Notes under the pieces: generated by a model
Told to the model about the DNA's origin: nothing
The model's database searches: none
The model's input: only the letters and a program-made list of their open reading frames with translations
Origin: Dimorphilus gyrociliatus
Taxonomy: Eukaryota; Animalia; Annelida
NCBI GenBank assembly: GCA_904063045.1
Contig: CAJFCJ010000013.1
Location: 1,594,156 to 1,658,155, forward strand
DNA length: 64,000 nucleotides
Direction: 5' to 3'
Made by a program: the position numbers and the translations under genes
In this document: positions 1 to 64,000 of the stretch, piece after piece
How the letters are laid out: each line of letters begins with the position of its first letter
Position numbering within the stretch: the first letter of the stretch is position 1

Positions 1-6
1 TTGCAG

Positions 7-737
7 AGTTGCTATCGAGAAGAATCTTGTTTCAAGCTGCTTCACCAATTCAGCAATTGGATCTCATCATGAACTTACTTGGTACTCCCGGACCGGAAGA
101 TATGCAAACAGCTTGTTCAGCTGCTAAATCACATATCCTTAAGCGTCCTACGAAATTGATGAATCTGACACCGTTATATAATTTAAGCTCGCATACTTCA
201 CATGAAGCCGTTCATCTCCTTAGTAGAATGCTCGTCTTTCGACCTGACAAAAGAATAGACGCCGACGAGGGTTTAAGTCATCCCTATATTGAAGAGGGTC
301 GCTTACGCTATCATTCTTGCATGTGTAAATGCTGCGGTACAGCTCCTAATGGTGCCCGCCAATACGCTTTGGAGTTGGAGCCTGGTTGCATCGAACCTTT
401 TACGACAGATATGGAACGAGGTTTGACTACTGTACAAAATGTAAGGTCAAAGTTAAATCGGTTTATTGCCGAACATCAAAAGTCTTCTACCCGCGTTCCA
501 TTATGCATTAATCCTAATTCCGCTGCGTTCAAAAGTTTTTCCAGGTAAGTGTGCTTTCAAAGAGAGAAAGAAAAGAAATTAAATAAATTTTATCTATTAA
601 ATTCTTTTCTTCTCTTTATCTGTATGACAAGCGTAAGGGAAAACGATATTAAATATTAATTTTGTATATTTTTTTTTAGTTCTCAAACAGCTCATGCAAG
701 CGAGTTGCCGCCTTCTCCACATGTCTGGGAATCTTAA
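7..737 (+). CDS. NLK: Nemo-like kinase, last two coding exons (7-544, 680-737); the gene starts left of the window
   Basis: Translation ELLSRRILFQAASPIQQLDLI...RLRYHSCMCKCC...VPLCINPNSAAFKSF matches the NLK C-lobe and tail. GT at 545 and AG at 678-679 give the terminal exon SSQTAHASELPPSPHVWES* (TAA 735-737), the NLK-type C-terminus. Confidence 0.95.
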
Positions 738-1143
738 CGATTTTCCACACGCATTCTTCATATGGATGTCTCTTATTTTTACATACCCGATCTACTTTCA
801 AAATCAGCAAAACATAAACACTACCCTAAATGTTGTAAACGTAGTTGTTGTTTAGAGTTATTGTCGGGTTTTGTTTCTATTGCACCTTGGTCTGATCTGA
901 AGATTCTATCCATTTTATTTGATATTTACTGCTGCCGTATTTAGAACGGTTAATGAGGTGTTTTGTTTTAAAAGATTTTTTTCTATACCGTGCAATACGT
1001 TCGATATTTTTTGTATGTCGTTCAGTAGTGTTCATGCTTAAATTCACATAATTTTTTTTCTTAAAAAATTAAATCCAAACTATTACAAATAAAAATTTTA
1101 AAGTCAAATGATAATGAAAATTTTATTCGGTGAAAAAAACAAC

Positions 1144-1537
1144 TTAATCGAATAGACCGAATCCCATATCATCATCAGATTCATCATTCTCTTCCTCCTC
1201 TTTTTTAGCTGGGGCTGAAGAGCTTGCTTGTTCTGAAGAGGTGGCGGCTGCTGGTGCTGCTGCTGCTCCTCCGGTTGGTACGGTAGTTAGTTTTTCCAAG
1301 CCTGGATTTAGTAATTGTATACATTTAAAAAATCTATTTGATTGGATTATAGTTTCAAATTATTATACCTTCTTCGACGACTTCAGCAATATTTTTACCG
1401 TCCATGGCTTTAAGGACACTATCGATCTTGTCAGCTTCGATATCTACACCAGCTGAGTCCAAGATAGCCTTTATGCTCTTAGCAGAGGGGGTTTTAGCTG
1501 ACAAAGCAGCGAGCATATAGGCGGCCACGTAACGCAT
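1144..1537 (-). CDS. RPLP2: 60S acidic ribosomal protein P2, two coding exons
   Basis: MRYVAAYMLAALSAKTPSAKSIKAILDSAGV... splices to an Ala-rich hinge and KKEEEENDESDDDMGFGLFD*, the P-protein C-terminal signature. A 3' splice site (tttttttcag) lies immediately before the ATG. Confidence 0.97.
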
Positions 1538-1772
1538 CTGAAAAAAATTAATGTTTAAATCTGGAGAGAAATTTTCTGCTATAATGTGAAAGTTACTCTA
1601 TTAAACGATGACTAGATCATTTATTTGTTATTAGATTTTACTATTGGCCACGTGCTAACAAAAAAGTCAACTTTTATCATAGTTTTAAAATATTTCTCAA
1701 AAAATCGGCCAGTATTTTCCTGTCTATGACTTCAACTATAAGAAGACGCCTAGCCTACATTCGTAAACCTAC

Positions 1773-1845
1773 GTTTAAGTCCAAATTTGACCCGAAACGA
1801 TGTGCACACCTCGGTAAGTTACAACTTTCCAAAGTAAAAGGAAGC
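1773..1845 (-). promoter_or_regulatory. Probable non-coding first exon of RPLP2 starting with a TCT/5'TOP-like pyrimidine tract
   Basis: The minus strand reads CTTCCTTTT at 1844-1836, followed by donor AC|GTAGGT at 1772, which pairs with the acceptor at 1538. TOP starts and an intron just before the ATG are typical of ribosomal protein genes. Confidence 0.65.
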
Positions 1846-1993
1846 GGAAATACGTTTTTTTAGAAACATTCGTAAAAAATAATTTTTTACAAAATTAATA
1901 ATTAATAACAAAATAAAACTTAATAATAAAAAATATTAATTTTACTAAAATAAAAATTATCATCCGGGGAATTCGTATTTCTTACTTTCTCGT

Positions 1994-2003
1994 CCGCCAT
2001 TTT
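1994..2003 (+). promoter_or_regulatory. YY1-type motif CCGCCATTTT in the RPLP2/RNF10 divergent promoter
   Basis: Exact match to the CGCCATNTT consensus in a locally GC-richer patch between two head-to-head genes. Confidence 0.5.
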
Positions 2004-2277
2004 TAGTGGTGTAGAAATTCCGTAAATATCTTCCATAAAGTTGATTTCTGTGCCAACTGCACAGCTGCGGGTGTTATTTAACTCCCGCGATTTCTTGATT
2101 ATAAATTTTTCTGCATTTTTAACGTCTCAAAGTAAACTGTAAATCTCCAAGGAGATAAATTTTTACTTATTTCATAAAGTTTTTAATCATGGCTTGCTAA
2201 TATGTATTCGTCAAGCATCGAAGTGAAGCAGCACAAATTTGTTGCCAATTCGGCTATCTATTTTTATGTTAGACAAC

Positions 2278-4778
2278 ATGGAAAAGAAAAATCAAAGAAT
2301 ACCTATTTCAGGGACTGTGAAATCTATCTCTGAAAAGAGAGCAGGTCAGCTGATAAAATTATCTTTCACAATTTTATTAAATATTGATTTTCCAACTGAT
2401 CTATAGCGTAATTAAAATTAGTTGCTTGTAAAATGCTGTTACAAGTTGGAAGCTTATTTAAATTTTATCACAATATTAAAATAAATACAATATATACAAA
2501 TACCATTTTATCGACTGCAACTTATTGCGTAATTTAGGGAAATCAACGCCACTTGACGATATGCTTTCTCAGGGTATTGCCTTAGGTTTAGAGTTTGCTT
2601 ATTCTCTAGAAAAATTTATATAATTTTGAATGATCATTTTGAGTTGTACAGTGCTTTTTAACAACTTTCAACTGATTTTACAGATGCTCCAAGGCAAAAT
2701 TATGGTGTCAGACGACGTGAACAAACAGCGAAGCCGTTTAAGAACGATTCGAAAAATTTTAACCACAAAAAATGTAGAGATCGAGAACATGGGGTAAATA
2801 TGGATTAAAAACTTGAAAATAGGTTAATTTGAATTTGGAAATTGTTTCTTTAGGGAAAGTTGAATTCCCACGCTCCCAAACAAAATTTGAATCATCTATT
2901 ATCGTTCACCTATGAAGAACGCGGCCGACGAACTAGTTCAGGCGATGATTATCATGTAAGGAGGCAAAATTATCGGCGACCCCCTCCTCCTGTTTTAAAC
3001 AAAGAAAGATACTTATTGTGCAACTGTCAGTTTGTGTTAGAACAACCCCCTGAAGAAAACACTTATTTAAGACATGTTAACGATCCAAACGAATTAGTCA
3101 ATTGGAAGAAAGTTATTCAAGTTCGAGTGTTTAACAATGAAAGGGAACCAACAATTTGCTGTATTTGTTTAGAGGAAATGCGCGCAGCCAGAATTACAAA
3201 ATGTGGACATGGATTTTGTTTACCCTGCATTCTAAAGTATCGAGAATTATCATTAACAGGCCATAAATGTCCCGTTTGTATGTCCGATTTCGAAATTGAA
3301 GAGGACATGAGGTAACTAATCGAGTTGCTCCGTTTTACAATATTTATAATTATCTCAAGTAAATAATTACAGACCCCTCTTATTCAAGAAAGTATCCCCA
3401 ATAACTATTGGTGATACCGTAAAGTTTCAACTAATGAGACGATCGAAATCGAACATTCTAGCTGTGCCTCGTGATAAATTTGAATTCGGTCGAAAAAATT
3501 TGTATAACTTTACAGACGCTTGGATGAATTCATGTGCTAAAATTCTAATCGCATCACCAAACGATATCAATTCAAGTTAGTAAGATAATTTATTTACGAT
3601 TTTTATAATGTAAACATTATTTTTTACATTTGATTTGTAGTTATCAATAATGAGTTGGAAGAATTGTTAAGTATAAAAGATGACGATCCCAAAGACATTG
3701 AAGGAGATCATCAATTTGTCAACAAAGCCATAGAGCTGAGTCAGAAGCGTTTTGAAAAACAGGTTATTTCAGCTTGTGTTTTCATTCATTATTTTATTCG
3801 TATTAATTCATTTTGATACAAATAGATGGAGGGCTGTGATGAAATCTTAGAAGAAACTTCAAATGATAGTGAAGGTGCTGTTGGAAATGATGAAGCATCT
3901 TTTTATTTTTATCAACGTAAGTTGAATAAAAAGTATTTGTGAAAATTTATTATATCAAAATTATATTGTTTATAACTTTTTTCAGTGCAAACTGGTGAAC
4001 TAACTTATCTGCATTGGCTAAACACGCGTATGCTTATTGCTGAATATGGATCCTTGGAAGCTTGTCCTGATATAATTGAAGGGCAGGTGTGCTAAATTTA
4101 ATACATATATTATCGGCTTTTTTTGCAAAATATTACTTTCCTCAGATAATTGAAATTGAAAGATTTACTATTACCGAAGAAAATGTAAGAGGTAGACTTC
4201 GCTTCTACTCGCACCTTCCTATAGGATCCGAATTAATGATGATTGAAATCAATATAAACTCAGTTTTGTCTCCTGAAAATCTTTCAAAATTCGAAAGCGA
4301 TTTACAAACGAGAATGAAGAACAGGAAGAAGAAAAAAGTCTTAGAAGATAAGTTATCTCGGCGTATTGAAAAGGCTGAGAGAGAAAAATATAAAGACTAC
4401 AGAAGAGGCGAAATAGTCAGATCAGACTTTCAAAAAATAAGAATTGAAACTGAGTCAATTGACGTTTTTGAACCAGCGGTAGGAACACCTCCTGGGCCAG
4501 AGAGTCCCAGTGATTGTGTATCTTTCGCACAAATGTTGAAATCTGGAAAAGCTAAAATTCCCCCACCTATCTTACCAAAATCGACTGTTGTGGAAACTAC
4601 GCTAGCACCTGACAGTGATGAAGATTTCGTTCCTCGATTCGAGGACACTTACAAGGATGGTGTATCTCGAGCCATAGATGAAAATATGAGGAAATTGACC
4701 AAGCAAGACGTAGAGCAAAAAGGAAAAAGTAAAAAGAAGGGAAAAAAGCTACTATTTTCTAATTCTATGAACATATAG
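2278..4778 (+). CDS. RNF10: RING finger protein 10 (E3 ubiquitin ligase), multi-exon
   Basis: Exons 2278-2344, 2684-2793 and 2854-3311 splice in frame. The protein contains NLNHLLSFTY (RNF10 hallmark), a C3HC4 RING (CCICLEE...CGHGFCLPC...CPVC), HLPIGSE, SFAQML and a KKKGKKLLFS tail. Confidence 0.93.
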
Positions 4779-5232
4779 TGTCTCATATTTGGTTTGCTCC
4801 CCGTTGATTTGCAGTGACTTTTCCGAAGTATTTAAAATTATCCCATTATTAAATTGTTTATTTCAGTGTTTATATATCGAATTTATAATTCTTCCTGGAT
4901 TTGGTTTATTTGCATGATATGTTTAAATTTAAAGTAAAGCTCGAAAGATGCTTTCGCTTTGTAACGTTAGTACTGCACTCAAAAATTACAAGTTTCTGCT
5001 AACGAGTAATAAAGAAAAAATGAATTCGTAGCTGTATTATTTTTTTTGTATACTATTCCAATAAAATATTTTCTTGAACTTGAAATCATTTAAAAACGGC
5101 TTTAAGAATCTTAATAAATCCGAATTCGTACCATATTTATACCAGTTTCTTTTTTACGTCTCTCCCTACTCAAAGATTATAACCTCGTGTATTTAAGACA
5201 CTATTATTTCTAGTTCATCTATATAAACCATA

Positions 5233-5895
5233 ATGTCTTCTGATAGATTAACACAGCTTCAGGATTTGGTTATATCGGTTAGAATTGGATTATTTACCAA
5301 ATATAAAAATAAATTCTAAAATTGAGCGATATTATAATGTTTTTATAGATGGCTGAACAAATCTGCAACAGCACTGGAATCCTTCAAAAATTTGCACAAC
5401 CTCTTCCATTCGATGGTTCCAAATCCACAGCTTCTAAAAATTCCAATGGCGTTTATGATGAAAGTAAAATAAAAATCTTTTTGTTTATTTAAAGTAGGAA
5501 ATATTTTCTTACCAAATTCAACTTTTTCCAGACCTTCCAAAGCTTTATGCACAACTTCTAAGTCAAACTGCTAAAGATATTGATTATTTAGTTCAGTCAT
5601 TACCAACCGACGAACACGGAATAGAATATCAGGTTTGCAATACAATTTACTTTAATAGATAGTATAGAAAAAAGATAAATTGCAATGGTTAAGTAACAAT
5701 ACTTTTACATCACAGCAAAGTCAGCAATACAGAATGTTACAGCAGCTAGAAAAAGATAGTGATGAGGCAACAAAAAGATTGGAAAGTGTAGTGCATCACT
5801 GTGAAAAAGCACTGGAAAACGTTCGCTACGCTTTACATCAAATCTCTGAAGCCCAACTAAAAGCTCAAGCTATAGACGCGGAAATCGATGATTAG
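5233..5895 (+). CDS. MED21: Mediator subunit 21, four exons
   Basis: MSSDRLTQLQDLVIS|MAEQICNSTGILQK...|LYAQLLSQTAKDIDYLVQSLP...|...ISEAQLKAQ matches the MED21 motifs DRLTQLQ and TAKDIDVLIDSLP. Canonical GT-AG junctions. Confidence 0.93.
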
Positions 5896-6579
5896 ATATA
5901 TTTCTGCTGACTTTGTTCATTTGTTTTTCTTGTTTTTTTTTTTTAAATCACTTTTTAGTCTTGAATATCAGCTGTTGTAAAAAGAAATCCTTTTTTTTAT
6001 GAATAAAAGTTTTTAAAAATAATATTTCGGTGTTAAACAATTATATTAATCTCATTAAGAAGTAATAGGATTAGGAATTAAGCAACTCCGAACTAATCTC
6101 AATTTTTTTTTACTTTAGCCCAATAATTTAGCCCAAAAGATCTATTTGTAAAGAAATTTTAATAATAGGATTTTGATCGTTTGAGGTTGCACAAGTTGAA
6201 CCGTAAAAGTTCGCTAGAATAAATAGGAAGCAAATATAATAATGAAAAAAACGAATTAGTAGCTGAAATCAACTTGGAATAAGAAAGATTGCTAGAATAG
6301 GGTATAATAAAATTATTGATTTTTCTCTAAATCATTCCCCAGTGACAAGATAAAATCTAAAGAATATACCGCTATGAAATGTTTTCAAAATTTTATAGAC
6401 TTATTATTTATATACTCAACAAAATGTTCATTGAAATGTATTATTAAAAGCAAATAATACAGTTAAGGTATTACAAATGCACTCAAGGTCCTTAAAGCTT
6501 CATAAGCAAAAAGTACATTAAGCAAACATGTAAAATTTGTCATAGGTTGTTTAGTATCATAGAAACTTAAGGTTGCGAT

Positions 6580-7313
6580 TCAATTGGTTTAACTGCCTGG
6601 TTTAGAGTCGCAACTAGTCCATGATTTTCCATTGTGCTGTAGTACTGATAAGCAAACAAAAAAGAAATTGACTAAAGCAAGCATTCTTTCTTAAAGTATA
6701 TTCTCACCTCGATTAAATCAGATTCTGAACGAAAATAAATTACTTCATCTATTGTAAGACTTCCATTTTCTCTAATGATTCTATAATTCTCTACTCTAAA
6801 GTTATAATCCGATACTGCTATGCATAAGGTATAATCGTTGGGAAAATGATGACTATCTCGAATCAGATAAGCCCCAGTTGAGAATTTCTTAAGTATTTGA
6901 ATAGCTTTATCTCTTGATGTTTGGGGATGATAACAGCTATAAAAATTCATCATTTAAAATTAATAAAAAAGTAAATTGATACAAACTCTTCGAAAGCGTA
7001 TTTTTTTGCGGATTTTGATTTGTAAAAGTTTTTAATCGTTTCACTTTTTATGTAGTTGGCTGGCACCATTCCAGTGTTCCCCTTCAAATTTCTTGCTTTA
7101 TACCAGTTCTTATCGTGGGTTAATGAGATAATTGTTAATTTTTCACCCATTTTAAATGTTAAGTCTTCATCTTCAATCTTTTTAAAGTTAAATAGACCAA
7201 TAACAGTTTCACCAACTTGAAAATGGTATTCACTCTGTCCAAAAAATTTATCTAATTAGAAGACTATTTCTATTTGATAGAGATGCAGATATTCTTACAA
7301 AGTATTCCGACAT
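6580..7313 (-). CDS. CSK-like SH3-SH2 protein with no kinase domain, four exons
   Basis: SH3: VIGLFNF...EDLTFKMGEKLTIISLTHDKNWYKARNLKGNTGMVPANY. SH2: YLIRDSHHFPNDYTLCI...VENYRII...LTIDEVIYF. Both follow CSK (DPNWYKAKN, TNYPGDYTLCV, LSIDEEVYF). The last exon YYSTMENHGLVATLNQAVKTN ends in TGA at 6580-6582. Confidence 0.8.
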
Positions 7314-10300
7314 AATATTTAAAAACTTATTTTTTAGGAAACTAAAATCAATTATATTAAAAAGTGTGAATATTTCAAGGCCTTAATTGGGCCTACTGGT
7401 CAATAATATACAACACAATCTCAACAGCAGTCGACAACAAAATATTAACTATGCTTATAGACACTCGTTAAGATCGATAACTGAAATTTACTCGAGTGTG
7501 ACTTTGATGACACAAATAATAATATAATGTCTATGAAATCTGAATAAACTTTCAAGCGGATACTAGATAATATTTCTTCAGTTAAAAATATCATAAACTT
7601 TCTAAACCAATTCAAACACATAGCTTAGCATTGTAAACCTTACGTAGAGTATATTAATTATAATCTAATAAATACTATAAAAATAGATTAAAGTTATTGT
7701 TAAATATAAGTTTACTTAGGCTGTAAGATAACAAAATTGTTCATATTTTAGTGTTTGCTTTTCGCAAATTCAATGAATATTCCAAAGAAACGAAAATAGA
7801 TTGCTCAAGTCTACATTTGCTGGTATAGCGAATGCGAATCAAATAAAAAACACTTGAAAATATTTAACACAGTATGAACTTCTCATTGACAAGCTGCACT
7901 AGTACTTTTTTATTATTATATATAAATTTTCATTATAATGGATATAATTTGCACTTGAAATTGTATAATTTGTCAACTAATTAAAATGCAATATCATAAT
8001 GTATAGCGAGTTATACGCTTTTAAAAGCAACTTTATATCTTTTTGTGGATGATAAATAAATGAAAATATGAAGATTTATATCGTTCATTAATACAATAAC
8101 TTAATATTAGAAAGTTAATAAATAATTAAATAGCTGTAAAAGTATTGTAAACTGTAATTTTCTGTAAAATAAGTATGAAAGTAATAAAAGAATAGGAATA
8201 AGGAACATTTAGCGTAACAGCTGGTATATTTATTATCTGTTTAAATCGTATACGTCTTCTGTTTTCCATGTATAAGTACTATGCTATTAAAGTATAAAAA
8301 GGATTTATAGAAATGATAGTATTTAGAGACAGATAAGGCTGACATTTGAATCATGTTGTTTAACCATAAAAGTTTAACAACATTTTACGCAGAATGTTCC
8401 AAATGTTCCGTTATAGAACTTTTTTAATAGTTTCGAATTAACTTTGCAAATTCAATTAGGAAAGTTAAGTACATTTTTTAAGAGCAGTTTATAAAATAAT
8501 TGAAAAAGTTTAGGTGTTTTTTTTAGTATTTTTTTTTCATTCTCTAGAAAAATCTTAACAGCATGCACGTGCATCTCGTGTTTTTTACGAAATAAACATT
8601 TTTACTTCATTTTTTCCAAAAAATAAATTCATATAATATTTCTTTGAGTTATTATAGATTTTATGGTAATTTTATTTTTTATATTTTATTGAAAATATAC
8701 CTTATTTTTAGATTTTTTGCTTTTTTCTCCCATTTTGGTAAGGCGGTAGACGTAAAACAGCCAAGAGAAATTACCACTTTCCAGTAACCTTGACCTTCAG
8801 AACCGTTCATTGGTTTTCGAATCTGAAGACGGCAACAACACGTATTGTTTTATCGCTTTTCATATGACTTTTTCTAACGTGAAAAGTTTATTACGAGTTT
8901 GACTTCTACCCTTATAAAAGTATATTAATTCCATTATAAGAGTTGAATAAGGGTTTTAATTAAGCTTATAAATGGTTTACAGCATGCGCAAGGAATTTGT
9001 TGGAAATTAATACTATCATCCTACGTATTTTCAATTCTATTGTTTAAAGTAAGACACGATACAATTATAGACGAACTTTGCAATGGAGAAAAAATATTCC
9101 TGTTGTCTGCGAGCAGCATAGAATTTCTTTTTTAAAATATACAATACATTATTAATTTAAGGACAAATAGTGCACTTGTTATGTAATACATCTCTTTGTC
9201 CTACTTTCTCTCCTCTTTTACCTTTCATCTGTATAAATAGCTGAGTAAAAAAATACCGTTCCCTGTCTTAATATAAAGATAGACAAAATCAGATTTTACT
9301 CTTTAAAATTTAATAGAAAACTTATATAGAGAAAAGTTGTTTTATCTTATCTATAATTCCTTCAATTCAGAAACTTTTAACAACGCATTAAACAAATAAA
9401 TAAGATAAGTATCTGTTAATCTATAGAGAGAAAACAATTCTTTTGTTTTTTAACAATACAAACGATATAAACATTCAATAGTCACGTGTTTATTCTATGG
9501 ATGGATTAGTAATTAAGCTAAAAAAATTGGTAAACAGGTTAAAGTTACACATAAAATTAGCAAAACCTTCGTTTTTTAGGAATAATATAACTTGTTAGAC
9601 ATTTAAATTGTTGTAAAGTTCTATATAACCTTGAATCCAGGTGTGAAGGACATAAGGAAAGTTTTTCAAATCAAAATAGATGGAGATCGAAAAAATTTTC
9701 TCAGCATTAAAATTCAACAGATGCATTTGTTTCTAAAAAAACAGATACATACAATGAAACATTATTAAATCTCTTCTGATTGTAAGCCATTGTGCGAAAA
9801 AGAAAGTAGAAACAAAATAAGTTAATTCGTAATTTTACATTTGTTCATGAATTGTTCATATTCTTAATATACAATATATTCACAATTGGAATATTTAGAA
9901 AAAAAATGCAGAGTACCCTTTTTATCATCCTACCATTAGTTTTACCCATCCATGCACAACTATAAATAGTTAATAATAGAAATAAAATTCTCTTCCCTGT
10001 ACCTCAATTTATTCCACTTAATTTGCATAACCCTACTGATTAAAGGTACTTTTTAATATCATTAATCGTTACTCTAGTCCAACAAAAATATTAAGTTAGT
10101 GTTAATAGTTTTTACAATCTAAAAAAAGAATTTTTCGTATGAAGAAAGTAGGTTTAACTTATACGTCGGAATTTAAATTAAAAGTAAAACATTGAACTCT
10201 GCGTGTCGCTGTATCTGGCTATTTCTACCCGCATGGAGAATCCAGAATGTTTATATAAAGTACCATCTATCATTTCAGAAAATATGTTCCTCGTTTCACT

Positions 10301-11344
10301 TTTAGGCCTGTTTGACTTTGTCAGCCAAAGTCTTTTTTAAATTCAAATCGCTTCGACAATTTCAATCGTCTAGATGAGGTATACTTTTTTTTGTTTGTTT
10401 GCCAATTATCATATGAATACAATTAATCTTACTAATCCTATAGTCATTTTTAAGGGAATTCTTTTTCATGAGAAAGTATAGATATTCTAAATATTTAACA
10501 ACGTAAAAGGATCTTTGTACCATAATTGTTTTTCTTTTTACAAGCTTGGAAACTTTTTTTAGTTATATGGAGAGATTTTTAGAATAGTACTTAATATTCA
10601 AAAGCAAAAAATACATTATTTTAAATAGGTCTCTGATTTTTTTCTGTTAGAATATTGTTAGTTTATATTGTAATACGAATCGAAAAAAACGAAAATAGCA
10701 TAAGTGAATAGATGAGGGTGTCAGAGAAGTATGATTTTCAATTATTAGACACTTGTTCTTATTGCGTGTAACAAATATTCCTTTCATTCTTATATTGATT
10801 AATAAAAAGTTGATGAATAAATTTTAATTTTTGAATAAAACAAATAGCAGGCTACTATTCTGTTAATTTACACCTATACATCAGTAATTCTATTGGGAAT
10901 TTAATATCATCTAATTTATCCTACTAAACTGTATGATAATTTTCATTTTTGAACAAGACTTCGAAGCTAATAGTTCTCGAAATGTAAGTTCTTTTATTGT
11001 TGTCAAACTTTGATGTGTTTTTTTCTTTAATGATAAGAAAAGTTTTAATTTTCGTAGATTTTCTCTTTAGTTGAAATTTATTTATTTTCATTGTATATTA
11101 CACTTGTGTGTGTTTTTTTTAAGTGAATTTTTTATCGAAGTTTTTTATTTTTTAATGTTTTTAACAAAAATTAATATTTCGTGCATGAGTGATAATAGGA
11201 CTCCACGGGGTTAATGGTAATTAGAATTTGATACCAGTTTACTAGTATTTTGGTAATGGAACATTCTTACGAAATTCAGTACATTTTCCAAAGATATACA
11301 CCTAAAATATTTATAATTATAATTATATTTTAGATCAAGAAGGT

Positions 11345-14300
11345 ATGGCACCCAGAAGTAAACGCTCTAAAGTTCGGAAGGACGATGTAACTTTTTCTTT
11401 TAAATTTTTATTGCTTTTTAACACTAACTTTTCGTTTTGATAAGAGCCAACAAAGAAAAGTTTCAAAGTTTTTTGCCTTAAAGTATATTGGAAATGTACG
11501 ACATTTGTATGTGAAATTCCAAGGAAGCAGCTACTGGAAGTGCGACTGGATAAGAGAAGAATGGGTAAGAAACGTTCTCTGGAATTACTTTCAACTCTAT
11601 ATTTATTTATTACTAGATCAAGAAATATTCTGGTTGTCTTTATCATCATTGGAAAAAGGATAATCCAAAACCTGTCACTTTCAATTCCCATCACGTAAAC
11701 TATTAAATAAATCGTTTTTATTATTCGTTGTAAAAAATATAATATATCAAACTTTTCCGCAGAGTCATATCGAAATGTGCAGAAAGCTGGACCTAACTAC
11801 ACGCCTTCTTGTTGACCGAGTCGTAGCCTGCCGGTAGGTTAAATCTAATTACGAAACTGATAGTGTTAATAATTATACGAAACTTTTTTTGATAGACCAA
11901 ATAAAGATCAACCTGGTGAAATAGAATATTTCGTAAAGTGGAGAAATTGTGATTTGGATGAAGCTACTTGGGAAGACCCTAACTTTCTCCAAGCAAATAT
12001 TCCTGAATTTGAATCAATTTTAAATGACTATATACTAGAGATACAAAAACTAACACAGGACTGGTCACTTCCAAGGAAGCTTGTCAACCCAAAAGACGTA
12101 TGTAAAGACTATACAGTATATACCATACACTTTCTAAAACCAAAAATATGATCTTCTTCATTTAGCTAAGGCAAGAAATTATTGAGTGTCCAACCTACAT
12201 CCGTGATATGAACTTAAAAAAAGCTCATTGGAACATCTTGAATAGATTACGTAAAACATGTGTTGAACGACGTATTGCCGTTTTGGAAAGATTACCATTA
12301 CCTCAAAGACAAAAATTTATTATAAGCTTATTGAAAAGCATAAGAGCAGATGTAAGATTTAAATATGTAGCTTTTTAACAATTGCTTTAAAATAACGACG
12401 ATGTTGTTTTTTTCGAAATAAGAATATTGTCGGTCCGGTTCTCATGATTTTACCTTTGCCTGGTATGGTTTCCTGTTGGAGTGAAGTAATTAGACGCTAC
12501 ATGCCAGGTATAAGAATTAGAAAATTTATGGGAAATAAGGAATCAAGAGAAGCTTTATGGCGTTACGAATTCTTCCATACAATTACCAAACCAAATCGCT
12601 GCAAGGTTCCAAGATTTGATATTGCATTGACTACTGGATTGATCTACTCTTGTGATTGGAGAAGTTTAGCTATATGTCCGTGGTCAGTTGTACTAGTGGA
12701 CAGTATAACTTTCTCTTCAAACTCCAGCAGACTTGTAAGATTATTTGCTTTAAACCTGTTTACACTTTTCTAATTCTAATTCCATAGGCTAGTCATAATA
12801 TTCTTCCTGGTAAATTTTTAACGCTATTGACAACAAGCGTGAAATTGAAAGAAGAGGAAAATATTGAACTTTTCGAAGCTTTGGAACTCCTGGATCCCAA
12901 AAATATTGAGTAAAAATAAATTTTCAATTTATAGAAATTTAGTTCCTGTTCCTAAATTATAAATTTATCCTCGTCAGAATTCAGAGATGCTTAGAAGCTC
13001 TTAAGGACAAAAATAAGAAACTCTATAGTGAAATTACTCCAAAGTACATTATTAATCTACAAACTGAGATTGTTCCTAAACCTTTAGAATTTGTCTTCCT
13101 TATTGAAATGACATCATTACAAAAGTTCGCTTTTTTTTAATAGTACACAGATTCTTAATAAACAAGTTTCCTTTTTTTTATTTTAAAAATAGATACTATT
13201 ATCAGAAAGTTACAAAACAATTTATTAATAGAAAAGAAACTTTCTCCTCGCATAGTGTAAAAACTTATATTGATGAATTGAGGCATTGCTGCAATCATCC
13301 ATTTTTGTTGGATGATCACGAAGGGGTAAGAGATTTGTTGATAACCGAAAAATATACTCATGCATACGTTTATGATTTTTAAACTAGATACATATGATAA
13401 GAAGTAAATCGAATGATATCGCGACTATTATAGCAGCTTCAGCAAAGTGTCAAATACTCTTACGACTTTTAAGAAAAATGAATCCGTTGGAAGATCGCTG
13501 CTTAATTTTATGCTCGGTTAGACAAGATTGTTAATTCTTATCAAACATTTTATTAATTTTTGTTTTTTCAAAAAACTAGTCAGGACCTATGCTATCCGTT
13601 ATTGGAAGAGTTGTAAGAAGTCAAGACTACACTTGCAAATACGCCTATGACGGCTATAGATATTACGATCGTGTGGTTGATGGATACAATGGTAAGAGGG
13701 TTTAAACAGTCTATAGATTTATAATTTTGCTCTAATATCCTGAAAAGAGTGAGTAACCATCCACAACAAAGGTTCAAAACTATAAAAGGGAAAGTTTCTA
13801 AAACCTTTTCCTATATGATTTTTAAAAAATATACAAAGTAATTATATAGAGATCAAAGCTACATCGCAAAAAGTGATAATTCGTAGCATAAAATCAGCTT
13901 TATTTTCAATTTTTTACCTTTGATTTAGGTGTTACTTGCTTTTGTTGGATATTTCATTATTAAGAATGTTCTTGAAAATAAAACAGAGAGAAAGGTGAGA
14001 ACTTTCTGTTATTTGGTTTGTGTTGACAAAGATCGAGTAGTATTAAATCCTTCTGCTTCGGATACAATTATTCTATTTGATGTGGACTTGGAGAGATTGA
14101 GAGATATCAAGATCCTTAAGTTAGCAAGAAAGCGTGGTTGTACGATTTATCGTATGACTTGTCGAAATACCATTGAAGAAAGTATCTCGAAGTTAATAGA
14201 AAGAAAGATGCTTTTGCATGCTATAAAACATTCTGGGAAACATCCGTATGTCAGAAAAATATTAAGAAGTCCTTGGACAGATCCATTAAATTTTATTGGA

Positions 14301-15364
14301 ATATCTCATTTACTAAATTCTCAAATAGATGATGAATTTGACAAAGATATTCTTAGTCTTTCTAATGATGATTTGCAGAAAATATGGACTGTAGGCCTCT
14401 TCGGACACGAAAGAGTTAATAGATACTTGCACCCGTTTCCAGTTTGCAGACCTTCTGATTTCACCGAGGAAGATATTTCACTTCTTATTCGAGATGAACT
14501 TTTGGAAACTGGGAAAGTATTACCGTTCGCCAAGAATGAAGATTTTGGGCATATGTTTCATCAAATAACTTTAGAAAGCAGTTACGAAGAAGAAGATCGC
14601 ACTTTTATCTTCAAAGTAAGTTGCACCATCTTCTTGAAAAGCATTTTACTTATCGTATATTTTGTATTTCTCTCTTATTCTCCAGAAAAAGCCATTATGG
14701 TGCAAAGTCTCAGAAAAATTTGAGGTAAGTTATTAAGGTTAACACGGTACATGAAACATTTTACTTTCTTTTTTGTAACCAATTGATATTTATAGATGTT
14801 AAATAAGTAGTTTTTTTTTATAGGATACTGACAAAAGAATTAATAATTTTCCTGCCAAGGAACTAGTCAGTGATACTGACCTGGATATAGATTTTTGTGA
14901 CATTGATATGATTGAACCGAGTATTGGAAATGATATGAGGCCCATTGAAGATGCGGTCGTAGTAAGTTGTAAAAAATATTGAATAATAAATTTAGATTAT
15001 TGATAAAAACGTTATGATAATATTAATCATTTATCACAAAGGAAAAGTTAATACCAACGAGTGACAACCAAATCCTACAGATTAAATATTTGAAAGATCT
15101 GCGCTCTATATGTCAAGAGGTTTTTTTTGTTTTTCGTTTATAAGAAAATTAATTATAGGAAATTGTCTTGGGTATTTTTTTAACTGTTATTTTTTTTTCA
15201 TTAAAGGGTTTTGTACTTAAATTGGATGATGTTGAAACGGTAAATCTCCTTTTTTTTCTATGAATAATATCTTTAATACTAATAATTTTTCATAGGTTAC
15301 GCGAGGAATTACTAAAAAAGCACAACTTACGGCCTTATTCAAAAGTAGACAAACAAATGTATAA
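11345..15364 (+). CDS. CHD3/4/5 (Mi-2)-derived protein: tandem chromodomains plus a degenerate SNF2 helicase-like domain; about 17 exons, 3' end approximate
   Basis: Chromodomain-like segments RHLYVKFQGSSYWKCDW and EYFVKWRNCDLDEATWE. SNF2-fold segments GPVLMILPLPGMVSCWSEVIRRYMP, SAKCQILLRLLRKMNPLEDRCLIL and SDTIILFDVD...IYRMTCRNTIEESI align in order with CHD4. Confidence 0.8.
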
Positions 15365-16794
15365 CAAGAACACGAAAAGAGTCAGAATGGACATTACTCC
15401 TATTCGTCAAATTTAACATTTCCTTTGAAGAGTTTAAAATTCAGCTATAATTAAAGAAATTCCTACTTTTCAAAATTATCTTATATTTTAACAGTATCTT
15501 ATTAGTGGTAGTATTACCCCATTTATTCTAATGACGGTCTTCAAAACCCTGCGAATGCTTTAATATTGCAACGATTATAAGAGCTGATGTTATTGATTGT
15601 TATATCTTTACTTAACGAAATGTATTTTTCTTCTTGTTTCTATTTCATCAAATATTAATTGCAAATATTGAGCTGTAAGTGATTCTACTCGTAAAGAAAA
15701 TGACTAAAGGTTTGGAAGAACGTCAATACCATATTTACACTATATTTTCTTGATGCATATGTCCTTAAACAAACCTATTGAGATGTTATTAGTCTCGTCA
15801 GCTACTATTACATTTGAGAAAGATTTAGCCTATTAGTCGATTTTAAAAATAAGCTAAAAACTCGTGCAAGTACAATAGATGCAAATGCACTAATTGCAAA
15901 TAATTATCTGTACCTCCCATTCAATATCAGTCGAACAGATAAACTTAATTAAAAGTGGAGAAAAGCAAACATTTAAAGTTAAGGGATGCTTTTAGCTTGT
16001 AAAAAGAATATAGGGTAGATCGAATTTTCCAAAACAAATTAAGAATGATTAGGGTGCGCATATAGTTACTCAAAGCAGACGTTAAGAGTTGAATGTTGAA
16101 AGATCCACATTTAGAGTAAATAAACTTTTTTTAATCTAGAGAGACTAAGAGAGTAATTTATATCGATAATAATCTGAAGCAAAGCAACATATCGTTCTAT
16201 TCAAGGTCGTAAGTGCTAAGAAAGATTAGCACTTCGGTAATTTTACACTAACTTGATAAAAGAATGCAAAAAATACTATATACTAAAAGTATCAGAATAA
16301 AACATACATTAGTATAAAACAAATAATTAACGGGAATTTAAAAAGTTTCTTACAGAAATTATAAAGGAAAAGTCTCAAATGATTTCACGAGATAGAGGGA
16401 GAAAGTAAACTGGGTGACAACTACCTGGTGGTTGTCAAAGCACCTACCAATCTTTATCAATTCAAGTTACAACAAGCAATAAAATGGTGTAATTAGTCTC
16501 ATTCGTAGTGCCACCTGGAATAATTGCCAAGGGTATAAATCTCTGGGTCATTAACCTTATGTAGTTGAAATTTCCTGAATAATCATCATTAAATGAGAAT
16601 GTATATTGATTATTTTTTAACTGTATTCAAACAAATTTCCATAGCTTAATCGATAAATTGTCGAAAAAAAAAGATGTAGCTAAACTTAAAAGAATTTCTT
16701 TTTTTTTTTACAAAATAAGGCAACGAAAAATATTTTCAAACATCAACAGATTTCTTATACAAAATTCGGGAGAAAAAATAAACTAAAATATATG

Positions 16795-18532
16795 TTATAC
16801 CTTTTCAACCAACGGTTCTAACTTACAATCCTGTTCTGTAACAGTTCTTGTAATAGTACCATCTTCCTCTTCTTTCTTCTTGCAAAGAGAAAGTAAACAA
16901 TATAATCTAGATTGTATTATGAAATTTTGTCGAGTTTCTCTATGTGATATTATCCTCCAGAAAACAGCAATCATTGCCAATGGCATGGATGTGCATGCAA
17001 AACATAAAACTGCAGTTCCGGCTTTCTCAGCTTCGTACGGTGGCAAAGCGAAACTAATCATTACTAAGCCGACAGACATGTTTTGAACTCCAGTCTCCAA
17101 ACTGACTGTAACGATTTGGCGATATTTTAAGCCAGCTGCAACAGATACTACAGCACCAATGCTATAACCTATATATGAAAAAAGCAGAGCAACAACAGGT
17201 ACCCTCCAATCCAGTGTTTTAAGAATGTCATAATGGGTATAAATACTTAGCACAACTATAACTATAATAATTAAAATAAGAATAGGCTTCAGCAGGTTAG
17301 CCAATATGTCAGCAATTTTAGGTTTACGATATCGTAGAATTATTCCAATACCAGATGGTATAGTAATGGCCGCGAGGAATATCATAACTTTTACAACCGG
17401 AATTGTAATTTGCGCACCATTAACTAAAAATAGTCTGGCAAAAACCCAAAACCAAAAAGGCGTCATGAACAACGCTCCAATTGTGCTAAATGTTGTCATT
17501 GTGATGCTTAATTCTAGATCTCCGTCTAGTAAAGCAGCACAAAAGTTACTTCCACCACCGCCTGGAGACGAACCAATTGCTACAAGGCCCAAACCGTATA
17601 GAGGATCGATGTTCGCTATTTTAGCCATTAGAGCAGCGAGCTGAAACAGGAAAATGAATGAAGGCTAAACAAAGAGAGCTCTATATAAAAAAAAGATGAT
17701 AGATATTTTGTCGCTTACATACTTTATGAAATATATAGAAAGAGGGAATATATATAAAGCGATTAATGATATATATTTATAAATATATAAAAAATACGAT
17801 ACTTAAGTTTCTTGTATAATTAAATTGAGATTACTATAAGACCTGAATAGTTCGACTAGTTTTCTGTTTAGAAGAGCAAGCTTACCGGGCCCATAATTAA
17901 AAATTGACAAGCAAAGCCTAAGCATGGAGCTATAGGCTTTTTTACAATCTTTAAGATGACTCGGGGATCAAGGGCGCATCCAAATGCAACATTAACAACT
18001 GTTGCAAGAGTTCCTACCAATGCGGGATAGTATACACTCATCAAAGTATCACGCCTTAGTATCTGAAACAAACATAAGCGAATTAAGACAACCTAGATAG
18101 AATGACAGAGTGTAAATTTTGTACTTTTAAGTCTAGTATCTTTTTAACTATACATTCATTATTCCCAGATGAAATCTCAAGTTTACCAACACCGGTAACC
18201 AAAGGTTTAATTTCAATAAGACCGGTTATTCCGGTTTCAATATTTTCATCTATTATCGTCCAATTTTTAACACAATATAAACTGCTGTTTTTCAGATCTA
18301 AATCCAGATTTTTCTTAATCTCAGTGATATTTATTGACGTGGCACAGGTCAAGTTGAATGTCACTGTCTCTTTTTCGTCTTCTCGAAGTAAGTAAGTTTC
18401 TTTTTCAAACACAACGTTGCAGTCGCATTTTTTGGTCGAGCATCCGTTTTCTACGTTTTTTGAGAGACAGATACGCGTCGTATGAGCCAAAAGTAATATC
18501 AAGATAAATTTTTGCATATTAATCAGTTTCAA
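16795..18532 (-). CDS. SLC10-family sodium/bile-acid symporter-like transporter with an N-terminal signal peptide and ectodomain (SLC10A3/A5-like layout), three exons; start may be Met at 18517
   Basis: SBF motifs KKPIAPCLGFACQFLIMGP, IGSSPGGGGSN, DGDLELSITMTTFST and TVSLETGVQN. Exons approximately 18532-18125, 18062-17881 and 17641-16795. Confidence 0.9.
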
Positions 18533-18786
18533 TAAAGAATTATCGTAAAAAAAAGAAAAAAAAGAAAAGAGAAAACAAGGTGTTTTCAGAAGCTCAGCTA
18601 GTATTGAAAATTTAGCGATCTCTCGGCCTACGTTCCGCCAGAGATAGAGCTTTGCTATTGGCCAAAAAATTGATTATCGGTTAGTTTAGTCATCATAATA
18701 ATTAGGCCTACTATTGAGCAATGTTAGGTCTAAAAGCGTATATAAGAGAGGGGGGGGGGTTGTTTGAGGTACTTTTACATTTTAAA

Positions 18787-21700
18787 ATGGCTACGGGTGG
18801 AGAAGTAATGACGAACTTTTCGACGGTAATCATGAGGGAAAAGTCTGCTTCAACGAAGAGTCCTAACTCTTCTGTTCGAAACTGCTATTCTCTAGATGTG
18901 TCGCCGTTTGGTGTTCGTCATCGCAGAAGAATCTCTAAAGAGTATTTTGTCCGCCGTAGAACGTTAAAAGATGTTCTTTTCAAAATTTTTTCGAAAAGCG
19001 AAAAATTTAGTAAGTATATCATTATTTTTTATGTTCAAAAACACATTTTGAATGCAAAACATCTAGGAATAGAAACAATTCCATTAATACTGTAGATAAA
19101 AAGAAAACTTCAAAAAAAAGAAATATTCTTCCTGTTCTTAGAACAGGTAATAATTCTATTCAAACACATTTAGGCAAAATGATATCGATTATAAAATGGA
19201 AAATAAAAAGTATATAAAAGACACAAATATTAATTGGTATATACTCTAGAGTAAATGATCTTTACGATAAAGAGTATAAGTCAGTTTTATTAGTATTCTT
19301 AAATTAATTCCTAATTCGATTCGAATCACGCCTAGAAGCTTAGCCTTAGGAATTGATGGTAGCCTTTAATGAACGTACTTGTTTAAAGAAAAAGAATATT
19401 TACGGGAATATTTCGAATAAAAGAAAAAAAAAACTTGTCCAGAATACTTCCTATTAGTTTTTATTCTTATTGAAAACCTTTTATCGTCTTGTTTTTTTTC
19501 TTTTTTTCAAAAGAATATTCATCACGAAAGTAGAACATTTCGATCCAGGGTTACTGTGATATCAAGTTCTAAATTTTGCTTAAATTCTACTAATTAGGTA
19601 TTGCTTGAGTTTAATTAGCGCGAGAGATAAGTAGTTTTTTCCCTATATGTCATTTAAAAGGGGTAAAGTTGAGAATTTTTTTTGAAAACATTTTTTTTTT
19701 ATTTTTAGTTTTTAGTATCTTTGTTTTTGTTTTTTTTTTTACTTGTTCATTTTATACTTTCTTTCGAATTTTCTTCCCCCCCCCTCCTTAGTCTTTTTGA
19801 ACTCTTAATAGGCCTAAATGAATTGTAGTTATACCAATGCTCTTTTAAATATTCAACATTATTTACAACCTGTCTAAACAGACAATATATATAAACAGCC
19901 TATAGTATGCAAATTTTCCATGTGTTTCATTTGGAACCATCATTTCTAGACAAGAGTATCTTTATCTATACTTTGTTTTGGGTAAGAGAATAAATAATCA
20001 TTAACATATATTTTTGACTATTATTGTTAAATATTAATAAAGTGAAGATGCTTAGTCGGAGATTTAAAGTATTATTTAGATGATAAGTTTATTAATTTCA
20101 TAAATAATTTATATAGGATTTATATGGGATACTATATAAAACGATCTACTGATAGACACCCTACTTCTGGAGAAAATATTTATTAATATAACTCTTGGCT
20201 AAAATATATATAGGGAGGGGTACATTTTAATTTATGTATGTATTTTATTTTGTTTTAGTGTATTTATTTAAGTAGCATATAAAATGGTAAGTCGATGCTA
20301 GAAATGCTGAGAAGAATAAACGTATTATATTACTAAGAAGTTCCTGTTCTACTTCAGGAAAATCTACCATTGCTCAGTCCAGAAATTATCAAGTTGAAGT
20401 TGAAGGTGACGAACATGCCGTAATTACTGAAATCAAGCATGTGAAAGGTAGATCGTGGAAAAATTATTCGAAAACGGTCCGGCTAACTGTGAATAATGCT
20501 AAATGTATCCCGAAAGAAATCCAACATTGTCGTCATCTAGTTTACTTTTATCTTCATTGTTCAGATATTAAGGAGTTACCATTAGAATTATGTCTATTGG
20601 AGAATATTCAAGAATTGCACTTATCTTCTAATAATATCCAACGGTTAACTCATATTGAATACTGTAGAAACTTACGACTATTAGACGTCTCTCAAAATAA
20701 GATATTGGAGCTGGAGGCGGGAATTTGCAGTCTGAAAAAGTTAAATACCTTGAACTTGAATGGAAACCGACTTAGTACGTTACCCATGGAAATTGAAAAA
20801 TTATACAATCTTCAACATTTATTTATTTCTGCTAATAGATTACGTAGCATTCCGTTCGGTATTAAGAACATACGAACAATGCAAAATTTAGATCTTAGTC
20901 GAAATAGAATTGATTTAATTGACGAGGACTTTTTTGAAAACTTACAGTATTTAGAATGTGCAGTCTTGTCCGACAATCAATTGAGTAGAATACCAGATTC
21001 CATTTTGAAATGTTCAAATCTGAAAAATTTATATTTGAGGAAAAACCGATTCAAATTCGTCCCTGCTTCTTTGTGCGATGTTGAAAAGTTAGAAACGCTT
21101 AATATTTCGGATAATTACATTCGGAAGTACAATGTCAGCCTAAGATCTTTGAGAAAATTATTTTTGGGATCCAATGAATTATCCGACTTAAGCGATTCAA
21201 TAGCAGATAGTGTGGATCTGGTTACCTTATCTATCGAAAACAATAACTTTGAAACGTTCCCACGAAACGTATTAAAACTTTCTAAATTGCGTAATCTAAA
21301 CCTGAGTTCCAATGCGAACTTGGCTGATATTCCAAGCGAGATAAATAGCTTGAAGAATCTTAGACACCTTAATCTGGAAACAACCCGTACTTCGTGTATC
21401 TCGAGGAAGCTGCTGACGCGCTCCCACCTTAGATTGTCAGTTGCTGGATCTTTATTTTCATCGGAATTTCAAGAAATGTCTGATGCTGGCGTTGAAGCTC
21501 TTAAAGAATTTTTAGCCAGCAAAAATTATCAGTTACCTGACTTGAGTAATGACATTGAAGATGTTGGATTCGGTAATGATGGGAATACGAATTTCGATGA
21601 CAACAAAGATGATACAGATGTATCTGATAGCGAATATGTAAACGATCAATATCACGATAATGTTCGATGCCGACAATTTTCCATACTGAAACTCTCTTGA
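18787..21700 (+). CDS. Leucine-rich repeat protein, two-exon model (18787-19009, 20358-21700)
   Basis: The phase-1 donor TTTA|GTAAG at 19010 joins in frame to the acceptor ttcag|GA at 20357. About 13 LxxLxLxxNxL repeats, a GVEALKEFL cap and an acidic tail. Exon 1 has an Arg-rich stretch (RHRRRISK...RRR). Confidence 0.85.
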
Positions 21701-22926
21701 ACCTATTAATTACTGAGATGCGCCATCATATGGTCACACTTTCAAATTAAGATAGATACCATGAATATTAATACTCTCGATATTTTTGAAATTTTGAAGA
21801 AATTGCTAAATCTAAAAACAAGAAAAAAAATTAATAAGAGAAAAGCTCAAAAAAAAAAATTGCGAGAGGTTAGATTCCTTACTTATTAGCATGTATATTA
21901 GAATACAGCATTTTGTTTGTTACGGGGCTGGTACTGCAATAATATTATAGGAAACGTTAAAATATGATAAAGTGTAAATGAGCGTTAATCGTATAATGCA
22001 TGTTGAAAGTATCCATCTGCCTATTTATAAAGTTGGTATTTTTCAAAATTTTTGTTGACCTATCTGAAAAATAGTATGATGTTATGTAATATATTACAAT
22101 TACTATCATAAGTGTTTTACAAAAGGTTAATTTTTTCAGTTTTGTACATATGAAAAAAAAATAAAAGTGTGATAAAAAGTTAAAAACAGATCATTCTTTT
22201 TTTCTTTATTTATTGTATTCGACTAGAAACATATTGGAATGTTGTTAATATCTTTACACACAACTAAAAAGTAAGACCCAAAAATGCAGTTAGAGATAAA
22301 CTAAACATTACGAAATAAAGTCATGGAAAGAAAAAAAATAAGTTATTAGAGAAATTTTTAACTAAATATACATTAATGTCGTCTTTCCTAAATATTCTCC
22401 TTAGAATAACATTGGAATTATTGCAGAATTTCAAGTGAAAATTTAACAAAGACAAATAATAATAAAAGATAATATGCTTTTCTGTTTAAGTCAGCACGTT
22501 ATCAATCAGGATTTGCAAAGAAAAACACATAAGACTGCATTTAATATCTCTGAACGTTGAAAAGTAGCACCGAATAATATTTGAGCCCAAAAAGAGAATT
22601 CTTCAAAAAGCAGTAAGATATCCAACTATAAATATCGTTTTCTGTATATTAATGAATATTATATATCTTTTTATGGAATAGCGAGAGAGAGAGAATGGAC
22701 GGTTAAATAAAATAAAGAAAAATTTGTGCTTTTTCTATTATGGAATTCAATTGGCTTCTTCTCCTTTCCCCTAATCTATGTTTTTTATATTTTTTTTAAA
22801 ATCAATCAGCCAACAATCATAGATGGAATAGTTTCAGAATTTAAAAATCCTCCAAGGTTGCGAAAGTAAAGTTGGATAATCATAAAAAGTATTAATAATT
22901 AATTCTATAAAGAGAAGGAAGTAATC

Positions 22927-24979
22927 TTATGACATGCATAAAGTAGGCCTATTTGGTGCTATATTTTCAAGTTCAGAGAGTGTCATAATGGCGTCATCCA
23001 ACCCGCAGTCCGATGTAAAATCCGTTGAATTTGTATCTAATTTGTCATTGGAAACATTTGCGTAGGAAAATATGCATATAACTGCGTAGTTGATTTCACT
23101 CGCCTGTATTTGAGAAGAAAGAGGCCATTAAGAGAAAATTATAATAAAGAAATTAACACTGGAGAACAGAGAGGAAAATTATTAATTTTTATGCAATTGA
23201 AAGAAAATTATAGCATTAATACAGAATGTGATTTGTCTTTTGTTTTTTTTTTAATGCAAATAATACATAGTCCTGTATAAAAGTTTCTTTTACATTGTAT
23301 ACTTTTAATCAATATCGATAATCTAGCAAACATCAATTCCCTTTAATACCCAATTTACATTGGTTGGCGAAGGTCCAGAGCAACAGGCAAAATAATAAAT
23401 AAACTATATAACTCCGATTATATTAAATTGCTATTTAATAAGCGTTTTTTAACGTGCTATGTACAATGTACAATAGATTATAATAGTACATTAAAATACT
23501 ATTATAATTTTATTGTATGTAAAGACGTATTATTTGAATTGAAAAAAAAAACGACCATAAATCAGATAAATAGTATAATTAACTGAAATTAAGACGGAAT
23601 AAAATGTTGTAAAGAAAATTAAATGGCTTTTAAGAGAAGAAAACCAAAAATTAAGATACAAACTAGCATTATTTTTATCTGTTTCACTTATGGTACGTAG
23701 TGAACTCGGTCCAATGCTGATAACTTTTCTAACTACTCTATTATTATTCACTTCTACATTATTCACTTCTACATCATTCTCTGTGCTTTCAGTATTTTTT
23801 GAATAAGACCAAGACGATGATCTTTGTCGTGTTTCACCAGGTAAGAACATCTCCCTATGAACGCTAACTATCCTTAGAAATGCCCTTGTCATCTCCTGAG
23901 CCTATAAACATTCGTGAGAAAGGAAGGAAAAAAACAAAACAATGAAAAGGAATTAGAGCATGCAAGGGAAACAAATATATACAGTATATACAGTACATGT
24001 AAAAAAAAAAAAGAGTAGGTGTAGGGGGTAGAACGATGAAATCAGACAGGAGTAACATTATACAATATGCTATCCTGTATAAGTAAAAAACAAAGAGAAA
24101 ACTTTCTACCTACCATAGACGATTTAAATGTTCTAACTATTGATTTCCGAGTTTTGGGATCTGAAAATTAAATTGCAAAAAATAAATAATTGATGAATTA
24201 ATGACTAAAGTAAAATTTAAAAAAAAGAAAAATAATTATTCTTAAATATTATTCAAAAACATTATTATTTTAATTGTACATGTTAATTATATACTGTGTT
24301 AACAGTATACAGAGCATTTATATGTATATATTATGTTTATAAGAAAAAACATATTATATATTGAGGTTAATAAGAATATTGATATTAAAAAAGTATAATA
24401 ATAATAATATTAAAATAGATAAAGCACCGCTCTCCTCAGAAAATTAGTTAGACTTAATTTAAGATCAACATCGTGCATCAAAGAATAATCATAAAATTTC
24501 CTTTGCAGAGAAAGTTCATCTTAAGATATCTCCACTCATTTTCTTATTAATCACTATTTACAGCATAAGTATATAATTTAATGAATATTTATGATGCACA
24601 ATTTACAAAAGAGTATGAGTAATAAAACAGTAAAAGAAAACCCCAAAAGCTGTTAATTTATATATTTAGATAAAAACTATAGGGAAAGATAGGCTTGAAT
24701 AAAAAAAAGGTTTTTTTCCCTCTTTACTTAAATGTCTCATTCTCTCTTAATACAGGAAATACAATTGGATACTTTATATGTTTCTATAAATAAAATTCTT
24801 GATCAAAAGAGAAAATAAGAGATGATAATAATCAGCTCTTTCTTCCCCTTTGTTGTACAAGTTCTTTTTACGCATTATTATTACAACAGTATTTCCAGAA
24901 AAAAAAGATATAAATTGTTTGATAATGAATCTTTTTCCCTTTCAAAAGAAACGAAAAAATCATGCATAAAAAATTTTGC

Positions 24980-25015
<36 letters not shown>

Positions 25016-28000
25016 CTGTATATTGCTCTGAGCTTTCTTCCTTTTATTCATATTTGACGAAGTGTTGCTTTTTTTATAAAAAAAATATCAGTTCTTCCTT
25101 TATCTAAAGAATATTAGTTAATTAACGAAAGATAAAGCATACTACAATTTACTATTGCTACACTGATTGTCAAATACGATTGCTCATGTAATAAATTCAG
25201 AATAGAAGATAAAATGACAATTTCTATACATTGTATATCAAACAAAATATATATATATATACAGTATATATATATTGCTTTTCTTATAAAATCAATTATA
25301 TATGAATAATCGTATTAAAAATTATCATGCAAACAACAAGCTTAATAATTCCAGAGAATGGAGGTAGAGATAGAGAGAGCAATAGAGAGATATATATAGA
25401 GAGAGCAACAGAGAGAGCAATAGAGAGAGAGAGAGAGAGAGAGATACTGCCTTACCATACTCCTCCAGTACAAATATGCCATCCTTATGAGTACAGCAGC
25501 GTTTCACCCGTTTTATGTCAATATATAACTGAAATCAAAACCGATTGGTGGAAGTGAGATCTTACAGATGGATAGAGCAAGTTTTTTTTTACGGGATTGG
25601 AAGAAAGGCAGATTGGAAAAAACCGTGCAAAAATGCATAACTCCATACTAACGCAAGAAAAGTAAAAAAAATACAATTCAAAGGGGAGAATTTCTTTGAA
25701 AAAAAAAAATACCTTTTTTTTTAATATTTTCGTACTTATCAAAAAAAAAGGGAAAGCGCAAGTAAAAGAAATTCGCCCCTTTTAAACTGAATTAATCTTA
25801 TTTAAATATATTCGTTTATAATCAACTAACTATTTCTTAAACGTATTGTATGGATATTACGCATTCTTTTTTCAAATATAAACAACAAATAAACCACATA
25901 AGAGACGAACGCAAAATAAACTAATAAACATGAACAACAATCGCCACAACGGTCACTATCTACGCGTGTTTGTTTATTCTAAGTTTGTTTTTTTGAATGG
26001 TTTTTTTCTGTACCTCAATATCCTGCAGCAAAAAAAGATAGTATAAACAATTGTTATCGTTTATTGTTTACCATCCCTGCTTTTATACTTTTTTTTTTAA
26101 ATTTCTTTATAATTTATGACCTTTAAACACATTTAAAGTGTGTATATGAATATATAAAAATGTATATATATACTGTATATATATATATATATATAAAAGA
26201 AAAATATTAATATATATAAATAAATAAATATATATATACTGTATATTAAATGATAATGGTGATTCTTTTTTAAAATAAAACAACGGTTTGATAAATGTAT
26301 AAATATATATAAATATTTTAAAAAAAACGAAAAAAAAACAATGATTAATAAATAAAAAATACACAAAATAATTGAACAACTTAAAAGAAATCATAACGAA
26401 GGGTTCTGTTTTATTCTACATTCGATTAGTTATTCTAATCTATTTAGATCTAAATTTTAAACTAAGAAAGATACAAAATTTTATCATGTTAATTTACATA
26501 TTAATATTATATACAAAAATATAAACATATATGTATATGTTTATATCTCGTATACATCTAGTTAATACTTGTCTTGATGCTTTAGTAACTAAGAACTAAT
26601 ATTCAACTAAATATAGGCACAATTATATATATATATATATATATACTGTATACATATATATATATAAATATAATTACTATTCATATAAAGTATTATACAG
26701 ATAGACTTTTTTTAAGATTAAAAAAGTGAAAGATAGAGATAGAGATAGAAAGAAAAATGGATAGACAGATATAAATTTTTCTTAAGTGAAAATTTTGATT
26801 AAAGCTTGAAAACAAATATGTAAATATTTACTTCAACAAAAGAAGAAATAAATTAAAATTGAAAAATTTTTGTTTCAAAAACGAAGCAGATAAAAATTAA
26901 AGAGTAAAAAATTATGGCAGTTGAAAAAAAGAGATAATTGATTTCGTGAAATTTAGTAATAATTCTTTTTAATAATTTTTTTCTAATAAAACAATTTTAA
27001 TATAAAAATTAATTTCTTTATATTTATTAATTTTTAATATAGCTATAGTACATATATAAATTAATATATTTACTATATCTATTCACTTATGTAATTGTTT
27101 GTAAACAAAAAAAAAACATAATGAAAAAGATAAGTTATAAAAATTTGTTGCTGTATCTAGGTTTTTTAAGTAAAAAAAAAGACAACATGGACGAGGAAAT
27201 CCGATTGACAACAAGAGGGAAAATGGAACATATAGAGAATTTAAAAAAGAAAACACAAATAAAAAAATTTAAAGATAAATTTTTAGCTTATCATAACATA
27301 ACTATTTAATTTTGAGTTTTTTAAAATGATAAATATTTATTAGCAATATTTTAAATGAATAAATATATATATATATATAGATAATAGATAGTTTGTCTAT
27401 TTATCTATATAATATACATTTATATACTTTTTTCTTTCGTATAATTTCAAACTTTATTTAATTATTGAAAAATAATAGGATTTAGTCAAGCAAATAAATT
27501 GCTGACATATATTTTCGAAAATAATAAAAAAAGGAAAGAAATAGAAAAAGCTCTTTTTATTCGATTTTTAAAAAACGTTCTTTCGTTCTTTTTTTTTAAA
27601 GGATATTTCTATTTTTCCATTTAAATTTTTTTAAATAAAACAAATAAATAGTAAATATAATTTATATAAAATTATAAAAGAAGTAATAAAAGAAACGTAC
27701 AAAAATAATAATAATAAAAAAATTATAAATTAAGTAAGAGAACGATATACATTTTCTGCGAGACTAAATCCTAAAATAATGAATGGACTTCAATGAAATA
27801 TTTTAAATTATTCGATCATCTCTTTAAATAAGTAATTGAAATTAAAGATAATTTAAAGAAAATATTTCATGAAAGTGTTAAAACGAATGTATACTGAAAA
27901 AAGCTGAGAGATAAAGTAAAATACTTTATGTCAGGTCATTAAAATATATATATATATATTTTACCATTGGTATATATGTATATATGTTAGTTTCATATAT

Positions 28001-31000
28001 AAATATATACACAGTATACTTTCGTTAAGATATGATAAGCTTGAAGAGATATATAAATCTATTATAAAGGTAGATTTTTTGAAAAATTATTAGAAAATCA
28101 CTTACCTTACTACTGTGTAGTAATAAATTAATTCCATCTTTACAAACTTTTAGAATACCACCCTGACCAGTTTTAACGTCTTGCACAGGAAACGTACCAC
28201 CAGGCGATTTCGAACCTTTTGAAAAAAATAACTCAGATAAAATGAAATATACTAACTAACTAATATACAGAGTAGGTAAAATTAAAGATGAAAGAAAGTA
28301 GTTTGAAAAAACTTACTAATGTCGAAAGGTTTGGGTCTGGCTTTATCCATAGCATCCTTAATGCACTCGTACAATTCTTTACACTAAAATAATAGAATGG
28401 AATAATTTTACTGTCGGAACCTAATCATTTCTTGATTATAATTACTTTTTTTGTATAGAATGTTGTTGGTTCGGATTTGCCGTTCTTTTCCCGCCAAAAG
28501 CATATAACTTTAGTTTGACTACAACATGTCATATTGACCAATCTCTCATACCACCATCTAATAAATTAAAAGAGAAATTATGTAGACAAAATATAACACA
28601 ACAATAATATCGCAGTATATACAGTATTTGCCTCTCTGACATGCATATAAATATTTCATACCTGTCTCTAATTGTGCCATTAACGCTACGAAGTATTACA
28701 CAATCATCGCAAACTTCCATAAATAGCATTTCTCCACTATTATCCTGACCTTTATGAACGTTGAACGAGAGTTTATACATCATCCTACTTCCAACTGGTT
28801 TAAGATCAATGTCATTGGCATTCTAATAGAGAAAAAAACATCAGTTATTGATAATAATATTTATTTCTTTATGTATATATTACCAGTTTATGAATTTCGT
28901 CCAAAAGCTTGTTGATTTGTGCGCTATACTGTAAACCAATATGACATTTCCCAAGAAGCCTTCTCACCTTTCTCTTTATTTCATTCTTACTAACTCGCAT
29001 CATGACCATAAAAGCAATCATATTATACAACATTGTCGTTAACAGTTTGTCTTCGTCATGTTCTACTCGTTTTCTCTCGACGTCTTTCAGTGACTCGTAT
29101 CTTTCAATCATCTCACCTATTCCCTGATCCATACCAATAATATCTCGTTCTTGGGCTACTGCATCGAGGAAGGAATCTTCCCAAAATTGTAATTTGTCCC
29201 ATAGCCATGATCTTTCTCTGGCAACCGTCGGTTCGAATAAATATGTGCGCTTATTTTCTGGACTAGGCAAGCTAAAAGTCAGTAAATTTCCATCCGTGTA
29301 ACGATATCCCCCGCTCATAGGAGTTTTAGCATTACTCAAAAGGGTTAGAGATCGCCTACTTTTGCTCGTACTTCCAGTAACAGTAGACTCTAATTCTGTA
29401 TCCGAAACGTAGCTTCTAAAAGAACTGTGCTGACCTAATTTTAAATTTCTTCTACCATCTTCACCAGTAAAATCTGAGCTGGTGCTAACAAGAGTACTAG
29501 CGTCAGATATTTCAGAGTCCATTGAAGATAGTTTTGCTAAATCGCTCTTCTTTCCTCTCATCAACTCTTTATTCTTAACTAACTCTCTCAAATAGTCTCC
29601 TTGTTCTCCACTAGTCCTCTCCAACCCAGCCGTATCAGTTATGACTATATTTGTCGCTACAATATTTGCATTTGGTTCAACCATACTCTGCTCATCAGTA
29701 GTAACATTTGCATTTCCTGTAAGTAGAGAAAAAAGATATAAAAAACTTAATTCACATATGAATACACTTTTTATAAAAACATCTATTTTTCATTGAAGAA
29801 TTTCACAAAAAAAATTAATCCTTTACTTAACAACGTTACAATAAAAACAAAAATGAAAGAAGATTCCAAAAAAAAAAAGTAAAAACACCATATCGATATC
29901 AACATATTTTTTCTTGTATACATGATGAGAAAAATAGATGGAAGTCTCCACTTAAAGAATTAAGAAAAAAGCCACTGGCCTTCAAAAGCTGATAAAGATC
30001 TACGTAAAGGTTTCGACCATCCACTCAAAATTGATCCTTTGTTATTAATTTTTAAAATGAAATAATTTGAGATTTTTTATCATGCAAAAAAAAATTTATA
30101 ATTGAAATATATGCTATATATACTGTATATGTATATAACTACAGATGTGTAATACTTGAATTCATAGAGTAAGAAGAGATAAATTTTTAAAAAAGGAAAA
30201 TCTATATATTCTATACACTTACCTACTGTACCAACAGGATCGTGTGAAGAGTCTGTCACCATTGAGCTAAGGCTTTCACGACTTCCAAACGGTGAATTAG
30301 TCTTTTAAAAAAGAAATTTCACCTTAATAAAAGCTGAAAGTTAGTCTATTTTTTTAAATACTTACCAAAGATGGGTTGCTCGATTCGCTTTTATTTGATC
30401 CATTATCCTTTTCCCAATAGTGAGTATGAATAATCTCTAATAAAGCGAAAGCCGATGACATTCCACCTAAACCATTATTATTTTGAAAAGAATGCTCCAG
30501 ACCCCCAATGATAATTTTCATTAGCGTTAACATGTCTTTAAACACTTTCTTGGAAATGCACTGAATGGAAACGAATACATCAATTACTTAATGATAGAGA
30601 AATAATAGAGAAAGGGCTTAGTGAATTACTTACAACGTCCTCGACATAACGATCTTCGTCTGTTAGCTTCCTCTCGTTAGACGCCTTTAGACGACCAAGA
30701 ACAAGATTTCTATAATTCTCGTCCTCCATTAGTTTTTTAACCTTAGAGGCTCTAAAGAATCCAACGCCTTGACCAACCAAGACGTCACTAACGACATCTT
30801 TTAAAAATTGTTGACTTTCACTGAAATAACAAAAAAATTAAAATTAATAATATTAGGGGAAAAAGATCAATAGAAAAAAATTGTTTACTTGTTTGTAACT
30901 GCTTTATTCTCTATCGTTGCCTGCTTTACAGTTTGTGGTTCCATTCTTTTAGCAACAGCTTTAGAAAGAGATGACTTTTCTAGAGATTTCTTACTGCCTA

Positions 31001-31232
31001 AAGGTGCATAGGGCTTTGGTGATTTCGTAGATAGTGCAGGCTTAGAATTGCCTGTTGACAAGCAATATGAATCGTAAATATTATTTTATTAAAAAAAGAG
31101 TATATTCAGATTTATATAGAGAATCATTGGTTTCTATTACAACATTTATAAGGTTGCTGTTTTACTTCCTTTCCTTTAAATGACATGAAATCTTACAATA
31201 TATTAGTGTATATTTATATATATAAACATTTA

Positions 31233-31277
<45 letters not shown>

Positions 31278-34200
31278 TAAAATAAAGCTACTTTTCTGCT
31301 TCTAATATATACAGTATATACCAGAGACAAAGTGAAAATAGCTATTTTCCATCTAAAAATACGCTTTTAAAACAGTTTGAATAGCTTAAATTAAAAGCTA
31401 ATAAGGAGAGATCTAAAAAAATAATTTATCAAATAATCCCGTTCTTCATTTGAACAATTGGTGAAACGTTAAGGGAAAAAACAAAAAAAGAAAAACAGAA
31501 CGTTTTTTTTTATTTAATCAATAAATTTACTTTCTTTTCCTTTTCTTTTTTATAATACAAATATCTAACATATAAAACATGCATAAATTGATTGGTTGGA
31601 ATGAGTTGAATAACTAAAAACTACGTCAGTGTTTATAATAATATATCGACACCTGTACCTCTAGCAGTTTCAAAAGTTTCGTTAACTTTCGCGAGAAAAT
31701 CCATATTCTTATCCTTTAACCCTTTAAAAATTATTTCGTTTTTGCTAAATATAAATATAAAAAGAGAAAAACACAGACACATACAGGACATATATATAAT
31801 AGAATATATATATATATATATATATATGTACAAGCTGTATATAAATAAATGTACCATATATACATCTATATCTATATATTTTCAATAGAAAGTTTAAAAA
31901 AACCCTCATGCAAAGAGAAATGTAAATATATATATTTGAAAGCAGTATTTACTTACCAAAAATTTCTGATAATTTGGAAGAAGCACTTTCGGTAACATCG
32001 TCCAATTGATTGCTTATAGTTGAGAAAACCGAACTTTGAGATTCGGTTCTTGCTTTTGTTGATGGTGATGACAACGTTGCTTGTTTTTCTTGTATATTTT
32101 CTCCTTTTTGACTTTTTTGACTATCCGAACGACTTAAACTCTGAATAAGTAGTTTTTGTTATTGATTTTCGTTTAAAAATACGTACACAAACAAGTATTT
32201 AAAAAAACTTGTTATTGAGTAAAAAAACAACTTATAAAATGAGAAGAGGGAGAGAGGAAAAAAAAACAACTGACGAATGAGTATTTTGTAAAAAGAAGAA
32301 AAATACGTGATTACAATCATTAAACGGATCTGTATTTCGATACAGATAATGGGCAACGACAAGTTTATTTCCTAAAAGACGAAGAACAATTCAATGTCGG
32401 TCCGTCCGGCTGACAAAATGGGGGCGGGGGAGAGGAACTATTGAGGAAAGAATAAATAGTTGGAAAGTGCGTGACGAAACTATAATTAACTATAAAAAAT
32501 TACGGTACATTCTCAGCAAAAAAAGGAAAATATCTGAGTACAACATGTAGTCTTATCACGAACCCTGCTTTTTAAATTCGGCGGTGGAGGACGTTGCGGT
32601 CGCCCTGGAGAACCTGAAGTCGGAGTTTGGGGCGTTGGCGATTCCGGTTTTCCGGAAGACTTCAACTGTTGCATTCCCCTAGCCGCCAAATTCCCCGAAT
32701 CATAACGGAAATATTCTCCTTCGCACTGCCGCGCACATTTGTTTTATTGATTTTTTTTTGTCGTTATAGTTTTTTTTAAGCCGTAATAGTCGTTTTTTTC
32801 ATGGTATTTTTTTTGTTATTTCAAATAAAACGACCAAAACGGTAAATACAAAAAATACAAAACAGAAACATTCTGTTGCATTTACCTTTTGTGAAGATGT
32901 TTTTGTCTTTTCATCAGGATGTGGTGGCACATCCGCCAATGGAAATTGCGGTCGGACATTTGTCGAATAAGTAGGGCTACTGGAACCATCTGTCGAATCT
33001 GAATCTTCGTCAGGTCCACTCGTAGGAGCTTCTGGAACGTGTAATTTTGACGGCGGACTAAATACTCTAGATTCATCTACAGTTAGAACTTGGCTTTCGT
33101 GATAGATTTCTGAATTGAAAAAAAAAATTAATTTAGACATTAAAAAAACTAATAGTAATCTTTATTCTTCTATGAGGAAATGAAATGATATTATTTGTAC
33201 AGTATTTTACATTTCATAGTGTGGAGAAGAGAAGGTTTTTTGTTAATTATTTGCTCGGGAATAAGATTACATAATATTTACCTGGAGTTTCGCCATTTAT
33301 TTCACTATTTTGTATGTCTATAACAAAATCGGATAAAGATGAATAACTAGAACTTGTTGATGCAGCACCCTCTTCGCTATCACTTCCACTTTCGTCTAGA
33401 AAATTGATGATTGAGAATGTTTAATTAAGATAATATCACGTAAAAATTGTTAACCTGTAGGAACATCATCAGAAGTTGCCTGTTCTCTCAACGATCTAAC
33501 AGCGGCACCCAGCGTTGACGTTTCCTCATCGAAAAGGGGAAAGGCGATGAGTTGAAGTTGTTGACTATACCACTTAGGTTTATCACCAATCTGCTTAGGA
33601 TCAACTGTCCAAGTTTGCACCCTTGCAAATGCATCATTCGATGGCCTGAGTAGCCATTCAGCGAAATATTCTACAGCCTGAGTCCGAGCTAGCTTACTAG
33701 TAAACTGACTCTGTATCGGCCGCGATTTACAAAAGCTAGCCATTTGGAAAGCAACAACGGGTCTTGGATACAATCTTAACGTTCTAGTATGTTCCGATAG
33801 ATTCCCAAGTATGTTTTGCGAATTGAAAAATCGTACCTGTTTTAATTATTTTATAGATGAGGTAAGAAAAACTCACTTAAATATATATTTTTTAACAACT
33901 AAAGAAACCTTACCATAGCAACTCTTGTAGCTACATCGACTGAATCTATGTCATTTCCGTAAATTAACGGATTAAAACCCGTCGACGTAGTGGTCATACT
34001 TTCTCTTCGAGCCTGCCACAAATCAGGATTTTGTGCCAAAGCATCCAAATTCTTTATGGGTTGTGGATTCATGCTCATACTCGCCAAGGCCTAATAAAAA
34101 GAAAATGTTAACATTTTCTGTCATACTGCATCATATTTATAGAATAGTTAAATAAATACAGCAAATCATCTATGTGGAATTATTGAATTTTTTTAATTAT

Positions 34201-36985
34201 AAAAAAGTATATAATCCTCTCTTTTTTTTTCCTCCTCAAACTCCTGCATTTACTCTCTTCAATACTCTAATTAAAAGATTTTTCTTTAAAGAAAATAAAA
34301 GTAAGAAGGTAGAAAGGAATAAAGAAGGAAGAAAAATAAGGCAAGGTATATACTTTATATGTTCATAATGTATATGTAAGAGAAGAATAAATTCTTTTAA
34401 AAAAACAAGAAAAACATATACGTCTTTGCCAAGGTTAATTAATAAAATAGCTTGAAAGAAAACGCTTACACCTTAACAGAAAATAAAACAAGCAATACGT
34501 TACATTGGCTTTGATAAATAAAAAAGATTAATATCATTGTTCTTTCTCTCTCTTTTTTTAATATAAAAGCTTAAAGCAAGCGATGCTCGTTATAGAATCT
34601 TTTATACTGTCTCTGGTTAACTTACATTTTTGTTGTAATCGCTTTTAGTCTGTAACTAACGAATAACTTCGGACGTTAATATTGTATATAAGAACACCAA
34701 CAGTTATTCATTGCATTTAAATGATTAATAACCTGTTAAATTTTGTGTATTCTTTTTTAAAAAAAAAAAAAAACATGTTTTTTGCTATTTTTATACTTCT
34801 TACTCTTTACATTTCTGCTTTTTCTTCTCTAATGTTCTCATTTTATCCTTTTTAATTACATTAAATTAAGCGGTGACTTTTAAAATGTTCAAGTTACATA
34901 TATTATAGAATCGTTTTAAAAACATATTATCTCTTAATATATAAATATGTATTTTTAACATCTCTATTCTCACTTCTTCTATTCTACATATCTTAATAGA
35001 ATGGCGAATTTTTTTTATTATTCTTACGGCATAAATATTTCATATGCCTAATAGGCTGAATTTGATGCAAGAGTAAATTAGATTAAGCCAAAAAAAAAAA
35101 TAAAATAAAGAACTTATAATGCATTTCTCGCACAGCAAAACTAAAAATAATCAACGATTTATGCTTTTTCCTCAAGGAATTCTAACTTACGCTGATATAT
35201 TCTGGATTCCATAAAATTTCGGGCTAAATAATAACAACTACGTGCTAAAATTCTACAATAAACTTATGGTAAATACCTGTTTCAGATGGTTCTTTAAAGT
35301 AGAGGCTTCCGGCTCTGGAATTGTAGGTAAATCTTCGGCATTCTTTGGTTTCGTAATCTGAACGAGAAGATTATAGAAATATTATTAAGAAATATAATAT
35401 ACTTAATGTGAAAATTATTGTGTGTATCAACCGAGTTGGAATCAAGATCTATTAACCAAACATCATCGGGTAGACGGAAATTCTTTTTGTATTTCAGAAA
35501 AGTTGCCGGTATACCAATTATAAAAGGTGTAGGTGCTAGTAGTAGCTAGAAATAAATACAAGTTTGTTACAATATATAATTAGAATAACATATCTAGGTA
35601 GTATATCTTATTATAGAGACAAATAAGAAACTATTGTAGGAAATTGTCAAAGATATTTTTACCTGTTCGGCCGAACTCATACACGTTGGTAGGAGTGGTA
35701 TCTTAGGAAACATGTATTCCAATGGGTACAGCATGGATACGAAAGCCATTACACTCATTGTTAAAGCGTTATAGTCCCGAGATTGTAATATAACCTTTAA
35801 AAGAAAGTAATTATATTAGCATGCTATAAACGTGATAAGAAAGTAAACTCAGAAAAGTGAGACTAACCTTATGTTCTAGCATAATGCACGTTAATACTTT
35901 CAAACATGTATCGACCCCGAGTAATTCTAGAGGTAGATGAAGGGGGAAATCAACCAATGAAAAACGATTTCGTTCGGGTAAAGCAAAAAGAAACGGTGAA
36001 TAAATATCGGATGGAAGCACTTCAACCTGTAAACAAATTAAAAATTTATTAGTTATACATATCATATTCGTAAAATTGAGTGAAAATTACCTCAACGCGA
36101 GTCTTTCCGGGTACCGGAACAGGAGCGCTGAGTAGCCTAAATATCCATTTTTCTATCTCTTGCACCTCTCTCATTACTAAACTGGGCATATTTTCTGTAG
36201 ATTGACCAGTTAAAACACTCCAAACAGTATCCCTGAAGGTAGATTGTTTTTTTTTTAATAAAAATATGACAGGCATATATATATATATATACAGTATATA
36301 ATAAAATTGGATGTTAATCAGATTAGCTATATTATCCAGGGAGTAGTTAAGGAGAATGTACAAACCTGTAGATGCATTTCGAACCTCCGGCTCTTTTAGG
36401 CCCTGATCTTTCGTTGCAAGCTTTAACAGTTTCCCTGAAGACGTTTAAACATTGCCTAAAAGTCTTAAAGAATGGATGATGACTTATAATGCAAAGAGAT
36501 GTTAAAGTATTATTTCGAATTTTGGATGCTGTCTTTTTACGTCTCTGCGTGTGTGGCGATTTAGGAGAACGAGGTCTTTCCTCCTCCTGGGACGGAAGAC
36601 TCAACGATGAACTGCAATCCGACAACGAAGGAGCATGTCGATCAAATTTGTAGTGATCAGATACAGGAGCACGGCGTTCATATGGTCTATAAAAGTTCAA
36701 ACACATTCCATAACGTTCAACGCCGGAATCTTTTTCCGTTAGCGTAAATACGAATGAGGTGGATGATTGAAGAGCAGTTTTCTTTGCACTAACACTTATA
36801 CAACCCTCTGGTTGGCAAAAGAAAACAACATCCGGAGGAAGAGAAAAGTCTTTGTGATCTTCTACGGGATATCTTCGAAGTAGTTCAGGAGTCTGGGCAA
36901 CATTATTATTACGGGATGGATGCCGAGAACCCACAATAACGACATAATCCAGAAGACGAGGACAGAGATTCTTTTTTTCCGTCAT
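22927..36985 (-). CDS. MADD: MAP kinase-activating death domain protein / Rab3 GEF (DENN domain), multi-exon
   Basis: [102 protein letters not shown] and terminal [14 protein letters not shown] all match MADD. Confidence 0.96.
25366..25443. repeat. Imperfect (AG)n microsatellite in a MADD intron
   Basis: GAGA runs interrupted by CAAT/TATA; it generates the spurious ORFs 25325-25507 and 25327-25557. Confidence 0.9.
31237..31276. repeat. (TA)n microsatellite in a MADD intron
   Basis: Uninterrupted TA run read directly. Confidence 0.95.
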
Positions 36986-37900
36986 TATTGCATCGAAGCT
37001 TTTGGCACTGTCCTTTTTTATTATTTAAATATTCTTTCTTTACTTTGAGCAAAATTTTATTCCATGTATTGCTTTTGCTGTTTCATCTCTGTTGTAAACA
37101 TATTTCTCATGATTAATCATCAAATATACCTAATTAGTTTCAAAGCTATCTTGCCCTCAAATAAAATTTATTAATCTTTATATTTTTCTAAAATTACTTA
37201 GCAATGACTTTCTAATAGATTAAAGAGCTTTTGAAATTTTCAACCAGTTCTTATAATTATAAACTTTGCATTTCTCTAGATTAATTTCGTTTTAAGAACA
37301 CGAGTAGCAGCTGATGAGATGAGTAAATAGACCTATGGCATACCGATAGACGATTTTCGGCCAAAATCGAAGTTGTCCAAAAATAAAATAACGACAAAAA
37401 TGAAAACTTACATAAGAAGTAACTTTTGTGACGCCTTCCACATCACATCACTTCCATTTAACGTATAATAACGCATAAATTAGATGATAATTAGTTCTCT
37501 ACGTCAACTTCATTGATTCAATCCCAGTGTGCCTCAGTTTTTACGAGTTGTAGTAATTTTCGTTTATTCTTTAATTTTTATTATCTTTTAAAATATTTAA
37601 TAAATAATAACTTACTAAATAGTGAAGTTTAAACGAATTTTTAATAAAATTAATCTTATCACTAGATGGCGTTACCTTCCCAAACAAGATGGCGATTTGA
37701 TAACAAAAAACAGTTTGTCCCGTCACATTGTATTCCAATCTGCTCATCGGTTCGCATTACTTCTGACTGAAGTTTTCGAAGAGCAAAGGCCAACTATTTA
37801 TTGTGCAAGGACTGCTCCACAGCGATCTTTACAAATTTAATCGGCTTTTTACTATTTCTTACTTTGGTTGGACCGCATTTAAATTTTTTTAACGAACAAA

Positions 37901-40291
37901 ATGTGTTCCCGAGATGCTCGCGACAAGATAAGCAGATATTACTTGGTTTTCCTAAATGTTCTATTCTTGGTAAGTTTTTCCTTCATCTAATTTAAAATTT
38001 AAATGGAAAAGAAAATGAAAGAAATGAGGCTATGGAATTTCAACACTCTGACAAGTGCAGAAGTTACCCATTTTTTATATCACTGCTGTATTTTTTTTTT
38101 ATAGTTTTCGTCGATGTAATATATTCATCTATTTTATATATATATATATATCTACATTTCAGCTTATCGGTTGTGCCCTTGGAACATTCGGCATCTGGCT
38201 AAGAATTGATAACGACATGTTAAACTCATTAAAAATTCTCAAAGTATCTCTTAGGGTAAGTTTTTACAATACAATACTTAGTTTATAGTCACCACGCAAG
38301 TATTCAGAAAACCGCCAACTGCGATTTAGTCTTTTTTACTAGACCGGATCCTGGTAAAAAAAAAGAGAGCATTTTGTTCTCTTAAAAAAGTTGTATAAGA
38401 GGAAGGATGAAATAGAACATTTTTGATGATAATTATCTCTAACAGAGTGTATTATAAATCACCTAGAAAATAACCGCTTTTATTTGAGATATTTAACTTT
38501 ATTTTAAGAGAATTATAAGAATATTTTTTACAGGTTAAAGCATTCACTTATAATTTATAAATATACAGTATATATATATATATATAGGCATAAAAGAGAT
38601 ATGAAAAATGAGTGAAATATCCCTGTTAATATTAATCAGAGTTCAATATAAAAATTTTCTATCTGGTTATAATAAGGATATTCATAACCTTGGGAGGTTA
38701 ATTAATATTTAAATCCTTTACAAATAGAGAATATTCTTAATCAGAATAATGATTATTAATTATTGTCCTCGATAATATTGACTTAAATTTAGGGATTATG
38801 ATGATGAAAATAGTATATATTATTGTTTATATTTTTTCCAGGCCGATAATCTCCACCTTGCTTGCTATATAATGATTGCCGTTGCGGCTTGTATCATTTT
38901 TATCTCCTTTTTCGGCTGTTGCGGAGCCTGTTTCGAAAAGCCTGGATGTCTACTATTTGTAAGTTGATCATTTGAAATAAGTTTTTTTATGCGATTTTCT
39001 ATGATTTTTATCAAACAGTATGCCGTGTTATGTTTGCTTATACTCCTATCGCAAGTTACCATCGCTGCTCTGGCATTTGTTTATAAGGATAAGGTATATT
39101 ATTACATATAGTATCGGTCTAGCAGTAATTTGCGATGCACTAATGTATTTTTGCTCAGGTTTTCAACTTTCTGAAGAAGAGAATGTCGTACGACGTGAAG
39201 CATAAATATCAAAGAAAGTTTTTCGATCCTACAGCCGAGGTCGATGCATTTAGTTTGTATTGGGATATTGTACAAGTTAACGTAAGAATTAACTTTGTTT
39301 ATTAATTGCTAGCAGTTGGTTAGACAACTTAATTAAAAATTTATTAATAACTGCTATAGCCGTGATATTAGATCATCATTATTTTTAATTAAGGAAAATC
39401 TTGATTTGCTACTAAGTTTCGTTTAGTTGATACTCGCATTAAATAGGTTTAGATCTTTTGAGATGTATGAAAAAAAAGATTAAAACATATTCTTAACAGA
39501 TGAGATGTTGCGGCGGTGGCGAGCCGAAAGATTATGAAAACAGTTTGTGGTATAATATAACCAAAGAACATACAGATACTCATGGGACAACGGTAGAGCT
39601 TTTTATTTTTTCTATTTATTTGAACATTTATTCTTGAACAATAACAAAACAAAAAGTTGATTACAAATAAATAATCTTTTTTAATAGGAGCCTGAATTGA
39701 CTAGATACTTCGTACCTGACACTTGCTGCGTGCTACATAACAAAAATGTTGAAAAGCCTGATCCTGTAGATAGGGTAAAATGCCAAAAAGATGCCGACGA
39801 ATATATAAGAAAACTACACAACGGAGTTACTGACTATCTTCACGTTTATGTAAGTTTATTATTTCTTTTTTAATTATTCCTGCATTGAGATAAAAATAAA
39901 AAGTGGGTGGGGGCAGGAGGAAATCGTATGGTATTTTATAAGGCCATTTAATTAAGGATTATTAAAATAAGATTAGTGATTGCGGGATACCAATTTTATT
40001 TCAAATAATATTTACTAGTACTTTTATCTGTTGCTCTGATTATCTGCATGGTATTTTATTTATTATGTTATTTGATATATAATCTTTCTTCATTTTTCTG
40101 AACAGAACTGCCACAGACGTTTAAAGGATTGGTTTGAGAAGAACGGCGTTTATATACTAGTAGTTGTCTGTTGCGTATGCGCTTTTCAATTCTTTGGATT
40201 CATTGCTGCTTGTTGCTTGATTTCATCTATAAAAAGGGAAAATCGAATGTATCTATATAATAGCGTTTATCAAGGCGATAAGCCAATCTAA
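37901..40291 (+). CDS. Tetraspanin, eight exons
   Basis: Spliced product has four hydrophobic helices, the FFGCCGAC small loop, a large loop with MRCCGG, VPDTCC and later Cys residues, and a C-tail ending TAA at 40289-40291. All junctions are GT-AG and phase 0. Confidence 0.93.
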
Positions 40292-43200
40292 AGTTGTCGT
40301 AGTATCGTTTGTGAGAATTATTATGTAACCCAACGTATTATTTTTTTACTTAGACTAAGCTGTATGTTTAAAGTTAGATATTTTTTTATTTATATTATGT
40401 ACGTAACTTTTTGAGCGAAGTGTAATTTTCATGTTCGTAACGAATATTTATAGTAACCAACATTCCGGTTGTGTTTGACTATTAATATCTACATAAATAC
40501 ATTTCGGCCTTATGCTAGCCAGTGTTTAATATGCTTGTACATGACACAAACAAACCGTAGTATTCGGGAGTGTAGTTGAAAAGTTTTGTCTTTATTTAAC
40601 ACCTTTATGAGGAATAACCACTAAACGATAATATACTTGGATTTTAATTATATATTGTATGTCTATATATACAACTCTTTTGGTGGATACTTCTACTTGC
40701 CAGTGAACAACTGTACGTTATTCGAATCTAGAAAACATTAAAGGGCTTCTGTAATCTTACTTTTTTTTTTTTTTTTAGTTTTTTTTTAAGCCTATATATA
40801 CTTGATAAAAAAAGAAAAAGAAGAAATAAAATTTCAAAGAAATTTTACCGTCCCATTTTTGTCCAATGATAAAAAAAATTAAGGTTGATAGCTAATAGAA
40901 AAATAATTTTAATCCAGTCATGTATCTATCGATTATTAAATCTCCTTTATGGATTTTTTTCCTTTTTAGAACTATAAATTAAAATCAATTACTTAACCGC
41001 AAAAAACAAAAAAAAAGATTATTAAATTTAGACATTACTATCGTAAACAATGCTAAAAATATGTAAATGACCCTTTTTTTGAATCTATATTATAAACTTG
41101 TTAGAATAAAGAATCCAGATTTTTTTTTTTTTGATAAAATTATTCACTTTTTTTCAAGTCATTAAAGTTATAAATATATCCTTTTTCTTTTCGCTACTAA
41201 ATATAACTAAGACAATAAATCTTTCTTAGTTTAATGGATAGCAGATGTCTAGGCTTAGCTACTAGAAATAAAAAAGGGGGCGGGGAGGGAGAGAGGGGGT
41301 TTTGAGGACGTACGTTTATAAAGATTAACCAAGAAGCCAACAGATGGCATAAGTAGCAATATTTGATGAGATTTTCACTACGTACCTTATTTAAACTTAT
41401 ACAGTACATGCAATATTTGAAAATATGGAATATTTTTTATATTATTCAAAAAAATGAGAGATAAAAGTATCCTAATAGAAACCTTGCTTTCATTTCTACA
41501 AGATATTCTTTTATAGTTCTATTCAATTCAAATATGTATAAATATAAAGAACGAATAAAAAAGAAGAAAACGTTAAATAATCACAGTTTTATGCCTTTAA
41601 AACTATTTTTTATAACTATATAATTATCTACAATACCTATCTGAACCTATCGTACATTCTAGCACCCTATAGTATATATTATATATTAATTTTTGTTGAT
41701 TTCGATAATCGATCTATTGGAATTGACTCATAATTTATTTTTGGCTATAGCACTAAAAGAATATGTAAGAAGGTTGTCATGAACTACTACCCTGGGAATT
41801 GTTAGCCCACGCAAGATATGGTAGCCTTGCCAAATGAAGAGAAAAACAGAAAACAGCATTAAGTTCTTAAAAAAGAACATTTTTTCTCGTTAATCCCTTT
41901 TAATGACGTAATTAATCCCAGGAGAAGTTTTGAAATTGTTATAAGGAAGTCATGTCATATGGCGAGATGGTAAGACTAGACAGTTGTATAGTTTAGAGAG
42001 AGAGAGAGAGGTACTATTAATATTTTAAGGAGGATGGTTAAGAGAGTGATTAAGCGGAAGAGGAAAAAGGATAGACTATTTTCTTTTATAGGTTAAACTA
42101 GAATAGGAAATTTTTTGAATAAACAACGACAAATGCTTGACAATTAATCCTTCTTACTTAGTTCATCTAAAACGGATCAACTTCACTAAATTTGTTTTAA
42201 AAGAGCTACAGGCTTTTCCTTTAATTCCAACGTAATAAAATCCGATTACTCCTATAATCATGATAGTAAATTTTAGTTTATCTTCTTCGCTAATATTTTA
42301 CAAGTTTATTAATTACAAAAGAATATTTTATGTCAACCTCATCATTCTTTAAAATTCCACCCTTCCCTCTTACATCCTTTCCTAAGCCGTTCCTTAATGA
42401 GTCTCTATTTAAATGACACGAGTAAAGGCTGATTTCAGTTTTCAACTATTTTATACAGTATACACAAGGAACCAAGAGTGAAAATAGATACATTTATCAT
42501 TTATTCATAGATCTTTGCTTATTCATCAATTATAAAAAAAAACGCTAGATGGAAATCAAGTATCAAGATTTTCTTATTATTTCTATATTTATATTTAAAG
42601 AAGAGATTTCCTATAAAGTAATCCTTGTCTATTTTTAAGTGATGAAAGCTGATATGAAGCTGATACCAAATCAAATATTTTGATTTTTGCCTTTCGCGTG
42701 ATTCTTTATAATTCGATTTTGTTGTTTATCAATAGCGTCTGTTTAAAGACAAGGCCATAAATTGCATTTGTCAATTATCAATCAAATTTGTTCAGTGGTT
42801 TACTGCCATTAGTGCATAGGTCTTTTGTTAAAATCAAATAATTGATGATTACCTCTTTTACTTAATGCCTTCTGTGATTGATTTAGACATATTATAAAAC
42901 AGTCAAAACTACTCAATATCATATATCTAACTCTATCTGTTATTTTATTGCGTAAAGTTAGCAAATAAATATAAAAATATGGTTAAAACCAGTTACCGAC
43001 CTCACATACAGAATAGGCTTAGAGAAAATCGGTCAACCGATCCTTTATTATTTACATTCAAATACTGCACAGATCGTATAGAACGTTAACAGTGTATAGT
43101 AAATGGAACAAAAAGCTAGATATATTAATAGTGCAACTAATGAAGAATAAATCTCCACTTGAATAAGCTTAATACGAATTTTTTAATAACTGGATACTGT

Positions 43201-43853
43201 AAATATAAATTCTTTTAAGCGTTAACCTCATTTATTTCACTATTTTCGTGGGTGAAATGGCATCTCTATTTTTTTTCCTGTTTACTGAAAAAGCGAAAAT
43301 TCTAAAAATAGACAACATCCAAACTCCACTAATAGGCGTTCAATGAACTTTAAATACATACATTTCATTACTAGCCTTGAAAGCTACCATATTCTTCTAA
43401 ATGTATTATTTTTGTTCTATATTTCGAACATTTAAAATGGACTAAAAAATAACTAGAACATAAACACTTTCCTTCTATATTGAATGTTTTACTCAAGAAG
43501 AAATTTATTTTTAAAGAATATTCTCTTTTATTTATACACAGAATACTGTATAAAATATACTGTATATTGATACTAAATCTATTCAATAATATGATTGTAT
43601 ATAATACATATAATAATATAAATAATCTTTGATTTTCCTGAAGAAAGCACAATTTGTACCGTGTAAAACTTGTAAAACGAATAAAAACTGACATTTATAA
43701 TAAGCAGTGACAAGCTGTCTAAGCTGGTATAACAGATATAGAAAAAAATTCTTATTTCTTAATCTTTTTCTTCTTTTGTTCTCTTCTTTGAAACACAGTG
43801 TTTCATAGTCAATTTTTGAAGGAGCTTGAAGAAGAAAGTGTCGAGAAAGAAGC

Positions 43854-43857
<4 letters not shown>

Positions 43858-43884
<27 letters not shown>

Positions 43885-43923
43885 AGGGGGAGAATATATA
43901 TACAGTATATATATATATATATA
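43858..43923. repeat. Compound (AG)n and (TA)n microsatellite in the YPEL 3' region
   Basis: An AG run followed by a TA run that contains TACAGTA at 43901-43907. Confidence 0.92.
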
Positions 43924-43984
43924 TTTGATCAAATAAAGTTTAGGAGAATGAAGAGTGAATGATTAGAGTTGAGTATAAATTTTA

Positions 43985-44580
43985 TCATTCCTCCCATCCA
44001 TTATCTTTTATCATATGAGCAAGTTCAATAATAAACTTTCCTTCTTTGTACTTTTGGCTCGATTCGAAAGCATGTTCCTGTTCATATCGATAAATTATTT
44101 TAAAAAAATACTTGGTAACACAAGTATTATTTTACATGTCCTACTTAACATACTGTTATCATTTTAATACTATTGCGCAATAACTATACTCTACACAAAT
44201 TTCGTATATTGAATAAGTAAAGTCATAAATATTATCATGAATCATTTGCTTACTTTACCAAGTACAAAGTAATACCTTATTTCAATTATCGTGGCGATCG
44301 AAGGTGATCAATTTTAGCTTGTTGTTTATGTTTAGGAATATTAATTAAATTACGCTCCTTTATCAATGATTCACTTATGATTCCCTAGAAAATATGCAAA
44401 TACGTCGATAAAAAGGTATGTAGGCTTAACAACAAAGGTAGGTAAAAAAATAGGGAAGTCTATAGAAATGGGCTTGCCTAATATAGTAGAGGAAAACGGT
44501 TATTCAAAAACGTTTTGTAAAACACCTTTATATAACGATTAAAATAGAAATGAGAAATAAAGAGAAATGAGAGACAGGAT

Positions 44581-44618
<38 letters not shown>

Positions 44619-45779
44619 TAATTGAAAGAAATAATTGCAATATAGCAAAGAAAAAAAATGAAAACAACAAGAGCAAAATAGACTCTGATAGTAGAGGAAT
44701 ATACCGCAATGAATAATTCACGATGTCATTTTAATAATATAATCAAGTCAATGAAGGCCGTTCAAGGTGACTCCTACTTGACAGAAAATAAGTATTTCTA
44801 GGAAATCGTACCCCATTCTGCCTGATATTTGCAATTAATTACTAGCTTACAAGGGAAAGAGATTAGTAAAAAAAAAGAGAAAATAGGGTGAAAGGATGCT
44901 AATTAAAAGTGAACTTTCTCTTTCGTCGTAATTTAAATCTAGTCTCTGTCGATTTTCGTTACAAAACAAATTTACTCTACAATTCGAAATGAAAAGGAGC
45001 TTGACCGATATATTGAATTATCTATCATCCTAAACATCATTAATCTTGTAGCGTATTACTGTTGATTAATGCTTAATAACGGTAAATTTTTCTTACGTAT
45101 TTCCATCCCAGAGTTGTTTTACAACATTCACAAAATATATCGGCAACCGAATGCAGTCCTGTTAACAAAACCCGATCTTCGCACTGGCTCTGGCCTATAT
45201 TCACCCTGTAAAAAAACGTAAATAGACACTACATTAATAATTTTGGGCCTAGCTGATATGTAAACAAGGTACTATCTAGGTAACTACGGTTAAAAATAAT
45301 AATAGAAGAGTGAAACAAGCTGAGGCCTATTTTTTTTTCAAGTTATTGATCTTTAACAAGTTGATGAATTGTATTATTAAGATAAAAAAGAATAAAATAG
45401 ATAAATAAATTGACGGGGAGATAGAGAAAAGAATAAGCAAGAATAAAGGGAATAGTACTTAAAAAACACGAAACTTATTCTACTCATAAAAAAGATAAAG
45501 ATACTAACACTGAATTGAAGAGATAAGCCCTTCCTTGACTGCCTTGGAAAGACTGTAAAAAAAATAAAAACAATGAGAATACAAGTTATTCGTCTAAAAA
45601 TAACTTCAACTTAAAGTCATTAGGTTACAAGGCAACGTCCTCGAGACAAATCTCTAGGAAAAGAATTTACTCACTTTAGATATAAGGTCATCGTGGTTTG
45701 CCAAATGAGCTCTACAATGAAGGCAACTGTATGTTCGATGACATTGAGAGGGTAAATACGCTTGGAACGTTTTCACCAT
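43985..45779 (-). CDS. YPEL: Yippee-like protein (YPEL1-4 type), four exons: 45779-45675, 45552-45509, 45205-45097, 44077-43985
   Basis: Spliced translation is [116 protein letters not shown]. Missed by the ORF track because the exons are short. Confidence 0.97.
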
Positions 45780-46952
45780 AATTTAAATTTTTTTTTAATT
45801 GCTGATTTCAATTTTTTTAAAGGACAACTATTCAATAGATAATCTTGATAGATAGGCTGTTATATTTTACCAGTATTGCACAATGTTTTTTACCAGCGTG
45901 CAGATATTTTTTTTCTCTAAAAAGAACAAAATACACAAAAAACGTATTAGAATTCGTTCTTTTTTTATGTCCAATACAAAAATCAATTAATTAACGTTAA
46001 GTATAGCTTCGTATAAGACTAAATAAATAAGAAACAACTGTAAAACCTACCTGGATGTAAAAAAATAAGATTGTGATTCTGCTGAACGTATGTGTTTGTT
46101 TACTTCTCTAACAGACCAGCTGTTCTGGCAAGCGGTTATATTATGTAAATAGTATGCAAATTTATCTATAACCAATCAACGTAAGTTTTACAACTTTGTT
46201 TTTGTAATACAAGATTTACGCTTAATTTTAGATATTGGACTTATTCGTTTTAAGGATCAGTTTCATTCGGACTTTATTGATAATTTTTCTTAAAAAATAT
46301 TAATAATTGTTCTTTTTTCAGCGCTTTTATTATATTATAAAATTAATCAAAACAGATGGCAGCTCTGTACTATAGTGTGAAGACTGATTAGTTTTTGAAG
46401 TGATGATATATATTGCGACAAAATGTAATATAACGCCTCAACTTTAAAATAGAAACTGTTAAAAGCACTCTAAATTTTGACAAAAACATCAGTCAATTTG
46501 TTCATTTGGCAAAAAATAGCATTACCCAAACAAAACAATATATCTACCTCGTCTTTCATCTTTTGTATACTTTTTCACGAGTTTAATAACCAATTTATAA
46601 CAGATGGCAGTACTGTCGTAAAAAAGTACCGATAAAAAAAACAACATATAATTTTTTCAACAAAGAAAATATGGTAAAATAAAAGGTTAAAAAGTAAAAT
46701 AATTTGAAAAAATGGATAGATTATTAAATATTTAATCTAAGAAATATATAAAACGTTAATAATTAGTATGATTGTTGGAGTTAAGTTGCTTTGGAGAACA
46801 ACACTACTTCCTCATAGGACTTTTATATAAAAAATTGTAAGGTTAATACGTAAATAATATAAGTGAGGCCTTTATAACAGTGGAATTTGAACTCTGTCTT
46901 CGACATTCTGTTAAAAAATAGTGTAAATGGTATGGAGTAGCTTACGGAAAAT

Positions 46953-47762
46953 ATGACATCGTTTCTTATTAAGTTACCCCTGCTAATCTTTGGATTAATA
47001 AGGGTCACTATCGAGTATTTGCAACTCGTTATCAATCTATGGAGAATGGATAAGGAGAAAAAGGAGAAAGTTCTCTACGACTTCCATGTAAAATCCAATA
47101 CTCATTTATCTCCTATTAAGTACAATGAAGTTGGTGTTACAATTGGTTCTTGGGAAATGTACAAGTATATTATCCGTAAGCAAATCGATTTAGAATTGTA
47201 CGGTAAATATTGTCAAGTAGGTTTACCAGCACCGAATCCTTCTGTTATTGAAGTTCGTGGAAAAATATCGAATTCCATCAAACAAAAGAAGAGTTTACTA
47301 TCCTTTGCTAATTCAGCAAGACCCTTAGTTATTAATTTTGGAAGTTGTACCTGACCCCCGTTTATGGCTCAAGTTGAGCATTTTATGAAAGTTGTTCATA
47401 ATTATTCAGATATAGTTGATTTTATTACAATATATATATCGGAGGCTCACGCAACGGACCAATGGCAGTTTGCTACTAATCCATTCAAAGTGAGATCGCA
47501 TAGATCTCTCGATGAGAGGATTACAGCCACATTTTTATTAAGAAAGGAATACGAAAAATACGGCTGGACTGAGTCGATGATGAAAATATCTGCAGATCCA
47601 ATGAATAATGAGGCTAGGAAGATGTATACAGCCTTACCAGAAAGATTTGGAGTTATTAGAAATGAAAAAATTGAATTCCTAAGTAAAGTCGGCTCTGAAT
47701 TTTACGTTGTTAGCAAACTAGAAGAATGGTTGCAAGCTTACCGTCTATCGCTAAATCAGTAA
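46953..47762 (+). CDS. DIO: Iodothyronine deiodinase-like selenoprotein, intronless, 269 aa with Sec at TGA 47352-47354
   Basis: The ORF-track pieces 46953-47354 and 47364-47762 are in one frame, joined by TTT GGA AGT TGT ACC TGA CCC CCG TTT ATG (FGSCT-U-PPFM). Also RPLVINFG, YISEAHATDQW, YTALPERF and an N-terminal hydrophobic anchor. Confidence 0.95.
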
Positions 47763-47891
47763 AGAAATATAACAACAATAGAATATCTATGCATATACAG
47801 TATTACTACGTAACAAAGATATTTTGTAAAAATCTTATCTTTTCTATCATTTGATAAACTGAATGAAGAGAAAATTTTTTAAGATACAACA

Positions 47892-47958
47892 CTTTATGAA
47901 TGACTAATATTATCAAAATCATAAAATATGATGGTAATACTACGATAATAATGTAAAG
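47892..47958 (+). ncRNA. SECIS element (eukaryotic form 2) in the deiodinase 3' UTR
   Basis: Helix I is CTTTAT/GTAAAG. The core is ATGA (47900-47903) with GA (47944-47945). Helix II is CTAATATTATC/GGTAATACTAC. An unpaired AAA sits at 47915-47917, with apical mini-helix ATCATA-aaa-TATGAT. AATAAA follows at 48062. Confidence 0.9.
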
Positions 47959-48130
47959 AGTTGTTTCCTTATTATATAATTCTCTGTTTTATTAAGAGGC
48001 AAGATTTTTAATTAATCAGTTCTCCCCTATCTATTAACTATTATATCATGATGATTAATTTAATAAAGAATAAGACGTTCTATATCAGTTCTAATTTGAT
48101 ATTAATAACTCTGTAACCATAGTCGGTGCC

Positions 48131-48187
48131 GATTGGATAGTTCCCTGCGTCTATAAATTTCTAGGCGTGCCGTACCAACGTCACATT
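48131..48187 (+). promoter_or_regulatory. Inverted CCAAT, TATA box and Inr-like element upstream of the small secreted-protein gene
   Basis: GATTGG at 48131-48136, TATAAA at 48152-48157 and TCACATT at 48181-48187, about 30 nt after the TATA; the ATG is at 48201. Confidence 0.55.
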
Positions 48188-48200
48188 TCAGACGTAAAAT

Positions 48201-49866
48201 ATGAAGAAGTTAGTTGTCCTTTCCTTGGCTATCATTATCGTTTTAGTTCGAACTGCTCCTTTAACGGAATTAGAAAAGAAGATTCTTTCAATTAACGATT
48301 TCGAAGAAAATCCTGAAAATGGTAAATTATTGTTTAAAATAAATAATCTTTCTCTTTATTATCATCAAAAAGATACTATTTTACTATTAAATAAAAGTCG
48401 TTTTAAAATTGTTCATTTCTCAAAAAGAGATAAATTCAGAGGGAGAGAGAGAGAGAGAAAAGGGGAGGAAGAGATTTAAGACTCGAATTTTCGGGAAAGC
48501 ACATTCTCTTAATCTTCTTTTATAATATTTTTGTTTGTTTTTTGTTTCAAAAACCGAGAATAGGAGAAGGTCTGCTTTTAACTTGACAGGCTTTTATCCC
48601 TTGTCCACATTATTATCTTTGATGAAATAGTCGCCAAAAATAAACATATTTTTATAATATCTGATCAAAATAAAGATATGAAAAATCCTTCTTTAAACTT
48701 TTCTCTCTCTCTCTCTTTCTCTCTACTGGTTATTTATTCTCCATTACTACCTTATTTTTCTTTGTCTTCCAAACAAGTAACTAAGTTCAAAAGTATAAAA
48801 AAAGCAATATCGAAACCCACATACAATAAGCAGTATACCGTATACATATAGATTGTATATATGTAAATATTCTAAATGAAGAGAGCATGTGTGATCATGA
48901 AATGACCAACCATTTGGGCATTTTCTTTCATATACAAATAATGATATGGAATACTTATCTATTTAAATTAATTCTATTATATATTTAAAAGTGATATAAG
49001 TAGTTTTTCATTTATGATAGATGTTTCTAATCAATTATTAGTTTCTATACAAAGTTGTAAATGTTTTTTTTAAATATGTCAACGTTTCTAAAAATACGGG
49101 AAAGGGGGAGAATCTATTGAATTATGTTTTGTTCCAGTTTTGGGAAGCCTTTAATATTTTATTATCGTTTAACATCATTTTTTTCTAACTTAAGTTTTAG
49201 AGATGCGTTAGAGGGAAAAGTCATTAAGTTTGGTCTCGGCTTATTATGGGATGCTCATATGTGGGGATCGAACCTGTGGGAGTTGGAGCGGTCAAACTTA
49301 ATGTATATGGAAATGTGTGAATGACCTAATAAAATTACTTTACTAGTGACAATTGCCCTAAAAGTATAATAATGTCTATTTAAACTATAAGCTTTTACTG
49401 TAAGTTCAATTTTGGTAACAATCAAATAAAACAGATAGAATGAAAAAGAGTAGGAAGGGGAGAAAGGGAATAAAGTGATAAGTTAAAAAGGAAAAAAAAC
49501 TAGATAGAACGAGATAGAACGTAAAGAATAGAATTAAAGGTAGAAAAATAATTATTTAAGATGAATTTAATATAATTAATAAGATAATCTATTGAACTTT
49601 TTACAATTGCGTCAAAACTTATAAAGTGTGTTTTTATACTAAAGAAACAAATAGAAGCAAATAGAAAATAAACTACTTTTTTCTACTTAAGGAATTAAAT
49701 TAAAATACCCATATTATTTTACACAGAGTTGCACTTTAGTCGGATACGAAAACAGCAAAAGGCACCTGTTCTTTGCGGAGGTGGCGGCGCTGCGAGAAAG
49801 AAATATGAATGTAATGATGGTTTAATGGGCGTTTGGTTAAGGCTCATTAAAAATAATGATTATTAG
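48201..49866 (+). CDS. Small secreted pro-peptide, 86 aa, two exons (48201-48321, 49727-49866)
   Basis: Signal peptide MKKLVVLSLAIIIVLVRTA, an acidic spacer, a phase-1 GT-AG junction, then LHFSRIRK-QQKAPVLCGGGGAARKKYECNDGLMGVWLRLIKNNDY*. AATAAA at 49874 lies just after the stop. Confidence 0.65.
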
Positions 49867-50104
49867 TTAAAGTAATAAACACAAAAACTATTGAAAAATA
49901 TCTTCGTTGTCTTAAAAATAATTTTAATTCAATTTCATTTTAAAAAAGTTAAATGTTTCCAAATTCAGCATATAACAAACAAAAAAGAGGTGAATACAGA
50001 ATTATTACACGCCTATTTTGCATAGTTTAATCGGTGGGTGTTTTCTGGTTTCGGCGTTAGTTTACAAACTAGTTTGCATTCGATCATTCCGCTTTAATTC
50101 GGTA

Positions 50105-53100
50105 ATGGCGGAAGTTGTTGTTGGTGAAGTGAACGATAACAAAATTGAGAAAAATGAAGAAAAGATTAGCGATGAGGAGCGTGCCGAATGTCAGAAAGTA
50201 GTTAGCGAAGAGTTAGGTAGGGACGACTTTGTTAAACACATCACCTCCGTTGGTGATACGGTTAGAAAGAGTTGGAAAAAACAGGTTGAGAGGACCAACT
50301 ACGTTATCTTCCTCATTCTCTTCCTTTTCCTCCTCTTTATCATACTTGCAATAACTTTAGGAATTTTGAACCGGAAGCTACTCGACGCTCAACTACCACC
50401 TTCGAAAATAATCTTAACAAAACGACCCGACCAAAAGTATAGATAAAAAAATAATATAACCCTTCTCAGCGTCTAATAATTAAACAAACTAAACAAACAA
50501 TAACAAAATGGGTTAATAATTTTTTTATCTACGGGTATACTATCGGCTGGAATTCGTCGGAAATTTATAAGACTAATTTGACAACATTCGGAAGAGTAGT
50601 AGAGGGCAGTAGCGGCCGAATTTGTACGTCTACTTCCTGCCTATATGCATCGGCACATATTAAATCATCTCTGGACGAGAATTACACCCCCTGTACGAAT
50701 TTTTATAAATGGGCTTGCGGAGGTTGGCTAAATAATAATCGAGCAAGAAGACGGACAGTAACAGTTAGAGATGAATTAGACAACAGGTTTCGAGACTCTT
50801 CGTTTAAGAGCTAAAAATCATACGGCAATTAAAAATATTTTTATAACGATTGTATTCCTAGGCTCCATATTTTTAAAACGAACATTTTAAAAACAAATCT
50901 CGTAAACGTTTTGTCTCGATTAACATCAAAAGATTACAATTCATTTTAAAACAAGCACTCTCCTATCCTCCTTTAAAAATGGACGACACAATTCCGCATT
51001 CGGAGAAGCTTATTAGAAACTTTTTCCAGGCTTGCGTCAGCTATGAAATTAATCCAAACGGTTCAAAAATTTTAATAGATCACGTTCGAAAAGTAATGAG
51101 CTCTACCTATATGTTCGATGACGATTTTGATATATCTAAGTGGGATGTTTCGAAAACAATGGGTAATATGGCTAAGGAATTCTTTTTGGAGGCATTATTC
51201 CATTTTCACATTGAAAATCATCCAAATAAAACTAAAACTAATATATTTAACCTTCATCCAGTTGGGTTTAGTTGGATTTCTTATTCTACGAACGAAGAGG
51301 TAAATTAGCAAAGCTAAATTCCGTTTGAAAAACTTAATTAAATATAAATGTTTGCTTCACCTTATCAATTATTCAAACAGTTCAAAAAGGTTTATTGGGA
51401 TCTATTTAATAAATCTTGCGTGTATATGCGACAAGATGAACAGCTGGATAAAGAAAAACCAAATTACGGTAGATGTCAGAAATATGCTGATGATGTTTTG
51501 AAAGTTGAAAGCTCTCTTTATGAAGTTTGTATCCAATCTCTTATCCTTGATGTAATTCTTTTAACATTTAATTTTTTTTCTATCCAGTTTTTTATTAATA
51601 AATCGGGATCTCCGAATCAGAAGATAATGACTCTCGATCAACTATCGTCAAAATATAGTGAGGTAGAATCAGTCTATTCCTTTACTCTTTAGATGTAATT
51701 TAAACTGTGATTGCTCTTTATTAATTATTTAGTTCGATTGGAGATATTTGCTGGAGAATGAGTTTGATGGAGCAAAAATAGATGGCAGTACTGAAATTCT
51801 AGTTGCTGACGTTGCCTACTTGGACATGGTGCATAAATATACTAAAGATATGAAAGATGATCAGGATACAAACAGGTTAGCGATAACTGATGAAAAAATC
51901 AGGATATTTTTCTATCTTATAAACTATCTTTCTTTCCATCTCATTTCAGAATGCTAAATAACTACATTCTCTCATGTGCCACCTATTGGTTAATGTTTCA
52001 TACAAGTCCAAAATATGATCAACTATATTGGGATGTTATTGAAAAAGTATGGGGAGAGCAACCAGAACAAACCCAAACTGAATATTGTATAGATTTAATG
52101 AATCATTTCTTACCGGAAATGTCCGCCTATTTCCTACAAGGTCTATTATCGTACAAAAGTGAAGATTTAAGACAAGTAGCTAAAACGTTAACACGCTTCC
52201 GCGATACATTTACAAGTCATATAATGCAGTCCAGTTGGGCGGATGAAAAAACAAAAGATAACATAAAAAAGAGGGTACATACTATATTCTAATTATAAAC
52301 TCCCCATAATCTGAAAGCAAAAATAATTCTTTATCCCAAACTGCATAGTTTCATGATATAGAAATTCACGTAGGAGTACCAGAGAAAGTAATCAAGTCAG
52401 ATGCAATTAAAAGGGCATACGCTAAAGTAAGTAAACGAGATTTTTTCCTTCTACCCTCTAATAAAATCTATTATCAATTTTCGACGAAACAGTTAGACAT
52501 TCGACAAGATCAAGATCTAATTACAATCTTAATAAGAATATCAGAGTTGACATCATCGTTAAGAGGAGAAATTTATAACTTGGGAATTACGAACTTCAAT
52601 TCAAAATTACTATATAAACGTAATATTGTTTTGAAAGGATCCGATCTATATGTACCATTACCCGTTTTACAAGTATATCATTGAATTTACATATATTTAA
52701 AGGAAGTTCTCTTATATCTACCTTCTTAACAGAGGCCTTTTTATGGAAAATCTAGGCCTGGCGTTATTAATATTGGATATTTAAATGCTTTAGTTGGTCA
52801 AAAGTTGGCAAGTTTATTAAGATTCAAAGGTATATTTAAATACTTGACTATTTTATAAATACAGCTAATATTTTAAATAAAATCATACAGATCTCTTTTT
52901 CGATCGAAGATCTACTCCAAAGAATTTGTTTACAAAACAAAGTATGACAAATTTTAAGAAAAAAGCTAGTTGTATTGGCGAAAGATACATAAACGAAGAT
53001 TTAAAATTTCCATTTCATGATGGGCCTAATCTTCAATTGGTAAGTGTAAAAAAAAGATAAAATAAACAAAAGAACTTAACAATTGCCTGCTTTTCATCGA

Positions 53101-53628
53101 ATATACAGTACAACTTTGGAGAATTATCATCAAATTTCCTAAGCAAATTCCTAAATAATGAAATATCTAGAAAAATTCTAACTTCGTTAATGATTTTTGA
53201 CAGTTCATTTAAAGTAAATATAGTATAATTTTATGCTAGTTTAATTTTAACTACATAGACTATATCACTATTCCTCTTAAATAGGCTTTTGCCAACTTTC
53301 AAAAGAATAGAGCGAAAGAAGATACATTACCTGGAATTTATTTGAATTTTGATCAACTATTGTATACGTTAAGCGTTCAAAGCAACTGTCGTAAGATAAC
53401 TTACGAAAAGCATTTAAAGTTGTTATTTCGTTGGGGATTGTTATTGCCCGATGAATTATCGTAAGCTGCAATTTAAATTTCTTTTTAAACTATTTGGCTA
53501 AATTTATGTTACCTTTAAAATATAGAGTTAATATAGCTTTATCAACTAGTCGACACTTTGCTAAAGTTTTCCAGTGCCCAGCAGGAAGTAAAATGAATCC
53601 ACCTTGGTACAATCGTTGCGAGTTGTGA
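50105..53628 (+). CDS. Neprilysin/ECE-like (M13) type II membrane protein, copy 1, no zinc-binding motif; first junction unresolved
   Basis: N-terminal TM, ICTSTSCLYASAHIKSSLDENYTPCTNFYKWACGGW, SSWADEKTK, LPGIYLNFDQL and terminal FQCPAGSKMNP...C. The HExxH position reads VGQKLAS. Confidence 0.85.
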
Positions 53629-54297
53629 GAGAGAGATAGAGAGAGAGAAAGAGAGAGATTTCTTCTTACATCGACACATTTTTAAAGAATATCTACACTT
53701 TTGAATTACTATTTATAATCAATAAACAATACAAGAAAAAAAGAAATAAATACAATATATAATACATTTTATAAACATTAGGCTTTCTAATGAAGTATGA
53801 TTGAGTAGTAAGAGAATCTTAATATTAAATATGAGTAAAAGATGATAAAAAAGTAAAAGTATTTTGCAAGATAATTTATTAATTTATGCAAATATAACAA
53901 TAATTAATTATAAATGAATGCATCGGTGTAAAATTGTCTGTATGCCAAGTTTTTCATTATTTTAATTAGTCTAACAGGAAAAATATTTGATTAATATTCT
54001 ACATACACAGTATAAGTGAATGGTAAAAGCCTACTTGATATTATTCATCTTTCAAATGTTGTTTATTATTCTTAAAAAGGTAACAATTTGATCATATTCG
54101 GTTTAGATTTCTAATTAAAAACTAAACGTAGTATTTAATTTGAAGGTTAATAAAGAAAAAGTGGGCGTTAATCAATTGGATACCATCTAAAATTTATGTA
54201 AATTATCTAAATATAAAACGACAAAATAACCATTTAACAGTCCGCCTCCACTGATAAACTACACCTGATTCGGTTAGTTAGGAATAAAAGAGAGAAT

Positions 54298-57200
54298 ATG
54301 GAAGAGACAGATCAAAACTCGGACCAGAATAAGCTTGAACACTTTTCAAAGATGAAAGACGATTTAGAACGCATTTTAGATGATCGTCCCACCTTTACTT
54401 TGCGAAAAGTTCTTTACATAGTTGGAATTGCTGTACTTATCATTATAATCCTTTGTATAGGTTTAGTCGTTGGATTGTCTAAGCATCCAAACTATCATGA
54501 CCGTCCAACTGTTGCGGAGGAAGTTGTAAAATCAACAACATTAAAGACAACTAAGAGTTCAACAGCTCAACCAACAACATCGGCAAGTCAGAAAGAGAAA
54601 TATTACATTTGTAAAAGTGCTAGTTGCTATAGAGCGGCTGCTAGGGTTAAATCAATGATGTCTGATGAAGTAACACCATGTTCAAACTTTTATAAATGGG
54701 CATGTGGAGGATGGTTAAATAGAGTTACTTTAGCCAATAATGAATATAAAAAGCAGAGAGTCGATATATTATATAAGCAACATTTATCCGATCTAGCTAA
54801 AACTCTAACAAGTCCCGTTCGTGGTAAATATCTATTATAAGCTATTTTCACCCTTATAAATAATAATAATAATAATAATAGATAAGAGTAATTGGTACGA
54901 AAAGCACGTTAAGAACATCTATCAAAGTTGCATGGATATCTATAGCAGAGAAAAGGAAGGAGCAGCTCAGTTAAAGCCCTATATTAAAAAAATACTAAAT
55001 AGTACCTACCTTCTTGACTCGAATTTTAACGATAAAAAAAAGGATATGGACCTTAGTCACGCTATCTATATGGCTCACAAGGAACTTAGTGTTGACGTAT
55101 TCCTTAATATCGAGTTAAGTTATGATTATTGGAAAAAAAAGAATGTCGTTAATGTTAGTAAATAGTTATTCAAAACAAAAGAAAAAATAGAAATAAGTAT
55201 ACCTTAATTAAACGTTCACTTTCATTTATCTTCCCAATAAAGATTCGAAAACCTGAGACACCCGGCTACATGGCGTACTATAATGATAGAGACAAATTGA
55301 GAAAACACATGATGGATATAGCGAAAACTTACCTTGAAGATATTGGTGTTAAAGTAGATAGCGCAATGGATAGTAAAATAAAAACGTTTGCTTACGATGC
55401 AACCTATATTGAATGGTATATAGAATGGGTTAGTCTTAACATTTGTTTGCCGAGGAAAATAATGCATAAGTTCATTTTTGCAGGAGGGAGATAATTACAA
55501 CTATTATTGGTATGGTTCTCCTTCTATGGAAAAAATCAAGGATAGATCTGATTTAAAGCTTAAAAGCAAGCAGGTAAAATCTTTAAGAACTTCCGAATAA
55601 AACAAAACATACTAAAAGGCCCCTGAAATGTATGACAATCTTATGAAAACTGGTTAATAATTTCTACTAGAGAGGGAGCCATTGTACAACAAAAATAACA
55701 GTAAACTTGTGTAAGAATAATTAATATATTACAATGAAATACAACCAATTAGTTGAAAAAGAGAGAAAGGTTTTATCATAAAGTATTGTATTATACATAT
55801 TTCATAAAGAAGAAGAAGAACAAGAACAAGAACAATATATATCTAAGGACTTTATATAAATTAATTCTTAAAAAGTCCATTAATAACGTAACAAGAAAAT
55901 TATAGGTACGTGTACTAATACAATATTTGCTGTTTCTTATAATAACAATATAAAAAAATAATGATATTTCTTTATTAGGCAAAAGGAAAAAAATATATGG
56001 TTTATATATTCAATAAATTCTTATTAATTACGAATATTATTTATAGCTTGACATTATAAGGATATTGAAAGAGTACTATCCAAGAGCCGAACCAATCACC
56101 GATTACGAAGTGAGGGCAGATATGGTTTATTTAAGAGGTCTTGACGATCAACTTCAGCATTTTGATAGATATATTCATTTTTGGGGAAGGTAATTACAAA
56201 ATTCATTTAATAATGATATAAATAAGAATAGTACATTTGATAAACTCAGTCTCACTCTCTTTCTCTCTTTCTCTTTCTCTTCACCTCAAAGAACAATGTT
56301 TCTTTTGTATTCTCTTTCTTAATCATAAATAACACAAAACGTAGGTGTAAAAAAAAAACAAGGAGAGAAAACAGACTTCCTTCACTCATCATTTTCTTCT
56401 TTGTACAATTCTATTAATAACCGATTCTTTTGTCTACAAACAATAAATACAATTAAATAACTAAATGTAACTAATATAAAGATGCCAGAAATAGAGATAA
56501 AAAAAGAAACAGAATGAAAAGGGAGAATTAATTATTCTTTTAAAACTAATTCTTTGTTTGTTCTTTTTCTCTTTTTAGAGATATGAATAATTTCATTTTT
56601 TGGAGAATTCTTTTCAAAATGAGCCCATTTTTGAGTTCCAAATATCAGGTAAAACATTCAGATTATGTCAAGAATTCTTACGATGGAGGCTATTACTACA
56701 ATCCTCAAAGTCACACAATGGAGTGTTTAAGCTATTTGAAATTGTTTGTACCGGAGGCTTTAGTCCAATGGGATATTGATGCTGGAGAACACAGTTCGCA
56801 GACATTTAGTCAAATTGATAAAATATTACAAAATTCTTTTGATGGTTTAAGAACGTACTTTACTCGATCCAATAGCTATATGGCAGATCAAGTAACAGAG
56901 GATAATATGAGAGTAAGTGCATGAGAGAGAGAGAGAAAGTATAAATGATTAAGATTTTTAATTATATAATAACATCATTGACAGAAAAAGAAAATTGGTA
57001 TTACTTTAGGAAAGAGTGACGATCTTTGGGAATCATTTAAGATAAAAAGCATGTATCGGCAAAATGTAATTATACATGAAATATAATAATATTAGAACAA
57101 GGTCAATGAGATTAATTATTGTTCCTTTTTTTTTAAAAGCTAAATACCGATCCTAAAAATTTTATTGGAAACATTGTTAATTGCTCAGAATTGAGAGCTC

Positions 57201-58258
57201 ACGCCGAGAGTGACGCTTTAAGGAGTGGCAACGACAAACCAGTTTACATGAGACATTTCTTTCACTCTTACGATATACCGTACACTCTAGCTAATCAAAT
57301 TTTTATACCGATGAGTTTTTTAAAGGTACCAAGAACGCAATAAAACGTTTCCACTCTAGACAATAATTATATTATGTTTAGCAACCAGATCAATACATTA
57401 GAAACGGTCCGCCGGCTTTGAATTTGGGTTCATTGGGTTATTTTACTTTGTGGGAGGCCCTGGATATTGCCGGCTTTTTAAATGGTAGATTAATTACTGG
57501 CCTTTAGTGAATAAAAAAATAAAGACTGTAATATTCCATATTTAGATATTAGATATTCGTACAACAATGAACGAAGACTTTTATCATTGGAATCCTTTGA
57601 TAGATTTAAAAACTTAACTAGATGTATAAAGCAAAGAAACCTCGAGGGGAAAATATTCTACACTATAAACGTGGACGGAATAGAGAAAAGAGTAACATAA
57701 TATTACATAAATCTATTTAAATATATCTTATATATATAGTAAAAGATATTCCGTTACAGATAGAATTCGGCTACGGATACAGTAATGATGTTTGGATGCA
57801 CGAAGCCGCTGAACCAGTTGCTGAGAATGTAATAGTCTTTAGATCATTAATTAATGGTTTAAGGAGTTATAGAAAGCAAAATAGTCACTCTTTGGACGTG
57901 AAATTACCTGGTATGAATTTTACTGGCAATCAATTTGTATTTTTATCAAGCGTTCAGGTAATACTTATTAACAAATCTATTAAAAACTAATAAGAGAAAC
58001 ACTTTTTTAAGTCATTGTGCGAGAAAGTTCATCCGAGAAATATAGACTATCAGATGAAATATTCATTTTTCCTACCAATTGATTCTGAGTATGTATTAAA
58101 GTTATATTTAAATTATACAAAAACAAAGCATATTCTCCTTTCCTTTTCCTCGTAGGATAAATGTTGCATTACAACAAATTCCAGAATTTGGCGAGGCCTT
58201 TCAATGTAAAATTGGTGATAAAATGAGACCAAATGCTAATTGCGCTAGTTTGACTTGA
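54298..58258 (+). CDS. Neprilysin/ECE-like (M13) type II membrane protein, copy 2, no zinc-binding motif
   Basis: TM, Ser/Thr stalk, ICKSASCYRAAARVKSMMSDEVTPCSNFYKWACGGW, MNNFIFWR, LPGMNFTGNQFVFLSSVQ and terminal FGEAFQCKIGDKMRP...C. The HExxH position reads TLWEALD. Confidence 0.88.
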
Positions 58259-58710
58259 ATAATTTAATTTTAATTAAATCTTTCATCTTTACAAGCAACA
58301 AGCCAAATATAAAAAAATCTACAATAAAAAGGAATAATCTAATCAATCTTTCTTTATATGATTTGTTTTTTTTTTTATTTATTTTAATTATGTCAGTCTT
58401 TTATTTATTTTTATTTTTTTTTTGTTTTAAAAATCTCACTTAGTTAATCTAATTAATTTATTTTATTCATATGAATACAATTTACATAGTTGAATAAAAA
58501 TTAATAGTAAATTATTTATAAATTGCTATAAATACAATTATCAATAACTACTTGTTAATGATAATGGTACACTAAATATAACCTAAACATTATACTGATA
58601 AATATTTGGTTAGTAATTTAACTGACATGTGATATGAGTACAGACAGAGTCGAGCAAATAAATGAATATTAAAGAAAATTAAACATTATTAAAGACGATA
58701 TCAAAGATAA

Positions 58711-58711
<1 letters not shown>

Positions 58712-58744
<33 letters not shown>
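58712..58744. repeat. (GA)n microsatellite upstream of the ionotropic receptor gene
   Basis: Perfect GA run read directly. Confidence 0.95.
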
Positions 58745-58745
<1 letters not shown>

Positions 58746-59030
58746 GTGCCATATATTTCATATCTGTGAATAAAGTTTAAAGGTAGTATTTTTATAAATG
58801 GTGATAAAAAAACTATAAATATCAATATAACGACAACATTCCTTCCAAACGGGAAATTAGCCAACGAAGACGACCTTATAAGTAGTTAATACTAGACTAT
58901 AAAGTTATCAAACTATTACACATATAGAGGACGCTGTTGTAATACAGCTTGCACCAATTTTTTTCACTCAACTGCAATATGTGATAGAATGCCGTGGATA
59001 TATTTTTTCCTCTGACATGATAATTTTAAC

Positions 59031-62000
59031 ATGAACCTTTTATTGGTCGCTTCCCTGTTTTTTTTTTATATAAGTCCTCTACTTGGATTACGTAAGAGTT
59101 TTTAACTCTTTTTGTTTTAAATATCTCTCTCTCTCTCTCTCTCTTCCTTTATTATTTCAATCCGCCCTGAAATTTTTTTTTTAGCTTGCGTTGTTTTTGA
59201 TGAAAAAGATAAGACGTTAGAAAGAATTGTCAAAAAATTATTCCCAGTCAAAGAAGTAAAGATATATGACATTAGCTCAATTAAAGGACAGCTTTATCCA
59301 ACTTTCTCAGGTGTTGTATATCTTATATATAAAAAGTTGCATACTTTTATTAATATATTATTAAAGATGCCAACTGCCCCATTCAAATTTTCATTGGGAG
59401 CGTAAAACACGTTGAAAAATACGGATACCAACTAAAAAGATGCTACTATTATTCACAAGAAAATGATGATATTCTTTATCCCTGTTTCCCATCCGAGGAG
59501 TATAGTTATCTACTAGAAAGTTTAATGGAAAGTGCAAAGTGGAATAGAGGAGTTATAGTCTCACTGCAAGGTAAAATTGATAATATATTATCCTTTATTT
59601 AAATAAATAAAAAATATATAAAGAGATATATTGATATAAAAAGAAAAAGTCAATTTCGTTTAATTTTTTTTCTTCCTTTTTCCTTTCCTTCTCTCTCTCT
59701 CTCTCTCTCACTCTCTCATTTTTCATTTTCTATAGGAGAACTAAGCCGGATTACTGATAAAGTCTTTGCAGCATTCGAAAGTAATAAAGTTCCTGCAATG
59801 GTACTTAATAAGGATCAATGGGAAAAAAATTTACAAACTCAATTTTTAAGCTATCACGATGAATTTCTGAATATTGTTGTCATTAGCGAAAATAGATCAT
59901 CGATTATCGATTTCTTTAAGCAGGTACGTTTCCTCATCTAAATAATATTGATTAGTTATAGTTAGCGGTGGGTGATGGAATTGCTCCAGCCCGTAGCAAC
60001 AGTAGCTAGTGTAATGACAAATGTAACATAGTGTTCTAAATATCACCGTGAATTATACTTTACATACATATCTCATATGCCTCAATTAATACATGTAAAG
60101 CGGGATTAGTTTGTTTTATCATTTATTCTAGCTTTCATTTCTTCTCTAAGTACTTTTCACTGACAAACATCTGACCTTATTATTTGTAACATGGAATAGA
60201 TTTCTAATTCGTCTCGAGTAAATATTTAACACTTTTAGCTCATAATATTAAAAGCTTTCTATATTTCAATAGTTATTACCTTTATTTATTAATTAGATTA
60301 AAATAGTTAGAGAGAAAATGTTTATAAGAATATGTAGAGGGATAATATCTTAATTAATTTTAACAAAAATGATAAAATGAGAAAAGAAAATCCTTTATAA
60401 TTTCAAATCGTGTTGTATTGACAATCATCTCGTATTATCGATAATTCAATAAGTAATACATACAATATGGTATATGGGTGAAAAAATATATCGTATTTAA
60501 CAGTAAAATAATTCTGTTATTGTAATACGAATTATAACATTTCTTTTATATTAATTTAATTGTAAATACCAGCTGTGAAAGTAATTTTTTAAGTGTTTTT
60601 CTTTCAATTTTAATTCCTTTCTTTTTCTTCGTCTCCCTCTCCTCCTCCTCCTCCTCCTCCTCCTCCTCCTTCTTCTTCTTCTTCTTCTTCTTTTCTCCTC
60701 CTCCTCATCCTAGCATCCTCTCCCCTTACTCTCTTCTTTTATTATTGATGTACGAAAAACGAACAGAGTGAAGGAGTGTGTTGAGAATATTTTGTAGAAT
60801 AATAAATTACATGATTAGACAGACGTTTGATAATCTCATCTAAAGGAATACTTATCACATGGTGAATTTTAGGTGTAGTTTTTAATTAATCACTTTGATA
60901 AATCAATGGTATTAATATCAAAATGAACATTAAATATACATAGTGTATAAATTGATATTATATGTACAAAAGGTGAAAAATATGAATATCTTATTCGTTT
61001 TCTTATTATGTTTCTTCATTTTCTACATCTTTGTCCTTTCTCTTCGAATGTTATTTCTCACTAGAACAAAGGAAAGAGACTAGTTGTAAAGTTTTGATTT
61101 ACAATAAAAGTACAGTTTTATTGATTGGAAACCGATTATAAATTAGCAGAATCAATTATGAATCAATTGTTATGATTATTGTTTTTCCCTATTATTTCTC
61201 TCTCTCTCTCTCTTTCTCTTTCACCCCTCTCACTCAGTTATCAAATCATCATGGCTATCCCTCCAAAAAAGAATTGAATAATTCATTTAAAAAAAATACA
61301 CTACAATCGTAGATAAAAATCTGGAAAATGATTTGTTGCAGATATAATCTAGAGCATTCGCATTATATAAATTTGAATGAAATGTTGATTAACTTATGAG
61401 ATAATAATTATCATAATTCTCCCCTATAACAGATTTATGAAATGAGAAAGAATTGGGAAGTTCTTGGACCTTTAGTTAATTTCTATATTTATCAACACTT
61501 CATACAGCTTAAAGAGATTAAAGAATTTTTATTGCATGGAGATAGTTTAGCTGTTGCAGCAGATCCATTAATTACAAAAAGTTTGAGGGTAACATATGCT
61601 GTCCAAAAGGTAGCTAACAAACTAATCCATTCATTCATTAATTAATGAGATAAACATGAAATAATTGAATTTCTGTTGCCATAGAAATTTAAACTGAAAT
61701 ATCTGATAATGGCTTGTACGGCTATGTGTTATGCGAAAGATAAATACGATTTAATAGCAGATGTTGATGATAACTTTGAAATAAATTCAAACAGTACTCC
61801 ATTATCGGCTCTTTTTTACGGTTTTTCTGGGAAAAAACTTAAAATAATAACCACGTTAGCCTATAAACCTTTTCTATATAGAAATAATCAGAAGGAGATT
61901 GTTGGAAGCCTAAAAAATACAATTGATATTATGGCGGAAAAGCTCAATTTTAAATATGATTTTCTAGTCAACTCATCCGCTAATTTTGGAGAAAGACTAT

Positions 62001-63423
62001 CTCCCGGAGTGTGGTCTGGAGTAATTGGTCAAGTAACCAATAAAACCGCTAGTATATTAGCAGATGGCTTAAGGTTCGATCTATTTTTGTAAATAGCCAT
62101 TTTAAAATAAATCATAGTGTCTCTACAGAAAAAAATTCTTTAACAATACATTATAGTTATGTAGCCTTAGACGGAAGGGATAAGTAGGTGTATAGGAGTT
62201 AAGGGATGAGTATAGAATAATCTAATCCATTAGGAATGATCTAAATGTATTATAAAAAGCAAAAGAAAAGATTATAGAAGACATAAATAGATCAAACCTT
62301 TCTATTAGTATTACGTACGATCGTTCGAAGGATGTATCTTTCACCTTTCCCTACTACATCGATTCTATATCGGCTTTATATAGAGCACCAGACCCAGAAA
62401 ATAACATTCTTTATTTTATACATATATTTAAATACGATGTTTGGGCACTAGCCGGCTCAGCTTGCTTGGTAACTGCACTTATTTATACTGCAATAACCCA
62501 TTTAACAGCTAAGATATCAAATTGTGAAAGTCGTGTACCAGTCTACGATTCTTTATTCTTCTTTCTTGGATCTTTTTGGAAGCAGGCAATGTCGAAACTT
62601 CCGCAACATTCATCTGGTAGATTAGTTCTCAGCTTTTGGTGGTTATTTATTATAATGTTCACAACTGTCTATTCTGGAATGTTGATGGCATCTTTGACAG
62701 TGGTACTCAGGGATATACCATTTAAAGACTTTGCAGAACTTACCAATTACGCAGCGGCAAATGAAAAAGTATTAGTTTTTGTTAAGGATAGCGCAATCTT
62801 AGATCTTGTTAAGGTAACCAAAGAAAAAAATAGATTGAAGATAACGTTAATAATTAATTCATTGTTCTTTCTCCTTCTCTTTCTTAAAGAAAACTAACGA
62901 AAGCGAAAATCATCCATTCCAAATGGCAAAAGATAATATTTATTCCCATAAGGATTCTGTTGTTACGAATTCCATTGTTCATGGAAATCCAGAACTACTA
63001 GAAAAGGTCTGTTCCGCTCTCTTTCTGAATGTAATCTACATTTAATTTACGAATTATCCATAAGATGGCGTTTTGTGAACTTTTTGGAAAAGATTTTGCG
63101 TTGCGACAAAAGGCCACATCAATCGTTTATAAATAATTTCTCGAGCTTAACTATTCCTATACTAATATTCTTGAAGCTACGAATAAAGATTTTTTACTCA
63201 TATTGTCGCCCTAAGCCCAAAGATGTACATTGAACCTTTATCTCTCACGATTTTCATAATCCCAATTTAATCAGTATTACTATAGTCAGTGTACTCTTTA
63301 GCCCCCTCTCCTGCCGTTCTCTTCTAATTAATTACTAAATATCTTAAATAGCTACCTAACCCTGTAAAATAATTACATTCAGTCATAGTTCCTTGCCCCT
63401 ACAATATACATTGTTATATATGG

Positions 63424-63455
<32 letters not shown>

Positions 63456-64000
63456 CAGTTAAAAATGAACTCTTAAAAAAAGCACTAATTTCAAGCCAGT
63501 CAGTAAATATCGGCTTTTTACAACAACTTGAAGGGATATATTATACCTTATGTATGTATGTATAAGATTTGTTAATACAGTATTTCTATTAAATTAGTTA
63601 ACAGTAATATATCTTTGTCTTTATCATTATCAAGATAAGAAAAATAGAACGTAGCTTTTATAAGGTTACGGTCAAAAGTTGAATTTCACAAATCGTGTTT
63701 TCGTTGCGTATATCATCTATCTTCTTCCCTTTTACATTTGGACTTTGTATGACTTAAACGATTAAAATATAGATCGAAAACTGTAGAAGATGTACTCTTT
63801 GTTTAAACAAAGGTACAACTTCTTTACTAAATTATCAGTAGTTTGTTTCACTCTCTTGTCTCTTTAATGTTTTTCTAACAGTATTTCTTAGTTTTTACAC
63901 CTTCTTTGGCAACGCCCATTGTTTTACTATATAATAAACTGTTCAAAGTATCAGCCTACTAGATTATCGTATTTAAATTATTCTTAGTACTTGACTTTTA
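59031..64000 (+). CDS. Divergent ionotropic glutamate receptor-family gene (IR-like); 3' part lies beyond the window
   Basis: Signal peptide exon 59031-59091. S1: KPF...FGERLSPGVWSGVIGQV...LSITYDRSKDVSFTFPY. M1: FKYDVWAL. Pore and M3: FFLGSFWKQA...SSGRLVLSFWWLFIIMFTTVYSGMLMASLTV. The last visible coding exon ends near 63006. Confidence 0.88.
60639..60691. repeat. Compound (CCT)n(TCT)n triplet repeat in an ionotropic receptor intron
   Basis: Pure-pyrimidine triplet run read directly. Confidence 0.93.

Follow-up and report, generated by a model that had tools for sequence, protein, structure and literature searches.

A probable selenocysteine-decoded deiodinase-family gene with a predicted form-2 SECIS element in the annelid Dimorphilus gyrociliatus

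Like the gene described here, the vertebrate gene DIO3 is intronless. [quoted passage not shown] Arg275 of Dio3 (Lys in Dio2) is the proposed clamp for the substrate carboxylate, and the roles of the proton-relay and loop-D residues in Dio2 and Dio3 have been described (PMC11592359). Sec deiodinase genes outside the vertebrates were counted by Jiang et al. 2012 (PMC3473315): Capitella teleta, an annelid, has 12, Lottia gigantea 4, Trichoplax 11 and amphioxus 9. Annotation pipelines are known to miss such genes (PMC3473315), and models of them are often cut short. A 2021 review lists putative Sec deiodinases in molluscs and annelids, three of which have been cloned in molluscs, the cloned enzymes including those of scallop and oyster (PMC8143656). 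Set beside the present gene by their published descriptions, the deiodinases of Capitella, Lottia, scallop and oyster belong to the same family and have a Sec active site and SECIS dependence, as predicted here. The Dimorphilus genome paper mentions neither selenoproteins nor deiodinases nor thyroid signaling, and reports no operons or trans-splicing (PMC7854359).

The window, by which we mean the whole 64-kb stretch of DNA that was analyzed, contains a single reading frame that runs from an ATG at 46953 to a TAA at 47760-62 and whose translation is interrupted solely by a TGA at 47352-54. We assign a probability of roughly 0.9 to the reading that the frame encodes a member of the deiodinase family whose UGA is decoded as Sec, with the hairpin at 47886-47964 as its form-2 SECIS element. 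The ORF list holds the frame as two same-frame ORFs, 46953-47354 (133 aa, ending in NFGSCT plus the TGA) and 47364-47762, and translation across the TGA gives FGSCT-stop-PPFM. Upstream, an in-frame TAG at 46938-40 lies 12 nt 5' of the ATG. Coordinates and motif are as given in the original prediction, which had joined the two ORF fragments into one intronless frame with the TGA as its only break. The features of the coding region and its polyadenylation signal are as follows.

46953..47351, plus strand: first part of the CDS, 133 aa, with a hydrophobic N-terminal segment that leads into the first portion of the Trx-fold domain; last residues RPLVINFGSCT
47352..47354, plus strand: UGA, predicted selenocysteine codon, corresponding to Dio3 Sec170 and to Pfam profile position 114
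47355..47762, plus strand: second part of the CDS, 135 aa (PPFMAQ...LSLNQ) and the TAA stop, identified by PF00837, the Dio3/Dio2 alignments and dN/dS
48062..48067, plus strand: polyadenylation signal AATAAA, 98 nt downstream of the SECIS

Both halves of the frame match the Pfam family T4_deiodinase (PF00837) above its curated cut-off of 27 bits: the N-terminal piece scores 36.5 bits over profile positions 36-113 and the C-terminal piece 101.7 bits over positions 115-236. In a six-frame search of the genome, the window gene scores 154.4 bits against the same profile, with one TGA inside the match. Compared with solved structures, the C-terminal piece finds Dio3 with an E value of 6.7e-18 and Dio2 with 2.8e-14. 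The N-terminal piece aligns to the mouse Dio3 chain (4tr3) through residue 56 (Thr169), with RPLV-NFGSCT identical, and the match of the C-terminal piece starts with PPFMA at residue 58, so that the residue skipped between the two is the catalytic Sec170. The TGA is hence the single position left out between flanking collinear matches, in the Pfam profile and the Dio3 chain alike, and the family motif FGS-x-T-U-PPF, which marks the beginning of helix alpha1, is present as NFGSCT-TGA-PPFM. The Dio3 chain has the same NFGSCT-Sec-PPFM sequence, whereas in the Dio2 chain (9H48) Sec is preceded by NFGSAT and followed by PPFT. With the TGA at Dio3 Sec170 and collinear Pfam and Dio3/Dio2 matches on either side, the motif is indeed the active-site Sec motif of iodothyronine deiodinases that had been recognized at this site.

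A second statement about the motif stands only in part. The U-P-P sequence had been assigned to a D2/D3 type and associated with insensitivity to PTU, and the association of the proline with PTU is broadly right. The type assignment is invalid for this non-chordate enzyme, because proline at Sec+2 also occurs in the PTU-resistant D1 of fish and frog, and because PTU sensitivity depends on more than the Sec+2 residue (PMC8143656). Nor is the window gene orthologous to one particular vertebrate isoform. In the C-terminal half, identity to vertebrate DIO3/DIO2 is ~35-40%.

In the 4tr3 alignment, the proton-relay residues that accompany the Dio-specific insertion (equivalents of Ser167, Thr169, Tyr197, Glu200, His202 and His219) and the equivalent of Trp207 are all conserved; among them, Tyr197, Glu200, His202, Trp207 and His219 are residues at the edge of loop D shared with vertebrate DIO3 and DIO2. 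Because the full Dio2/Dio3 catalytic set is retained, the enzyme would most likely use its Sec to dehalogenate an iodinated phenolic substrate reductively. The position of Dio3 Arg275 and Dio2 Lys241, in contrast, aligns to Val, and the window protein has no equivalent of Cys239. A lysine sits one residue before this Val and could stand in for Arg275 if the alignment shifts.

These differences bear on the natural substrate. A genuine Sec enzyme of this family could act on something other than thyroid hormone, either on halogenated phenolics of another kind, for instance iodotyrosine derivatives of dietary or algal origin, or in a peroxiredoxin-like redox role. Besides the Val at the clamp position, which is Gln in the second Dimorphilus copy described below, and the missing Cys239 equivalent, such a role would be in keeping with the peroxiredoxin-like fold (PMC11592359). 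It would also fit the many copies present in animals without a described thyroid axis, for example the 11 in Trichoplax (PMC3473315), and the literature, in which no annelid enzyme has been biochemically shown to deiodinate iodothyronines (PMC8143656). The conservation of all six proton-relay residues and of Trp207 points the other way, as do the nearby lysine and the observation that in molluscs deiodinase expression and knock-down follow T4/T3 levels (PMC8143656). We give this alternative a substantial but minority chance; between iodothyronine deiodination on the one hand and other halogenated or redox substrates on the other, the odds are roughly even.

Whether the UGA is decoded or simply ends translation can be judged from related genes. 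A word search with the C-terminal ORF of the window gene returned one protein, 78% identical, which belongs to an ortholog (L012) carried by a 1029-nt transcript-like Logan contig of run SRR31837527. This contig comes from another sample, the 78% identity refers to the C-terminal half, and its sequence around the codon reads NFGSCT-TGA-PPFMAQVE. The alignment with the window gene is gap-free, with 37/18/64 differences at the three codon positions before the TGA and 18/13/61 after it. The corresponding dN/dS values (Nei-Gojobori) are 0.16 before the TGA and 0.09 after, at a dS of ~1.5. Both the codon-position differences and the dN/dS values show that the stretch after the TGA is under stronger protein-level constraint than the stretch before it, and the TGA itself has been retained despite near-saturating synonymous divergence.

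A paralog on another contig of the Dimorphilus assembly (L001, G000:C6:3872623-3873429, equivalent to L001:1360-2166) is likewise intronless and reads 133 aa, TGA and 134 aa, with NFGSCT-U-PPFMAQ at the active site. The layout of 133 aa, TGA and ~133 aa is thus common to the window gene, its paralog and its ortholog. The TGA falls exactly at the Sec position in all three genes, across a dS of ~1.5 in one comparison and only ~35% protein identity in the other.

The rival reading of the TGA is that it is a true stop, leaving either a pseudogene or a truncated protein of 133 residues as the only product. Standard translation does end at 47354, as do gene callers, and the four ORF pieces for which an exact look-up was made are absent from a collection of 15 billion proteins. 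Against this stand the placement of the TGA in three genes, the stronger selection downstream of it and the presence of SECIS elements 3' of both paralogs. Because of the downstream constraint and the persistence of the TGA, we exclude a pseudogene or truncated product, which has only the slightest probability. An alternative genetic code as the explanation of the in-frame TGA was also rejected. The expectation that standard gene callers would split such a gene is borne out by the ortholog, whose contig was cut by the caller into two genes at the TGA.

Dimorphilus has only two copies, as against the 12 genes of Capitella and the 4 of Lottia; the two share about one third of their residues and lie unclustered on different contigs. 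In the paralog, the equivalent of His219 is Pro, whereas the window gene keeps His; conversely, the paralog has a Cys at the Cys239 position, which the window gene lacks, and Gln at the Arg275 position. As judged from sequence, these residue differences suggest functional divergence of the two copies. A word search with the C-terminal ORF of the paralog returned no relatives. The six-frame PF00837 search of the assembly (77.9 Mb in 349 contigs) gave three matches, the third of which (L003, G000:C238:8849-12238, ORF 1438-2115) was rejected as a worm paralog. It encodes a Cys-type protein (SITCPMY) of 225 aa in a bacterial-looking neighborhood on a small contig, among tightly packed same-strand ORFs, one of them alpha/beta-hydrolase-like. 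This contig of the assembly probably stems from a bacterium, either a contaminant or a symbiont.

The genome encodes components of Sec synthesis. It contains a tRNA-Sec gene, the look-up of which had been proposed as a check (80.7 bits; anticodon TCA according to ARAGORN), as well as SepSecS (274.5 bits) and selenophosphate synthetase (SPS; 187.9 bits). SECIS elements also accompany at least four further selenoprotein genes.

The candidate SECIS of the window gene lies about 140 nt 3' of the stop codon, and its parts, all on the plus strand, are as follows.

47886..47964: form-2 SECIS element, predicted from its fold, the pattern scan, Rfam, the 5' arm of the ortholog and the equivalent element of the paralog
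47892-97 paired with 47953-58, extended by 47886-90 with 47960-64: helix I, from the minimum-energy fold of 47870-47970
47900-03 (AUGA) opposite 47944-45 (GA): quartet, completed by flanking U.U and C.C pairs
47905-15 paired with 47932-42: helix II, 11 positions with one A.C mismatch
47916-18: AAA bulge, 12 nt after the AUGA
47919-23 paired with 47927-31: apical mini-helix, 5 bp in the minimum-energy fold, with a 3-nt loop

The quartet, helix II and AAA bulge of the form-2 SECIS proposed to follow the true stop were all recovered, and the mini-helix has 6 bp in the register of the original prediction and 5 bp in the minimum-energy fold. We scanned both strands of the window (128 kb) with a SECISearch-like pattern consisting of ATGA, 10-13 nt, AA, an apical part of 8-30 nt, a helix II in which one mismatch is tolerated, N-GA and a 6-bp helix I. 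The hairpin at 47886-47964 is the only locus that matches, and the paralog has a single match as well, 122 nt after its stop. Dinucleotide shuffles yield a mean of 0.67 matches per 128 kb. Given these single hits and this shuffle rate, a chance match no more than a few hundred bases behind both TGA genes, on the right strand, is very unlikely.

Comparison with Rfam is less direct. A search of the surrounding 2 kb (E<=10) returned no SECIS, only chance snoRNA-like matches. When the window hairpin alone is searched, the best of 4227 families is SECIS_5, with 24 bits over its full length, short of the gathering score of 50; the best family for the paralog hairpin alone is SECIS_1, with 24.4 bits, short of its gathering score of 35. 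Genome-wide, SECIS_1 finds only one element above the cut-off, behind a SelU/PRXL2-like gene with a GUxxC motif, and places those of three further selenoprotein genes below it. The loci of these four elements (L008-L011) are C6:947667, C28:168164, C7:1505643 and C19:3022914 of assembly G000, and the genes behind which they lie are these.

SelU/PRXL2-like gene, above the cut-off
Thioredoxin reductase (TrxR) gene with a GCUG end, 27 bits
Glutathione peroxidase (GPx) gene with NVASKUG, 22.4 bits
Rdx-family gene with CxxU, 20.7 bits

With 21-27 bits, genuine SECIS elements of the worm are thus in the range of the deiodinase hairpins. The cut-off is too strict for this AT-rich genome and no defining property of a SECIS, since the genuine TrxR, GPx and Rdx elements also fail it, and Rfam gathering scores miss most SECIS elements in Dimorphilus.

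The comparison with related genes extends to the hairpin itself. The ortholog contig ends inside its SECIS, and the 5' arm that it still covers, ATGACTGATATTATCGAAA, matches the window at 18/20 positions; no other block of the distal 3' UTR is as well conserved between the two. Provided that the 3' arm is the same, one of the two changes would replace an A-U pair by a G-U pair. Between window and paralog, helix II contains one double change (C-G to U-A) and one single change (U-G to C-G), and the mini-helices are wholly different in sequence and paired in both. Folding energy is unremarkable, with z scores of -1.97 for the window hairpin and -0.98 for that of the paralog.

These weak z scores and the sub-threshold Rfam scores are what could be held in favor of a selenoprotein gene whose functional element lies elsewhere, the hairpin at 47886-47964 being something other than its SECIS. 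The absence of a second pattern match on either strand of the window, the conservation of the 5' arm in the ortholog, and a paralog element of the same design at the same distance make this reading highly improbable, and we continue to regard the hairpin as the SECIS of the window gene.

A much smaller hairpin, GCTCA-AGT-TGAGC (5 bp), lies within the coding region at 47367-47379, where it starts 13 nt past the UGA. The ortholog has the identical hairpin (492-504), with four third-codon positions among the conserved ones, and the paralog lacks it. This may be a Sec-redefinition-like element, with the caveat that its conservation is not significant (~0.09 by chance). The broader view that Dimorphilus has a minimal annelid deiodinase set of two divergent Sec copies, of which only the window copy keeps the whole proton relay, possibly with such a redefinition hairpin, is speculative and in our judgment unlikely.

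Transcription-like coverage of the gene comes from a run (X2) whose library type is not on record and which is RNA-like by its splice joints and depth: GT..AG and CT..AC joints appear in both neighboring genes, and an exon contig of a neighboring gene has a depth of ~98, as against 12-15 for the intron contigs of that gene. A contig of 2106 nt from this run, 100% identical to the window, spans 46216-48321 without a joint. Within it lie the TGA, the hairpin and the AATAAA signal, and its end coincides with the donor of the first exon of the next gene. Assembled contigs reveal neither transcript ends nor local depth, and what this contig shows is an unspliced form across the TGA. RNA had been proposed as a check for an intron at that point, and the contig indicates none, with the reservation that its RNA-like library is of unrecorded type. 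The transcript-like contig of the ortholog continues from the CDS into the 5' arm of the SECIS.

At the 3' end, the AATAAA at 48062-67 is the only AATAAA or ATTAAA in 47763-48210, from the stop to the next gene; neither hexamer occurs between the stop and the hairpin. The claim that the hairpin lies upstream of this signal is thereby confirmed, and the transcript would probably be polyadenylated downstream of it, with the SECIS retained in the mRNA.

A marine metatranscriptome from 2025 (X1) contains contigs 95-98% identical to the window on 46955-47287 and 47571-47732, and 9/12 of the listed CDS differences are synonymous. Given these contigs and the 78% identical ortholog in SRR31837527, relatives of the worm, some close and others more distant, are detectable in environmental or other public RNA data.

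The following model is conditional on Sec insertion. The interval 46953-47762 is a single-exon gene that would encode a 269-residue, putatively membrane-anchored enzyme with selenocysteine at residue 134. Its residues 2-30 are hydrophobic, as is the membrane anchor of the vertebrate enzymes, with a Kyte-Doolittle KD(19) maximum of 1.80 at residues 2-20. The mRNA would carry the form-2 SECIS in its 3' UTR. As established for eukaryotes, SBP2 and eEFSec would bind there and bring Sec-tRNA(Sec) to the UGA. The ribosome would thereby pass the UGA and continue to the TAA at 47760.

Because Sec deiodinases of annelids and molluscs were reported in 2012, we regard the gene as an annotation correction and not a discovery. 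The correction concerns a gene model that is divided or omitted by ordinary callers, and the selenoproteome of this model annelid with its compact genome gains two deiodinases. If the window gene does encode a true thyroid-hormone deiodinase, Dimorphilus would offer a compact, tractable system for asking whether iodothyronine signaling controls its growth or its progenetic, miniaturized body plan.

Upstream of the deiodinase gene, a minus-strand gene at 45508-46157 has introns at 45553-45674 (122 nt) and ~45915-46050 (CT..AC). The RNA-like contig covers the 737 nt from this upstream gene to the deiodinase ATG, which implies that the 5' UTR is long or that divergent transcripts overlap. On the downstream side, <100 nt separate the deiodinase AATAAA from a TATA-like box (~48150) of the next gene (48201-49815), which starts with an ATG at 48201 in a signal-peptide-like first exon. 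The first intron of this gene (48321-49725, GT..AG) measures 1405 nt, very long relative to the genome median intron of 66 bp, and its splice is present in both X2 and the marine metatranscriptome.
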